From Sedimentisphaerales bacterium (GTDB lineage Bacteria > Planctomycetota > Phycisphaerae > Sedimentisphaerales > Anaerobacaceae): a DNA stretch of 64,000 bases. The stretch covers positions 192,001 to 256,000 of the forward strand of contig OY970194.1 in assembly GCA_963708075.1 (NCBI GenBank), in the 5' to 3' direction. The stretch's first letter is position 1, and each line of letters starts with the position of its first letter. The position numbers were made by a program, and so were the translations under genes. Shown in pieces: positions 1 through 64,000 of the stretch. The notes below the pieces were generated by a model that did not search any database, had not been told where the DNA came from, and saw only the letters and a list, made by a program, of their open reading frames with translations.

Positions 1-2
1 GA

Positions 3-746
3 TACCATCACGCCTTTCCGGAAAAGGCAGCCGGCTTCTGCTACATCAACGACAACGCGCTCGCCTGCACCGCCCTTGCGGAAGCGGGCAAGCGGGTCTT
101 GTACCTGGACGTGGACGTGCACTACGGGGATGGAGTGGCTTACGCTTTCTACGGCCGCTCCGACGTGATGACGATCTCGCTGCACGAGAATCCGAAGATG
201 CTGTTCCCGGGAACGGGCTTTGAGGACGAGATCGGCGAGGGGGAGGGCCGGGGCTATTGCGTCAACCTGCCGCTGCCGGTAGGGACGTTCGATCAGGCGT
301 ACATCTATGCCTTCGATTCCGTCGTCATGCCTCTGATCAAGGCCTACCGCCCGGACGTGATTGTCTTCGAGCTGGGTGCCGATACGCTGGCCGGCGACCC
401 GCTCGCCCACCTGTACTTGACGAACAACACCTACGCAGATATCGTCGAGCGCCTGCTGCGATTCAACAAGCCGATCCTGATGACCGGCGGCGGCGGATAC
501 AACGTCGAGAACACGGTTCGTGCCTGGGCGCGGGCCTGGACGGTCCTTTCAGAGCAGGATACCACGCATGGCATGGAAGCGGCCGTCGGAGGAATCATGC
601 TTCAGAGCACAGATTGGCAGGGGGGCCTTCGCGACCGGGAACTTCCCGTCACGAGCCAGCAAAGAGATACGGTCCTATCTGCCCTTGATGTCTCCATAGA
701 GACAATCAAGGCCAAAGTCTTCCCGATCCATGGCCTGCGGCCATGA
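3..746 (+). CDS. Histone deacetylase family / acetoin utilization AcuC-like protein (5'-truncated by window edge)
   Basis: Frame open from base 3: YHHA..K.AGFCYIND, DVDVHYGDG, SLHE..FPGTG, GAD.L.GDPL and GGGGY motifs of class I HDAC/AcuC. Confidence 0.9.
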   Translation, partial: YHHAFPEKAAGFCYINDNALACTALAEAGKRVLYLDVDVHYGDGVAYAFYGRSDVMTISLHENPKMLFPGTGFEDEIGEGEGRGYCVNLPLPVGTFDQAYIYAFDSVVMPLIKAYRPDVIVFELGADTLAGDPLAHLYLTNNTYADIVERLLRFNKPILMTGGGGYNVENTVRAWARAWTVLSEQDTTHGMEAAVGGIMLQSTDWQGGLRDRELPVTSQQRDTVLSALDVSIETIKAKVFPIHGLRP

Positions 747-800
747 TTTGGAAACGGGACCAGGGGTGCCCTGATCCCGCCCCATATCACCTGAAATTCA

Positions 801-2081
801 CTATGCCGGCACAGCCACGAGCTTGGGCTGCGGTCGCTGGATAAGAAACGTCAGGGCGGTGCCGACGAGCAGGAGCACGCTCGCCACGATGAACGAGGAC
901 ATGTAGCTGCCTCCCGTGCCATCCGCATTCTTGCTGGCCTGATAGAGCATCTGCTGCACCCGTGGCAGTACGAAGCCCCCTACGCCCCAGGCGGTGAAGA
1001 GGACGCCGTAGTTCATGCCGAAGGTCTTCAGTCCCCACAGGTCCTTGGCGTAGGAGGGGAAGAGCGCCAGGTTTGCCCCGTAGTTGGCGCCAATGAGGGC
1101 GGCCAAAAGCACGATGACCACGGCTGCCATATCCTTCGAGGCGGTTACCGGAATGGCCACCAACATCAGCATCGCCTGAATGGTCAGGACCAGGCACAGC
1201 GTCCATCGTCGGCCGATCCTGTCGGAGAGCGTTCCTGCGAGGATGCGTCCGCCGGCATTGCCGATGGCCATGACCGCCACCGCCACGAACGCGAGTTCGC
1301 CCATGCTCTTCTTGGCCATGCCGCTGATACTTCCGATGACCATCAGCCCAGCGCCCGCACCGATGAAGTAGATCACCCACAGCAGATAGAACAGCGGCGA
1401 TCGCAGGATCTGGCCGGGGGTGACGTTGACGGCAGCAGATTTGGCCGGAGCATTTCCGCCGGCCGGCTTGGTACCGGCCACAAAACCCGCGGGCGGATTG
1501 ATCAGCCATTGCGCGAGACCACACACGATGGCCGTGAATGCAATACCCAGGATGAGCATGGTCTTCTGGACGCCGAAATGCCCCAGTAAATATTGCGAGG
1601 TCGGCGCCAGATACACCGGGGCCAGGCCGAAGCCCGCCACGACCAGTCCTGCGATGAGGCCGGTCTTTGCGGGCGGAAACCACTTGAGCGCAGGTGGCGT
1701 GGCCGAGGAGTAGCCGAAGCCGATACCGATGCCGGCCAGCACGCCGAAGCCGAGGAGCCATACGGCATAGCTGCTCGTGGTCGAGCAGAGCAAGAATCCC
1801 ACTCCAACCAGCAATCCGCCGATGGACGCGGTCAGACGCGGGCCGAATCGGTCCTGGCACCGACCGGCCAGGATCATCGCAAAGGCGAAGACCAGGCAGC
1901 ACAGGGCATAAGGGTCATTGAGCTGGTCGCCCTTCCAGCCGAAATCCTTCTCGATAGCGCCCTTGGTGAGGCTCCAGGCATAGAGGATGCCGAGGGCCAG
2001 GTTGATGCCGAGTCCGGCGAGGGTGACGATCCATCCGCGATTGGCGACAGGGGGTTGAAGTGTATCGGTGTGATCGGCCAT
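801..2081 (-). CDS. OFA (oxalate/formate antiporter) family MFS transporter
   Basis: About 12 hydrophobic segments; G..Y.WS, GR.QDRFGPR, KWFP.K.GL..G and G.NYG.LFTAWG motifs. Confidence 0.88.
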   Translation of the reverse strand: MADHTDTLQPPVANRGWIVTLAGLGINLALGILYAWSLTKGAIEKDFGWKGDQLNDPYALCCLVFAFAMILAGRCQDRFGPRLTASIGGLLVGVGFLLCSTTSSYAVWLLGFGVLAGIGIGFGYSSATPPALKWFPPAKTGLIAGLVVAGFGLAPVYLAPTSQYLLGHFGVQKTMLILGIAFTAIVCGLAQWLINPPAGFVAGTKPAGGNAPAKSAAVNVTPGQILRSPLFYLLWVIYFIGAGAGLMVIGSISGMAKKSMGELAFVAVAVMAIGNAGGRILAGTLSDRIGRRWTLCLVLTIQAMLMLVAIPVTASKDMAAVVIVLLAALIGANYGANLALFPSYAKDLWGLKTFGMNYGVLFTAWGVGGFVLPRVQQMLYQASKNADGTGGSYMSSFIVASVLLLVGTALTFLIQRPQPKLVAVPA

Positions 2082-2093
2082 AGACAATCCTTA

Positions 2094-2137
2094 AGAAAAA
2101 AAGCCGGACGCATAGCCATGTCGGTCATGCGTCCGGT
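2094..2137 (-). terminator. Intrinsic terminator between acs and the MFS gene
   Basis: Minus strand CCGGACGCAT...ATGCGTCCGG hairpin followed by a T7 tract. Confidence 0.65.
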
Positions 2138-2159
2138 CCACAGTTGCTGAATCGAGAAA

Positions 2160-4139
2160 CTACTTGCCTCGGCCTTTGACCAGGGCCTCGACGACACTGG
2201 GATCGGCCAGGGTGGTGATGTCACCGAGATTGTCGGTGCTGTTCTCTGCGATCTTGCGCAGGATGCGCCGCATGATCTTGCCCGAGCGAGTCTTTGGCAG
2301 CGCGGGGGCGAACTGGATCACTTCCGGCATGGCGATCGGGCCGATCTCCTTGCGCACGTGCATGACGAGTTCCTTCTTGAGCTCGTCGCTCTCGTGGACG
2401 CCTTCCTTGAGCGTCACGAAGGCGTACAGGGCCTGCCCCTTGATCTCATGCGGCATGGGCGTAACGGCCGCTTCGGCCACTTTCGCGTGGCTGACCAGGG
2501 CGCTTTCGACCTCGGCGGTGCCGATGCGGTGGCCGGAGACGTTGACGACGTCATCGATACGGCCCATCAGCCAGTAATCGCCGTCCTGATCGACGCGGCA
2601 CCCGTCGCCCGTGAAGTACTGATCCGCAAACATCGTGAAGTAGGTATCGATGAAGCGATCGTGATCGCCCCACATCGTTCGCATCATGCCCGGCCAGGGC
2701 TTGCGGATGCATAGCTTGCCGCCCTCGTTGGCGCCGCACTCTGTGCCATCGTCGCGCAGCACGACCGGATCGACGCCGGGGAAGGGCTTGGTCGCGCTGC
2801 CCGGCTTGAGGGTAAACGCGCCCGGCAGCGGCGTGATCAGAATGCCGCCGGTCTCCGTCTGCCACCAGGTATCGACGATCGGGCACTTCTCGTGGCCGAT
2901 GTGCTTGTAGTACCAGATCCAGGCCTCCGGGTTGATCGGCTCGCCGACCGAGCCCAGGACCCGCATCGTATCGAGCTTGTACTTGGCGGGCCATTCATCG
3001 CCCAGACGCATCAGCGAGCGAATCGCCGTGGGGGCGGTGTAGAACACCGTGACACCAAACTTGTCGCAGATCTGCCAGAACCGGCCGGCGTCCGGATATG
3101 TGGGCACGCCCTCGAACATCAGCGAGGTGGCCCCGTTGGCCAGCGGCCCGTAAACGATGTAGCTGTGTCCGGTCACCCAGCCGATATCGGCGGTGCACCA
3201 GTACACATCCTTGTCGTGAACGTCAAAAATGACTTTGTGGCTGAACGCAACGTGCAGCAGGTACCCGGCGGTGGTGTGCACGACGCCCTTTGGCTTGCCG
3301 GTCGAGCCCGAGGTGTACAGGATGAACAGCGGGTCCTCCGCGTTCATCTTCTCGGCGTCGCACTTATCGTTTACGTTGGCCATCTCATCGCTGTACAAAG
3401 TGTCACGGCCCGGCTGCATATGGCACGGATCGTCGGTAACCTTCACGACGATGACGCTCTCGATGGAAGGTGTCTTCCGCAAAGCTTCATCGGCGATATT
3501 CTTCAGCGGGATGTGCTTGCCGGCACGCAACGAGACATTCGCCGTGACCAGCATCTTGCACTCGGAGTCGTTGATGCGTCCTTCCAGGGCGTCGGCGCTG
3601 AAGCCGCCGAACACGATGGAATGGATCGCGCCGATGCGCGTGCAGGCGAGCATCACGATCGGCAGCTCCGGGATCATAGGCATGTAGATCGCCACGCGGT
3701 CGCCCTTGCGGACGCCCTTGGCCTTCAGAACATTGGCGAATTTGCAGACTTCCTTGTGCAGTTGCTCGTAGGTGTACTTCCTGACGGCCGCGTCCTCTTC
3801 GCCCTGCCAGATCAAGGCCGTCTTCTTGGCGGTCGGCGTGCCCAGGTGGCGATCGAGGCAGTTCACGGACACGTTGAGCTGGCCGTCGGCGAACCATGTG
3901 TGCTCAATCTTGCGGGCGGCCGTGTCCCACGTATATTCCAGGCTTTTCGTCGGCTTCTTGAACCACGTAAGCGATTTCGCCTGTTCCAGCCAGAAGTTGT
4001 CGGGATCATTAATGGATTGCTCCCACATCTTCCTGTACTGATCCACGCTGGATATATAGGCGGTCTTCTTGATGCGCTCCGTCGGCGGAAACACACGCGT
4101 CTCCGTCATCAGAGAGCTAATCGCTCTTTCTTGGGCCAT
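2160..4139 (-). CDS. acs: Acetate--CoA ligase (acetyl-CoA synthetase)
   Basis: [14 protein letters not shown]-binding motif, [21 protein letters not shown] (acetylatable Lys); 659 aa. Confidence 0.97.
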
Positions 4140-4278
4140 AGCATTCTCCTTCTGTGATTAATCTGTTCGTGCAAACAACTTCGCTCACATTCCCCGCGGG
4201 CGAACTCCAGACTATCAAACAGACCACGGCAGATAACCCTGCCGCAGGGCCCACGGGGGCATGGGGTGTAAACCCAAC

Positions 4279-4307
4279 TTTATAAAGTTCGGGCCGGCGG
4301 CTGTCAA
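4279..4307 (-). promoter_or_regulatory. Sigma70-type promoter for acs
   Basis: TTGACA-N17-TATAAA on minus strand about 140 bp upstream of the acs start. Confidence 0.65.
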
Positions 4308-4329
4308 AAGAAAAACATGCAGTTGCCGC

Positions 4330-4569
4330 TCAGAACTTGCGGATCAAGGATGCCTCCGCCCGGACGTCGTCGGCCTCGCCGGAACTGCCGTCATCTGTGC
4401 GCCAGCGGGATAGCTCCAACCCGACGTTCACGTGCCTGTTCAATGCGTACAGTACGTCGCTGGAAATGGCGCGGTTCAGCGTGCCGCCGCCCGGGCTCAC
4501 GTCGTCGGCGCCCGCGTCATCGAGGGCCGCGCCGGCATTGAAAGTCCACTTATCCTACGGTCCAAGTGT
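4330..4569 (-). pseudogene. C-terminal remnant of an outer-membrane beta-barrel porin (DcaP-like)
   Basis: Reads TLGP*DKWTFNAGAALDD...LYALNRHVNVGLELSRWRTD...RAEASLIRKF*; amphipathic strands, terminal Phe, in-frame TAG, no N-terminus. Confidence 0.55.
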
Positions 4570-4598
4570 GAAAGTTGGGATCCGCAATGAGGCTGCTG

Positions 4599-6392
4599 CT
4601 ACTCCCGGAGTTTTTGAACCGCTTCCGTATGATGGGTCAGGAGGTACTGTTTGGCCGGGCCGCCGAGATGCTCCCAGGGCAGGATTTCGGCGGGATCGAA
4701 TTGTCTTTGCGCCAGGGCGTCGAGGTCCAGGCCGGACTCGGTGAACGCGGTCCGCCATATCTGGTAATTGAAAACGTCGTCCCACAGGTCGAAACGGGCG
4801 CCGGCCCGCCACGCGGCTTCGATCACGTCGGCGCATCGCCTGTCACTCCGGCCGATGGCCGATTCCAGGACGCTTCGGTCCATGTCGTGGAACTTGAACT
4901 GCAGGTACTTCGCCCGCAGACGCAGTTTCTCATCGAGGATCAATCGCCGCGCCTGCTCGAAATAGGACCTCGGGCTTTGCGGCAGCCATTGAAGCGGCGT
5001 GTGGGGTTTCGGGACGAACCAGCTCACCGTGATATTGATCTGGCCCGTCTTGCGATCGATGGTCCTTCGCAGCCTGGCTAATCGATCCGATAAATCGACG
5101 ATCGCTGCGACATCGTCCAAGGTCTCGCCGGGCAGGCCGACCATGAAGTACAACTTGAGCTTTTGCCAGCCGCTCTTATAGGCTTCCTCGACGGTTGCGA
5201 ACAGGTCGCCGTCTTTGAGGGGTTTGTGGATGATTTGCCGCAGCCTCTCGCTGGCTGCCTCGACGGCGATGGTCAGGCCGCTCTTACGCACCGAGGTGAA
5301 GAGCTTCGGCACAAGCTTCAACTGCTGGTCCACCCGCAGGCTTGGAATGGACAGGCCGACGTGCTTGTCCTCGAAATACTTGTGAAGCCGCACGGTGAGG
5401 TCCTCCAGGTGCGGGTAGTCGGCTGTGGACAGGCTCAGCAGGCTCACCGTATCGAATCCGCTCGCTGCATAGGACGCCTTGGCCAGTTCAAGTACCTTGT
5501 CCGCACTGCGAGTGCGGATTGGCCGGCGGCAATAGCTGGCCTGGCAGAACCGGCATCGGCCCGGACAGCCTCGCATGATTTCCACGCTGACCCGCTCGTG
5601 TACGGCCTCGACGTACGGCACGATCGGGGCGGTCGGGACCGGCGCATTCTCGAAATCCTCTACAACTGCATTCTCCAGCCGGGTCCGCAGGCCGGGTTGC
5701 GTGACATTGATGCTTGCGATATGCGAGTTGTCGCATGTGAACTCGTAGAATTGGGGCACGTAGGCCCACTCGAACCGCTTCGCTGCTTCAAGCAACATTT
5801 GCTCTCTGCTTTGCCCGGCCTTCTTCGCTGCAAGGAGCAGGCCCGCAAGTTCCGCAACAGCCTCCTCGCCCTCGCCAAGAACGAACAGGTCGATAAACGG
5901 TGCTATCGGCTCGCAGCAGTTCGCCATGCCGCCGCCGGCGATGATGAGCGGATCGCCCTCGCCTCGCTGGTCCCGGCGAACCTGGAGTTCCGCCAGATCG
6001 AGCGCGTTCAGGACGTTCGTGTAGCACAGCTCGTTCGTCAGGCTGAAGCCGATCACGTCGAAGCTGCGCAGGGACGCTCTCGATTCGAGGCTGAACAGGG
6101 GAATCTGTTTCTGCCGGAGGACTTGTTCGGCGTCCATCCAGGGCGAAAACACTCGCTCTGCGGCGACCCCGTCCAGATCGTTGAGAATATGGTAGAGGAT
6201 GGCCAGTCCGGAGTTGGACATGCCGACCTCATAAACGTCGGGAAAGCACAGGGCAACCGTCAACTCGGCCTTGCCCAAGTCTTTCCTGACCTGGTTGACC
6301 TCGCCCCCGATGTAGCGGCCCGGCCGAGTCACGTGGGGTAGGAACTCCCGCTCCACGCGATCGCCTAACATCTCTATCATTCTTTCTTTCAT
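4599..6392 (-). CDS. B12-binding radical SAM protein (TIGR03960-like)
   Basis: FPDVYEVGMSN, AERVFSPW and RGCPGRCRFC (CxxxCxxC) motifs. Confidence 0.9.
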   Translation of the reverse strand: MKERMIEMLGDRVEREFLPHVTRPGRYIGGEVNQVRKDLGKAELTVALCFPDVYEVGMSNSGLAILYHILNDLDGVAAERVFSPWMDAEQVLRQKQIPLFSLESRASLRSFDVIGFSLTNELCYTNVLNALDLAELQVRRDQRGEGDPLIIAGGGMANCCEPIAPFIDLFVLGEGEEAVAELAGLLLAAKKAGQSREQMLLEAAKRFEWAYVPQFYEFTCDNSHIASINVTQPGLRTRLENAVVEDFENAPVPTAPIVPYVEAVHERVSVEIMRGCPGRCRFCQASYCRRPIRTRSADKVLELAKASYAASGFDTVSLLSLSTADYPHLEDLTVRLHKYFEDKHVGLSIPSLRVDQQLKLVPKLFTSVRKSGLTIAVEAASERLRQIIHKPLKDGDLFATVEEAYKSGWQKLKLYFMVGLPGETLDDVAAIVDLSDRLARLRRTIDRKTGQINITVSWFVPKPHTPLQWLPQSPRSYFEQARRLILDEKLRLRAKYLQFKFHDMDRSVLESAIGRSDRRCADVIEAAWRAGARFDLWDDVFNYQIWRTAFTESGLDLDALAQRQFDPAEILPWEHLGGPAKQYLLTHHTEAVQKLRE

Positions 6393-6412
6393 GCGGGTAT
6401 TATAAAGAGAGT

Positions 6413-7456
6413 ATGAAAATTAACATCCGTTTTGTTTTCCTTGCTTTTGCCGCGGTCGTGCTGCTCTATCTCATGTACGCCCGCATGACCGAGTCGGGTT
6501 CGGTCCAGCTCGACAGCGGCCACCGCGTGGTCATGGGCACGTTCTCCCGTGTGGTTGTTATCGCCGGCAGCGAGCGGGCGGCCAGGAAATGCGTGGAGGC
6601 CGCCTTCGAAGTGCAGCGGCGGATCGAAGAGCTGATGAGCTATCAGCGCGAGGATTCCGAGCTGAGCAGGATCAATCGCGAGGCCGCCGACAAGCCGGTC
6701 CCCGTAAGTCCACTGACGTTCGAAGTCCTCCAGAAGTCAGTCCAGTTCAGCAAGCTCTCCGATGGGGCATTCGATGTCACGGTGGGCCCGCTGATGGACC
6801 TGTGGAAAGCAGCGGGGGAGGCCAATGAGCCTCCCACCGAGGAGGCGCTGGCCGAGGCGCGCGGCAAAGTCGGCTACGAGAAACTGATCCTCGACGAGAA
6901 GAATCTGACTGTCCGTTTTGCCGTCAAGGGTATGAGGATCGATCTCGGCGGCATCGGTAAGGGCTACGCGGTGGATAGGTCGGTCGAGGCGATCAAGAAA
7001 CGCGGGGCCATCGGTGCAATGGTCGATCTCGGCGGCAACATCCGCTGCTTCGGCCAGCCCCCGCGCGGACAGGAGCACTGGCGGGTCGGCCTGCAAGACC
7101 CGAACGTGAGCCCGGACGAAATGGACGATTCAAAGATCCTGCTGATTTTGGCCCTCACAGACCAAAGCGTTGCCACGAGCGGCGACTACCGAAGATTCGT
7201 CGAAGTCCAGGGCGCAAAGCAAAGCCACATCATCGACACCGGCACCGGCAAGGGAGCGAACAAGCTGGTCAGCGACACGATCATCGCCCCCGACGCTACA
7301 ACCGCTGACGCCCTCTCCACCGCCGTCAACGTCCTCGGCCCCGAAAAAGGCCTCGCCCTGATCGAGCGTCTCCCCAACGTCGAAGCCATCCTCATCCCCG
7401 CCGACGACCCCACCCACCCCATCTTCAGCACCGGCGCAAAAGCCTATGTAGAATAA
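6413..7456 (+). CDS. apbE: FAD:protein FMN transferase
   Basis: MGT, GAFDVTVGPL, DLGGIGKGYAVD, ATSGDY, SHIID and ADALSTA motifs; near the rnf operon. Confidence 0.93.
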   Translation: MKINIRFVFLAFAAVVLLYLMYARMTESGSVQLDSGHRVVMGTFSRVVVIAGSERAARKCVEAAFEVQRRIEELMSYQREDSELSRINREAADKPVPVSPLTFEVLQKSVQFSKLSDGAFDVTVGPLMDLWKAAGEANEPPTEEALAEARGKVGYEKLILDEKNLTVRFAVKGMRIDLGGIGKGYAVDRSVEAIKKRGAIGAMVDLGGNIRCFGQPPRGQEHWRVGLQDPNVSPDEMDDSKILLILALTDQSVATSGDYRRFVEVQGAKQSHIIDTGTGKGANKLVSDTIIAPDATTADALSTAVNVLGPEKGLALIERLPNVEAILIPADDPTHPIFSTGAKAYVE

Positions 7457-7478
7457 GCCCCCCCTTGCTTGGGCAGTC

Positions 7479-9719
7479 CTATGGCTGCTTGTCGCGCTCC
7501 CAACTCAGTCGCGGATAGTCTTGCCCCTCCAGAATCGACCACATATCCTCCGTTCCATTTCGTGTTTCATCCACAAAATCCCATCCGGCGTCGAGGAACG
7601 TTGCGGCTACTTTCATCTCTGACGTGGTCCTGCCGATACCGCCGGCGCTGCTCTGTTGACCACTAGTTTGGATATCCCAGAAGCATGCTGTGACTGTGCC
7701 AAGATCATTCCTTCCCACAAGACCGCCGCAATCGGTCTTCCCTAAAACCCGCCCGGCAGAATAGCAATTAACGATTGTGTTGTCGCTGGATGATGCACGT
7801 CCCACCAGCCCGCCGACCCTGCCGTCTGCGGAGACACTGCCCGTGGCGTAACAATCCTTGCATGCACCAGAATTTATTCCTGCCAAACCTCCCACTTCGA
7901 GTTGCCCGCTCGCATCGCCGTCTGCGTGGCAGTCAGAAAGCATTGCCGAATAGCCGTTCATACCTACCAGCCCACCGATGGCCGTTTGTCCCGCGACGAT
8001 AGTATTGGAACTGCAGTTCACGAGACGGGCCAGAATCACACCCGCTCCATTGAAGGGCGTGCCATTTTGACCGACCAAGCCTCCGACAATGGCTCTGCCG
8101 GAAACGCGGCCTCCCTCCACGTGACAGTTGCGAAGTGTTCCTCGCCACATCCGGCCTGCGAGGGAACCGACGTTCTTCGTCTTGGCGCCACCGACCATCG
8201 GGTCCACCAGTCTGACATTTCGCACCTCCGCAGCATCACCCGTGACGATACCGAACAGTCCTATGTCTTGCGATTCGACGCCCACGCAGGTGAGGTTTGA
8301 GATAGTGAAGTTCCCTCCATCGAACACGCCCTCAAACGCATATTCGTTGTTGCCTATTGGATAGAAATGCACACCACTGAGATCGATATCATCGATCACT
8401 TTGAGATGGGCACCCATCAGTCTTGGATTGTGCCCGATGCTGTTCAACTGCTCTGCGGTTGCGATCAGGTAGGGGTCGCCCGCGGTGCCTGTCCCGCCGG
8501 AAAATGCGAGTTTCGGCGGTTCCGGAAGCTGCCACCAAAGGATCGGATAACCTCCGCCGGCGGGCTCGGCCCAAACGTCGCCCGGGCCATCGGACTTGCC
8601 CACGAAATTCCACCCTGCGGCCATGAACATGTTGGGATCTCGCATCTCCGCTGTGGTCTTGCCCGTGAGTATCGTCACTTGGTCCTGCGAATCGAAGATC
8701 TCGGCATGCCAGAAGGAGGCCGTGACTCTCATTTCGATATCCGTAGGCGCGCCGACGAATCCTCCTGCATACCTTCTCCCGGTGATGCGAGCAACCGAGT
8801 AGCAGTTGGTGATGGCAAACATCCCGCCGTATCCTAACAGTCCGCCGACACGTTCGTCGCCTGTCACGTCACCCACGAAATAGCAGTTGATGAACATGCT
8901 GCTACCGGGGAATCCTGCCGTGCCGACGAGGCCGCCGACCTTGTCCTTGCCTGTCACTTCGCACGCGGCAAAGCACCGGTCAAATAAACCAAACGAGCTG
9001 TCGCCCACAAGGCCCCCGGCGATGGAGAACTCTGCCGACACATGCCCAGTGCACGAGCAATCTCGAATCGTTACGTATGCTTCATCGCCCGGCTGCATAA
9101 AACCGCTTCTTCCGACCAAGCCTCCGACGTTTCCCCAGCGACCATGGACATCCGTATTCTCCGCATGGCAGTTGATGAGATTCCCTTGCCTGAGATATCC
9201 TACCAGTGATCCCGTGTTTTCTCCCGTGTATATGTCAATCCGAGGGGCGATGAGTCTCACGTTGCGGATCTCTGCATTGGGGTCAGCCACCGTTCCGAAT
9301 AGTCCGACATCCCCACGTACTGGTGACGTATAAACGAAGTTGAATATGGTGTGATCATCGCCATCGAAGACGCCTCTGAACGGGCCAATTGGATTGGCGT
9401 CGTCTGCCGCACGTATAGACCGATCGTCGGATGCAGCGAGGGTGCCTCTGGTGTGGACTTCCTGGGCGGTGCCTATGATATTGAACGGGACACCTCCGAG
9501 GCTCGCCAGGTCGATGTCCGCCATGAGTCTGAAGTGCTTGTCCCAGTCGCCGGGATTGGTGCCGATGGCGTTCATTTGCTCAGCGGTGTAGATCAGATAA
9601 GGATCGTTAGGATCGCCGGTACCGCCGCCATATTTCGCGTGGGCAGGGATGGCGGGAAGGCCGAACACGATGAGTATAAGAGCCGTTTTCAGGACACAAA
9701 AGCCTCTCGTTGCTGCCAT
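7479..9719 (-). CDS. Secreted GLUG-motif repeat protein
   Basis: Signal peptide; two GGTG...DPYLI.TAEQ modules with repeated VGGLVG; start placed at MAATRG behind an RBS-like GGGAG. Confidence 0.85.
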   Translation of the reverse strand: MAATRGFCVLKTALILIVFGLPAIPAHAKYGGGTGDPNDPYLIYTAEQMNAIGTNPGDWDKHFRLMADIDLASLGGVPFNIIGTAQEVHTRGTLAASDDRSIRAADDANPIGPFRGVFDGDDHTIFNFVYTSPVRGDVGLFGTVADPNAEIRNVRLIAPRIDIYTGENTGSLVGYLRQGNLINCHAENTDVHGRWGNVGGLVGRSGFMQPGDEAYVTIRDCSCTGHVSAEFSIAGGLVGDSSFGLFDRCFAACEVTGKDKVGGLVGTAGFPGSSMFINCYFVGDVTGDERVGGLLGYGGMFAITNCYSVARITGRRYAGGFVGAPTDIEMRVTASFWHAEIFDSQDQVTILTGKTTAEMRDPNMFMAAGWNFVGKSDGPGDVWAEPAGGGYPILWWQLPEPPKLAFSGGTGTAGDPYLIATAEQLNSIGHNPRLMGAHLKVIDDIDLSGVHFYPIGNNEYAFEGVFDGGNFTISNLTCVGVESQDIGLFGIVTGDAAEVRNVRLVDPMVGGAKTKNVGSLAGRMWRGTLRNCHVEGGRVSGRAIVGGLVGQNGTPFNGAGVILARLVNCSSNTIVAGQTAIGGLVGMNGYSAMLSDCHADGDASGQLEVGGLAGINSGACKDCYATGSVSADGRVGGLVGRASSSDNTIVNCYSAGRVLGKTDCGGLVGRNDLGTVTACFWDIQTSGQQSSAGGIGRTTSEMKVAATFLDAGWDFVDETRNGTEDMWSILEGQDYPRLSWERDKQP

Positions 9720-9864
9720 GGTTGATCTCCCTTCCTTTCCTCGATCCTGGCTCGACTGCCCGGGAACACAGACAGTATAGCAGATGAGGCGTGTCTGAGT
9801 CAATGGCGAGAGAAAACGCGGATAGTACGACTCAGCGAAAGGTCGTTGGAGTGCGTGCGCCTTT

Positions 9865-10749
9865 CTATGTTTTGCCTGCGGCGGGTTGTTTGGCTTTGGG
9901 GTCGCGGGGGGCGGGGGCGGTCTTGCCTCGGTAGACGATGGCGCCGGTGGGACACTTGTTGCAGGCGGCTTCGGTCTGGCCGGAGGGCTCGTATTTGGCG
10001 AAATCCAGGTGGGCGAAGTTGTCCTCGACCTTGAAAGCGTCGCACTGTTTGGCGCACAGGCCGCAGCCGATGCAGCCGACCTGGCAGAATTCCCGCGTCG
10101 GCCTGCCGCTCTCACGGCTGCTGCAGGCGACGACCATCATGTTCTCGTGGGCAAAGGGGACCATCCGGATCAGGTTTCGCGGGCAGGCCTTCGAGCAGGC
10201 GGCGCAGCCGGTGCACTTGCTGTAATCGACCGTGGCCAGACCATCGACGACGTGCAGAGCGCCGAACTTGCAGGCGCGGGTGCAATCGCCGAATGCAAGG
10301 CAGCCGAACTTGCAGGCCTGGGTATTGGCCAGCGCATTGACTGCGGTGCAGCTTTGTATGCCGTAGTAGTGACCGTGAAAGGTCCTGTCGCCCGTGTGAG
10401 CGCGGCAATGCACGACCGGCCGTAAGGGCGGGCCGGGATGGCTGATCTGGATGTTTAGAATCGCTGCGATCTTTGCCGCCACCTCGGGGCCTCCCGGAGC
10501 GCATTTGCCCAACAACTGCGGATCATTCCGGACCGCGGGGGCGTACTGCCCGCACCCTGCGAACCCGCATGCACCGCATTCCACATGAGGAAGGACCGCG
10601 TGAATCTGCTCGATCTGCGGGTCCACCTGCACTTTCAGTCTCTCGCTGGCGATCAACAGGACAATTGCAAAGGCCAGGCCAAGCCCCAGCATGATCAAAC
10701 CGGCGGGCCACGCGGCATTCCAGAGTTCCAGTATCGTAAGAAGGATCAT
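9865..10749 (-). CDS. rnfB: Rnf complex subunit B
   Basis: N-terminal TM, CGACGFAGC and multiple 4Fe-4S CxxCxxCxxxC motifs. Confidence 0.93.
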   Translation of the reverse strand: MILLTILELWNAAWPAGLIMLGLGLAFAIVLLIASERLKVQVDPQIEQIHAVLPHVECGACGFAGCGQYAPAVRNDPQLLGKCAPGGPEVAAKIAAILNIQISHPGPPLRPVVHCRAHTGDRTFHGHYYGIQSCTAVNALANTQACKFGCLAFGDCTRACKFGALHVVDGLATVDYSKCTGCAACSKACPRNLIRMVPFAHENMMVVACSSRESGRPTREFCQVGCIGCGLCAKQCDAFKVEDNFAHLDFAKYEPSGQTEAACNKCPTGAIVYRGKTAPAPRDPKAKQPAAGKT

Positions 10750-11336
10750 TTAATCATCCCAGCAAAACCCATGAACGCCAGCGTGAGCAGACCGGCCGTG
10801 ATCAACGTGATCGGGGCGCCCTGAAGGGCCTTGGGCACGTCGGCCAGAATCAACTCCTCGCGGATGGCGGCCATGATGCAAATCGCGACCGTAAAACCAA
10901 TCCCCGTTCCCGTACTAACCACGACGGCTTCGAGCAGATTGTTCGTGCCCCAGACGTCGAGAAACAGGCAAATCCCCAGAATCACGCAGTTCGTGGAGAT
11001 CAGAGGCAGGTAGATGCCGAACGCATCGTACAGGGAAGGGAAGAATTTCCGCACGTACATCTCCACAAGCTGCACGGCACCGGCGATGATGACGATGTAG
11101 CAGATGTAGCGGGTGACCTCCATGTGCAGCGGGATGAGCACGTAGGCGTCCACGAGCCAGGTCAAGGTGCCGCTCAGGGCGGTCACGAACGTGACGGCCA
11201 GACCCATGCCGAGGGCCCGATCCAGCCGGCCCGAGACGCCCAGGTACGGGCAGGTCCCCAGGAACTTCGTAAACACGAAGTTGTTCACGAGGACGACGGA
11301 CAGAAACCCCATGGCCAATGCGGTGAATCGGTCCAC
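10746..11336 (-). CDS. rnfA: Rnf complex subunit A
   Basis: NNFVFTKFLG.CP, GIYLPLI.TNC, LAFMGF. Confidence 0.93.
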   Translation of the reverse strand: MDRFTALAMGFLSVVLVNNFVFTKFLGTCPYLGVSGRLDRALGMGLAVTFVTALSGTLTWLVDAYVLIPLHMEVTRYICYIVIIAGAVQLVEMYVRKFFPSLYDAFGIYLPLISTNCVILGICLFLDVWGTNNLLEAVVVSTGTGIGFTVAICIMAAIREELILADVPKALQGAPITLITAGLLTLAFMGFAGMIK

Positions 11337-11337
11337 C

Positions 11338-11961
11338 TTATGCCTCCTTCTTGCGAGTCAGGACGTTGATCAGGCCGAGGATCAGGCCGAGGGTGACGAA
11401 GGCGCCGATGGGCATCTGCATGGCCAGCCAGGGGACAAATGCCTTGGGCATCACCTGGATATCGAACAAGTGGCCGGTTGCGAGGACTTCGCGGACACCG
11501 GCAAGGATACACAACGCTATTGTGAAGCCCGCGCCCATGCCGATGCCGTCGAGTACGCTGACGAGCGGCCCGGATTTGCTGGCGCAGGCCTCGGCCCGAA
11601 AGATGATGATGCAGTTGACGATGATCAGCGGCACATACGCCCCAAGGATTTCGCTCATCTCTGGCTGGTAAGCCTTGAGGAACATATCGCAGATCGTGAC
11701 GAAGGTGGCGATCGTCACGGTGAACATGATGATCCGGAGGTGCGGCCGCAGGAGGTTTCGCATCAGGCTGACCACGAGGTTGCTGCAGACCAACACGAAG
11801 ATCACGCTGAGACCCATCGTCAGCGCGGGCTTGACGGCAGAGGTGACCGCCAGTGGCGGGCACATCCCGATCAACAGGCGAAACGTCGGATTCTCTCGCC
11901 ACAAGCCCGAAAAGAGCGCCGCGGAGTAGGGGCTGGAAATGGAACCGTTACTGGCCGACAT
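11338..11961 (-). CDS. rnfE: Rnf complex subunit E
   Basis: ENP...LIGMCP.LAVT, PLIIVNCII..RAE. Confidence 0.93.
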   Translation of the reverse strand: MSASNGSISSPYSAALFSGLWRENPTFRLLIGMCPPLAVTSAVKPALTMGLSVIFVLVCSNLVVSLMRNLLRPHLRIIMFTVTIATFVTICDMFLKAYQPEMSEILGAYVPLIIVNCIIIFRAEACASKSGPLVSVLDGIGMGAGFTIALCILAGVREVLATGHLFDIQVMPKAFVPWLAMQMPIGAFVTLGLILGLINVLTRKKEA

Positions 11962-12574
11962 TGCCGATCAGTCCTTTCTTCTGCATCTGGTCCTTGATCT
12001 GTGTCAGGAACGTGTTGACGATGTTCACGGCGGCCTGGCTGGTGACGGTGGCGCCGGTGATCGCCACGATCTGGGAATCGATGGCGGTGGGGCTGCCCGT
12101 CTTCACAAGGGTGAACCGTTCCGCCGGGGCGTTGATGAACTGGTTGCGGTAGAAGTCGGCTTTGATCTGGTCGCCGAACCCGGGTGTCTCGCTGCTCGCC
12201 AGGACGCTGAAGCCCATCATCTTCTGGAAGTCCTTGTCGGCGGCGATCACCAGCTCAATCGGGCCGGCAAAGCCCGTGCCACGGGCGTTGAAGCTCCAGC
12301 CGACGCGCTGCCCGTCGGCTGAGAATGCCTCAAAGATCATGGCCTTCTCCTTCGAGCCGTCGGGCAGTTGAACTTCGATATCCGCTTCGACCGGTTGGAA
12401 TCGTTCAGCCGCAGGCAGCAGGGCTTTTGTCAACATGTTGAGTTTAGCGATCCTGTTCTGCTCGATGCGGTCCGACAGGGCGGCATTCGTCACGGCGATC
12501 AGCAGGCCGAAAAAGAAGGCGCTGATCAGGAGCAGCCAACTCTGCTGGATGAAGTACTTGAGCTTAAACAGCAT
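11948..12574 (-). CDS. rnfG: Rnf complex subunit G (FMN-binding)
   Basis: N-terminal TM, ETPGFG, AITGATVTS flavinylation motif. Confidence 0.9.
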   Translation of the reverse strand: MLFKLKYFIQQSWLLLISAFFFGLLIAVTNAALSDRIEQNRIAKLNMLTKALLPAAERFQPVEADIEVQLPDGSKEKAMIFEAFSADGQRVGWSFNARGTGFAGPIELVIAADKDFQKMMGFSVLASSETPGFGDQIKADFYRNQFINAPAERFTLVKTGSPTAIDSQIVAITGATVTSQAAVNIVNTFLTQIKDQMQKKGLIGNVGQ

Positions 12575-13583
12575 GCGGCACACCTCCAACCGGGACCGGC
12601 TTGACGAACCTGTCGATCAGCGGCCTGACACCGTTGGCCAGAAAGACAGCGTACATGACGCCTTCAGGGTATTCACCGACGATTCGGACGAGCATCGTGA
12701 AGACGCCGATGAGGATGCCGAAGATCCACTGGCCGCGAATGGTCATGGGCGCGGTCACCGGGTCCGTGGCGATAAAGAACGCGCCGAACAACAATGCCCC
12801 GCTGGTCAGATGGTAGACCGGCTGGACATACGCCTCCGAGTCCAGCAGATAGGCGATCCCGGCAAAGGCGAACGCGGAAGCCAGGACGGCCAGGGGTATG
12901 TGGATCGTAATGGTTCGCCGGATGAGCAGATACACGCCGCCGATGAGCAGCCCGATCACGCTGGTCTCGCCGAGACAGCCGGCCTTCTCGCCGAGCAGGC
13001 TCTGCCAGAGCGGCAGCCGCTCGTCGTATATCCAGGCGCCGGTCTTGTCCTTGATCGCGGTCTTGCTCCAGGCCAGCGGTGTGGCCTGCGTCCTTGCGTC
13101 AATCGCATTCGCAGGACTGACTGTCGGCATGGTCGTGTCGAGCGTCGCCGGCACCGTCCATGTCGTCATGAGGATGCCGAAGGAGGCCGTCAGAAACAAC
13201 CGGCCGGCCATCGCGGGATTGAAGATGTTGGCCCCGAGGCCGCCAAAGACCATCTTGCCGATGCCGATAGCGAAGACGGCGCCGATGGCCGCTGCCCAGA
13301 GCGGCAGGGCGGGCGGCAAGGACAAACCAAGGATGATGCCGGTCACTACGGCACTGAAGTCGCCGAGCGTATTCGGCTTCTTGCGAACCAGATTACAGAG
13401 CCATTCCGTGGCGGCGCACCATGCGACACACACGGCGATGACCGCTAGACCACGAATCCGGAAGAAGACTGCCGCGGCGATCACTGCGGGCATAAGGCCA
13501 ATGATCACATCGAGCATGATTCGCCGGGTCGAGAGCGGCCTGCGAATGTGCGGGGCGAATGTAACCGTAATATCCTGGGGCAT
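12564..13583 (-). CDS. rnfD: Rnf complex subunit D
   Basis: GGLGANIFNPA, TQATPL, GCLGETS, FIATDPVT. Confidence 0.93.
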   Translation of the reverse strand: MPQDITVTFAPHIRRPLSTRRIMLDVIIGLMPAVIAAAVFFRIRGLAVIAVCVAWCAATEWLCNLVRKKPNTLGDFSAVVTGIILGLSLPPALPLWAAAIGAVFAIGIGKMVFGGLGANIFNPAMAGRLFLTASFGILMTTWTVPATLDTTMPTVSPANAIDARTQATPLAWSKTAIKDKTGAWIYDERLPLWQSLLGEKAGCLGETSVIGLLIGGVYLLIRRTITIHIPLAVLASAFAFAGIAYLLDSEAYVQPVYHLTSGALLFGAFFIATDPVTAPMTIRGQWIFGILIGVFTMLVRIVGEYPEGVMYAVFLANGVRPLIDRFVKPVPVGGVPHAV

Positions 13584-13626
13584 CGATTGGGTCCTTGGTC
13601 ATCCTGCGTCACGGGACTGGACAAAA

Positions 13627-14988
13627 TCACATCGGCATTTTCTTCCTTTGCCGGGCGCGGAGTATTTTGCCGGTTCGGATGTAGCCGGTCAGATCGATCT
13701 TGGCCGGGCAGGCGTAGCTGCAGCAGCCGCACTCGATACAGGCGCTGATGTAGTAGCTCTCCGCCACGTCCATCAGGTTATTTTTCACCGCGTGCGCGAT
13801 CCGGGTGGGGTTGAGATTCTCCGGGCACGCCTGGACGCATCGGCCACAACGGATGCAGGTTGTCTGCGTCCGGTCGAGCCCGGCGGCGCTGACTTGCTCC
13901 TTTGTCAACACCGTCACGGCCCCGCTGGCCTTGGCAATCGGCGTGCTCAGATCGGCGATGGCGATGCCCATCATGGGCCCGCCCATGATAACCTTGGCAG
14001 CCTGCTCCGTGAGAACCGCCGCAGTGGCCGATCAGGGCCTCGACAGAGGTTCCCAGTGGCACATAGTAGTTGCCGGGACTGGTGATGGCCTCGCCGGTAA
14101 CGGTGACGACACGATGGGTGAGTGGCCGGCCATAAAGGACTGCATCCGCAATCGCCGCCGCCGTGGCCACGTTATCGACTACCACGCCGATAGCCGGAGG
14201 GATGCCGCCGGTCGGCACGACCTTGTTCAGGACGGCCCGAATGAGTTGCCGCTCACCGCCCTGCGGGTACTTCGTCTTGACAGGGACAACTCGGACGCTC
14301 CCCGCCAGACCCATCGCCTCCAGCGCAGCGTTCATCTTCTCGATGGCCTTAGGCTTGTTGTCCTCGATGGCGATGAAGACGTTGGAGGCGCCGCAGGCTC
14401 TTTGGGCCAGTCGCATTCCGGCGACGATCTGCTCCGTCCATTCGAGCATGAGGCGATAGTCGCACGTGATGTACGGCTCGCACTCGCAGCCGTTGATGAT
14501 CAATGTATGCTTGGGGACTTTCGCGTCGGGCTGGATCTTGACGCTCGTCGGAAATCCAGCGCCGCCCATGCCGACGATCCCCGCTTCCCGCACGGCGTCA
14601 CAGATCTGCTCCGGCGTATACTTGGCCGGGTCGAAGTTCTGCGGCACCGAGAAAGCGGGAAGACTCGGCTCAGCCGCAGATTCCGCCTCGATCATCACGG
14701 CGAGGCTGCGCCCGAGCACCGGGTGTGATCGCAAGGCAATTTCTTTCACTTTCCCCGCGACCGGCGCGTGGACCGGGCGCAGATGAACCCCTGGCACTGG
14801 CCGATCTTCTGCCCGGCCTGCACCACGTCGCCTTTCTTGACGGTCGGCTGGGCGGCGGCCCCAATGTGCTGGCTGAGGAACACGGCCAGTTCTTTCACGG
14901 CCGGTCCAGGCTGAATCTGCCTGTCCGCCGTCAGATGCTTACTCTCCGGAGGATGCACTCCTCCGGCAAATGATGCTTTCTTGCCCAT
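13627..14988 (-). CDS. rnfC: Rnf complex subunit C, split by two single-base frameshifts (~14776 and ~14014)
   Basis: GGVHPPESK, GIVGMGGAGFPT, ECEPYITCD, KYPQGGE, GGPMMG and CIRCGRC/CIECGCC are spread over three ORFs that join with one base added and one removed. Confidence 0.88.
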
Positions 14989-15018
14989 GGTCGAAATCAC
15001 ACCAATCCATTCCGGATA

Positions 15019-15309
15019 CTACTTTGCCCGATGATGTCGCTTGATCGCTGTGCTGACAACCAGCACAAGGACGGCAGAGGCAGCCAGAGCCATCACACAC
15101 GCGAGCGGCGTCTCGTACCGCGGGGCTACAATGCCATCCAGAAGCGCGCCGCATAGAGCCAGCGTACCCGCGAAGACGGCTATCGGCAGCAGAAACGCAG
15201 CGATGGCCTTGAGGGTTACCGAAGGCCCCTCGGCCTTTCCAAGCTGCTCGTAAGCCTTCGCACACGTGTGCGCCTCACTGCAACCCTTGCAGATCTCCGG
15301 CTGTTCCAT
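15019..15309 (-). CDS. RseC/MucC-like small membrane protein
   Basis: CxxC..C motif followed by two TM helices, directly upstream of rnfC. Confidence 0.6.
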   Translation of the reverse strand: MEQPEICKGCSEAHTCAKAYEQLGKAEGPSVTLKAIAAFLLPIAVFAGTLALCGALLDGIVAPRYETPLACVMALAASAVLVLVVSTAIKRHHRAK

Positions 15310-15397
15310 GATTTTCACTACCACACGCAGAAAGGGAGAATTATAATCTGGCCCCAACGTTTTTCAACATAGAGTTTCGGGAATATGGAATACCGTT

Positions 15398-16282
15398 ATG
15401 CCGAATAGAGTGATCCTGCTTGCCCTGGCGGGAGCATTGGCTCTTTCAGCGGGTTGCGCCGTCAATCCTGTTACGGGCGACGAGGAGCTGATGTTCTTCC
15501 CGCCGGAGGATGATGTGAAATTGGGCCGGCAATACGCGGGTCCTATCGAGAAGGAGTTGGGCGGCCGAATCGCGGACGAGAACCTGCAACGCTACGTCAA
15601 TGATGTGGGGCAGAAGATGGCCCGCGTCTGCCATCAGCCGGACATCTCATATCACTTCACCGCGGTTGAGGACAAGATGATCAATGCTTTCGCCTTGCCC
15701 GGCGGCTATGTCTTTATCACGCGCGGGCTGCTGAAGGAGATGAAGACGGAAGGGCAATTGGCCTCGGTGCTGGCCCATGAGGTCGGGCACGTGGTCGCCC
15801 GGGACACCATGGCCGCGCTGAGCCGCCAGCTCAGCATGGCGGCGCTGGTGGTGGGAGCCCACGTCAGCGGCGCGCCCGGCAGGGTGACTCGTGCGGCGGA
15901 TTTCATGACCGCCATGCTGTCTTTGCAGTATAGCCGAGATGATGAACGAGAGGCGGATATGACGGGTCTGTCCTATATGACAGGGGCCGGTTACGATCCG
16001 AATAGCATGGTCGAGATGATGCAAGTCCTCGATGAACTGCAGACGGTGCGGCCGATTGAGTTCTTCTCCACCCACCCGAATCCGGAAAGCCGCATCACCT
16101 ACATCAAAGAGAAGATCGCCACACGGTACTGCGGGCTAGGCACGCTCAAGAGAGGCCAGCAGGAATACGAAGAGGCTGTCCTGTCCAAGTTGAAAAGGCA
16201 CAGGAACGTGAATGCTGCCACTCCGGATCTGCCGGAGGCTGTCTCTGATCCAGCAGGCACACCGGAAAAGACCGGCCCATGA
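15398..16282 (+). CDS. M48 family metalloprotease lipoprotein
   Basis: Lipobox AGC, NAFALPGG, HEVGH zinc motif, YSR..E.EAD, STHP. Confidence 0.92.
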   Translation: MPNRVILLALAGALALSAGCAVNPVTGDEELMFFPPEDDVKLGRQYAGPIEKELGGRIADENLQRYVNDVGQKMARVCHQPDISYHFTAVEDKMINAFALPGGYVFITRGLLKEMKTEGQLASVLAHEVGHVVARDTMAALSRQLSMAALVVGAHVSGAPGRVTRAADFMTAMLSLQYSRDDEREADMTGLSYMTGAGYDPNSMVEMMQVLDELQTVRPIEFFSTHPNPESRITYIKEKIATRYCGLGTLKRGQQEYEEAVLSKLKRHRNVNAATPDLPEAVSDPAGTPEKTGP

Positions 16283-16473
16283 GGGTGTGGTCGGAATACG
16301 GTGGCAATCGGCGAGCCTCTTCGTAGGTCGTGCGTCCCCGCACGACCAGTCCGGGCCCTTGCAACGGACTGGATACCGTACAAGGCCACAGCCGAAAGAG
16401 GACGAGCGAGGACGCTCGTCTTACGCGGAGCCCCGAATCCGCCACCGAATGGCGGCCGCATCCCCCCTGTGGG

Positions 16474-16862
16474 TGTGGTCGGAATTCGGTGGCGGCGTGT
16501 AGCCGCCGTGTGCGGACTGCGCCTCTTTCGTCCCTTACGGGACTGGCTTTTGTCCTCGGCCCCGGTTCCCCAGCGATAAATCGCTGGGCTATTCTCTATC
16601 GCCCTTCGGGCTTGAACTGCGCCCGGACGGGTTGATCATTATCCCGCAGGCGTTGCGGCTATTGGCTATCGCCCTGCGGGCTTGGACTTCGCTCCAGTCC
16701 TCTTGCGTCGGCCCGTCCGCCCCGCGGGGGCGATCGACACTAGCCCACCGTTTCAACGGTGGGTACGATAGTCAATCCTATCTCAAAGCCCCGTAGGGGC
16801 GAAAGAAGACTGGGCTGCGCTCTTGTGTCGGGTGCAAACCGAATCCGCCACCGAAGGCCGAC
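16474..16862. repeat. Composite REP/BIME-like palindrome element (family A)
   Basis: Hairpins GTCCCTTACGGGAC, CCCAGCGATAAATCGCTGGG, CCCACCGTTTCAACGGTGGG and GCCCCGTAGGGGC in the same order as at 23556-23828 and, inverted, 28790-29105. Confidence 0.85.
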
Positions 16863-16906
16863 CGCAGTCGCCCATGACGGCCGGTTTCCTCGCATCGCGA
16901 GTGTGA

Positions 16907-17320
16907 TCAGCCTTGCCCCGCCTGGCGAGCCTTGCGGGTGTCTTCCACCTTGCTGTGCTTGCACTTGGGGCACCGATCCGGGAAGTCATTCGGGACGGAG
17001 CCGGCGATGAAGATCTCGTTGCAGTTGGCGCATTTCTCTGCCAGGAAGGCCGCATTCTTGGAGCACTTCTGGCACGTCAGGGGCGGGGTGAGCATCATAG
17101 CTGCTGCGCTGGCCGCGGCCTTCTCGCTGATGTCCTTGTAGTACTGCTTTCGGCTCATCTCAAAGGACGCATTGCAGGACCGGCACTTCATCCAGACCTG
17201 CTCCGTGTCGCTGATGGAGTTGATGCCCGCGCTGCCGCCGCCGGACCGGGTCTTGACAAACACGAGCACAGCCACAAGGATGCAAGCCGCGATGATGATG
17301 GCGTAGATGGTGTTCTTCAT
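16907..17320 (-). CDS. Membrane-anchored zinc-ribbon hypothetical protein
   Basis: N-terminal TM helix, four CxxC motifs, GGAGG RBS. Confidence 0.75.
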   Translation of the reverse strand: MKNTIYAIIIAACILVAVLVFVKTRSGGGSAGINSISDTEQVWMKCRSCNASFEMSRKQYYKDISEKAAASAAAMMLTPPLTCQKCSKNAAFLAEKCANCNEIFIAGSVPNDFPDRCPKCKHSKVEDTRKARQAGQG

Positions 17321-17440
17321 GGCTCAAAACCTCCCGAACAGTCAAATCAGTCTTTGTGATGCAGCTCTGTGGATGTCGAACGCGGACCCAAGTACGCATA
17401 CATCACTGAGGGTGAACGATACCGCCGGGCCCTTGTGATG

Positions 17441-18499
17441 TCAAATACTTGTTGTTTTTCCCGCGGAGGTCCTGCCCAGTTGCAGGATTCTGGCCGGTTC
17501 TTCCGGGAACCCTGTGCGCGCGGACAGGTAGGCCGACTCGAGCACCGCCATGTTGTGGAGACCCTCCTGGGCGCTGGTGATCAGGCTCGGCTCCTCCGGG
17601 TTCGTTATGCTTCGTGCGAAGCTGCAGAGCAATCGCCGCATCGTGTCCGGCTCATCCTGGTCATACTGCCATCTCTGACTCTCCCGGCCGGTGCACGTGT
17701 TCAGCGTGACGAGGTCCCCCGTGACCGTCAGTAGGGCATCTTTGCCGTACACTTTCAAGGACAGCTCGTTCGGCCCCACCTCGTTACGGCGCGTGGCGGT
17801 GATGCTGCCCACCAATGTGTCGGTGAATCGCAGGGAAACCACGGAGGTATCCTCCGTGAGGTACAGCCGCAACTGCTTGTCGGGAGCCCCGCTGGCGTTC
17901 AGCGCATACACCTGCTGGGGCACGGGGAAACTCCAGAGGATCTGATCGATGAGCGGGTAGGCGTCATGCAGGAGCACTCCGCCCCCGGCTAGTTGTGGGT
18001 CGGTGTACCAGGAGGGCCGATCCGCTACAGCGATGCTGCAGTACGCTTTGATCAGGTAGATACCCTCGATGTGGCCCTGCAGGATCAACTCGTGTGCGGT
18101 GATGTAGCTGGGATTGAATCTCGCGGGGTTGGCAACGGCGAACTTGACCTTCTCGCTCTCGGCCATCTGCACGTATTCGCCGGCCTCCTCGAAATTCCTT
18201 GCGGGCGGCGCGAGCTTGAGGATGTTGAACTTCCTCTTGATGGCCGTCTTGAGGTGCTCGCCGTAGGCATGGATATCGGTGGCCAGCAACAGACAATCGA
18301 GCTGATTCTGAACGATCAGTTGCCGGTAGTCGGTAAATGCCTCACATTTATATCTGGCGGCCGCCTTCTCCGCCTTCTGAGGGTCCTGGTCAGCCACGGC
18401 CTTGATCTGAAAACAACCGGACCGTGACGCCGCGTCAAGAAGGAGCCAGCCCTTTTGGTCGAGACCGAGTACCGCCGCAGTAAGAGTCTCTGTTGCCAT
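17441..18499 (-). CDS. Gfo/Idh/MocA family oxidoreductase (degenerate motifs)
   Basis: Rossmann-like N-terminus, W..DP.LAGGGVLLHD motif; the usual EKP motif is replaced. Confidence 0.8.
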   Translation of the reverse strand: MATETLTAAVLGLDQKGWLLLDAASRSGCFQIKAVADQDPQKAEKAAARYKCEAFTDYRQLIVQNQLDCLLLATDIHAYGEHLKTAIKRKFNILKLAPPARNFEEAGEYVQMAESEKVKFAVANPARFNPSYITAHELILQGHIEGIYLIKAYCSIAVADRPSWYTDPQLAGGGVLLHDAYPLIDQILWSFPVPQQVYALNASGAPDKQLRLYLTEDTSVVSLRFTDTLVGSITATRRNEVGPNELSLKVYGKDALLTVTGDLVTLNTCTGRESQRWQYDQDEPDTMRRLLCSFARSITNPEEPSLITSAQEGLHNMAVLESAYLSARTGFPEEPARILQLGRTSAGKTTSI

Positions 18500-18508
18500 G
18501 CATCGCCA

Positions 18509-19783
18509 TCAATCCCGATTGTTGTTTTTGTGCGGTATGATGAAGTGCTCCGGCACGGGGAACTGCGAGCACAGCAGAAGCACTTCTTTGCCAATTTCCT
18601 CGATCATCGGCTCGTTGTCGATATTCTCGGCCACCCTGTGGATGAACGTGGCGACCTGCCGGGCTTCCGCCTCCTTGAAGCCGCGGGTGGTGATCGCCGG
18701 CGTCCCGACGCGCAGGCCGCTCGGATTGAACGGCGGGGCCGGATCACCGGGGATCGTGTTGTAATTCGAGACGATCCGCGCCCGGTCGAGAGCCTTGGCC
18801 AGCTTCTTGCCGGGAATACCCTTGTTCCTCAGGTCGATCAGGATCAGATGATTATCGGTCCCACCCGAAACGAGATTGAAGCCATACTCAAGAAGCTTTT
18901 CCGCCAGCGCCTTGGCATTCTTGACGATCTGTTTGGCGTAGGCGACAAACTCCGGCGTGTCGGCCTCCGCCAAAGCTACGGCGACCGCCGTCAGCGTGTG
19001 CATGTGCGGGCCGCCTTGAAGACCCGGGAAAACCGCACGATCCACCTTGTCGGCATGTTCCGCCTTGCACAGCAGCATGCCTCCGCGCGGACCGCGCAGC
19101 GTCTTGTGCGTGGTCGTGGATACGATGTCGGCGTACGGCACGGGGCTTTGGTGGATGCCCGCGACCACGAGGCCGGCGATATGTGCGATATCGCTGACAT
19201 GATATGCCCCGATTTCACGGGCGATCTCGCCAAAGGTCTTGAAATCGATGGCTCTCGGATAGGCGGTCGCCCCGGAGATAATGATCCTGGGACGGTGCTT
19301 TTTCGCCAGATCGCGAATGAGGTCGTAGTCGAGCCTGCCCGTTTCCGTGTTGAGGGTATAGGATACGGAGTTATAGAACTTGCTGGTCAGCGAGACTTTC
19401 CAGCCGTGGGTAAGGTGTCCGCCGTGTACGAGCGACATTCCCATGATCATGTCGTGCGGCTCGATGAGAGCGGAATACGCAGCCATGTTCGCTACCGACC
19501 CCGAGTACGGCTGCACATTCGCGTGATCGGCCTTGAAGAGCTTCTTGGCCCGCTCCTGTGCCACCTTCTCGATCAGGTCGGTAACCTGCTGTCCTTCGTA
19601 GTATCGTCTGCCGGGGTATCCCTCGGCGTATTTGTTTGTCAGACAGCTTGACGAAGCCATCATGACGGCCCGTGACACGTAGTTCTCCGACGGGATCAGG
19701 CGGATCGAACCGCTCTGCCGGGTCTCTTCCTGTCGGATGAGCTCGTAGATCTGCGGATCATACTGCTCGAGAGCTGTCCTCAT
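18509..19783 (-). CDS. glyA: Serine hydroxymethyltransferase
   Basis: LIPSENY, NKYAEGYPG.RYY, GGHLTHG, TTTHKTLRGPRGG, SGGTDNHL. Confidence 0.97.
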   Translation of the reverse strand: MRTALEQYDPQIYELIRQEETRQSGSIRLIPSENYVSRAVMMASSSCLTNKYAEGYPGRRYYEGQQVTDLIEKVAQERAKKLFKADHANVQPYSGSVANMAAYSALIEPHDMIMGMSLVHGGHLTHGWKVSLTSKFYNSVSYTLNTETGRLDYDLIRDLAKKHRPRIIISGATAYPRAIDFKTFGEIAREIGAYHVSDIAHIAGLVVAGIHQSPVPYADIVSTTTHKTLRGPRGGMLLCKAEHADKVDRAVFPGLQGGPHMHTLTAVAVALAEADTPEFVAYAKQIVKNAKALAEKLLEYGFNLVSGGTDNHLILIDLRNKGIPGKKLAKALDRARIVSNYNTIPGDPAPPFNPSGLRVGTPAITTRGFKEAEARQVATFIHRVAENIDNEPMIEEIGKEVLLLCSQFPVPEHFIIPHKNNNRD

Positions 19784-19947
19784 GGTACTTCTCCACACGG
19801 TAACGGCACATCCCTGCCGGCGGCCATGGCGATTGAAGTCAAATAACAATAGCGGCTCTTATAGCAGAACCGGCCTTCCTCCACAAGCTTTTATTCAGTG
19901 GAGTTCTGCCAAGGTGTGCGGCCGGTATTCGGCGGCAGAACCACGGG

Positions 19948-20652
19948 ATTGGCTTTGTTTCACACGAGCCACCGCCCCCTCCGCTGGCTTTGTTTCACAC
20001 AAGACCCCTTCCTGGATTTGGCTTTGTTTCGCACGACCGCTGAATAGCACGTAACGCCTTTCCTGCAAAGGACTTCCACCACACCCCGCCTCCGCAAGAT
20101 TGGCTTTGTTTCACACAGTAGGGCGGGCGTCCCCGCTCGCCCCGCCCGGCAGGGACAAATTGGCTTTGTTTCGCGCGATACATCCTCCGCTCCGTCGGGT
20201 GTGCCGTGCACACCACCTGTCCGGCAGGGCGAATTGGCTTTGTTTCACAGCCTCGCCCATCCGCTGCTGGCCTTTCAATCCGCAATCCGCAATCCAGGGC
20301 CTCCAGCCCTGCCAATTGGCTTTGTTCCACAGAATGGGTGCTGTCGACCGTTGCAGGCATCGATCCTTCAATCCGCATTTCGCAATCCCAGGGCCCCCGG
20401 CCCACAATTGGCTTTGTTTCGCGCACGGGCCCTCGCGTAGGATGGGCTGTGCCCACCGCCTGTCCGGCAGGCCAAATTGGGTTTGTCTTGCATGATAGCC
20501 TCTGTAGTCCTTTGAGTGAGGCAAATTGGCTTTGTTTCGCGCCGGGTTAGCCACCATGTGGCCCAACCGCCCTCGGCTGGGATCAACCCGAGGCCGGGGG
20601 ACTACCTGACACTTCAAACTTGACACTCCTTTCGATTTGGCTTTGTTTCACA
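19948..20652 (-). repeat. Repeat-spacer array 1: 11 copies of GYGAAACAAAGCCAAT (ATTGGCTTTGTTTCRC on +)
   Basis: Copies at about 19948, 19984, 20017, 20099, 20159, 20233, 20315, 20407, 20476 (degenerate), 20525 and 20636, with variable spacers. Confidence 0.92.
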
Positions 20653-21208
20653 GATTCGTTCACCCGCTCCCGGCCTTTCAATCCGCAATCCCCAGATCCT
20701 GCCACATGGCCATACGCTCCGACTTACCTGATCTGGCAGTCATTACCCTGTTTTTCCACTATCACACATACGTTGCAAATTCTGTGCCAGGTGAACACCC
20801 CCGAATCCGGCGTCTCATCCCGGTTGTCGCCCGGGACAGGCAGCCCCATATGGCAGAGCCACTGAAACGCAGATTCCGATTTTGTCATTCCTGCGAAAGC
20901 AGGAATCCAACCTTAGCCGCAGAGGACTCCAGCCGTCTACTGTCAGCCGCCAACTGAGAACTGACAACTGCTCTTTCATCCGCAGATTTCACGGATTTCC
21001 CAGCCCGGCCTTCGGCCGGAACCAATGGCGTTTAACGCTTTGCGGGTACCGGCGGGGAGATGATGGAACCAGGCGGTCAGCCGGGGCTTTCTCCACCTTC
21101 CCCGCCGGTACCTTGAACGCGATAAACGCACGCTTGGCTTCTGCCGTAACACTCGCCTCGGCAATAACTTATGGAGAAGCTGCACAACGATCTGGAAAAG
21201 ACTTTCAC

Positions 21209-21351
21209 CGGCAACACCAAAATCCAAGGCCTGACCCCTTTTCCTCTCCATGAAGTGTGCTGTCCCCGGAATTCCACAATGGCCCGCACCCTAAAAAGTA
21301 CCGTACCCGTTTGATTCCCCTCGGCAACACCAAAATCCAAAGCCTGACCCC
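21209..21351 (+). repeat. 30-bp direct repeat CGGCAACACCAAAATCCAARGCCTGACCCC (21209-21238, 21322-21351)
   Basis: One mismatch between copies; related AATCCAAAGCTTGACCCC at ~41768. Confidence 0.85.
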
Positions 21352-21423
21352 GTTTCTCCCTTTTCTCCCGTCAGATTTGACGTATTGGTCGCCGCGTCAT
21401 GGCCGGGCTCGCTGAGAGGGGCT

Positions 21424-21849
21424 CTATGGGTATTCGCTCTGTACCTCCCTCAATATAGAGTCCAGTTCCCCCGCTGGGAATCCGCTCAGACAGTTGCACC
21501 TACCACAGACGAAAGGCAATGTCCCACCGGGAATGGTGGCCATTCCGACCTCGCAAGAAGGGCAATACACGGAGCGTTCATAACCTCCCGAGGGTTTCCG
21601 CTTGAACTTGACGCCTCGGTATTCGACGAACTGGCGGCTCGGCATCTTTTCCTTGAGCATAGATATCTCTTCTCTCGCATTCGCAAGTTCTATCTGAAGA
21701 TCAGCCTTCTCCTTTTCGGCTTTCGCGAGCTCATCTTTCACGAGGCCCAGACGCTCTCTGAGGACAGCGCTTGATCCATGCTCGTTGATCGCTTTTTCGA
21801 GTAGCGACAAAGGATTTAGATTCACGATTGACACCTCAACGTTATTCAA
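21424..21849 (-). CDS. Hypothetical protein, coiled-coil plus CxxC...CxxC zinc ribbon
   Basis: 141-aa ORF in a lower-GC segment; YCPSC and CGRC motifs; start uncertain. Confidence 0.65.
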   Translation of the reverse strand: MNNVEVSIVNLNPLSLLEKAINEHGSSAVLRERLGLVKDELAKAEKEKADLQIELANAREEISMLKEKMPSRQFVEYRGVKFKRKPSGGYERSVYCPSCEVGMATIPGGTLPFVCGRCNCLSGFPAGELDSILREVQSEYP

Positions 21850-21935
21850 CCAAGATCATCAGTTGCATCCATTTATTATTGAACGTTCCCTCCACGTCTT
21901 GGCCACTATGGTCTGTCCTTGGCCCTCACGAAAGC

Positions 21936-22607
21936 CTACTTCACAATACTGACTATGACCGCAATAACCGACACTAGAAAGCTAAGCAGCGAAATCGTGA
22001 GTTCGGGAGTCCACTCAATAGGTTTCCGATCACGAAAGAATATCCTGACAAACGGGAACCACTTTTGCCGATATACCTGGATGCCGATCACAGCGAAGGG
22101 CAGGCAAGCTCCGCTCATCAGACCGCAGACCAGCCAATCCTCCCGGCTGAGCGCGAAACCGCCTAATAGGCCAAACAATAACGCCAGCATACCCAGTGCG
22201 ACAGGCATGATCTGCGGCTTCAGCCACCCGTACCATGGTCGTCGAGTGTCAAAGAAGGTGCGTAGCTGAGCGAGTTTGCCATGGTACCAAGTTGCATCCA
22301 TGGAGTGAATCTGGCAGTCTATATAACTGTGATAGCAGGTGAGATGAAGACCCGCCACGATCTCCTTACCGCTCCAATACTGGACTTCCGCACTAAACTT
22401 GTCTGTGTATGGTGGCAGACCACCTCCCAAAAGATCCGTGAGGGAGTCCGCCTTTTTCCTGGTGGAGCCGAGGGTAAACGAGTACTCTGAGTCCACCTTG
22501 GTAAACGTGCCGCCCTCGGACAACAGGGCAGCCAGAGCGAGCAGGTCGGCATTGTACAACACGGCTGGTCCATACCAGACAATCTCACGCAATTCGGTCC
22601 TTACCAT
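21936..22607 (-). CDS. Hypothetical membrane protein (soluble N-terminal domain plus 3 TM)
   Basis: 223-aa ORF with three C-terminal hydrophobic segments in a lower-GC segment. Confidence 0.65.
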   Translation of the reverse strand: MVRTELREIVWYGPAVLYNADLLALAALLSEGGTFTKVDSEYSFTLGSTRKKADSLTDLLGGGLPPYTDKFSAEVQYWSGKEIVAGLHLTCYHSYIDCQIHSMDATWYHGKLAQLRTFFDTRRPWYGWLKPQIMPVALGMLALLFGLLGGFALSREDWLVCGLMSGACLPFAVIGIQVYRQKWFPFVRIFFRDRKPIEWTPELTISLLSFLVSVIAVIVSIVK

Positions 22608-23297
22608 AGGTCGTTACTCACCCATATATTCGGAGACTAAGGTGCCAGGTACATCGTTCGAACTCACTCCTTGGTCTCCAAAGCTGTCACGCTCGACCTT
22701 GACAAAGGCATTGTAGGCGAGACTTGCGCATGTGGCAAGGAAAAAGGCAATCAAGAAGATGGGGCAATAGATTGCAAGACCCGAGGGTCATCCATATAGG
22801 GTTCTTGGCAAGTAAAAAAACACTCTCTTTGAACCGAAAAATCTACCCCTATGAAACATCCGTATTTCGGTCTGCTTGTGTCTGCTGTTGTGCAGCGTGA
22901 CACTAACCTATCGAAACGTCCAGGCTCCATCGCCCTTTTTCGCTCCTGCGAAGTTCGTTGGAGCAACGTGTCGAGTCCGCCGGCCGAAACAGAGGTGGGG
23001 GTCAACAGAGGTGGGGGTCAGACCTACGCATTTCACATTCTGGGAACTCGGGGACATGTGTGAGCAAGCCGTTGTCAAGACGGTCGCGGGATTTTTTCGC
23101 GGAAGTCCCAAACATCTATTCGGCGTCACGCGGTTATGGCCTCGCAAGACCAGACCATGGCTGGGCCGTGTTTCCCTTCTCAGGCCGTCTCCAGGAGATA
23201 CTTGCGGGGCGTGCCCGGCCCTTGCCGCGTGATGTGACCTAGGGCAATCGCCTGTGCGTCATCGGCTTGGTGAGGGGAGTTCGGAGTAGGGCTGTTT

Positions 23298-23452
23298 GGA
23301 GTTCCGCCTTCAGGCGGGTCAGACAGTCCGGCCTTCCTCTTCCCTCCCACGGTTGCAGATGTGGAGCCGGCTGCGCCGGAAGACTCCCCAAACCGCCTAA
23401 AGGCGGAACTCCGAACGGAAAGACTCTCTGGCCCGCGTAAACGCGGTACTCC
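23298..23452. repeat. REP-like inverted pair GGAGTTCCGCCTTCAGGCGG / CCGCCTAAAGGCGGAACTCC
   Basis: Short palindromes in inverted arrangement, plus the variant CCGCGTAAACGCGGTACTCC. Confidence 0.7.
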
Positions 23453-23555
23453 AAACGCGAAGTCCATGCTCACATGCGATTGCTCTGGATCCCCACCCCG
23501 GGGATCGTCCGGCACATTTCAAAGGAGGAAGCAAACGCGATGTGTTGGCGGCTCC

Positions 23556-23828
23556 TCTTTCGTCCCTCACGGGACTGGTTTTATCCTTTGGCCCCGACTA
23601 CCCAGCGATAAATCGCTGGGCTATTGTCTTGCGCCCTACGGGCTTGGGTGGCCTGCCCCGTTCTCTTGCGTCGGCTCCATCCGCCCCGCAGGGGCGAGCG
23701 GCAATAGCCCACCGTTTCAACGGTGGGTGTCGATAGCCCATCATCTCCCAAAGCCCCGTAGGGGCGGCAGAAGACCACCAACGCGATGCATCCCTCTGTC
23801 GCGTGTGGTCGGAATCCGCCACCGAAAG
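23556..23828. repeat. Composite REP element family A, copy 2
   Basis: Same hairpin series as 16474-16862. Confidence 0.85.
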
Positions 23829-23937
23829 CCGGGCGCACCCGCCATTTTGCAGAACTCCACTTATTCATTGACAAAATCTGGTCGAAGATTAGGATAGAGA
23901 AGTGATACATCATACGAGTAGATAACGACTTAACGCT

Positions 23938-26063
23938 ATGCCACAGGCAAACGGTCAAGGGCCGGCCAGGGCTTTTTTCGAACGAGCACGCCAGGCCGCC
24001 GAGGCGGGGGACTACGACCGGGCTTTTGACGCGTACCTTCAGGGCATTCGCCATACGCCGGATGCCGTTTCGGAGGGACACATCGAGCTCCGCGTTCTCG
24101 CTCTGCGCCGACAGCAGCAGGGCGGGGCCAGGCCTTCGGAGGACGAGGCCAATCAGCGGCTGTCCGAGGGACGCACGCCCCTGGAGAAGCTGCTCAATGC
24201 CGAGTACTTGCTCGCCAAGGACCCTGAGAACCTGGTGTATGGCGAGGCCGTGCTGCGAGCTGCCGTGGCGGGGGGATACCGGCAGGCCGCCGGCTGGATG
24301 GCCGATCTGATGTTCCTGGCCAATAATAACGCCAAGAAACCCTCTGTGCCGCTGTATATCCTGTTGAAGGACTCGTATGCGTCGATCGGTCAGATGGATC
24401 GGGCGGCGGCCGCCTGCCAGAGGGCACTGCGGCTGAAGCCGGGCGATGACAAACTGACGGCCGACCTCAAGCAACTCAAGGCCAGGCTGTCCGCCGGTGG
24501 ACGCAGGATCACCCGGCAGGCAGCGGCACCTCCCGGGGATACGAGCGGTGCCAAATCGCAAAAGGCAAGCGTGCCGGTGGGCGATCTTGACGCATCTGCG
24601 GGCGCTCTGGTCACGGAAGCCATGCGGGCGGCGGCTGTGGGCGCGGCGACGGAGCAGAATATGGCGGAGGCGACGGCATTTTTTGGAAAGGCCAAAGCCG
24701 CGGCCGAGGGCAAGAACTACGATTATGCGATAAATCTGTACCTGGAAGGGCTGCAACGGGCCCCGGAGGCGCTGGAGGAGGGCCATCTGCCCTTGTGCGA
24801 GTTGGGGCTGCAGCGGCGCGGCAAGGGCGGCAAGAAACCATCCATGGTCGAGCGGGTCAAGCGGATGCGCGGCAAGAACCCGCTGGAGCAGATGCTCAAT
24901 GCGGAATACCTTTTCGTAAAGGACCCCGACCATCTGTCGTACGCGGAGGCTATGCTCAAGGCGGCTATCGACGGCGGCTTCAACAAAACGGCCCATTGGA
25001 TCGCCAACCTGATCTTCCAGACCAACAATGCGATTGAGAAACCCTCACTGCAGACCTATCTCTTGCTCAAGAGCTCTACGCGGCGCTTGGACAGTACGAC
25101 AAGGCGGTGGCGGCCTGTCAGCGCGCGTGCCGGATGAAGCCTGAAAGCAAAGAACTGGCCGATGAGTACAAGAACCTCTCCGCCGAGCTGACGATGTCCA
25201 AGGGCAAGTACGACGTGAACGGCGATTTCCGCCAGTCGATCCGGGACCGCGATACGCAAGCCAAGCTCTACGCGCAGGATCGCATCATCAAGACCGAGGA
25301 TTACCGCACGTCGGCCGTGGAGGACGCGCGGAGGGCCTATGCCCGCGACCCGGATCAGCCCCGGCACATCTTCACTCTCGCCGATACCCTGGCGGACCTG
25401 GAGACGGACCAGGCGGAGAATGAGGCGATCCACCTGCTGGACAACGCCTACGGGATTCATAAGGACTTCAATTTCAAGGAGAAGGCCGGCCTGCTGAGGA
25501 TCCGGCAGATCAAGCGGAAACTGCGGGAAGCGAGAAAGCAGGATGAAGCGCAGCCGGACGATGCCAGGGCCAGGGCACGCGTGGAAGAGGTGGTCGCTGC
25601 CCTCAATAGCGCCGAGGCGGAGCATTACCGGCTCTGTGTCGAGCACTACCCGACCGACCTGGCGATGAAGTATGAGTACGCGGTCCGGCTGATGCGGGCA
25701 AAGCGGTTCAATGAGGCGATCCCCCTGTTCCAGGATGCCCAGAAGGACCCCAGGCACAAGATCCCCGCCATGGACAAGATCGGCTATTGCTTCTTCATGA
25801 AGGGCTGGTATGCCGATGCCGTGGATGTCTTCCTGCGGGCGATTGAATCCTACGAAATAAATGATGATGCAATTGCCAAGGACTTGCGGTATAATCTGGC
25901 TCGTGCGTACGAAGAGCAGGGCGAAAAAGAAAAGGCCCTGGATGTCTATCGCAAGATCGCACAGTCGGACTTCGGCTACAAGGACGTCAGCGAACGGGTG
26001 GACCGGCTGCGGGCGGACCCGAAGAAGGCCGGTCCCGGAGCGGGAACCTCCGCCGACGCGTAG
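23938..26063 (+). CDS. Tetratricopeptide-repeat protein with duplicated N-terminal module; single frameshift at ~25076
   Basis: Two PLE.LLNAEYL..KDP modules; adding one base gives LLKSSYAALGQYDKAVAACQRA, matching the first module and joining the 25107-26063 TPR ORF. Confidence 0.82.
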
Positions 26064-26144
26064 TCGTTTGTCCCGTAGTTCAGGTGGACCAACCTCTCAG
26101 TAAGTGTTGTTTGATAGTCGTGTTGAGATATTCAGGAGAACGAA

Positions 26145-26429
26145 GTGGCACATTCTTTATCGGCAAAGAAGAGAGTGAGACAGAACACCAAGCGGCGTGG
26201 GACCAACCGGGCCCGAAGAAGCGAAGTCAAGACCTTGATCAAGCGTTTTGAGACGACCATGGGCGAGGGTAACGCAAAAACCGCGGACGAGGAGCTCCAC
26301 GCCATTGTCAGAAAGCTGGACAAGGTGGCCAATACGAGCACGATGCATAAGAAGACGGCCGCCCGCAAGAAGTCGCGCCTGACCAAGCGGCTGAACGCCC
26401 TGAAGGCCAAGCCGGCCGCTTCCGCCTGA
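26145..26429 (+). CDS. rpsT: 30S ribosomal protein S20
   Basis: SAKKRVRQN...HKKTAARKKSRL; GTG start with AGGAG RBS. Confidence 0.96.
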   Translation: MAHSLSAKKRVRQNTKRRGTNRARRSEVKTLIKRFETTMGEGNAKTADEELHAIVRKLDKVANTSTMHKKTAARKKSRLTKRLNALKAKPAASA

Positions 26430-26558
26430 GCACCCACACCGCGGCGGTTGCCTCACCGGTGCGTTGCCGTTAAGAGGGCAGACAGTAGACGATACTGCGA
26501 AATCAGCAGCACTCAGTCGGTTGGAATATCGACTGCGTGCTGCTTTCGTTGGTGAGCT

Positions 26559-28769
26559 ATGCCGAAAGTGTACAAGGATCGGATCCTCAAGTTCCTCAAG
26601 CACCCCGAGTACCGGCCGCTGAAGCTGGCGCAACTGGCCGAGTCTCTGGGCGTGGGTCCGGACGCCTACCCCCAGTTCAAGCAGGCGTTCGATGAGCTGC
26701 GACAGGCCGGGCACGTCATCATCGGAGCGGGAAACGTGATCACGCTGCCTGCCATGGCGGGTCAGGTGGTCGGCCGCTTCCGGGCCAACCCGAAGGGCTT
26801 TGGCTTCGTGATCCCCCTCGAGCCGAACGCGCACGGCGATCTGTTCGTTCCGCCGGATGACACGGGGGACGCCATGACCGGCGACACCGTGCTCGCGAGA
26901 GTCAAGCGAAAGGGCGGACGCGGCGCCGAGGCCCGCCACACCGGCGAAATCCTCAAGGTCCTGGAGAGAGCGAACAACCGGTTTGTCGGCACGCTGATGC
27001 GTCACCCCGAGGCGTGGGTGGTCCAGCCGGACGGCAGCAGTTTCATCGAGCCGATTGTTGTCGAGGATGTCACCGCCAAGAACGCCCGGGAAAAAGACAA
27101 GGTAATCGTCGAGATTCTCTCTTACCCGACGGGGCGGCACCCGGCCCGGGGCGTGATCATCGAGGTCCTCGGCCGGGCAGGGCACTATGATGCGGAGATC
27201 GAGTCGGTCATTCACCAGTACCATCTGCCGCAGGACTTCCCTCCCGAGTGCCTGGAGCAGGCGCGCCACGCGGCGGCAACCTTCGCGCCCGAGTTGCCTG
27301 ACGGCCGCGAGGACATCTCGAACAAGGTGATCGTCACGATCGATCCGCCCGAAGCCAAGGATTTCGACGACGCGATCAGCCTGGAGACGGATTCGCAGGG
27401 CCGCTGGGTCCTGGGCGTGCACATCGCGGACGTCAGTCACTTTGTCACGGCGGGCTCGCCGCTGGACGAGGAGGCTACGCTGCGGGGCAACAGCGCGTAC
27501 CTGCCGGGCCGGACGATCCCCATGCTGCCGGAGGTGCTCAGCAACGGCATTTGCAGCTTGCAGCCGGACCAGCCGCGATTCGTCAAGAGCGCGTACATGA
27601 CGTACGACGATCGCGGCGATGTCGTGTCACGCCGCTATGCGAACAGCATCATACGCTCCACGGCCCGGCTGACGTACGAGCAGGCGGATCGGATTCTCAA
27701 AGGCCACACCAAGGGCATGAAGCGGGAAGTGATTGAGCTGCTCCGCAATATGGAGTCGCTCAGCCGGCGGATCGAGGCCCGCCGCTATGAGCAGGGCATG
27801 CTGCACCTGGACCTGCCGGAGACGGAGCTTGTTTACGATGCATCCGGTCAGGTCGTCGACGCCCACCCGGCCGATGCCAGCTATCCTCATACGATCATCG
27901 AGATGTTCATGGTGGAGGCGAATGAGGCGGTGGCCTCGCTGCTGGATCGGCACAATGTCCCCTTCATGCGGCGGATTCATCCGGACCCGGATGCACTGAG
28001 CATGAAGAACCTTGCGAAGCTGCTGTACATCATGGGCCTGCCGATCCCCCGCAATCCCACGCGAAAAACGATCCAGGACCTGCTCGAATCGGTCCGGGGA
28101 ACCGATCGGTCGCTGGCCGTGAACATGGTTGTGCTGAGGAGTTTCGAGAGGGCCCAGTACGCGCCGCAGAACATCGGGCACTATGCCCTTGCTTCGAGGC
28201 ACTACTGTCACTTCACCAGCCCCATCCGCCGTTACGCCGACCTGCTCGTCCACAGGTTGCTGCAACGCCACTTGGAGGGCAGCATGGAAATCGCCAAACA
28301 GGAGACGGCGGGGCAGGACCTGGGCGAGGTGGGCGGGCATCTCACCTTCACCGAGCAACGCGCGGAGGATGCCGAGAAGGAACTGACCACGGTGCTGGTC
28401 CTTCAGATGCTCAGCAAGCGGATCGGCGAGGAACTGGACTGCGTCGTCACCGGGCTGACAGGGTTCGGCGTGTTCGCACAGTCGCAGAAATTCGGAATCG
28501 AAGGCTTGATCCGGCTGGAAGACCTCGGTCCGGACCACTGGCAGTATAATCAGAAGGCACAGTGCGTTATGGGACGGACCTCGGGCCAGGCCATCCGCCT
28601 GGGCCAGGCGATCCGGGTCCATGTCGCCTCGGTGAACGTGCCGGGCCGCCAACTGAACCTGATGCCGGTGGAGCCCCTCGGCGAAACCGGCCGCAAAACC
28701 CATCGGCAGGCTCGCAAAACGCGGAAGAGCAAACCCCGTGAAGGACGAAAACGCAAAGGTAGGCGATAG
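26559..28769 (+). CDS. rnr: Ribonuclease R
   Basis: GFGFV cold-shock domain, TIDP..AKDFDDAIS, HFTSPIRRYADL, S1 domain, basic tail. Confidence 0.96.
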   Translation: MPKVYKDRILKFLKHPEYRPLKLAQLAESLGVGPDAYPQFKQAFDELRQAGHVIIGAGNVITLPAMAGQVVGRFRANPKGFGFVIPLEPNAHGDLFVPPDDTGDAMTGDTVLARVKRKGGRGAEARHTGEILKVLERANNRFVGTLMRHPEAWVVQPDGSSFIEPIVVEDVTAKNAREKDKVIVEILSYPTGRHPARGVIIEVLGRAGHYDAEIESVIHQYHLPQDFPPECLEQARHAAATFAPELPDGREDISNKVIVTIDPPEAKDFDDAISLETDSQGRWVLGVHIADVSHFVTAGSPLDEEATLRGNSAYLPGRTIPMLPEVLSNGICSLQPDQPRFVKSAYMTYDDRGDVVSRRYANSIIRSTARLTYEQADRILKGHTKGMKREVIELLRNMESLSRRIEARRYEQGMLHLDLPETELVYDASGQVVDAHPADASYPHTIIEMFMVEANEAVASLLDRHNVPFMRRIHPDPDALSMKNLAKLLYIMGLPIPRNPTRKTIQDLLESVRGTDRSLAVNMVVLRSFERAQYAPQNIGHYALASRHYCHFTSPIRRYADLLVHRLLQRHLEGSMEIAKQETAGQDLGEVGGHLTFTEQRAEDAEKELTTVLVLQMLSKRIGEELDCVVTGLTGFGVFAQSQKFGIEGLIRLEDLGPDHWQYNQKAQCVMGRTSGQAIRLGQAIRVHVASVNVPGRQLNLMPVEPLGETGRKTHRQARKTRKSKPREGRKRKGRR

Positions 28770-28789
28770 GGCCAAGGGGTGCGGCCGAC

Positions 28790-29105
28790 ATTCGGTGGCG
28801 GGTTCCGATTCCACCGGACCCAAGAGCGCACCCTGGTCTTCTGTCGCCCCTGCGGGGCTTTGACATAGGATTGGCTATCGGCACCCACCGTTGAAACGGT
28901 GGGCTAGTGCCGATCGCCCCTGTGGGGCGGATGGGCTGACGCAGGAGGACTGGGGCGCAGTCGAAGCCCGCAGGGCGACAGAGAATAGCCCAGCGATTCA
29001 TCGCTGGGGAACCGGGGCCAAGGATAAAAACCAGTCCCGTAAGGGACGAAAGAGGGGCGATCCGCACACGGTGGCTACACGCCGCCACCGTATTCCGACC
29101 ACATC
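28790..29105. repeat. Composite REP element family A, copy 3 (inverted)
   Basis: CCCACCGTTGAAACGGTGGG, CCCAGCGATTCATCGCTGGG, GTCCCGTAAGGGAC. Confidence 0.85.
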
Positions 29106-29298
29106 CGGGCCAAGATTCGCGGGCCCTCGGCAAAGGGCCATCTACGTGACTTCCATTGCTCGTCCCGCCGGACTCGTGTGCCAGGGACTCCCCCTTGAAT
29201 TCTATTGTAGTTCTATTTGAACATTTGTATGACTTCTGGTATAATGTGGGCTCTGTGGGAGGTCTGGGTAATGTTTGGTGACCCTGGAGGAGTATGAA

Positions 29299-31176
29299 AT
29301 GCGGCAGTGTCTGCCCGTGCTGCTGTCCTTGCTGGCTTGCTTTGTCCCTGTGCGGGCGGCGAGTCCGACCCGTTTCCCGTACTCTCATCTGGACGCTGCA
29401 AACGACATTCAAGCGAATTCCACGACCCTGACAGGGGTGATCCACGTGGATGACGACGCTCCGAATGATCCGGGGCCGGGCAACGTGGAGGTGAGTGACC
29501 CACAAGAGAATGGAACGCGTGAGCACCCATTTGACCGGATTCAGGAAGCGATTGAGGCCGCTGTGGATCGGGCGTCAATCTTCGTCCGCGCTGGGACCTA
29601 TCGCGAGACTATCGATCTGCTCGGCAAGCGCATTACGCTGACGGGATTCGATCCGAATGACCCGGGTGCCGCGGCATGGCCCGTGATTGATGGCGGCGGG
29701 GCTGGTCCGGTGGTGAGTTTCACCCACAGTGAAGATGCCAACTGCGTATTGTCCGGCTTTGTCATCACGGGGGGGCAGGACCAAACCGCCGGGGCAATCC
29801 TCTGTTCCGCCGGCAGTCCCACGATTGCCAACTGCCTGGTCGTGGGCAACCGCGCGACCCATCCGAAAGGGGCGGCGGTGTACTGCATGGACAGCGATCC
29901 GACGTTCGTAAACTGCACGATCAGCGGCAATCATGTGAGCGGTGAGAGCGCGACGATGCGATTCATTAACAGCCGGGCGGTTGTGGCCAACTCGATTGTC
30001 TGGGGCAACACGTCGGCGGCGATTCTGACCAGTGGCGATCGCCGGCCTCTGATTCGCTACAGCGCCGTGGCGGGCGGGTGGCAGGGGCCGGGCTGTATCG
30101 ACGCCGACCCCCTGTTTGCTCGTGCCGGCTATTGGGCGGTCCCCGGCCAACTCGATGTAATGGCTGGGCCGGATATTCCCGATGCCGTCTGGATCATGGG
30201 CGACTATCACCTGCGATCACAGATGGGCCGCTATGACCCCAAGCCAGGCAAGTGGGTTCCGGATCAGGAGACCAGCCCGTGTATCGATGCCGGCGATCCG
30301 TGCAGTCCGGTCGGCCCGGAGCCTTCTCCAAACGGCGGCCTCGTCAACATGGGGGTCTATGGAGGTACAACGGAGGCAAGCAAATCCTGGTCTGACGGCC
30401 CAGTTCATTTTCCGGACGCGAATCTGAAGGCGGCTGTGGAGCAGGAGTTGTGGATTCCCGACCCGACGCCGACGGACATGCTCGGCCTGACGCAGTTGGT
30501 CCGCCCCAACTCCTACATACGGGAGAACGCGGTTACGAACCTTGCCGGGCTTGAATATGCCGTCAATTTGCAGGAGTTGAACCTCCGATATCACGGTATT
30601 CGCGATATCTCCGCCCTGTCCGGACTGAGAAGTCTGCACACGGTGCTCCTCCTGGGCAACTACGTCCGCGATGTCTCCTCGCTGGCCGGGCTGAGCGATC
30701 TGCGAACGCTGGACCTTGAACAGAACGAGATCACCAGTATCGCGGTCCTGGCCCGACTGAGCAACCTGGAGTCCATCGGTCTTCACAGGAATTTCGTCAG
30801 CGACATCTCGCCGCTGTCGAACCTGACCCGTCTCCAGTGGGTCGATCTTCGGGCCATTCCCATGAATCAGGATGCCTACAGCACGTACCTGCCGCGGATT
30901 CAAGCGAACAATCCGGGTGTGACATTGCTCTACGACGCGTTCTTCACCGGCCGGCTGGTGGTCTCTTCCTCCGCCGGGGGATCGGTGATCCGCCCGGGCG
31001 TGGGCGCGTTCACCTACAGGTTCTACGAAGAAGTCGTGCTGGAAGCGGGAGCCGATCCCGGCTTTGAATTCGTCGGCTGGTCCGGCAGTTACTCCGCGAC
31101 GGAAAACCCCCTGTCACTGACAATGGACCAGGACTACGAGCTGCGGGCGAATTTCCAGCCTGACCCGAACCCATAG
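29299..31176 (+). CDS. Secreted protein with right-handed beta-helix, internalin-like LRRs and C-terminal InlB B-repeat-like domain
   Basis: Signal peptide, IQEAI..A, DYHL.S..SPCIDAGDP, L..L.L..N.I.DI repeats, GFEFVGWSG. Confidence 0.82.
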   Translation: MRQCLPVLLSLLACFVPVRAASPTRFPYSHLDAANDIQANSTTLTGVIHVDDDAPNDPGPGNVEVSDPQENGTREHPFDRIQEAIEAAVDRASIFVRAGTYRETIDLLGKRITLTGFDPNDPGAAAWPVIDGGGAGPVVSFTHSEDANCVLSGFVITGGQDQTAGAILCSAGSPTIANCLVVGNRATHPKGAAVYCMDSDPTFVNCTISGNHVSGESATMRFINSRAVVANSIVWGNTSAAILTSGDRRPLIRYSAVAGGWQGPGCIDADPLFARAGYWAVPGQLDVMAGPDIPDAVWIMGDYHLRSQMGRYDPKPGKWVPDQETSPCIDAGDPCSPVGPEPSPNGGLVNMGVYGGTTEASKSWSDGPVHFPDANLKAAVEQELWIPDPTPTDMLGLTQLVRPNSYIRENAVTNLAGLEYAVNLQELNLRYHGIRDISALSGLRSLHTVLLLGNYVRDVSSLAGLSDLRTLDLEQNEITSIAVLARLSNLESIGLHRNFVSDISPLSNLTRLQWVDLRAIPMNQDAYSTYLPRIQANNPGVTLLYDAFFTGRLVVSSSAGGSVIRPGVGAFTYRFYEEVVLEAGADPGFEFVGWSGSYSATENPLSLTMDQDYELRANFQPDPNP

Positions 31177-31255
31177 GGACAAGGTTGGTCGCGCCCCGGG
31201 TGCTCATTCTTCTCTGCGGTTGCAGAACTTCACCCAATCACACACGCTGGAGGCG

Positions 31256-32170
31256 TCACGGAGTGGGATATTTGACGGAGCAGCCGTAGGACTGGGTCTT
31301 CGGGGTGCTCACACGCTGGCCCGACGTCAACTCGGACAGGGCCTTGTCCACGTAGTTGACCTTGTCGCTGCCGTCGATCGTCTTGCCGTTCGGGGCGTTG
31401 TCGATCGCGCCGTCGTAAACCACGAAGCCGTCCTTGATGATAAAGATGTGGGGCGTCGTGATGGCGCCGTACTTGCGTCCCACATTGCCCGACCTGTCAT
31501 CGAGGATCGGGTACGGCAGCTTGTTCTTCTTGGCGAAGGCCCGGTTGGCTTCGGGGGTCGTCTGACTCGTGCCGTTGATGGCAAACCAGACGACGTTCTT
31601 GTCCTTGTATTTCCTGGCCAGCTCGATCATCGTAGCGGCCTTGTCGTAGTGATACTGCACGAAGGGACAGTCCAGATTGATCCATTCGAGGACGACGATG
31701 TTGCCTTTGTAGTCTGAGAGTTTCACCTTCCTGCCTTCAAAGCTGTTCAGCTCGAAGTCAGAGGCGCGTCGGCCCTGCGGAACCGCTCCCGGGGCGTTGC
31801 CGCCGCTCTCCTTGAGCGCCTTTTGCATCTGTTGCTGCTGCAACTCCAGTTGCTGCAGCTTCTCCTGGTAGTTCTGCTGTTGTCTGCTGATAAGCTTGTC
31901 GATCTGAGTGGCGGTCTCTTTGGCGTTCTCCTTGACCGCTGCCGCCCGGATCGTGCGCAAGTCCGCGATCAGGTCCTGATGAGCGGCCCTCAGGTCCTCC
32001 ATCTGCTTCTGCAATTTCTGGGCAATCTGTCCCTGCTCGGCCCCTCGACGCTCGATGGTGGGCCGGGGCCCTCGTTCGCGCCCAGCGGGTGTTTTCTTGG
32101 TCGTCTCCTGCCCAATGCCCGTCGAAGCCATCGCTACAGCCAGTAATAGAGCTATCGAAATCCTTCTCAT
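31256..32170 (-). CDS. Exported redoxin (AhpC/TSA-like) protein with coiled-coil N-terminus
   Basis: LSDYKG.IVVLEW.N.DCPFV, YGA.TTPHIF, YDGAIDN, YGCSVKY. Confidence 0.85.
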   Translation of the reverse strand: MRRISIALLLAVAMASTGIGQETTKKTPAGRERGPRPTIERRGAEQGQIAQKLQKQMEDLRAAHQDLIADLRTIRAAAVKENAKETATQIDKLISRQQQNYQEKLQQLELQQQQMQKALKESGGNAPGAVPQGRRASDFELNSFEGRKVKLSDYKGNIVVLEWINLDCPFVQYHYDKAATMIELARKYKDKNVVWFAINGTSQTTPEANRAFAKKNKLPYPILDDRSGNVGRKYGAITTPHIFIIKDGFVVYDGAIDNAPNGKTIDGSDKVNYVDKALSELTSGQRVSTPKTQSYGCSVKYPTP

Positions 32171-32340
32171 AGTACGTACTCCTAACCAAACACTCATATG
32201 CAGCGCACCGTGGATACTCCATCATACACGGCGAGCCATGCCCCTCAAGTCTACCATGCCGGCGCAGAAGTGCAACTGGGCTTTTACCCAGTTTGACAGG
32301 ACGTATGCCGGGTACTTGTGAAGACTCACGACATGAAGGA

Positions 32341-32572
32341 CGGGTGGCAGCGGCAAGCGGAGCCGTTCATGGGCCTTCGGCGCACCCGAAGAGGATGAAA
32401 ATGGCATGCTCTTCGTAGGTCGTGCGTCCTCGCACGACCCTGGGCGAGCGGGGACGCTCGCCCTACGCGGAGATCTGTCCGGCGTATTTTCAGAGGAGTC
32501 TGCGGAGCTTGCCTGTGGTGTTCCGCAGTATATGTAAGCCATCGGCAAGCTGCGCTTGCCGCTGCCACCCGT
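32341..32572. repeat. REP-like inverted pair GGGTGGCAGCGGCAAGC / GCTTGCCGCTGCCACCC with nested GTAG-type REPs
   Basis: Same pair at 37259-37347; related units at ~48809; inner CTTCGTAGGTCGTGCGTCC.CGCACGACC also at ~16319. Confidence 0.8.
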
Positions 32573-32581
32573 CACCCATCT

Positions 32582-33400
32582 TCAGCGGATGGACAAAGCG
32601 GCCTTCACTTCGCGGAGGAAGGCGGTGATTTCCCTGGCGGCCTTTTTCGGGTCATCCAGGGAATCCTCGATCATTCCCACGAGTTTGGAGCCGATGATTA
32701 CGCCGTCGGCCCCGGCATCGGCAATCGCTTTCGCATGTTCGGGCGTGCTGACGCCGAACCCGACGCAGACCGGCACGCTCGTCACGCTCTTGAGCTTTGT
32801 GATGAGCTTGTCCACGGTGTCGGAGAGGGTCGCCCGACTGCCTGTGACGCCCAGGAGGGAGACCGTATAGATGAAGCCGGTGGTCTTGGAGGCGATTCGC
32901 TCCATCCGGCCGGGCTCGGTGTTCGGCGTGACCATGAAGACCGTGTCAAGCCCGGCGGACTGGGCCGGGGCGACGATCTCCTCCGCGTCGTCGATGCTCA
33001 GGTCGGCCACGAGCACGCTATTCACGCCCGCCTCGCGGAAGTCCTTGAAGAACTTCTCCACGCCGTACTGGTGGATGAGGTTGTAGTACATCAGCAGGCC
33101 GATGGGGATGTCGCTGTGCCCGGTGTGCGACGCTCTCAGCTCCCGGATGAACTCCAGGGCCTTGTGCGTGTTCATGCCGCTGCGGATCGCGCGAACGTCG
33201 GCTTTCTGGATCGTCGGACCATCCGCGATCGGATCGGAGAAGGGGATGCCCAGTTCGAGGACGTCCGGCCCGGCTTCCATGGCCGCCTTAACGATGGCAA
33301 GGCTTGTGGCGTAGTCCGGATCGCCGATCACGAAGAACGGGATCAGGGCGGCCCTCTTCTGGCTTTTCAATTCCCTGAATACTTGCTGATAGGTCTTCAT
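32582..33400 (-). CDS. trpA: Tryptophan synthase alpha chain
   Basis: ELGIPFSDPIADGPTIQ, GVTG, VGFGVS, ADGVIIGS. Confidence 0.96.
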   Translation of the reverse strand: MKTYQQVFRELKSQKRAALIPFFVIGDPDYATSLAIVKAAMEAGPDVLELGIPFSDPIADGPTIQKADVRAIRSGMNTHKALEFIRELRASHTGHSDIPIGLLMYYNLIHQYGVEKFFKDFREAGVNSVLVADLSIDDAEEIVAPAQSAGLDTVFMVTPNTEPGRMERIASKTTGFIYTVSLLGVTGSRATLSDTVDKLITKLKSVTSVPVCVGFGVSTPEHAKAIADAGADGVIIGSKLVGMIEDSLDDPKKAAREITAFLREVKAALSIR

Positions 33401-33496
33401 AGTTGTATGTGCTCCACGAAGCCGGTGTCTGCATTGCGGATTGTGGATTTCGGATTGCGGATTGACCGCCTGACCCGAATCCGCAATCCGCAATCA

Positions 33497-34681
33497 TCAA
33501 TCCGCGATTGAGGCGCTTGTTGCTTTTTCCACGATGCCGACGTCTTTGTCGCCCCGGCCTGAGAGGTTCACGACGGCGATTGCGCCGGGGGCCAGCTTGC
33601 CCTTTTGACGCACGAGGTAGGCCAGGGCGTGGGTGCTCTCCAGCGCCGGAAGGATGCCTTCGAGCCTCGTGAACAGCCCGAAGGTGTCGAGGACTTCCCC
33701 GTCCTCTGCGGCGACGTACTCGGCCCGGCCGGTGTCTTTCAGGTAGCAGTGCTCGGGCCCGACCGCCGGATAGTCCAGACCCGCACTGATGGACTCGGTA
33801 TCGAGAACCTGCCCGTCTTCGTCCTGAAGCAGGTAGGCTTTGGCTCCGTGCAGGATGCCGACCCTGCCCGCGGATAGACTGGCCGCATGCTTGCCGGTGT
33901 GGAGGCCTTTGCCGCCGGCCTCGACGCCGATGAGTTTGACATCCTTGTCATCGAGGAAACCGGCGAACATGCCGATGGCGTTGCTGCCGCCTCCGACGCA
34001 GGCCAGCACCATGTCTGGCAGCCGGCCGATCTGTTCGAGGCATTGCCGCCGTGCCTCGACGCCGATGCAGCTCTGGAAACACCTGACAATCGTCGGATAC
34101 GGGTGCGGCCCTGCGGCGGACCCGAACAGGTAGAACGTATCGGTCACGTGGGCCGTCCAGTAGCGAAGCGCGTCGTTGATCGCGTCCTTGAGCGTCCCCG
34201 TCCCGCCCTCTACGGGCACGACCTCGGCGCCGCACAGCCTCATCTTGTGGACGTTGACGCTCTGCCGCGCGACGTCGGTGACGCCCATGAAGATCTTCGT
34301 TTCCATGCCGAGCAGGGCGCCGACCATCGACGTGGCCAGGCCATGCTGGCCGGCTCCGGTCTCCGCGATGAGCTTGCTCTTGCCCATGTATTTGGCGAGC
34401 AGGCCTTGGCCGAGCGTATTGTTGATCTTGTGCGCGCCGCCGTGCAGGAGATCCTCCCGCTTGAGGTACACCTGGAAGCCGACGTGCTCACTGAACCGCT
34501 TGGCGTGGTAGAGCGGGCTGGGCCGGCCCGCGTAGTCCCGGAACAGCTCGCTCAACTCCGCCTGGAATGTCTCGTCCTGGTAGAATCGCAGGAACGCCTC
34601 CTCCAACTCCTCCAGCACGGGAATCAGCACTTCCGGCACATAGTACCCGCCGTAATCACCATATCTGCCGTTGTATTTCAT
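33497..34681 (-). CDS. trpB: Tryptophan synthase beta chain
   Basis: [48 protein letters not shown]. Confidence 0.97.
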
Positions 34682-34735
34682 GCTCTTCGTGTCCTTTCGG
34701 ACATAGGACCTATGAGACTCATGGGACCTATGTCG

Positions 34736-35359
34736 CTATGCTCGCAAGTATTTTATGCTGTCAAACAGGGCCTTCATTTTCTTGTGGTCTTTCTTGCCGG
34801 GTGCGGCCTCGACGCCGCTGCAGACGTCGATTCCGTAGACGCCCAGCTCGACAGCCGCCACGGCGTTGGACGGGTTGATTCCGCCGGCGAGAAAGACCCG
34901 TTTGCCGATATGCCCGATGACGTTCCAGTCAAACGTGAGTCCCGTGCCCCCGTGCCGCTTGGGATCGTATGCGTCCAGGAGGATCGCATCGGTGAAGTAG
35001 TTGTTCACCTGCTGGAGGTCCCCGGCGTCCTTGACCCGCAGGGCCTTCATCAGCTTGGCGGTGTCGTACGTCAACCAGCGGCAGAACTCGGGGCTCTCCT
35101 CGCCGTGCAACTGGATCCAATCCAACTGGCACTGGCTGGCGACCTCGCGGACGTGCTCGATGGTGCTATTCACGAAGATGCCGACGACGTCGACGAACGC
35201 GGGGAGCTTGCGGATGATGGCCGCGACCTTCTCCGGCCGCACGTACCGCGGGCTCTTGGGGCAGAAATTGAAACCCAGCAGGTCCGCTCCCATGTCCATC
35301 GCGGCAGCCGCATCCTCGTAATTCGTGAGTCCGCAGATTTTCACTTTCGGTATCAACAT
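34736..35359 (-). CDS. trpF: Phosphoribosylanthranilate isomerase
   Basis: VKICGLT, QLHGEE, GGTG.TFDW, LAGGI, DVCSGVE. Confidence 0.95.
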   Translation of the reverse strand: MLIPKVKICGLTNYEDAAAAMDMGADLLGFNFCPKSPRYVRPEKVAAIIRKLPAFVDVVGIFVNSTIEHVREVASQCQLDWIQLHGEESPEFCRWLTYDTAKLMKALRVKDAGDLQQVNNYFTDAILLDAYDPKRHGGTGLTFDWNVIGHIGKRVFLAGGINPSNAVAAVELGVYGIDVCSGVEAAPGKKDHKKMKALFDSIKYLRA

Positions 35360-35389
35360 ACGTTCATCTCAAATGCCCGGTACGAATCC

Positions 35390-35478
35390 TGTCATCCTGA
35401 GGCGAAGCCGAAGGATCTGGCCATCGAATGAGAGGTTTCTCCTCCCGACCCAGATCCTTCGCTGCGCTCAGGATGACA
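35390..35478. repeat. REP-like inverted pair TGTCATCCTGAG...GATCT / AGATCCTTCG...CTCAGGATGACA
   Basis: Long hairpin between trpD and trpF. Confidence 0.8.
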
Positions 35479-35509
35479 CGCGAGGCGCACCAGTCAATTA
35501 TAGTCTGCA

Positions 35510-36529
35510 TCATACGGCGTTCGATATCTCAACGAGTCTCTCAAGACAGTGCCACGCTTTACCTTCGTCAATCGAGGCGGCTGCCAGGGGGATCGCCTGC
35601 TCGAAGCTGTCGGCCAGCTCCGCCACGATGATGGCGGCGGCGGCATTGATCAGGACAATATCGCGACGGGGGCCTCGCTCCCTGCCGGCCAGGATCTCCC
35701 GGATGACCGCTGCGTTGGCAATCGCGTCGCCGCTGCCGAGGGCATCGATGGATGCGTTGGCGATTCCGTAGTCGGTCGGGTCCAGCTCGAAGGACGTGAT
35801 CTCTCCGTCACGCAGCTCGACGATCTTCGTCTTGCCGAGGAGGCTGATTTCGTCCATGCCCTGACCGTGCACGACCAGGGCCCGCCGGGTCCCGAGCATC
35901 CGGAGACTCTCTGCGATTCTGTCAATCAGTTCCGCGTCGGCCACGCCCATCACCTGTGCCCGGACACCCGCCGGGTTGGCAAGAGGACCCAGTATATTGA
36001 ACGCCGTGCGAAAGTCCAGGCTCTTTCGAATCGGCTGGACGAATCGCATCGCCGGATGGAACTTCGGTGCAAACATGAAGCCGACGTGGGCCTCTCGAAT
36101 GCACGTGGCCACGATCTCGGGCCCCGGGTCGATGTTGACCCCGAGCTCATCGAGCACGTCCGCCGAGCCGCAACGGCTGGTGATGCCCCGATTGCCGTGC
36201 TTGGCCACGTAGGCCCCGGCGCCCGCCGCCACGAGCGCGGAGGTGGTGGAGATATTGAACGTCTTGACGACGGCGCCGCCTGTGCCGCACGTGTCGATCA
36301 GGTGCTCGAAATTGACTCGCACCGGCACGGCATGGTCCCGCAGCGACTGCGCCAGCCCGGCGATCTCGCCCGAGGTCGCCCGCTTCATTCGCATCATCGC
36401 CAGGAACGCCGCGATCTGCACCTCCGTCACCTGCCCCTCGAAGATCGTGTCCTGCAACTCCTTCGCCTGCTCGAACGTGAGGTCCTTGCCGTTGAGAATG
36501 ATCTCCAGGTACCTGGTTATCGTCGCCAT
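35510..36529 (-). CDS. trpD: Anthranilate phosphoribosyltransferase
   Basis: DTCGTGG, FNISTT, KHGNR..TS..GSADVL, RTAFNILGPL.NP. Confidence 0.95.
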   Translation of the reverse strand: MATITRYLEIILNGKDLTFEQAKELQDTIFEGQVTEVQIAAFLAMMRMKRATSGEIAGLAQSLRDHAVPVRVNFEHLIDTCGTGGAVVKTFNISTTSALVAAGAGAYVAKHGNRGITSRCGSADVLDELGVNIDPGPEIVATCIREAHVGFMFAPKFHPAMRFVQPIRKSLDFRTAFNILGPLANPAGVRAQVMGVADAELIDRIAESLRMLGTRRALVVHGQGMDEISLLGKTKIVELRDGEITSFELDPTDYGIANASIDALGSGDAIANAAVIREILAGRERGPRRDIVLINAAAAIIVAELADSFEQAIPLAAASIDEGKAWHCLERLVEISNAV

Positions 36530-36531
36530 CG

Positions 36532-37143
36532 TCAGCTCTCCACCATCTGTTTGCGATTGACCGCGATTTGAAGCACGTTCTGGATGATCTTGCCGCCCGC
36601 AGGCGTCAGGATGCTCTCGGGATGAAACTGCACGCCGAAGATGGGCCACTGCCTGTGCTCGACGGCCATGACAATGCCCTCGAACTCGCCCGTCTTTTCG
36701 AGACAGTCCGGCAGGCTCAGAGCGGTGAGGCTGTGGTAGCGTCCCGCCTGCAGCGGATTCTCGACGCCGCGGAAGAGTCCCTTCTCGCTATGGGCGATCC
36801 GCGAGGGCTTGCCGTGCATGGGCTCGGGAGCATGGCCGATCTTGCCGCCGAAGTACTGCACGATGGTCTGGTGTCCCAGACACACGCCGAAGATGGGCAG
36901 CTTGTCCTTGAAATAGTCCACCGCATCGAGCGATACGCCTGCGGTATCCGGGTTGCCCGGCCCCGGCGAGATCACCAGCAGGTCCGGCTCGAACTCTGCC
37001 GCCACGGCTTTCAGGTCCTCGATGCTCGTATCCGCCCGGTACACCCGCGTCCGGCACTGCCGCTTGGCGAAGTCGTCCACCAGGTTGTACGTGAACGAGT
37101 CAAAATTATCGATGAACAGAACCTTCTTATCGATCGATTCCAT
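36532..37143 (-). CDS. trpG: Anthranilate synthase component II (glutamine amidotransferase)
   Basis: IDNFDSFTYNL, SPGPG, GVCLGHQ, RYHSL, QFHPES. Confidence 0.95.
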   Translation of the reverse strand: MESIDKKVLFIDNFDSFTYNLVDDFAKRQCRTRVYRADTSIEDLKAVAAEFEPDLLVISPGPGNPDTAGVSLDAVDYFKDKLPIFGVCLGHQTIVQYFGGKIGHAPEPMHGKPSRIAHSEKGLFRGVENPLQAGRYHSLTALSLPDCLEKTGEFEGIVMAVEHRQWPIFGVQFHPESILTPAGGKIIQNVLQIAVNRKQMVES

Positions 37144-37173
37144 TGGAATACCCTTTACACCGTCTTTATAGCA

Positions 37174-37246
37174 TGTCATTCCCGCGAAGGCGGGAATCCA
37201 GGAACCCATCGAATGGTCGTGGACCCCCGCCTCCGCGGGGGTGACA
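37174..37246. repeat. Palindromic repeat pair TGTCATTCCCGCGAAGGCGGGAATCCA / GGACCCCCGCCTCCGCGGGGGTGACA
   Basis: ATTCCC-N8-GGGAAT hairpin; related unit at 20883-20909. Confidence 0.75.
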
Positions 37247-37376
37247 TGATGAGTCGTCGGGTGGCAGCGGCAAGCGCAGCTTGCCGATGGTTTGACTGGC
37301 GCGCTGCACGCCATCGGCAAGCCCTTCGGCCTTGCCGCTGCCACCCGTCACAATCATAACGCTGCATCGCATGAGA

Positions 37377-38972
37377 TTACTTGCCTCGGATGGCTCTCAG
37401 GCACGATCTTGCTTTGTGCTCGGTTTCTTCAAACTCGGTCTTCGGGACGCTGTCGTGGACGATCCCCGCGCCGACACGGATGTACGCCGTATGGTCGCGG
37501 ACCTGCAGGCTTCGGATCGTGATGCAGCTATCGAACTGGCCGTCCACGGTCAGGTACATCACGGCCCCGCCGTAGTAGCCCCGCTTGTTCTTTTCGAGTT
37601 TCCGGATGATCTTCATCGCCTCAATCTTCGGGGCGCCCGTGAGCGTGCCCATGTTCATCGTGGCCAGGTACGCGCTCAGTGCGTCGAGATCGGGCCGGAG
37701 CGTGCCCTTGACGTTGCTCACTAGGTGCTGCACCGACTCGTATTTCTCCGCCGTCAGCAACTCGTTGACGACCCGGCTGCCCGGATTGGCCACGCGGGCG
37801 ATGTCGTTGCGGGCGAGATCGACGAGCATCATGTGCTCGGCCAGTTCCTTACGGTCCAGCTTCAGCTCCGCTTCATAGCGAAAGTCGGTGTCCACGTCGA
37901 TCTGGCCGTCGATGCGGCCGCGGGGCTTGGTGCCGGCGATTGGCCGGATCTCGACCTGTCGCGGCCCCGTCCCGCTGACTCGCAGGTTTAGCTCGGGACT
38001 GGAGCCCATCAATATCGTGTGCGGCGTATTCAAATAGAACATGTAGGGCGATGGATTCAGCTCGCGCAGACGCTTGTACACATCCAGCGGCTCGTCGGGA
38101 CAGGGCTCCGTGAGCGTGCGGCTCAGGACCACCTGGAAGATGTCGCCGTCGATGATGTGCCGCTTGGCCCGCTGGACCATCTCCTCGTATTCGCCCTGCA
38201 CGGTATCGGTCGAGGCCTGCGGCAGGGGGGCTGCGTGCTTGCGTCCCTTGGGTGGCTCGAACCGGGCCATATTAAAGTAGTAGTCGAAGCTGCTCTGGGC
38301 CTCCGCGATCACGGCCTCGCGGTCCCCGTTCGTGATCATGCAGTTGACCACGACGTAGCCCTGGTTGCTCTCGTGGTCCATCAGGAAGATGTTGTCGGCG
38401 AAGTACAGCTCGTAATCGGGATTGCCCAGCAGGTCGCTCTCGCTGGCGGGCAGCTTCTCGAACTGATCGACGAAATCGTAGCTTAGGGCCCCGAGCAGGC
38501 CGCATGTGACGCGGAAGGGCTTGCTCGCAAGTCGAAAGGCAAACGCCACCGCCCGCAGCACGTCCATCTGGTTCGTGGTGCGCAGCCGCGTCTGCTCGTC
38601 CACCATCGCGTCGCGCCGCTTGATCCGGCCGGTGATGGCCTCTGTCCCGAAGTCGATGGACTCGCAAAAGTCGAATCGCTCCCGGTGACCGGCCAGGTAG
38701 CTCAGGATGCGTCGGCCGGGTTTGCTCAGCGCCTTAATCGTGAACTCCGAGCCTGTCCCCGTGAGGTACAGGGCGGGACGCGCTGTGCCGAAGCTCAATG
38801 CCCGCGTCCCGGCCAGGTATTCGCGGGACTCCAGCAGGCAGCAGTTCTTGGCCCGGCCGTAATCGCTGAGCTTCGCGAAGAACTCCAGTGGGTCGTCCAC
38901 GTCGATCCGCTTGACAACCGGGACGATTTGCCCCGGCTCCGCGTTCTCTATGATCTGCCGATAATCTTCCAT
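37377..38972 (-). CDS. trpE: Anthranilate synthase component I
   Basis: LLES, GDIFQVVLS, NPSPYM, PIAGT.PRG, AEHMMLVDLARND, GTLTGAPK. Confidence 0.95.
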   Translation of the reverse strand: MEDYRQIIENAEPGQIVPVVKRIDVDDPLEFFAKLSDYGRAKNCCLLESREYLAGTRALSFGTARPALYLTGTGSEFTIKALSKPGRRILSYLAGHRERFDFCESIDFGTEAITGRIKRRDAMVDEQTRLRTTNQMDVLRAVAFAFRLASKPFRVTCGLLGALSYDFVDQFEKLPASESDLLGNPDYELYFADNIFLMDHESNQGYVVVNCMITNGDREAVIAEAQSSFDYYFNMARFEPPKGRKHAAPLPQASTDTVQGEYEEMVQRAKRHIIDGDIFQVVLSRTLTEPCPDEPLDVYKRLRELNPSPYMFYLNTPHTILMGSSPELNLRVSGTGPRQVEIRPIAGTKPRGRIDGQIDVDTDFRYEAELKLDRKELAEHMMLVDLARNDIARVANPGSRVVNELLTAEKYESVQHLVSNVKGTLRPDLDALSAYLATMNMGTLTGAPKIEAMKIIRKLEKNKRGYYGGAVMYLTVDGQFDSCITIRSLQVRDHTAYIRVGAGIVHDSVPKTEFEETEHKARSCLRAIRGK

Positions 38973-39025
38973 ATCCTCATCTCCCGCATTTCCCCTCTTA
39001 TCGGGACATGCCTGAGAATCCCTAT

Positions 39026-39058
39026 AAAAAAAGCAGCCTGCCGTTTCCGACAGGCTGC
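39026..39058 (-). terminator. trp attenuator terminator hairpin
   Basis: GCAGCCTGTCG-GAAA-CGGCAGGCTGC followed by T7, upstream of trpE. Confidence 0.85.
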
Positions 39059-39119
39059 ACGATAGATTCGATTTTCTTCAGCGATTTCTTAAAGCAAAAG
39101 GATCGCTCGCCTGCCGGAT

Positions 39120-39179
39120 TTATCCTGCAGGCCACCACCAACCAAAAAACCCGAAGTTGTAGCTGCGATTCTGCCTCAT
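39120..39179 (-). CDS. trpL: trp operon leader peptide MRQNRSYNFGFFGWWWPAG
   Basis: 19-codon ORF with TGGTGGTGG, upstream of the terminator and trpE. Confidence 0.85.
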   Translation of the reverse strand: MRQNRSYNFGFFGWWWPAG

Positions 39180-39188
39180 AAGACTTCT

Positions 39189-39217
39189 ATTAGATCGTCC
39201 GCACGCGACTTTGTCAA
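39189..39217 (-). promoter_or_regulatory. Sigma70-type promoter of the trp operon
   Basis: TTGACA-N17-TCTAAT directly upstream of the leader ATG. Confidence 0.6.
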
Positions 39218-39326
39218 TAGAAAAAACCAGAAATTCGTCACAAAGTGTGAAGTGTGAAGTCAGGAGACTCGATTGCTCGCCTGTTCTACTTCAAACTTCA
39301 AACATCAAACTTCAAACTTTTATCCG

Positions 39327-40067
39327 TCACCACTGCGCCTCGATATAAGGCCCGATGGGACCTTCCGGCTTGGGCTTGGGTCGCGACTTGAGGATTGCCT
39401 CGGCGATGGCGATGTCGGTCGGCTTGGTGATCTTGATATTCGACGCATCCGATTCGACGATAGCGACCTTGTGCCCGAGCGCCTCGACGAGGTACGCATC
39501 GTCCGTGACCGCAGCCTTATCGACATTCCCCAGGTTCTCATAGGCCTTTCGCAGCAGGGAGGTTTCGAATATCTGCGGCGTCTGGGCCTCGTACAGCCCG
39601 GCCCGGTCCACCGTCTTGACGATCACGCCGTCCTTGACCTGCTTGATCGTCGCCGTCACAGGAGCAGCGGGAATGGCGGCCCCGACCTCTGCGGCCTTGG
39701 CGATCACGTTGCCGATCAGCTCATCCGTCGCGCAGCACCGGCACGCATCGTGCACCGCGACAAGCTCAATGTCCGGCTTGAGCAGCTTGAGTCCCTCGAT
39801 GATCGTATCGAACCGTTCCCCGCCGCCGAAGAAGATCTTCACGTTGAAGAACTTGAGATTCGCGCCCCATTTGACGCTGACAATCTCCTCATCTTCCTTG
39901 GGGATTCCGACGAGCACCTGCTTGACGTCGTCGCGGCCGGAGAACAGCTCGACGCTCCGCAGAAAGACGGCCCGGCCGCTCACGTCCGTGAACTGCTTCT
40001 TCCGCTTGCCCCCGAACCGAGTCCCCGGCCCCGCCGCACAAACAATCGCCGCAACACTCTTAGCCAC
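39327..40067 (-). CDS. ispD: 2-C-methyl-D-erythritol 4-phosphate cytidylyltransferase
   Basis: AAG.G.RFG..KQF, VHDACR, AQTPQ.F, TDDA, NIKIT.P.D. Confidence 0.92.
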   Translation of the reverse strand: MAKSVAAIVCAAGPGTRFGGKRKKQFTDVSGRAVFLRSVELFSGRDDVKQVLVGIPKEDEEIVSVKWGANLKFFNVKIFFGGGERFDTIIEGLKLLKPDIELVAVHDACRCCATDELIGNVIAKAAEVGAAIPAAPVTATIKQVKDGVIVKTVDRAGLYEAQTPQIFETSLLRKAYENLGNVDKAAVTDDAYLVEALGHKVAIVESDASNIKITKPTDIAIAEAILKSRPKPKPEGPIGPYIEAQW

Positions 40068-40177
40068 CTGCTGCTCCTTGTCTCTGGGGAAGTTTGATTT
40101 TTGATGTTTGATTTTTGATTGAAAAGGCCGTGTGCCGCACCCACATCAACCATCAACCATCTAAAATCAACAACCCC

Positions 40178-40720
40178 CTAGTAGTCGATTCCTTCTCTTG
40201 CTCCTATGCCCTTATCAAACGGATGTTTGACGTTCTTCATCTCCGTCACGAGGTCGGCCATCGCGATCAACTCCGGCGTCGCGCCCCGGCCGGTCAGAAT
40301 CACTTCGACGCCCGCGTCTTTTTGTTCGATCAGCCGCCGGATATCCTCGATTCGCGCCAGGTCCATCGACAGGCAAAACACGATCTCGTCGAGAATCAGA
40401 ACGTCATAGGCTTTCTTCGCCGCCAGCTCCGTCAGCCCGACCAGCGCATCGCCGACAGCGGCCCTCGCCCCGTCGATATCCTGCTGATTGCGGAGCGACC
40501 TGAACAGGTTCCAGTACGCCTCCAGCGATTCCAGGCGAATGGGCAGGCCGCACCGTTCGACGGCCAGCCGCTCGCCCAACTCCAGCGTCGGCGGCTTCAA
40601 AAACTGAAAGACCAGCACCCGGTTCCCGCGTCCGGCCGCACGCAACGCCAGCCCGAACGCCGCCGTCGTCTTGCCCTTGCCGTCGCCCGTATAGACCTGA
40701 ACCAACCCTTTCTCAATCAT
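40178..40720 (-). CDS. cobO: Cob(I)yrinic acid a,c-diamide adenosyltransferase (CobO/BtuR)
   Basis: VYTGDGKGKTTAAFG, QFLK, ILDE, LTGR, AD.VTEM..VKHPF..G..A..GIDY. Confidence 0.93.
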   Translation of the reverse strand: MIEKGLVQVYTGDGKGKTTAAFGLALRAAGRGNRVLVFQFLKPPTLELGERLAVERCGLPIRLESLEAYWNLFRSLRNQQDIDGARAAVGDALVGLTELAAKKAYDVLILDEIVFCLSMDLARIEDIRRLIEQKDAGVEVILTGRGATPELIAMADLVTEMKNVKHPFDKGIGAREGIDY

Positions 40721-40914
40721 CCCCCCATCATAATCCCACCCCCACCCCCCAAGAAACCGAAAACCGCCCTGCCCCCTGTAAAGGGACTCCCGGAAGGCAT
40801 AACCAATTGACCACCGGTCGCCAATCGGATAGGATCAAGCGGCTTGGATGTGGACTTCAGGCGATGAATCGCCCTTGAAGTCCTACGAGATTGGTGGTTC
40901 ATGTGGGCCAGCTA

Positions 40915-41238
40915 ATGGCAGACAAGATCTTGACTTTCATCCGGGAGTGCATCGAGCATCGACGGATACGATGGACGTATCACGTCAATATGCGCCTGAA
41001 GGGCCGGTTCATACCCCGTGAAGCCATCTTGGCCTCGACGGAAAGTTATGAGATCATAGAAGAATAGCCAGAAGACAAATACCTGCCGAGCTATCTTGTG
41101 TATGCCGAGCACGAAGGCGAGGTCTTTCACATTCAGATAGCGACCGATGTGGCAGGTAATAGCGTAGTAATTGTTACGGCGTACCGGCCGACTCCCGACA
41201 AGTGGGAGGCGGATCTCAAGACTAGGAGACGACCATGA
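40915..41238 (+). pseudogene. DUF4258-family putative toxin with in-frame TAG at 41065-41067
   Basis: W T Y H V N M R L ... IIEE*PEDKYLPSYLV ... IVTAYRP.PDKW; ATGA overlap with the YgiT-type gene. Confidence 0.82.
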
Positions 41239-41462
41239 TTTGTCATAATTGCGGCGGGCAATTGGAGAGCCTGATCACAAACCTGCCCTTCAAAATCGAC
41301 CACGACTCGATTGTCATCATCAAGGGCCTGCCTGTCCTGCAGTGCAGCAATTGCGGCGAATACCTCATCGACGATCCGGTGATGGAAAAGGTCGATAGTA
41401 TTCTGAGGAGAATCGATAGGACGACAGAACTCGAAGTGCTCACCTACGCCGCAACGGCGTGA
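41235..41462 (+). CDS. YgiT/MqsA-type zinc-finger antitoxin-like protein
   Basis: MICHNCGG...P.L.CSNCGEY motif, 75 aa. Confidence 0.88.
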   Translation: MICHNCGGQLESLITNLPFKIDHDSIVIIKGLPVLQCSNCGEYLIDDPVMEKVDSILRRIDRTTELEVLTYAATA

Positions 41463-41630
41463 GAAAGACCGCCGCCGTCGTCTTGCCCTTGCCGTCGCCC
41501 GTATAGACCTGAACCAACCCTTTCTCAATCATCCCCCCATCATAATCCCACCCCCACCCCCCAAGAAACCGAAAACCACCCCGCGACAGGGTGCACGACG
41601 AGATTGTGGCAGAGCGAACAACGAGGTTCT

Positions 41631-41725
41631 GGGTGGCACGGGCAAACTCGTTTGCCCGTGGGCCTTCGAGTGGGCAGACCCCATCGAAGGAGCACCGTCA
41701 CAGCGAGTTTGGCGGTGCCACCCGG
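41631..41725. repeat. REP-like family B (GGGTGGCACGGGCAAACTCGTTTGCCCGTG ... GAGTTTGGCGGTGCCACCC)
   Basis: Further copies at ~48738-48992 and ~57995-58087. Confidence 0.8.
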
Positions 41726-42050
41726 CCCCATTGCCACTTCCTTGTCGCACATCCCTCGCGACACCTGAATCCAAAGCTTGACCCCTTCTTGCCTTCGCGA
41801 GCATCGCCCGTTTTCGAGTGACTTTTCTCTTGACTTTCCACGCCCGAATCGGCGAATATAATAGCTGATCTGCCCTGAGGTGTGGTGAAAAGGTCCCACT
41901 TGATTCGTCACTGCAACCAACGCAACGGTTGGCTCGCAGATCGTGTGCGCTTATCTCTTATTGGCAGCCTATCCGTTCGCGGCAATTCTCACGCCAGAGT
42001 ATGGACGCGCTTGTTGGCGCTTGTATGCAAAGAAAAGGAGCAAAGAAAGT

Positions 42051-42788
42051 ATGAAGAAACTCACAGTCATGGTGAGCATGGTCATCCTGGTGGGAACGGC
42101 CGTCGCCCCGGCGGCGCCGCAGATTCTGGTATACGATGAGAACACCTATCACAGTTATGCCCAGACTGCGCTCACCAATCTGTCACTGAGCTACACGCTT
42201 GGGGACAGTTCTACGTTCAATACCCTGCTGGCTGGCGGGGTATGGGACCTGATCGTCGTCGATTGTCCGAGCACTCCGCCGAGCTCTTGGACGCCGCTGG
42301 TCAACTACGTCGATGGCGGCGGCAAGGCCATCATGTCGTTCTGGGCACTCCAGAGTCAAGCCGCCCTCGCCACGGCGTTCGACGTCAGCGTGGCCGGAAC
42401 GTACTCCATGCCGGAGAATGTCTACGCCTGGAGTGCCTCCCATGCCATCTTTACCAGCCCCTACGCGGTTGGCGATCTGACGGCCTGGCACGATCACTGG
42501 GCTGACGACGGAGATCACCTGACGGCCATCAATGGGGCGCAGGAACTGGCAGGGTTCACCGGATCGCCGTCCGCCGGCATGGCGGCGATCGTGCTCGGCA
42601 ACGGCGGCAGCACCCTGTACAACGGCTTCCTGTTCGATGCCATGGACGATCCTGACGGGGTCAATCTGATTGCGAATGAGGTTTCGTACCTGTTGGGTAT
42701 GTCCCAGATTCCCGCACCGGGGGCTCTGCTCCTTGGCGGCCTGGGCGCCGGCGTCGTCGGCTGGCTCAGGAGACGCAGGACTCTCTAA
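42051..42788 (+). CDS. Surface protein with PEP-CTERM-like sorting signal
   Basis: Signal peptide; C-terminus IPAPGALLLGGLGAGVVGWLRRRRTL. Confidence 0.85.
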   Translation: MKKLTVMVSMVILVGTAVAPAAPQILVYDENTYHSYAQTALTNLSLSYTLGDSSTFNTLLAGGVWDLIVVDCPSTPPSSWTPLVNYVDGGGKAIMSFWALQSQAALATAFDVSVAGTYSMPENVYAWSASHAIFTSPYAVGDLTAWHDHWADDGDHLTAINGAQELAGFTGSPSAGMAAIVLGNGGSTLYNGFLFDAMDDPDGVNLIANEVSYLLGMSQIPAPGALLLGGLGAGVVGWLRRRRTL

Positions 42789-42812
42789 CATCCCTGCAGG
42801 TTGCGTAATTCG

Positions 42813-42851
42813 AGGGCTGCGGCCATCGTGCTTGCAGCCCTCTTCCTTTTT
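42813..42851 (+). terminator. Probable intrinsic terminator
   Basis: AGGGCTGC...GCAGCCCT hairpin followed by a pyrimidine/T-rich tract. Confidence 0.55.
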
Positions 42852-42915
42852 ACGGACGCCGCAACTTCACTACGGACAGCCACCGGTTGTCTGGACTTGT
42901 ACTTACCCTTCGGTA

Positions 42916-43076
42916 GCTAATGGCAGACACGACCATGATTTGTCATAATTGCGGCGGGGAATTGGAGAGCCTGATCACAAACCTGCCCTTCAAAGTCGAT
43001 CATGATTCGTATTCTCAAGAGAATCGACAAGACGACAGAACTCGAAGTGCTCACCTACGCCGCCGCAACAGCATGA
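42916..43076 (+). pseudogene. Miniature doubly-deleted DUF4258/YgiT module, copy 1
   Basis: GCTAATGGCAGAC (toxin start) fused to ACGACCATGATTTGTCAT (antitoxin start); antitoxin centre missing. Confidence 0.85.
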
Positions 43077-43329
43077 TGTCTTGTGACACCATACTTGGTT
43101 CAGACCAAAAATAGGCAAGATGTCTCTGGAATTTCGGGGGACACCCGCCACAGAAGAATGTGAAATGTGTAGGTTTGACCCCCTCTCCTGCCCGGCGTTG
43201 GCTTGGCAGATGCTGTCCTGGCGGCCACCGCCCAAGCCGAGAACGCCGAACTCAAGACCCTCAACATCAGGCACTACCCCATGCTCAAGGGCCTCAGACC
43301 AGCCTATACCAAGTAGTCAGGGTTGGGCA

Positions 43330-43487
43330 GCGAATGGCAGACACGACCATGACTTGTCACAATTGCGGCGGGGAATTGGAGAGCTTGATCACGAACCTGC
43401 CCTTCAAAATTGACCATGACTCGTATTCTCAAGAGAATCGACAAAACCACAGAACTCGAAGTCCTCACCTACGCCGCAACGGCATAA
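43330..43487 (+). pseudogene. Miniature doubly-deleted DUF4258/YgiT module, copy 2
   Basis: Same two junctions as copy 1, with scattered substitutions. Confidence 0.85.
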
Positions 43488-43561
43488 CATCCGGACACAG
43501 CGGACTCGATTCAATAGCCGAAAAAAGTAAGATGCCCCCGGAATTCGAATTCAACAGATCT

Positions 43562-44821
43562 TCACCTGCGGACCAGAGGCGAGATCACCTGAACGAACGG
43601 ATCGCCTGTCTTTATCAAGAGTGTACTCTCAAGGCCTGTTAGCATTTCTGCTTTTCTGGCGATAGTGATTGCGTCCAACTTGGAGTCGATAGACGGGAAG
43701 AACGTTGAGGCGTGGTTCAAATACCCGTAGGACACAATTCCCGCGATAACGTATACGTAGTTGGAACGATCTGAATCGAACTTTCGTCCCATGAGGAGTT
43801 CCCCGGGCGTCGATGAGTCCCAATCTGTTTGAAAGGGAATTGCGCGGATGCCACCGTGAACCATATTCGAGAGCTTACTGTACAGCTTGTCATAACTGCC
43901 TGGTGCAAATTGCTCGAACATCTTTCGCCACGAGACTCTTTCTTTCCACAATTCGGTTGTATAATGCGTCTGAACCATCTCTCGGCGTGAATGGAAATAC
44001 CGCAGCGCGACAAACCCCTCCAGCAAGTGCCGAGAGAGGATCACACCTTCCAAGTAGTTCCCGCGCATCCAGAGTTCCTGGATGCAATGCAGTGTATATG
44101 GCAAGCGTACATATGTGCACTTCGCTATGCTCAGGAACCAATGATCAGGCGAATTGAAAACAGTCGGCTCGGCGCAATGATAAGAAAGGCGAAAGAAGAT
44201 ATTGCCCAGGTTCGTCAACGTCGCGGCTCCCCTCGCATCTTGGTGGGTTGTGTCTGCATATGCTTTCGCTTCTGTCTCCCTGAGATGCTGAAGGCTCATC
44301 CAGTTATCATGCCACTCATATTCAAACATTTTCTTCTCCACAACCATCACACGCAGCTTACGTGCTATACGCCTGACACCGCAGAATACTAGATATTCAG
44401 TAGTGCCGACAGCAACCAATGATGAGAACACCAAGAGGCTGTGAAAAGAATGGTCCTTGCCGAACAGCCTCAGTACAATTTCTGCCGCGACCAAGCAGGT
44501 GCCGATCCACAAAGTGATAACGCCCACGAGGGCGCCGGCGCAAATGCAGAGTCTCTTCAATGGCTCGTTGCGCCAAGGCGGTGCCGGATGCACAACGGCA
44601 TGCATCAGGAATCCAGCCATGAGGAAAAGAAACCCACTCATGGCCACCGCAGGTGAGAGAACGTCGTCCGCCGCTGCACCACCAAGCGATACGACGAATC
44701 CTTTGAGGGCATACCAACCGAATACCAAGGCCACTGGGAGCAACACAATCCTCAGGAGCCAAGTCGCGACACCCTCAACAAGTTGTCTCCTCCTCAATCT
44801 GGGGATATCTGGGGGCGCCAT
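43562..44821 (-). CDS. Hypothetical protein: 4-TM N-terminus plus DUF5677/HEPN-like C-terminal domain
   Basis: Hydrophobic N-terminal half; C-terminal LSRHLLE...LYSKLSNMVHG pattern; lower GC; start uncertain. Confidence 0.55.
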   Translation of the reverse strand: MAPPDIPRLRRRQLVEGVATWLLRIVLLPVALVFGWYALKGFVVSLGGAAADDVLSPAVAMSGFLFLMAGFLMHAVVHPAPPWRNEPLKRLCICAGALVGVITLWIGTCLVAAEIVLRLFGKDHSFHSLLVFSSLVAVGTTEYLVFCGVRRIARKLRVMVVEKKMFEYEWHDNWMSLQHLRETEAKAYADTTHQDARGAATLTNLGNIFFRLSYHCAEPTVFNSPDHWFLSIAKCTYVRLPYTLHCIQELWMRGNYLEGVILSRHLLEGFVALRYFHSRREMVQTHYTTELWKERVSWRKMFEQFAPGSYDKLYSKLSNMVHGGIRAIPFQTDWDSSTPGELLMGRKFDSDRSNYVYVIAGIVSYGYLNHASTFFPSIDSKLDAITIARKAEMLTGLESTLLIKTGDPFVQVISPLVRR

Positions 44822-44882
44822 ACTCGATTCAGGACCGAAATAATTAAGACGTCCCCGAAATTCCCCGGCGCCTGGCACGGCA

Positions 44883-45338
44883 TCACGACAGTACAAGGGA
44901 CGCCACGATTGCGGTCGTGCCGAGACAATACAGTAACTGATAGATCCATCGGTTGACACGCTCAGTCAGAGTCACGCCTGCAATACTCTGTATCTCCCAT
45001 CCACGTACAAACAATGCCGCCCACAGTAGCACCGTCGCGCCGGAGACCTGGAGTGCTCTTGCAAGACGCGTGGGTTCCGGTCCACAGAGCATGCCGAGGA
45101 CCCAACCAACAATGCCTCCCACGATGATTGATCCAACCACCCATGCAAGCGAGCCCCAAAGACCTTGCCACACTTTGAAGGCCCTCGGCGGCCCTTCTGG
45201 TGGCGGCTGAGGAAATTGCTTCCGCACCTTATTGTCAGCACGTTCAGCCTCTGCGAGGCGCGTAGGGGAGAAGGCTGCGAAGGCGCACAGGACCAATGCT
45301 CTGAATGGACCAACCTTTGTCAAGCGAGTATCAGCCAT
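44883..45338 (-). CDS. Hypothetical membrane protein
   Basis: About 150 aa with 3 TM segments, lower-GC segment. Confidence 0.6.
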   Translation of the reverse strand: MADTRLTKVGPFRALVLCAFAAFSPTRLAEAERADNKVRKQFPQPPPEGPPRAFKVWQGLWGSLAWVVGSIIVGGIVGWVLGMLCGPEPTRLARALQVSGATVLLWAALFVRGWEIQSIAGVTLTERVNRWIYQLLYCLGTTAIVASLVLS

Positions 45339-45461
45339 AGGTTCGACTCCAAATGATGACCACCGCAATCTGCGAAGGGCCATTACTGTACATAGCCACC
45401 ATTTCTCTCGACTTCGACCTACCGTTAATAAGTGGCCGTCCCCAGTTCCTTCTGGTCATCC

Positions 45462-45953
45462 CTATTGGAAGACAATGCGAATCCCACGCAGGTGCTTGGT
45501 CAAAGGAGCAAGCAGCTTTGTTCCATAGATTCCGAGGAGCGAGACAACGCATGTGTCGTCCTGGGTTCTGATCTGACTCGCCAGCGCCGGAACCATGGCT
45601 ACACTTGGGCCGACCCCATGAGGATCTTGCCAAGCCAGATCGTATATAGGAGTTCGCTTCTCCTGCTCCTGCCAAAAACCGACTCCGTATCCCCCGGATA
45701 AGGCAAGTTCGCCGATCTTCTCCCGATATGCTGACATGAGGCGGTCGGCAACCTCACCTTCGTTGCCGACATTCTGTACGACTGTCTCAACCATGTAGAC
45801 AAGGAAGTGGCGGAACTCGGTCTCCACTTTGGACGTGGGTATACTCAGTTCATGAGCCACCTCATCGATGGCTGTACGATGGTCCTCATTAAGCTGAAGG
45901 GCGATCCTGGCCAACTCAGCGGCAATGGCACTGGCAGAATGTCTTTTCCTCAT
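45462..45953 (-). CDS. Hypothetical protein
   Basis: About 163-aa ORF with protein-like composition, co-oriented with neighbours. Confidence 0.55.
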   Translation of the reverse strand: MRKRHSASAIAAELARIALQLNEDHRTAIDEVAHELSIPTSKVETEFRHFLVYMVETVVQNVGNEGEVADRLMSAYREKIGELALSGGYGVGFWQEQEKRTPIYDLAWQDPHGVGPSVAMVPALASQIRTQDDTCVVSLLGIYGTKLLAPLTKHLRGIRIVFQ

Positions 45954-46175
45954 GGGCCACATTTGGTGGTGTCATTTCCTCCCGAAGAGAACGGGACTCG
46001 TACCATTCTCGATAGGGCGCCTGCGAACGGTTGTGAGAGATGAATGATCCACCACGACTTCCCGTCTGTTGAACATCGCACCACGGCTTCACAATCCATA
46101 CCATTATTAGAGCGAAAATCGCTCGGAAATGCAAAGGAAAACGGTTGTCGGTAGTCAGTAGCCGGTATTCGGCTG

Positions 46176-46580
46176 TAAAGCCTTGTCCGGCAGAAGTTTA
46201 TCAGCGTTGATCGGCGGTCATCCGCGGTTGAAGAGCAGTTGTCAGTTCCCAGTTGGCTGGTTGCTGGTTCTCGATTGTAAGTCCTTGGACTGAAAAGGCT
46301 TATGTCTCGCGCTGAGACGCAGAGCCCGCAGGGTTTGAAATGCACTTGTCGGTCTTCTCTTTCTCTGCGTCTCCGCGTCCCTGCGTGCAAATATGTTGTC
46401 GGTTGTCGTTCATAAAGCCTTGTTCGGCAGGAGTTTATCAGCGTTTATCGGCGTTCATCAGCGGTTGAAGAGCAGTTGTCAGTTCTCGGTTAACAGTTCC
46501 CAGTTGGCTGGTTGCTGGTTCTTGGTTGTAAGTCCTTGGACTGAAAAGGATTATGTGTCACGCAGAGACGCGGAGACGCT
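46176..46580 (+). repeat. Imperfect tandem duplication (~150-170-bp unit; starts ~46176 and ~46413)
   Basis: Both units carry TAAAGCCTTGT.CGGCAG, GAAGAGCAGTTGTCAGTTC, CAGTTGGCTGGTTGCTGGTTC and TAAGTCCTTGGACTGAAAAGG. Confidence 0.8.
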
Positions 46581-46752
46581 GAGAAAACCGGTCGAAATCT
46601 ATTCTGAACTCTGCGGGCTCTGCGTCTCTGCGTGAGAATCTGGTTTTTCACCCCGAGGCTGGGCCAGGTCAATCTTCGTAAGCCGATGTGTGGCAAGAGC
46701 TTATCTTCAGGTGTCGCAATGAAGAAAAGTCCCTGTGTTGTCGGGATTTTAC

Positions 46753-46781
46753 TTGACAGAAAACACGTAATTTTGTAAGAT
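46753..46781 (+). promoter_or_regulatory. Sigma70-type promoter pointing into repeat array 2
   Basis: TTGACA-N17-TAAGAT in an AT-rich patch about 120 bp before the first repeat. Confidence 0.6.
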
Positions 46782-46902
46782 TGTGACACAACTGAATGGA
46801 GAACCACTCAGAGTGCGGAGTACGGAGTGCGGAGTACGGAATGCGGAATCAAGAGCGGGGCGAGTGGCGTGGTGTACCTCCAATGACAAACACACGTAGT
46901 TT

Positions 46903-47583
46903 GCGAAACAAAGCCAATTTCGGGGCGGGGGCCCGCGATTGCGGATTGCGGAATGCGGATTGAGGGCAGGGAGACCACTATGCGAAACAAAGCCAATTTC
47001 GGGCGGAGGGCCGTTGGAGTGCGGATTGCGGAATGCGGAATGCGGAATGAAGAGAGAATCGCGCGAAACAAAGCCAATTTGCCGGGAGAGGGCGGCAGGC
47101 GACAGGCCGGAGGAATGTGGGCGGGTGATTTTGCGAAACAAAGCCAATTTCGGGGGACGGGATCAGCGTGAAGTCCTTTACGGGAAAGGAGTTGCGTTTG
47201 ATTCGACGAGGATGTGAAACAAAGCCAATTTCGGGCCGGGGGCCATGGGATTGCGGATTTCGGATTGCGGAGTGCGGATTGAAGACAGGGCGAGTGCCGT
47301 GATGTGCCTCCGGGGACAGTTTGTGAAACAAAGCCAATTTCCAGCAAAGGGCCTGCGATTGGGGATTGCGGAATGCGGAATGAAGAGGCTCGTGCGAAAC
47401 AAAGCCAATTTGCCGGGCAGACAGCCGAGAGCCCTACGGGCAGTTTGCGAAACAAACCAATTGTGAGCGAGTTTCGAGTTTGAAGTGTGAGGTGTCAAGC
47501 GGGAGGGGCTGGATGTGAGGCATTCGACTTCAAACTTCAAACATAACACTTCACACCTCGACTTGGCGAAACAAAGCCAAATG
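46903..47583 (+). repeat. Repeat-spacer array 2: 9 copies of GYGAAACAAAGCCAATTT
   Basis: Copies at 46903, 46982, 47063, 47133, 47214, 47323, 47394, 47447 (1-nt deletion) and 47566; periods 53-119 bp. Confidence 0.93.
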
Positions 47584-47809
47584 TGGAGGAGATGGGAGGG
47601 ATAGGTAAAAGGGCGATGTGGGACGTGCGGCGGGGGGGCTTTGTGCTGGGGAGGGGTGTCGCATGGGAGGGAGGTGATCTTAGAAAAAGCTTTGCACGGA
47701 GACTGTGCGGAGTGCTTAATAGTAGGAAGTAGGACGGACAACACGGCCGGTTGCCGTACGCGTTTGTGAATTGCGGCTGAAAAGCGTTGCTGATACAGGG
47801 AGGATTTAC

Positions 47810-48703
47810 ATGAGAAAAGCTGCGAGATCCACGATTATCACCTGGGTATCTCTTCTGTTCGTGCTGGCGGGATGCGCGGAGGTGCCTATTACGGGAAGGA
47901 GGCAGTTGAGCCTTGTCCCGGAATCGCTCGTCACGTCGATGAGCATCCAGGAGTACCAGCAGTTCCTCTCCGAGAACAAGGTGAGCGGGGACGTCAAGCA
48001 GAACGAGATGGTCGCGCGGGTCGGCACGAAGATCGTGCAGGCGGTCGAGCAATACTGCCAGAAGAACTGCGACAGCGACCCGTTTGCGGGGTACAAGTGG
48101 GAATTCAACCTAATCGAGGACAAGCAGATCAACGCCTTCGCGATGCCCGGCGGCAAGGTCGTGGTGTACACGGGCATTCTGCCGGTCGCCAAGGATGACA
48201 CGGGTCTGGCGACGGTGATCGCCCATGAGATCGCCCACGTGTTCGCCCGGCACGGGTCCGAGCGGATGAGCCAGGGGTTGCTCGTGCAGATGGGCGGCAT
48301 GGGACTGGATCTTGCTCTGCAAAAACAGCCGGAGCAGACCCGCAGTTTGTTCAGCGCTGCCTATGGCCTGGGCAGCCAGGTCGGGATCCTGCTGCCATAC
48401 AGCCGTACGCATGAGACCGAGGCGGATCACCTGGGCCTGATCTTCATGGCGATGGCAGGGTACGACCCGCATGAGGCCGTGGGCTTCTGGCAGCGAATGT
48501 CGGAGGCGAGCAAGGGCCAGGCCAAGCCGCCGGAATTCCTGAGCACGCACCCGGCCGATGCGACGCGAATTCGGAACCTCCAGAACCTGATCCCGGAGGC
48601 GATGGCGTACTACAAACCGGGCGGGACGCAGGGTCAGGCGCAGACACCACCGCCGGCCACCAGCAGTGCAGCAGCCCCGACGTTTCCGCCCATCAAGAAA
48701 TAG
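47810..48703 (+). CDS. M48 family metallopeptidase lipoprotein
   Basis: LAGC lipobox, NAFAMPGG, HEIAH, YSR.HE.EAD, FLSTHP. Confidence 0.93.
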   Translation: MRKAARSTIITWVSLLFVLAGCAEVPITGRRQLSLVPESLVTSMSIQEYQQFLSENKVSGDVKQNEMVARVGTKIVQAVEQYCQKNCDSDPFAGYKWEFNLIEDKQINAFAMPGGKVVVYTGILPVAKDDTGLATVIAHEIAHVFARHGSERMSQGLLVQMGGMGLDLALQKQPEQTRSLFSAAYGLGSQVGILLPYSRTHETEADHLGLIFMAMAGYDPHEAVGFWQRMSEASKGQAKPPEFLSTHPADATRIRNLQNLIPEAMAYYKPGGTQGQAQTPPPATSSAAAPTFPPIKK

Positions 48704-49010
48704 CGGATCGTGTCTAGCGTGGGACCTCCCGCTTGCCGGGTGGCACCGCCAAACTCGTTGGCAACGTCCCACATTCTTGAGATTGGGCATAGACAAGCTT
48801 CGCAGACGGGTGGCAGCGTCAAGGCCGAAGGCCTTGGCGATGGCGAATGGGCAAACCATCGCCAAGCTGCGCTTGACGATGCCACCCAAAGCTCAAGAAC
48901 ATGGGACGAAGCCAACTCGTTTGACGGTGCTCATTCGATGGGGCCTGTCCACTCGAAGCCCTGCGGGCAAACGAGTCTGCCCGTGCCACCCAAGACTGGG
49001 CCTTTCGAGG

Positions 49011-50279
49011 CTATACTGGTGCGGTGTGCGGGCCGGGACTGAGGAGAGCATGGGTCGCGGAGTGGCCGGCTAGTGCGCCGGTGGACCAGCACATCTGGAG
49101 ATTGTAGCCACCGCACGGGCCGTCCACGTCGATCACTTCGCCGGCAAAGAAGAGTCCCGGGCGAATCTGTGATTCCATGGTCTGCGGCTCGATCTCGTTT
49201 GTGCTCACGCCGCCGTGGGTCACAGTCGCCTTCTCAATGGGTTCTGTGCCTGTGATCGTCAGGGGCAGGTCCTTGATCGACGCGACCAGACGCCGGCGCA
49301 TTTCCGCCTTTAGTTGGCCGACCTGCGCACTGCAATCGCACTGGGCGAGATCGCACAGCACGCGGGAAAGCTGGCGGGGCACGAATTCCGCGAGGACACT
49401 AGCCACGGCTCTCCTGGGATGGGCCTGTATGCTTGCCTGGAATTGCCGGTCGAATCCGGGCTCATCGAGTTGGGCGGCCATATCGATCCGCACGACGATA
49501 TCCTGCTTGCCCCCGGCCAGCTCATCGGCCACAAGCCGGCTGAGGTCGAGCACGGCGGGGCCCCCGATGCCCTCCTGCGTGAACAGCATGGGGCCGACGA
49601 TGGTGATGCGGCGCTTGCCCACGGTGGTCTGCATCTTCACCTGCGGCAGCGCGATTCCCGCCAGATCGCCCACCCAGCTTTCCCGCGTCACCAGCGGCAC
49701 GAGGGCGGGCTTTGGCGGGATGATGGTATGGCCCAATTCCGCCGCGAAACGGTAGCCGTCGCCCGTGGAGCCGGTTTGCGGCCACGTGACGCCGCCGGTG
49801 GCAATGATCACGCAGGTCGCGAGAATCCGGTGGTCTTTCGCATGAACTGTGAAGCCGCCGTCATGGGCCTGCACCTTTGTCACCGGCATATCGTACAGGA
49901 AGCCGACGCGAAGCGTCCCCGCCTCGCTCAGAAGGATATCCAGCACGTCGGAGGCTTTATCGCTGACCGGAAAGACGCAGCCATCCGGCTCGACCGTGCT
50001 CGCCACTCCTCGTGCCTGGAAGAACTCGATAACGTCATGGGGCGGCAGCTCGTGGAGACTGTAGCGCAGGAATCGCCCGGTCTTGCCAAAGGCTTGTGCG
50101 ATCTCGTCCGCCATGCCCGCGTGCGTGAAATTGCATCGTCCGCCGCCAGTGATAAGGAGCTTGCGGCCGGGTTTGGCGTTGGCCTCCACGATCATGGTTG
50201 GCACGCCCGTTCGTGCCGCATAGATGGCCGCCATCAGCCCGGCGGGCCCCGCCCCGATAATGCAGATCCCTGTTTTCAT
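49011..50279 (-). CDS. NAD(P)/FAD-dependent oxidoreductase, HI0933/BaiN family
   Basis: IGAGPAG, GRKLLITGGGRCN, GSTGDGY, GLFFAGE.IDVDG.CGGYNLQ. Confidence 0.92.
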   Translation of the reverse strand: MKTGICIIGAGPAGLMAAIYAARTGVPTMIVEANAKPGRKLLITGGGRCNFTHAGMADEIAQAFGKTGRFLRYSLHELPPHDVIEFFQARGVASTVEPDGCVFPVSDKASDVLDILLSEAGTLRVGFLYDMPVTKVQAHDGGFTVHAKDHRILATCVIIATGGVTWPQTGSTGDGYRFAAELGHTIIPPKPALVPLVTRESWVGDLAGIALPQVKMQTTVGKRRITIVGPMLFTQEGIGGPAVLDLSRLVADELAGGKQDIVVRIDMAAQLDEPGFDRQFQASIQAHPRRAVASVLAEFVPRQLSRVLCDLAQCDCSAQVGQLKAEMRRRLVASIKDLPLTITGTEPIEKATVTHGGVSTNEIEPQTMESQIRPGLFFAGEVIDVDGPCGGYNLQMCWSTGALAGHSATHALLSPGPHTAPV

Positions 50280-50288
50280 AGGCCGCGA

Positions 50289-50948
50289 CTAACGCCTGTT
50301 GGTCCTTTCCGGCTGCTCCTCCGCGATCCCCCGGATGCGGGGATCGTCTTGTTTGATCGTCATCCTGACCCATTCTTCGGTGTCGAGGCCGAAGTGCTCC
50401 ATGCAGGCTACCAGCAGGTAATTCACCGCCTCACGAAGCTCCGGATGATTGGCGCCCGTCAGCGCCTCGCCGAACCAGACCACGTTGGTCTCATGGAGGG
50501 CGGCCCCGTCCTTCGTGTAGAGCTTCATTCTGAGCCAGTGGGCGTAGACCGTATCGACGTAGGGCACATACGTCGTGTATCCGCCGAACCCGTGACCGTA
50601 GTATCCGCCAAACCCGCCGTAGAAGCCGCCGTATGGCCGGTAGATCGGCGTGAAGTCCACCACCTGGCTCGAGTTGAAGCCCGCATCGAACGTGAGCAGG
50701 TAATTGGCGCGATCAACGGTCGCGACGGGAGTGTACCCGTAGCCCTGAAGCAGCTCGTCGATCTTCGCCGCGATCTGCCTCCTGAGAATCGGATTGCCCG
50801 CGTTCGGGTCTTCGACGACATACACCGACGCGCCCTGGGTCACGGGCCGGTTCGGATCGGCAAACGCATTCACGTTCACCCTGTAGCTCGGGGTGCAGCC
50901 TGCCATGCCGGCGGCAGCAACCGCCAGGATGATCCACCACGTTTTCAT
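50289..50948 (-). CDS. DUF4136-like lipoprotein
   Basis: MAGC lipobox, G/Y-rich loop, VWFGEA. Confidence 0.65.
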   Translation of the reverse strand: MKTWWIILAVAAAGMAGCTPSYRVNVNAFADPNRPVTQGASVYVVEDPNAGNPILRRQIAAKIDELLQGYGYTPVATVDRANYLLTFDAGFNSSQVVDFTPIYRPYGGFYGGFGGYYGHGFGGYTTYVPYVDTVYAHWLRMKLYTKDGAALHETNVVWFGEALTGANHPELREAVNYLLVACMEHFGLDTEEWVRMTIKQDDPRIRGIAEEQPERTNRR

Positions 50949-51216
50949 CGCAGCCCCTTTCGCAAAAGCCGGTCTTTGCCTGTCTCTCATGCCTGCCATG
51001 ATTTACACGGAAATGGGCGTTATTGCCATGAGAAATATCCGTGTTTGCACCGGCGCGACAACTAAGCAAAACCCGCATCATGTATAGGTGTCAATCGCAA
51101 CCGCAGGGGTCTTTGCCGCTTCGTAGAAATAGTAAGGCAAAGAGAAAGGCCTGCGAATAAGCGTTTGCAGGCCGTAGCTACAAACGTTTACAGGTAAACG
51201 ATTAAGGAGCTATACC

Positions 51217-52590
51217 ATGAAAACGCAATGGGGAAGGTTGGCCTTGACGGCGATTCTCTCGCTATCCCTGGTAGCTGGAATTGCTGTGGCCAATGAGAAT
51301 CCATACACCGACCAGCCGACGAGCCAGACGACGCAGTTTCAGCCGAAACTTGAAAAAGCGAACGAGCTGATCGGTGCCAAGGTGATCAACAGCCAGGGAG
51401 AACGTCTCGGAACCGTTGAGGACATCGTCTTGACGCCTCATCGCGATGCAATCAGCTACGTAGCGCTGTCCCGCGGCGGCGTTCTGGGTATTGGCGACAA
51501 GCTCTACGCCGTTCCGTGGTCTGCATTTGAGGCGAGACCTCAGGAGCACGCCCTGGTCCTGAATATCAAGGAGGACTATTTCAAGACGGCCAAGAGCTTC
51601 GACAAGGGCAACTGGCCGAGTGTGGCTGACCGGAGCTGGCTCGAAGCGGCCGGCGAACGCCATGAGTACGGCGAGGAGCCGCGAGGCGAAGCTGATGAAC
51701 CCATGAGTGCTGAGCGGCCATCAACGCCACAGGCGATGGAACGCATGGGGCCGACTACTCCCAGCGATGAGGCAGCTATGCCAACTGCCAGCATCAAGTA
51801 CAGACGGCTGACCGAGCTGATCGGCACGACCATCAAGAACCCTGCCGGTACCGAACTCGGCGAGCTGGACAATGTTGTTTTCGACGTTCAACAGGGCAAG
51901 GTAGCCTATGGTATTCTGTCGGTGAGCAGCGGCTTCCTGGGTATGAACAAGAAGCTGGCCGCCATTCCGTGGTCGTCGATTGAGATCAACGAGCGTCAGG
52001 GAGTGGCAATGCTGAACGCGGACAAGGAAACACTCCAGGCGATTGCTTTCGACGAGAACAATTTCCCGAACCTTGCGGACGCCCAGTACAGCCAGGACCT
52101 CCACCAGCGGTTCAACGCCCGACCTTATTGGGAAGCGCTCGGGTATGTTCCGGGTGAGCCGCGGGCTCGTGACATGATGTCGCCCCGGGCCCCAAGCCGT
52201 GAGTACACCGGAATCCCCGGCAGCGAGTACAACAAGATGTACAATCCCAATGAGGTGAAGACGCTGCACGGCACGATTGAGAGCGTGGGAACCTTCAACA
52301 TGGAGGGTGCACCTGAGGGGACGCCCGTCAGCGGAGTGCGTCTGCGTATTCGCACCGATGACGGCAATCTGGTGACGGTCTATACCGGGCCTCGGTCTTA
52401 TCTGGAAAGCCGCAACACATGGTTCCATCATGGCGACGAGGTTACGGTCACGGGGTCTGAGGCCAAGGTCGGCTGGCGCGACGTGATTCTGGCCGCACAA
52501 ATCAAGAAGGGCGACCAGACACTCGACCTGCGATCCAAGGAAGGCAGACCACTTTGGAATATGGAGGAATCCAGAAGTGCCAATAGGTAG
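51217..52590 (+). CDS. Exported protein with two PRC-barrel domains and a C-terminal OB-fold-like domain
   Basis: Two LIG..V.N..GE.LG.V.D modules with A(V/I)PWS; signal peptide; AGGAG RBS. Confidence 0.85.
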   Translation: MKTQWGRLALTAILSLSLVAGIAVANENPYTDQPTSQTTQFQPKLEKANELIGAKVINSQGERLGTVEDIVLTPHRDAISYVALSRGGVLGIGDKLYAVPWSAFEARPQEHALVLNIKEDYFKTAKSFDKGNWPSVADRSWLEAAGERHEYGEEPRGEADEPMSAERPSTPQAMERMGPTTPSDEAAMPTASIKYRRLTELIGTTIKNPAGTELGELDNVVFDVQQGKVAYGILSVSSGFLGMNKKLAAIPWSSIEINERQGVAMLNADKETLQAIAFDENNFPNLADAQYSQDLHQRFNARPYWEALGYVPGEPRARDMMSPRAPSREYTGIPGSEYNKMYNPNEVKTLHGTIESVGTFNMEGAPEGTPVSGVRLRIRTDDGNLVTVYTGPRSYLESRNTWFHHGDEVTVTGSEAKVGWRDVILAAQIKKGDQTLDLRSKEGRPLWNMEESRSANR

Positions 52591-52711
52591 TGTTGTTAGC
52601 CGGCCGGCGCTTGCAGCGATCGGCTGGTAAGTTTTATTGAGGTTACAGTGGTGAGCAGCCGGGCGGCGATCCCAGCAAGGACGCCGCCCGGTATTATTTT
52701 GTGAGTCGGAG

Positions 52712-53338
52712 TTACAGGGCTTCCAGGAGGAGGTATCCCGCTCCCGCTAATGCACCGACGCCGAGAAGGATAGTGCCGAAAACAATGAAGATGGCCAGCG
52801 GATTATCGTCAATCAACCCCGTCCAAATCCATTGCCGCACGGACATCTCGTACGTCGGCGGTGTTAGTCGCTGAGCGGGCAGTGTCGGGGAGATCACGAC
52901 GGCGCGAGGGGGACTCTGGCGGCGTGGAGAGGCAGCGGGCTTGCGCACCACAGCACGAGGAGTTCGTCCTCGCCCGGTCGGCTGTTGGGGCCGGCGCGGC
53001 GGGCGTTTGGGCGCTGCCTCGCGAGGAGCGCAACCGACTCCCGCGGTTGCGACGGCCGCGGGCGGGAGCTTGATCTCCACATCGAGTGACGTATGCCCCT
53101 GGCTGGTGTGCCCCGGCCGCGTGGATCCGGCTTTGCGTTGGGCGCGGGTAGAGCGCCTTTCGCCTGTCACCGAGCCAGCTGCTACGGCCAAACCGGTGAG
53201 GTCGGCCACCTTCAGCAGCCGGCTGGAGCCATCGCGGAATTCTCGAAGGATGCCGTCATTGAGCATGGCCTCAATTTGGGCCTCTGTCGTCTCGAGCTTA
53301 TCCGCTGCCTGTTTCAGCGTACAAAACATCTGAGCCAT
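52712..53338 (-). CDS. Hypothetical protein, N-terminal excisionase-like HTH and C-terminal TM
   Basis: TLKQAA.KL...G.LREFRDG pattern; hydrophobic C-terminus. Confidence 0.6.
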   Translation of the reverse strand: MAQMFCTLKQAADKLETTEAQIEAMLNDGILREFRDGSSRLLKVADLTGLAVAAGSVTGERRSTRAQRKAGSTRPGHTSQGHTSLDVEIKLPPAAVATAGVGCAPREAAPKRPPRRPQQPTGRGRTPRAVVRKPAASPRRQSPPRAVVISPTLPAQRLTPPTYEMSVRQWIWTGLIDDNPLAIFIVFGTILLGVGALAGAGYLLLEAL

Positions 53339-53924
53339 CGATGTCTCTCCTGTCGCGTAGATCTATTCCCTGTGTTCCACCTTCTGCGCCGTGTGATTGC
53401 GAAGGCTGTTGTTGCGTTGCCAGCCGCAGGTCGTCCAGGCAGCCCCGGCACAGGTGCTGGCCGGAGTCGATGGCTTGCAGCTCGGACTGAGGAACGGACC
53501 GGCCGCAGCATTCACAGGGCACTGTCTGCGTCAACTGATCGCGCAAGCTGTTCAGCCTGGCCTCCAACTGCAGTCTCCCGGCCGTCTCCGCCTCCGCCCT
53601 GGCTTCGGCAGTAGCGATCACGTCCCTCAATGTCCTGGTCTTCTCACGGAACTGCAGCCTCAACCGCTGTATGCGCGCCGCCTGCTCGACTGTGGCTGCC
53701 GCCTTGGCTTCCGCTCGCACCGCCTCCTGCCACAGACGAAAGGCGATCTCTTCGGCGAGCTGCCGGTCCATGGTTGCACATCGGGCACCTTCCGGCTTGA
53801 GCGCACGGTTGCGAGAGGACTTCTCCCCGGGCAACTGCACGCTCCACCACCAGCGGGCCTGCTTGCGAAAAAGCCTGCCGGGCAGTCTGGCATGAGGAGA
53901 CTCGTTTGTCGTCTTGCGATTCAT
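53298..53924 (-). CDS. Hypothetical coiled-coil protein with CxxC...CxxC motif
   Basis: 208-aa ORF; CECC/CRGC near the C-terminus. Confidence 0.55.
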   Translation of the reverse strand: MNRKTTNESPHARLPGRLFRKQARWWWSVQLPGEKSSRNRALKPEGARCATMDRQLAEEIAFRLWQEAVRAEAKAAATVEQAARIQRLRLQFREKTRTLRDVIATAEARAEAETAGRLQLEARLNSLRDQLTQTVPCECCGRSVPQSELQAIDSGQHLCRGCLDDLRLATQQQPSQSHGAEGGTQGIDLRDRRDIDGSDVLYAETGSG

Positions 53925-54155
53925 CCGGTGCTCGAGTACAGCGTTTGACCGTCAGGTCCTGTTCTATCGGGATCATCCCTGCCACTCACGATTTCCCGCA
54001 CATTGGCGGCAATGTCGGGCTTCCATTATTTCTCGGCAGTCGGTGGGCCCGGATAAAGCAAAAAACAGAAAGAGCCCGCTAATCGTCGCTAAGGGAGCAC
54101 CCGATATACGTCCACGTGCCGCGAACCGGGATGCAGAGCCGGCGATGACGACGTA

Positions 54156-54941
54156 TTACATTGGCGGAGAGACCGGTAATCCGTGAGGACTCCAATCGAT
54201 TAGCCGGATGTCCCTGTCGAAGTCTTGGCTTGTGGCGATGAGCCGGCCTGTCTGGCCGGCCGCGACACTATGACCGCCGTAGGTCCAACCCGTCCAAGGG
54301 CCGTGTGTAATCTGGCCGATCAGGTTCGTGCCGACCACCGGGGCTCCGATGACCTTGGCCGCATGCGTGACGACGCGCTCGAGTTCCTTGCCGTGCTCGG
54401 GCCAGGCGTGCTCCTGCGCCGCGTAGCCGTAGGGCACAAGGACCAGATCGGGTCGCAGGTCCGCCATCCGCTGCAGGACATCCTCCACGTGCGTGTCGGC
54501 GCAGATCAGTATGCCAATCTTCCCGAATCGCGTTTGCACCGCACGGACCTCGTGTCCCGGCGAATAGGGGGGCGTCATCAGCCACTCCAGCAGGTTCATC
54601 TTTCGGTGTTTCAAAAGAACGCGCCCTTTGTCGTCGATCAGCAGGGCCGAATCGTAGAGCCGTTCGCCGTCCTTCTCCTCCAGGCCAACACAGAGATGCA
54701 ACCCATGTTCGCGGGCCAGCTCGCACAGCCGTTGAGAATCCTCGCCTGGAATGGGATGTGCCCTGTGGTGAGCGTCCGGATTCACCCATCCGTAGATCGC
54801 GGTCTCCGGCAGGCACGCAACATCTGCGCCGGCCTGCTTGGCCTCATGCACGGCGTTCCCGATCCTCGCCAGGTTGCCTCGACGATCGCCGTCCAGGCAG
54901 AGGATCTGGCACATGGCCACCCGTATTGCATTCGCTTTCAT
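54156..54941 (-). CDS. Carbon-nitrogen hydrolase family protein
   Basis: LPE, HRK and GILICAD catalytic triad motifs. Confidence 0.9.
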   Translation of the reverse strand: MKANAIRVAMCQILCLDGDRRGNLARIGNAVHEAKQAGADVACLPETAIYGWVNPDAHHRAHPIPGEDSQRLCELAREHGLHLCVGLEEKDGERLYDSALLIDDKGRVLLKHRKMNLLEWLMTPPYSPGHEVRAVQTRFGKIGILICADTHVEDVLQRMADLRPDLVLVPYGYAAQEHAWPEHGKELERVVTHAAKVIGAPVVGTNLIGQITHGPWTGWTYGGHSVAAGQTGRLIATSQDFDRDIRLIDWSPHGLPVSPPM

Positions 54942-55058
54942 CCCGTGTTGCCTCTCATGACCACTTGCCACTTTTTGCCTCTGAACGGTTGCTTTCGCGC
55001 GATTCCCGGCGTAGACTTCTACCGTTAGATACTGCATGAATAGCAGGGAATAGCGACG

Positions 55059-56261
55059 ATGAAAAGGAAATCCTTTCGCATCCTGGTCGTATGTGCAGCC
55101 GTGTGCATAGTCGCGGCTGTGGTTGTGTCCCTGATGCGCAAGACGCCCGTTCGCTATCAGGTCACGTTCCTGCCTTCTCTGGGCGGCTTTCGCACCGATC
55201 CTTATTGCATCAACGATCGCGGCCAGGTGGTCGGGACTGCGGAGACCCCGGCGCGAGGCATCTACATGTTCCTGTGGGACAAGGAGCAGGGGTTCCGCGT
55301 TCTCGAACGGTGGGATGATCCGCCTCATTCCGGCGGGCTGAGCATCAACATCGTCGGACAGATCGTCGGCACCATGGCCGATCCGAACGGCAATCAACAG
55401 GCCTTTCTCCGTGACCCGGACGGCAGCACACGATTGCTCGGCACCCTCGGCGGCAGGCAAAGCGGGGCCGATGCCATCAATAGCAGGGGACAGGTCGTCG
55501 GCAGCGCCGAAGTGCCGGACCGGAACCGGCATGCGTTCCTCTGGGACGTCATCCACGGAATGCGCGACCTGGGCACTCTTGGCGGACCCGGCAGCCATGC
55601 ATTAAGCATCAACAATGCCGGGCAGATCGTCGGTTTCGCCCAGACGGCCGACAACGCCACCCACATGGTCGTATGGGAACCGATCTCTGAGAGCGAAGGG
55701 CAGGAGACCTCGGCTGATGCCGGCTCGAATCCGTCGTCCGCAGCGTCCAACTCTCCGCCGGGGAATGTCTCCGGCCGGCACTCGTCAGGCTACAGGATGA
55801 CTGACCTCGGTTATGGAGGCATCGGCCCGTTCACAATCGAGATCAACGATCACGGGCTGGCGGTCCGGCGGTTCGGCAAGACAAGCGGGAAGACTTACTT
55901 CATGACCTGGACCCAGGCCACGGGCTCCAAGACGCTGGATTTCGTCATCGATTCCGCCTGGCCGTGCGGACTGAACGAGAATAACCAGTTTCTCATTCGC
56001 GCCAGGGCCACGGGCTGGAGGATGTTTGGCCGGACCTTCAATCGCCGTCACCAGTGCTATTTCTGGGATCCCAACGACGGCCCGGTGCTGCTGGAGCGAC
56101 ATCTACCGGTGAAGGACATCGTGTATTTCGTAGTCAGAGAGCTCAACAATCACGGGCAGATCGTCGGAGTGCTGCAAACGAAGGACACCGATCAGGTCCG
56201 AGGGGTCTTGCTTGAGAAGATAGAAGGTAGAAAGATGGAAGGTAAGAAGGTGGGAAGGTGA
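55059..56261 (+). CDS. Extracellular HAF-repeat protein
   Basis: Repeated IN..GQ(V/I)VG, HAFLW and DLGTLGG; N-terminal anchor. Confidence 0.85.
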   Translation: MKRKSFRILVVCAAVCIVAAVVVSLMRKTPVRYQVTFLPSLGGFRTDPYCINDRGQVVGTAETPARGIYMFLWDKEQGFRVLERWDDPPHSGGLSINIVGQIVGTMADPNGNQQAFLRDPDGSTRLLGTLGGRQSGADAINSRGQVVGSAEVPDRNRHAFLWDVIHGMRDLGTLGGPGSHALSINNAGQIVGFAQTADNATHMVVWEPISESEGQETSADAGSNPSSAASNSPPGNVSGRHSSGYRMTDLGYGGIGPFTIEINDHGLAVRRFGKTSGKTYFMTWTQATGSKTLDFVIDSAWPCGLNENNQFLIRARATGWRMFGRTFNRRHQCYFWDPNDGPVLLERHLPVKDIVYFVVRELNNHGQIVGVLQTKDTDQVRGVLLEKIEGRKMEGKKVGR

Positions 56262-56322
56262 GAAGGGAAGATCTTTGCCTTGTCTCTCCTACCTTCTTAC
56301 CCTCTCGGTCCTCTGCCGGCAG

Positions 56323-57009
56323 TCATGTGTCTTGGGGCGGCTCAAATTTGTAGCCAATCTCACGGACGGTGTGGATGAACATTGGATTGTGCGGGTCCGG
56401 CTCGATCTTGTTGCGCAAGGTTGTGACGAAGCGGTCGATGCTGCGTGAGCCGACGAAGGAGTCGTAGCCCCAGACGAGATTGAGGATTTCGTCGCGCGTC
56501 AGGGCCCGGCCGGGCTTTTTCACGAACAGCTCCAGCAGGCGGAACTCCTTGGGCGACAGCTTGATCTCTTCGTCCTTCCGGGTGAACCGGCGGGCGGGGA
56601 TATCCAGGCGGCAGTCGCCGAATTCATAAACCTCCTGCTCTGTCTTTCGTGTGCGGCGAAGCATCGCTTCGGCCCGGGCCAGGAGCTCCTTGATGCTGAA
56701 CGGCTTGGTGACGTAGTCGTCGGCCCCGAGGTTCAGGCCGAGGATGATGTCCGATTCCTCGCCCTTGGCCGTGAGCATGATAATGGGCATGTCCAGCTTC
56801 TCCCGGCGAACGAGCCGGCAGACCTCGTAGCCGTTGATCTTCGGCAGCATGATGTCGAGCAGGATCAGGTCCGGCTTGGCGTTCAGGGCGGTGTTGAGAC
56901 CCTCCTCGCCGTCTTCCGCGGTCAGAACGTGGTAGCCGTGGAACTCGAAATTGTCCTTGAGACCCCGAAGCATCGTCGGGTCGTCTTCAACGATGAGCAC
57001 TGTTTCCAT
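56323..57009 (-). CDS. OmpR-family response regulator
   Basis: VEDD, LLDIMLP, GADDYVTKPF, winged-helix C-terminus. Confidence 0.94.
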   Translation of the reverse strand: METVLIVEDDPTMLRGLKDNFEFHGYHVLTAEDGEEGLNTALNAKPDLILLDIMLPKINGYEVCRLVRREKLDMPIIMLTAKGEESDIILGLNLGADDYVTKPFSIKELLARAEAMLRRTRKTEQEVYEFGDCRLDIPARRFTRKDEEIKLSPKEFRLLELFVKKPGRALTRDEILNLVWGYDSFVGSRSIDRFVTTLRNKIEPDPHNPMFIHTVREIGYKFEPPQDT

Positions 57010-57126
57010 GGGCAAGTGGGAAGTTTGAAGTGTGATGTGTGAAGTCGGAGGTTTCACACTTCATATAGGCAACTTCAAACTTCAGGCTCCAGATTTCTTG
57101 TGACTTCAAACATCAAACATCAAACG

Positions 57127-57801
57127 TCAGACTTCAAACTTATACCCGATACTCGGGATCGCGTGAATGAACTGCGGCTGGCGGGGGTCGGGCTCGACCT
57201 TGCCCCGCAGGCTGTCGATGGCCTTCTCGATGTCTCGCAGGGAGATGAAGTGCGAGTAGCCCCAGACGGCGGTGCGGATCTCGTCCTGGGTGAGGGGGCA
57301 GCCGGACTTCTGCAGGAACAGATGGAGCATTTTGAACTCGCCGGGCGTGAGCTCGACCTCCTTGCCGCCGCGACGCAAGCACCGGCCCGCGACGTCCAGT
57401 TGGCAGTCGCCGAACTCATAGACGGGCGGCTCCGACTCCTTGCGGCGACGCATAAACGCCTCGGCCCGCGCCATCAGCTCCTTGATGCTGAACGGCTTGG
57501 TCACGTAGTCGTCGGCCCCGAGGTTCAGGCCGAGCACGATGTCCGACTCCTGGTCCTTCGCCGTGAGCATGATGATCGGCATCTCCAGGCCGTGCTCCCG
57601 CACGTGCGAGCAGACCTCGTAGCCGTTGATCTCGGGCAGCATGATGTCCAGCAGGATCAGGTCGGGCTTCTCCTTCAACGCCGTCTCCAGGCCCTGCTTG
57701 CCGTCGATGGCCGTGAGGACGTAGTAGCCCTTCATCTCGAAGTTGTCTTTCAGCCCCCGCAGCATCGCAGGGTCGTCCTCGACAATCAGCACTGTTCGCA
57801 T
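57127..57801 (-). CDS. OmpR-family response regulator (paralog)
   Basis: Same motifs; highly similar to the adjacent gene. Confidence 0.94.
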   Translation of the reverse strand: MRTVLIVEDDPAMLRGLKDNFEMKGYYVLTAIDGKQGLETALKEKPDLILLDIMLPEINGYEVCSHVREHGLEMPIIMLTAKDQESDIVLGLNLGADDYVTKPFSIKELMARAEAFMRRRKESEPPVYEFGDCQLDVAGRCLRRGGKEVELTPGEFKMLHLFLQKSGCPLTQDEIRTAVWGYSHFISLRDIEKAIDSLRGKVEPDPRQPQFIHAIPSIGYKFEV

Positions 57802-58183
57802 ACCCGACCTTACCCAAGGCGTCTTATCCTGACCCGCCGGCCCTCGGCCGTACGAACCTCATACGATAGCCTCAACGGCCCACGCCTGTCAAATACAACC
57901 GTCCAACGAGCAGTTCAGGCCCGGCTTGCCTCATGCATGGTAATGCCCGCGGAGACGCAAGATGTACGTGTTTAGCCTGGACGCGCCCAGTCCTGGGTGG
58001 CACGGGCAAACTTGTTTGCCCGTGGGGTCTCGATTGACCAGACTCGGTCGAATGAGCACCGTCAAACGAGTTTGGCGGTGCCACCCGGCGAACGGCGCGC
58101 TTCACGCTAAACACGTACCGCAAGATATTGCGTCTCTACACGCGGCCCCTGCGGTTGGCGTCGTTCGGGACGGCGAGCCTGAC

Positions 58184-58391
58184 TCAATTCAGCGACGGCT
58201 CGTCCAGCGTGTCCAGGCCCATGATGGCCTCGTCCATGAACACCCGCCGGCCGGCGAGGGTATCGGTCGCTGCATAGACGCCTCCGCGCTTTGGGGTCAT
58301 AACAGGCGTACCACGTGTAGTGTCGCAGCCATTCGTAATCCTCGTCGTCCACCATCGCGTTCTGTCCGTTGCCCAATGGGATCAGCTTCAT
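58184..58391 (-). CDS. Small protein resembling the pre-HNH segment of HNH-AP2 proteins; +1 frameshift at ~58291
   Basis: MKLIPLGNGQNAMVDDEDYEWL..Y.W continues as KRGGVYAATDTLAGRRVFMDEAIMG after removing one A; AGGAGG RBS. Confidence 0.6.
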
Positions 58392-58446
58392 GGTTCTTCT
58401 ACCTCCTTCTTGGTTTAGGGCTTCCGGAAGAAACTTCCAGGAGGGC

Positions 58447-59580
58447 CTACTTAGAAGGAGAAGAAACACGCCTTTCGTTTCTTCTCCTTCGCGGCGCTTC
58501 GCCGCGCGCCGGGACCTGGGCAGGCCCTGCCTGTTCCTGCCAAATCCAAACGGCGGGATTTGGCGGAACAATAGGCCCTCCTGGAAGTTTTTTCCGGAAG
58601 CCATTAGCTTTCGCGCGGACCCGATGGCCAACGCCGTTCTTGTCAAAGGTCCAATCCTCCGGAAAGTTGAGATAGGCGTAGGGGCCGTGGAGCTCGACCG
58701 CCTTGCGGTCCCGAGCCTTGGCCGCCTCGACCTCATCGGTGTAAGACCCGAGATGATACTTTTTGCCGCGATGCCGGATCTCCGCGTACCAGCGATTTCT
58801 CCGCCGCCAGACACCCACGAACCGCGACGCTCCGCCGCGTGGCCCGCGGTTGGCCATGTTCTGCCCCGCCGTGCACTCGCGCAGGTTGCGCCGGCAGTTG
58901 TTCAAGCCGTTACCGTCGATGTGGTCCACCTGGTAGCCCCGGCGCGGCCTCAGGAGAAAACGGTGCATCAGCACGTGCCGGCCGCGGATCACAGTCTGCG
59001 CGTAGACTTTGACGCCCACGCGCAGGACCGACCATTTGTACTTGCTGATCTCGGCGTAGTCGGCGGCATCGACTGTGGCGAACAGGCCATGCGACAGCGG
59101 GACGCGGCGGACGCCTTTCTGACGTTTTGGCCGCCACGGTGGCCGCTCGGCGGGCTTCGCGCGGGCACGCCGCCAGCATTTGGGTTTGAAATTCCGGCAC
59201 GTGTCGGTCCCCAGGACCTCGATCATCTCGCCAGGACGGGCCGCGTGATTGGTGCACAGCAGGGGAGTGTCCTGCCGTAGCCACCGGTCGCGTATTCGGC
59301 GGGACTCGGGCTGTGAAAAGCCGTACCGACACAGCAGGCACTTGCCCTCGAACAGGATTCCATAGATTCGCTTCCATCGTTCGCCCCGGTATTGCGGCGG
59401 CCAGACATCGCTCTCCGGCGGCGGCACCCGCAGCCGTCGAAGCCGACGCCCCCGACATCCCTCCGGCGGCCGCCCCCGCGGATCGCACGGCTCTTCCGGC
59501 CGTGCCCGTGTGACTTCCCGCCTGCCTGCTTTTGCCCTCTTCCCCTTTGCTTCCCGCTTCTGTCCCTTCCGCGTCTTCAT
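58447..59580 (-). CDS. HNH endonuclease with AP2 DNA-binding domain and Cys-rich N-terminus
   Basis: VDHIDGNGLNNCRRNLR (HNH); SRFVGV..WYAEI...HLGSY.DE.EAAKARD..A (AP2). Confidence 0.88.
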   Translation of the reverse strand: MKTRKGQKREAKGKRAKAGRREVTRARPEEPCDPRGRPPEGCRGRRLRRLRVPPPESDVWPPQYRGERWKRIYGILFEGKCLLCRYGFSQPESRRIRDRWLRQDTPLLCTNHAARPGEMIEVLGTDTCRNFKPKCWRRARAKPAERPPWRPKRQKGVRRVPLSHGLFATVDAADYAEISKYKWSVLRVGVKVYAQTVIRGRHVLMHRFLLRPRRGYQVDHIDGNGLNNCRRNLRECTAGQNMANRGPRGGASRFVGVWRRRNRWYAEIRHRGKKYHLGSYTDEVEAAKARDRKAVELHGPYAYLNFPEDWTFDKNGVGHRVRAKANGFRKKLPGGPIVPPNPAVWIWQEQAGPAQVPARGEAPRRRRNERRVSSPSK

Positions 59581-59636
59581 TGCGCTCCCCTTCCATCAAA
59601 AAGTCCGAAGCACGGCATCCGAGTTTTCCTATGCAT

Positions 59637-59665
59637 ATGATATAATGACCAGTCGCCTCCGTCAA
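59637..59665 (-). promoter_or_regulatory. Sigma70-type promoter for the HNH-AP2 gene
   Basis: TTGACG-N17-TATCAT on minus strand. Confidence 0.55.
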
Positions 59666-60109
59666 GATAAATAATCGCCAAATATCCAAATTTTGTTGCG
59701 TGCTAAACCTCTATCCCATCAAGACTAAGGAGAGCCGAAGAGAAAAATGTCGCGGCGTGACCTGGGGTGGCAGCCCGAGCCCGCAGCGCGACAGAGAATA
59801 GCCCAGCGATTGATCGCTGGGAAACCGGACCCGGGATGGAACCAGTCCCGTAAGGGACGAAAGAGGTGGTTCTGTCCACCGAACGAGTCGCCGCGGGCCA
59901 AGCCAATAGTATGGCATCGGGAAGACTGGTTGTCCGGTGACAGATGAGATAGGGAATTGACTATGGTGTCTCGCGATTGGCCCGATTGTGATTGCCAAAA
60001 GAATGTGAAATATGTAGGTGTGACCCCCTATCCGCCCGTGATGGAACCAGTCCCGTAAGGGACAAAAGAGGGCCGATATCCGCGTCTTCTCGTTTTTCGC
60101 TAATAGGCT

Positions 60110-60697
60110 CTACGATTTGGATCTGGCGAAGCTCAACAGTAGGCCGAACTCGCCATCATCTGCTTCGTGCAAAGCATCAAAGTATTTCTTCCTTAGCTCA
60201 CCAACCTGCTCCAGAGGACCTCCTCCCCACGAAAACGCTGGCTTGCCCAGGACCCTCTGCATCAGAACATCAGCCATCAGCCTGGCGTGACGTCCGTTGC
60301 CGTTAGGAAATGGATGAATCCAGACAAGCCTGTGGTGAAACCGCACGCCGATCTCGTCCTGAGGAAATATGGAGTGCTCAATCCAGTACCTCGCATCCGC
60401 ACACAGCTTCGGCACTTCATCCTGAATCTGCCAGACCTTGACGCCGAGGTTCTTCTCGGTCGTCCTGTACTGCCCCGCCCACGTCCACGTCTCGTCAAAC
60501 ATCTTCCTGTGCAACAGGCGCACAGATGGTTCGCTCAAGACGTCCCAAAGCCTCACTCGATTCAGCCACCGGTGCGCTCTGTCTATGTTCAGAGCTTCCC
60601 ATGTGTCCAGTTCACCACGCGTCACAATGTGGCCTGGGATCAGGCCTTGAAGCTCGTCCTCAGAAAGAGGAGTAGCTCCCTCAGGATACTGGATCAT
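60110..60697 (-). CDS. Mobile mystery protein B (Fic family)
   Basis: GATPL..DEL.GL, W.WAG.YR, IHPFPNGNGRHARL. Confidence 0.9.
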   Translation of the reverse strand: MIQYPEGATPLSEDELQGLIPGHIVTRGELDTWEALNIDRAHRWLNRVRLWDVLSEPSVRLLHRKMFDETWTWAGQYRTTEKNLGVKVWQIQDEVPKLCADARYWIEHSIFPQDEIGVRFHHRLVWIHPFPNGNGRHARLMADVLMQRVLGKPAFSWGGGPLEQVGELRKKYFDALHEADDGEFGLLLSFARSKS

Positions 60698-61164
60698 TCG
60701 TCCTCCCACAATGGGACGCTGGTATCGTTCAGGATGGTGTCAACCATTCCGTCTATTAGCTCAGCCTTATCTTGGTCATTTAGGCCCTGTCCTTCGAGAG
60801 TCATCGTGAGCGACGTTTGTTTGAGGCGTGCTTCAGCGATCTTCTTCGCCTGATCCCTGACAGTTTCTTCAAGGCTGGTCTTCGGAACAATCCAGTATAC
60901 GAATGAACAGTCCATTGCCTTTGCCACGTCGCTCATGGTCTTCAGCGTCAGGTTTCCCAAGAGTTCATCCTTCTCAATCCATGCAACTCGCTGCCTGGAC
61001 ACGCCAAGGCGCTTGCCAAGTTGTGCGCCACTCATCCGTAGCGCCTGGCGCACAGACCGTATCCAGCCCCCGCGCGGGCGAGGTGATTTACGCATGGCCT
61101 CCTGGGCCAGCCTCAATTGCTTGGTCAATTGGCTTCTCATGAGCTTATTCGTCTGCGCATCCAT
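60694..61164 (-). CDS. Mobile mystery protein A (XRE-family HTH)
   Basis: PRGGWIRSVRQAL.MS..QL..RLGVS, TMTLEGQ, LW; ATGA coupling to gene B. Confidence 0.9.
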   Translation of the reverse strand: MDAQTNKLMRSQLTKQLRLAQEAMRKSPRPRGGWIRSVRQALRMSGAQLGKRLGVSRQRVAWIEKDELLGNLTLKTMSDVAKAMDCSFVYWIVPKTSLEETVRDQAKKIAEARLKQTSLTMTLEGQGLNDQDKAELIDGMVDTILNDTSVPLWEDE

Positions 61165-61202
61165 GATGATTCTCCTGGAACTTGAGGCAGGTCAGCGACT
61201 CC

Positions 61203-61288
61203 TGTCAATATATATATTGACAAGTTGGCCCTGCTTGTCAACATATATATTGACAAAAGTGCGGCATTTGTCAACATATATATTGACA
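61203..61288. promoter_or_regulatory. Three 20-bp palindromic operators TGTCAAYATATATATTGACA
   Basis: Copies start at 61203, 61236 and 61269 (33-bp period), upstream of mobile mystery protein A. Confidence 0.8.
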
Positions 61289-61349
61289 TATCGGCGTCTT
61301 CTCGCTATATCATTAGGCTGTATTGCCCTGCCAATGCGAATAGATGGAA

Positions 61350-61481
61350 TGGCCTGTAGTATATATACTACAGGCCAATCCCTACACGCTTCAAAGAGCC
61401 CCCGTTCCCAGGCTTCTTTTCCCCGAAAATGGGCTGATGAGCTTGTCTCCCGGGTGCTGTAGTATATATACTACAGCACCC
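61350..61481. promoter_or_regulatory. Two perfect palindromes with core CTGTAGTATATATACTACAG
   Basis: 61350-61377 (28 bp) and 61452-61481 (30 bp), upstream of the AbiEi-like gene. Confidence 0.75.
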
Positions 61482-62039
61482 AGGCAGACGCATCTTCTGT
61501 CGCGGGTGAGCAACACAAGCATTGTGTGAAACAGGTGGCCAACGGGATCCTTGCTTATGCCAGCCGAATTGAAAACAGCAAGACCAGACATAATCAAGTA
61601 CTTGGACTCACTACCGCGACAGGTATTTGATAGGAGCGATATCGAAACCGTTCTTCAGGAGCAAGGAGATTCTTGGCACCTAGCGAAAACCACCACGACA
61701 GAGACCTTCATCTCGTTTCTTGAGGACAGAACGCAACTCCATATTGAGAGGTTTGATTTCTCGTATCGGCCTATTACTAAGTATGTGTGGGGAAAGGTGC
61801 CTCTGTACACGCTGCTCCTATCACTAAGGCCCGGCTGCTATCTGACGCACTCTAGCGCTATGTACTTCCACAAGCTGACCGACCGAATCCCCGAGGTCAT
61901 CAACATCAACGTCGAACAGGCACCGAAGCCACGCTACGGATCATCCGAACTTGATCAGGAGGGCATTGATCTTGCGTTTGCGAATCCCACCAGGATGTCC
62001 CACAATACCGCCGAGTATGAGGGATGGCCTGCCCCCGGA

Positions 62040-62954
62040 TTATGTGCCAGCTCGAATTAGAGAGTTAACGACAACTTCTTGCCTGTTTGGCGTAGGCGCA
62101 GGCCCCGCCCAAGCCGGAGCCGAAGCCAAACAGGCGGCGGCGAATGCCGCCGGGGTTGCGTAATTCAGCGAACTGTGCGGCCGGTGATGATTGTACCGCA
62201 GACGATAATCCTCCACCAGTACCTTGGCCTCCCGAAGGTTTCCAAACACCTCCGTGTTCAGCAGCTCATCCCGCAGGCGGCTGTTGAACGACTCGATGTA
62301 CGCGTTCTCCCACGGGCTGCCCGGGGCAATGTACAGCGTGCCGACTCCCGATGTCTTGAGCCACGCCTGGACCGCTTCGGCCACGAACTCCGGCCCGTTG
62401 TCACTGCGCAGGTACTGCGGTGACCCACGCACCGCGAACAGATAGTCCAATGTGGCGATCACATCCTGGCTCTTGATGCGGCGAGCCACCTCGATCGTCA
62501 GACTCTCGCGCGTGTACTCATCCAGGACCACCAGCAGCTTGAGCCGCCGACCGTCGGCGGTCTGGTCCGTCACGAAATCATAGCTCCACACGTGGTTGAT
62601 GTGCTCGGCTTTTCGCCGCAGGCAACCATTCTGCGAATCGCCCAGCCGCTTGCGTTTTCCCTTCTTCTCAGGCACTTTCAAGCCCTCCTGACGCCAGAGT
62701 CGATACACCCGTTTGCGATTGACCGACCAACCCTCGGCCCGCAATAGAGCCGTGATCCGCCGGTAGCCGTAGCGCGGATGCCTGCGGCTCAGCCGCTGCA
62801 TCGCACCGACCAGAGCCTTGTCCTGATCCACCCGACACGGCCGATACCGCTGCGTGCCCCGCGGCTGGCCCAGCGACTGGCACACCCGACGCTGCGAGAC
62901 CTCCAGGCGTTGACACACATGCTCCACCGCCTCTCGCCGCCGCGTCGGGCTCAG
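62040..62954 (-). CDS. IS3 transposase OrfB (DDE), -1 frame relative to OrfA
   Basis: [34 protein letters not shown]; slippery G GGA AAA at 62963-62957. Confidence 0.93.
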
Positions 62955-63226
62955 TATTTTCCCTCAAGGGCCTCCTTCAGAATCGCCTTGTCCAGCGACA
63001 GGTCCGCCACCAGCTTCTTGAGCCGAGCGTTCTCCTTTTGCAGATCCTTCAGCCGCCGGGCCTGATCGACCTTCAGGTGGCCGTAGCTCTTGCGCCAGTT
63101 GTAATACGTCGCGTCGCTGACGCCGAACTCGCGACAGACCTCCTCGACGGTCTTGCCCTCCGCGATCTTGCCCTCGGCCTCACGCAGAAATTTCACGATC
63201 TGTTCCGGACTGTACTTCTGCTTCAT
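62951..63226 (-). CDS. IS3 transposase OrfA (HTH)
   Basis: [34 protein letters not shown]. Confidence 0.93.
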
Positions 63227-63817
63227 CGGGGTATCCTTTCTGTAAATCCCAACCTATTCTAACGGATACCCTCTAACCCTCACTGGCACATTTTCTCGGG
63301 GGCAGGCCAGGGACACACGATACGTCTGCTAAATGGACTGCATACCGGGCACACCGGAGTGATCGAGATGCCTGGTCCGGAAGGAGAGATGCTCCCAATT
63401 ACAGACGTCGAGCGAACTCTCATCGATATAGCGGTAAGACCCGAGTATAGTGGCGGAGTGTTCGAGGTACTGGAAGCCTACAAGCGCGCGACTAATAGGG
63501 TCTCCATCGAGAGACTGACGGGCCACTTGAAGAGAATCGATTACGTCTACCCCTATCATCAGGTCATTGGCTTCTATCTTACCAAGGCAGGGTCCTACCC
63601 AAAATCGCAGATCGACCTGCTGCGTGAGTTTGCGATGGACTACGATTTCTACTTGATGCATGAAATTCAAGAGACGGAATACTCAAGCGAATGGCAGTTA
63701 TTCTTCCCCAAAGGTTTTGGACAATAGGAGGGAATTAAAGTGTCGGATACCGTTTCTTCTTCTGTACTTGCCGGTTCGTCCACCACTGACATGGCTTCGA
63801 TATTTCCATCGTCAGCG

Positions 63818-64000
63818 TTAGTGCGGGGCTTCTTTGGCCTTTTGCAGGGCTTTTAGAGCCTCCTGGGTGTAGACATAGACCGTGACCTCTTTTTCAGAGG
63901 TTTCCTCACCGTTAAAAGCAAGCGTCACCTGATGCATGCCAATCTGCTGCGGTTTAGGTCTCCATAGGATGTAATCCTCGCCGTCTCTTCTTCTCAGTTT
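63818..64000 (-). CDS. 3' end of a hypothetical protein (possibly Ig-like strand motif), truncated by window edge
   Basis: Open frame KLRRRDGEDYILWRPKPQQIGMHQVTLAF...TVYVY...PH*. Confidence 0.45.
   Translation of the reverse strand, partial: KLRRRDGEDYILWRPKPQQIGMHQVTLAFNGEETSEKEVTVYVYTQEALKALQKAKEAPH

Follow-up and report, generated by a model that had tools for sequence, protein, structure and literature searches.

One-way REP hairpins at a preferred distance from the motif in a family of scattered repeat arrays of a Sedimentisphaerales bacterium

Introduction

In a 64,000-nt stretch of the genome of a Sedimentisphaerales bacterium, referred to here as the window, a short motif recurs upstream of glyA between spacers that contain pieces of other repeats of the same genome. 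The locus raises the question of how these repeats came to lie between the motif copies, and whether they serve a purpose there. An earlier note on this DNA had proposed that the array captures or catalogues endogenous REP and short tandem repeat elements, either as a landing pad for their spread or as guide-like RNAs directed at them. Here, we describe the array, its relatives in the host genome (G000) and in congeners, and the arrangement of the REPs within them, and we weigh the mechanisms that could have produced this arrangement.

Results

Layout of the array and its spacers

All 11 motif copies that had been counted near glyA were recovered on the minus strand. The features of the array, in window coordinates, are:

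19947..20652, minus strand: array of 11 copies of an 18-nt motif with the 12-nt core AAACAAAGCCAA, in units of 34-111 nt
20635, 20524, 20475, 20406, 20314, 20232, 20158, 20098, 20016, 19982, 19947, minus strand: left coordinates of the motif copies
20775..20789, minus strand: exact sigma54-type −24/−12 consensus, a predicted promoter, 137 nt before the first motif
20653..20774, minus strand: leader with an RBS-like site and a mini-ORF of 9-11 codons
20613..20619, plus strand: one exact copy of a second heptamer amid degenerate units
20558..20605, strand not applicable: two-hairpin REP composite, tags outward, spacer 0
20437..20457, plus strand (the tag-bearing, transposase-active type of strand): GTAG-tagged REP singlet, 13 nt to the next motif
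20276..20295, plus strand: tandem run of a first heptamer, single arm, 2.9 copies
20194..20214, plus strand: GTCG-tagged REP singlet with the polarity of the REP at 20437, 18 nt to the next motif
20118..20142, plus strand: GTAG-tagged REP singlet, same polarity, 2 nt to the next motif, with ~70 family copies outside arrays
~20050..20078, strand not applicable: copy of a dispersed dyad site (YAA-N19-TTR)
32442..32466, minus strand: REP copy outside the array, identical to 20118-20142 at 24/25 nt

The correspondence between the last REP singlet and its outside copy, noted earlier, holds as a reverse complement, and the two other hairpins singled out before carry their tags. At the 20437 REP, the sense strand of the array is the inactive complement. 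The two-hairpin composite, which like the dyad site had gone unmentioned before, is a module shared with four other arrays and has ~20 copies outside arrays. The first heptamer run is present as claimed, and degenerate runs of it also lie near 20369-20389 and within the leader; the claim of a second run is weaker than stated, with the one exact copy standing and the remainder degenerate. One and the same 5′ stub precedes three different REP families, in spacers 2, 5, and 6.

The exact sigma54 pattern occurs in 0.1% of random intergenic windows, and the leader behind it is found again at the array at G000:1388803. Stop codons interrupt all three frames of the array, and an Rfam search returned no match within 19947-20652. 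A contig from sequencing run X1, which may be the source sample, spans 20103-20920 with one substitution and three gaps; this near-identity argues against a long-read assembly artifact, with the proviso that X1 is possibly the same sample.

A transposon-like insertion carries the array

The array lies inside an insertion, the parts and surroundings of which are:

19898..23860, strand not applicable: insertion of 3,963 bp with 12-bp perfect inverted ends
19891..19897: flanking direct repeat of 7 bp, a likely target duplication that congeners have only once at their empty site
23861..23867: second copy of this direct repeat (7 bp), on the far side of the insertion
21424..21849, minus strand: cargo ORF of 141 aa, no Pfam or NCBIfam family
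21936..22607, minus strand: cargo ORF of 223 aa, no Pfam or NCBIfam family, two homologues at 59-64% identity
23551..23843: part of a MITE, ~290 nt, with Rfam Acido-Lenti-1 matches
18509..19783, minus strand: glyA (serine hydroxymethyltransferase), its promoter region common to array-free congeners
16420-16870, 23551-23843, 28777-29106, 59759-59866: MITE copies in the window

Besides the array and its leader, the insertion contains the two orphan ORFs, clusters of REPs, and the truncated MITE. Array and insertion are both absent from 12 of 12 congeners, in which one short promoter region serves both glyA and a divergent gene; the divergent gene has ~700 codons where the contig is long enough, and in G000 it is found 4 kb away. 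Inverted ends, a target duplication, and empty sites are the marks of a MITE or non-autonomous transposon, and from its sequence the carrier of the array looks like a non-autonomous transposon. Its outer ends were found nowhere else in G000, none of 78 metagenome matches showed the same context, and no cognate transposase was found for it.

A MITE-type end lies within 120 nt of the last motif at a clear score in 6 of the 38 arrays described below, and at a weaker score in one more. The MITEs are 287, 357, or 427 bp long, with terminal repeats that start with GGG and target duplications of 8-9 bp, and ~27 paired copies are present in G000. No cognate transposase was found for this GGG-ended family either; an IS630-like split transposase, read from ORFs inside one MITE copy (L049, G000:5257000-5258750, a 1.5-kb MITE-bounded element), was considered and rejected as the cognate enzyme. 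All seven Acido-Lenti-1 matches in the window fall within MITE repeats, and this 'sRNA' may be an internal hairpin of a mobile element. By eye, many single MITE ends are located ~25-35 nt from a −35-like hexamer on the reverse strand, which suggests targeting of promoter-upstream DNA. Elsewhere in the window, 60110-60709 encodes a mobile mystery protein B (TIGR02613, above cut-off).

The array belongs to a scattered family

A weight-matrix scan of the 7.5-Mb G000 yielded 60 motif clusters, 38 of which have 3-13 copies, each with all copies on one strand. Across these arrays, spacers range from 14 to ~250 nt and units from 33 to 270 nt. The sense strand is G-rich in 37/38 (skew +0.21), and the gene downstream is co-oriented in 30/38. 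By strict patterns, a promoter-like leader precedes 27 of the 38 arrays on the sense strand: 15 ECF-like, 10 sigma70-like, and 2 sigma54, against backgrounds of 1.35, 0.85, and 0.1%, respectively (about 2% overall), the ECF-like and sigma70-like patterns having been derived from the same leaders on which they were scored. The class of 15 is one that we take to be of ECF type. The arrays land upstream of housekeeping promoters, which again suggests that promoter-upstream DNA is targeted.

The exact 16-mer of the motif is present in 15 of 41 relatives, among them 13 of 23 congeners, in very uneven numbers. The window holds a second member of the family:

46902..47584, plus strand: sister array with eight strong motif copies and a sigma70-type leader, upstream of an M48 peptidase gene

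The same peptidase locus in the congener G007 also has eight motif copies, with spacers unrelated to those in G000; spacers are fully replaced while the motif persists. Of 34 array loci in four congeners for which the downstream gene could be placed in G000, only 2 have an array there, one of them being the M48 peptidase locus, and array positions are mostly lineage-specific.

Other observations concern the surroundings of individual arrays. Upstream of the leader of the sister array, 46158-46640 is densely filled with 10-mer and heptamer tandem repeats and duplicated blocks of 85-97 nt. A truncated REP-associated transposase gene (L008:1471-1929, G000:481667-482125), broken where a REP sits, lies just upstream of the ECF-class array at G000:482605. 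At L050:3045-3919 (G000:1391344-1392218), two genes that look small heat-shock-like in sequence are accompanied by a sigma54-like site, and this pair stands back to back with a broken helicase-like gene and a second sigma54-class array.

The motif is conserved as sequence and not as base pairing. No conserved motif hairpin was detected by covariation, pairing between spacer ends had no support (z +1.0 over 529 units), and the array RNA as a whole folded no better than shuffles (z −0.13); the A-rich core of the motif is predicted to be unpaired (0.73-0.83). A conserved RNA structure was rejected on these grounds, together with the lack of covariation in the dyad. Two further origins were considered. 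The motif as a target-duplicated mini-insertion was rejected, its two edges not covarying, and retro-copying of the arrays was judged unlikely, the one reverse transcriptase of the genome lying far from the arrays and the promoters upstream of the predicted start being common to the copies.

Neither the motif, the array, nor the linked protein family described below matches an Rfam or Pfam entry, and our literature searches found no paper on them. The main text of bioRxiv 10.64898/2026.10.21.760802 mentions no Planctomycetes, Phycisphaerae, or Acidobacteria, and its database could include the array family; the heptamer repeats treated in the relevant part of PMC4679880 are from other bacteria and not in arrays of this type. 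The family appears to be undescribed so far.

Spacers are mosaics of repeats, many shared among arrays

We counted spacers with at least five matches of at least 36 bits outside all arrays. This applied to 37.3% of 244 spacers, to 15.2% of 1,220 intergenic pieces matched for length and GC content, and to 0% of 732 shuffles, so the enrichment of repeat pieces over matched intergenic DNA that the earlier note had asked about is present. The matching parts comprise a dozen families, including GTAG- and GTGG-tagged REPs and the two heptamer repeats; one very abundant REP among them has ~560 matches. The modules have the properties of REPs, namely a short hairpin, an unpaired terminal tag, and many dispersed extragenic copies. 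G000 has 13 matches to Y1 transposases, two of the three tested scoring above the cut-off of the REP-associated transposase model NF047646, and both of these genes are flanked by one of the REP families; for the remaining families, no cognate gene was assigned.

That the spacers contain pieces of many endogenous repeat families thus stands; that the array is a current catalogue of them is not supported. Over 60% of the spacers have no repeated target. No spacer longer than 20 nt reaches 70% of its full-length score anywhere outside arrays, and only 17 pieces of 20 nt or less do. Spacers are closer to a spacer of another array in 143 of 244 cases and to outside DNA in 92, and one REP family, absent from G000, was found only inside the arrays of three congeners (13/13 matches). 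The spacers are mosaics of 5′ and 3′ halves, with half-spacers common to several arrays, 3′ junctions common within REP families, and spacer families that recur among congeners. A search of the 19947-20652 spacers against virus and plasmid databases, as the earlier note had advised, gave no phage or plasmid match.

The dyad is a second recurrent spacer element. Across genomes, 105 of the 134 units that measure 90-93 bp contain it, and although these units diverge in sequence, it sits at offsets of 35-36 and 30-31 nt; of the other units, 23 of 305 have it. The dyad thereby defines a unit that relatives conserve at 90-92 bp. G000 has ~130 intergenic matches to it versus 27 in a shuffled genome, strands being counted apart, and no compensatory pairing was found. 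In the window, dyad sites also occur at 46276, 46411, and 46527, and genome-wide dyads often precede array leaders; one is located ~65 nt from the cumulative GC-skew minimum (G000:5191587).

REPs in arrays share one polarity and a preferred offset

In the arrays of G000, REPs are mostly single arms, with 60 singlets versus 9 doublet arms, while outside arrays 441 singlets stand against 574 doublet arms; whole doublets remain in a few spacers. The earlier note had named random position and orientation as the outcome that would speak against it. Instead, with patterns for 11 families searched on both strands, array singlets without exception (60 of 60) have their tag 3′ on the sense strand (patterns b and c overlap, so that 3 matches are counted twice), and for 78 of 95 REPs a gap of 9-23 nt separates the tag end from the motif that follows, where random placement within each spacer predicts 31. 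The few doublet arms in arrays split 6:3. TnpA-REP binds and cuts single-stranded REP, not iREP, and acts only on the strand with the 5′ tag (PMC8266576); the sense strand of the arrays hence carries the inactive, iREP-type form.

Because the 11 families had been picked from spacers, we also scanned blindly for any GTAG followed by a hairpin. The counts were 22:3 in G000, the three being 5′ arms of one two-hairpin composite, 4:0 in the genomes G019 and G005, and 17:0 in the tails of genes from 80 loci elsewhere. As controls, the DNA upstream of these last genes gave 7:10, and that lying 250-1,500 nt ahead of the G000 arrays 9:3. For G007 and G013, with 279 spacers, the ratio was 24:1 by family patterns and 4:1 by the blind scan. 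Among 30 loci of other genomes centered on the REP at 20118, 27 are outside arrays, 2 are inside with the usual polarity, and 1 is inside and reversed. Copies within a family share junctions, so that the family is the independent unit; at this level, 11 of 11 families agree in G000 (p = 0.001), and so do four further families elsewhere. For the offset, 9 of 14 family medians fall within 9-23 nt (p about 0.01, for a range set after inspection of the data), while one family abuts the motif at 2 nt and two lie beyond 30 nt. The linker between REP and motif retains at most a few nucleotides of native outside flank. Other elements are also polar in the arrays: the heptamer arms at 24:0, the G-rich arm being on the sense strand in 24/24, and at 14:7, and the dyad at 20:3. 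REP polarity and offset are thus non-random across unrelated families and genomes.

Three simple causes of the polarity were rejected. Replication-strand bias does not account for it, since the leading strand carries 16 of 38 arrays and, outside arrays, 212 of 441 singlets. Nor does a general transcription bias of REPs, which outside arrays are found at 235:253 in co-oriented gaps and, as singlets within 150 nt after a stop codon, at 91:135. Stop-codon avoidance fails as the sole cause since 24 of 30 solo arrays, closed in all frames, are polar all the same; a stop codon inside the tag accounts for only one frame in three.

Some arrays are the tail of a protein

In G000, the products of nine genes begin with an NRRNAxKSTGP signature in their N-terminal part, and a motif cluster follows each of these genes at 567-744 nt; several of the genes share a leader with solo arrays. 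Eight sister arrays form the tail of this protein family. The reading frame is open through seven of the eight gene-linked arrays, where 0.6 would be expected, as compared with 6 of 30 solo arrays (1.9 expected; antisense 5/30), and units that shift the frame occur as compensating pairs. Of 80 loci elsewhere, 77 have the motif no more than 1 kb past the protein domain, and none has it in antisense. Across 120 proteins, the three frames of the motif have 230, 122, and 7 matches; being read in two frames, the motif is conserved at the nucleotide level.

The family comprises 38,612 clusters at 50% identity (E up to 0.001), with relatives in Phycisphaerae, Sedimentisphaerales, and other Planctomycetota records. 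No Pfam, NCBIfam, or PHROG family was assigned, and 53 members searched against Pfam gave just two single weak matches. The domain has 180 residues, and the model of the protein is all-helical (pLDDT 78). Fold searches gave generic helical matches, with best Foldseek E-values of 0.93 (PDB) and 0.15 (viral), and, as best VIA match, helical hairpins with Z 7.4 and an rmsd of 3.5 over 97 residues; no nuclease or effector fold was found. The clusters nearest to the domain in the protein atlas are unnamed. Two of the three nearest bear a viral label, which goes back to one or two members for which a phylum is recorded; this hints, weakly, that phages may be carriers of the family. In many linked proteins, the variable array tail gives way to a conserved C-terminal peptide that is basic and contains histidine (a pattern recovers it in 29 of 120; examples are L046, L047, L053-L055, L057, P0001, P0005, P0011, P0015, and P0023), and in G000 a MITE-type end comes after this peptide.

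Discussion

Comparison with known systems

CRISPR repeats are ~23-47 nt long with spacers of regular length, and their unique spacers match protospacers along the length. The arrays described here resemble them in having a short conserved repeat and variable spacers behind a leader, with spacers that derive from other DNA. They differ in that the repeat is 18 nt and unstructured and in that the spacers, 14-250 nt in length, are mosaic and reused between arrays; there are 38 scattered loci, some of them translated, and no whole-spacer protospacers. The single-contig G000, rated 92.8% complete, has no match to cas1. With the repeat length, the irregular units, and the absence of protospacers, cas1, and phage or plasmid matches in these searches, we reject a CRISPR array.

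The spacer modules are ordinary tagged REP hairpins as in REP, REPIN, and BIME systems (PMC3733652, PMC6006769); outside arrays they are mostly doublets with tags outward, and G000 encodes REP-associated transposases (TnpA-REP, RAYT). BIMEs and REPINs are described as inverted pairs of one family (PMC2817692). The arrays, in contrast, hold single arms of at least 11 families, in one orientation, between unrelated, non-palindromic motifs and behind a promoter-like leader, and with 60 singlets to 9 doublet arms they are not BIMEs or REPINs.

The 'cuckoo' RNA locus CcaF1-CcsR1-4 of Rhodobacter sphaeroides likewise has a small-protein gene of an unnamed family, followed by tandem motif units, and an alternative-sigma promoter (PMC8034643). 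The CcsR motifs are anti-Shine-Dalgarno loops in conserved hairpins of a 3′ UTR (PMC8034643), whereas the motif here is A-rich and has no conserved hairpin, its units can be coding in frame, and its spacers carry REPs. The linked protein has no DUF1127 match, the array no Rfam match, and the surroundings of the motif no covariation, so that a cuckoo RNA/DUF1127 locus was dismissed.

Placement of the array within an insertion with inverted ends and a 7-bp direct repeat is shared with MITEs and cargo transposons, from which the family differs in that most arrays have no MITE-type end; the outer ends of the insertion were found nowhere else, and the search for a cognate transposase gave none. For palindromic repeats that become translated peptide segments, the palindromic elements within Rickettsia coding sequences are a precedent; here, the repeats collect in the repeat-anchored tail of one protein family and are not scattered over housekeeping genes. 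For an integron or attachment-site array, the sole hint is the fixed 90-92-bp dyad unit. A likeness to CsrB-like, protein-titrating RNAs is a predicted one, from the promoter-like leaders of 27/38 arrays and the unpaired core.

A proposed filtered, protein-binding array and its alternatives

We favor, with a probability of about 0.5, a likely promoter-driven array with many protein-binding sites; REPs would settle in its free filler, one of their orientations would be lost, and the filler would be reshuffled from array to array. The sigma54-type leader would drive transcription of the array. A protein would bind the many copies of the motif, most likely in the transcript, which we prefer to double-stranded DNA at about 55:45. 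The candidate binder is the NRRNAxKSTGP family, and the solo arrays would be derivatives that lack its gene and titrate the protein. REP transposases of the host would insert doublets into the spacers. A G-rich, untranslated transcript might form R-loops, which would leave the sense strand exposed to these enzymes; as they would cut only the GTAG-bearing strand, the 5′ arm, cleavable on the sense strand, would be lost. Selection on binding may keep ~10-20 nt beside each motif free of hairpins, and motif-to-motif recombination or gene conversion would shuffle half-units and copy the surviving arms between arrays. The REP content would then be a filtered by-product and not a guide library.

Several observations fit this model. 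Outside doublets have their tags outward in 280 of 286 cases, so that a doublet deprived of its 5′ arm is precisely what the singlets in arrays look like. A G-rich and mostly untranslated sense strand would favor R-loops. The excess of spacers closest to other arrays, the shared 3′ junctions, and the array-only REP family speak for copying between arrays. The opposite lean of singlets downstream of ordinary genes means that the purge must be specific to arrays.

Other observations count against it. The polarity holds in translated tails, where ribosomes should limit R-loops, and the heptamer arms and the dyad are polar too, which REP transposases do not explain. DNA upstream of the arrays leans the same way in the 9:3 control. 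In Pseudomonas, excision took out nearly the entire doublet, and that of singlets was not observed (PMC3116915). The family located 2 nt from the motif is at odds with a strict clear zone. Finally, a fixed 90-92-bp unit with a non-covarying dyad fits a site on double-stranded DNA better than one on RNA, and the folding result for the array RNA also counts against the model.

A possible alternative, to which we give distinctly less weight, is directed capture anchored at the motif: a motif-bound protein would supply an antisense nick or 3′ end, or recruit REP transposases, and REP strands would be joined ~10-20 nt away in one orientation. It would account for polarity and offset together, including the 9-23-nt spacing with its post hoc limits. 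HUH strand transfer joins a 3′-OH to the cut REP strand and so fixes polarity (PMC8266576), a single 5′ stub stands ahead of three REP families in the array near glyA, and polarity holds in translated and untranslated arrays alike. However, no enzyme gene is linked to the arrays, and the linked protein is all-helical without a family or fold match. Native REP flank is carried along for a few nucleotides at most, the common junctions within families leave few independent events, and the families at 2 nt and beyond 30 nt depart from the expected distance. The landing pad of the earlier note has a tentative place here, as a directed mechanism of this kind; nothing shows arrays spreading REPs outward.

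A further reading, which we regard as rather doubtful, is Cas-free recording. The motif-bound protein would steer REP transposases, or a strand-joining partner of its own, to write resident mobile repeats one-way, and what results would be a hypervariable protein tail or else an RNA complementary to the active strand of each REP family; the protein family concerned has ~38,600 clusters.

It is unlikely that the array is foremost a double-stranded DNA scaffold, in which direct-repeat motifs flank the dyad at fixed spacing, like the arm and core sites of a recombination complex, site-specific recombination shuffles cassette-like spacers, and polarity is inherited from the cutting and joining. 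The dyad at fixed offsets in units of 90-93 bp, without compensatory pairing, its intergenic excess over the shuffled genome, and the mosaic of 5′ and 3′ halves all speak for such a scaffold. Against it, rough gene calls place no recombinase gene beside the arrays, most arrays have sense-strand promoter-like leaders, and the scaffold does not itself explain the polarity shared by all REP families. The dyad presumably matches the IHF consensus only in part, which we also count against it.

The guide-like or antisense RNAs of the earlier note fared worse, and we consider them quite improbable. Cleavage of a transcript at each motif would yield small RNAs that are the complement of the transposase-active REP strand, and these RNAs would curb the spread of REPs. 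Every singlet on the sense strand is indeed the complement of the active strand, the leaders are promoter-like, and array-rich genomes are rich in REPs, with 14-70 copies of the tested family in four genomes against 2 in the array-poor G004. Yet the spacers vary from 14 to ~250 nt and mostly have no repeated target, for one REP family, three genomes offer no target other than the arrays, and eight arrays are protein-coding; moreover, cas1, a nuclease or other effector fold of the linked protein, and a conserved motif hairpin were all missing from our searches.

A founder effect, in which a few REP insertions arose by chance, multiplied as arrays were copied from one another, and agree in polarity by luck, would suit the common junctions, the non-independence of copies, and the recurrence of spacer families among congeners, but is nearly refuted by the agreement of all 11 families in G000, of the four further families, and of the blind scans, and we hold it to be very improbable.

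Implications

How REPs spread, and why lone REP arms exist, are given as unresolved in passages of PMC3116915 and PMC8266576. The arrays are a natural in-genome assay for these questions, since many unrelated REP families have come to share an orientation and a distance to a defined site, and this arrangement makes strand-specific loss versus directed insertion testable. They further connect a specific nucleotide motif with an unnamed protein family of very large size, and they show that one type of repeat array can encode a protein tail, with its frame preserved, at some loci and be non-coding elsewhere. Should the polarity be merely a by-product, as it would be under the filtered, protein-binding array that we favor, the arrays would still constitute an undescribed mobile family that lands upstream of housekeeping promoters.
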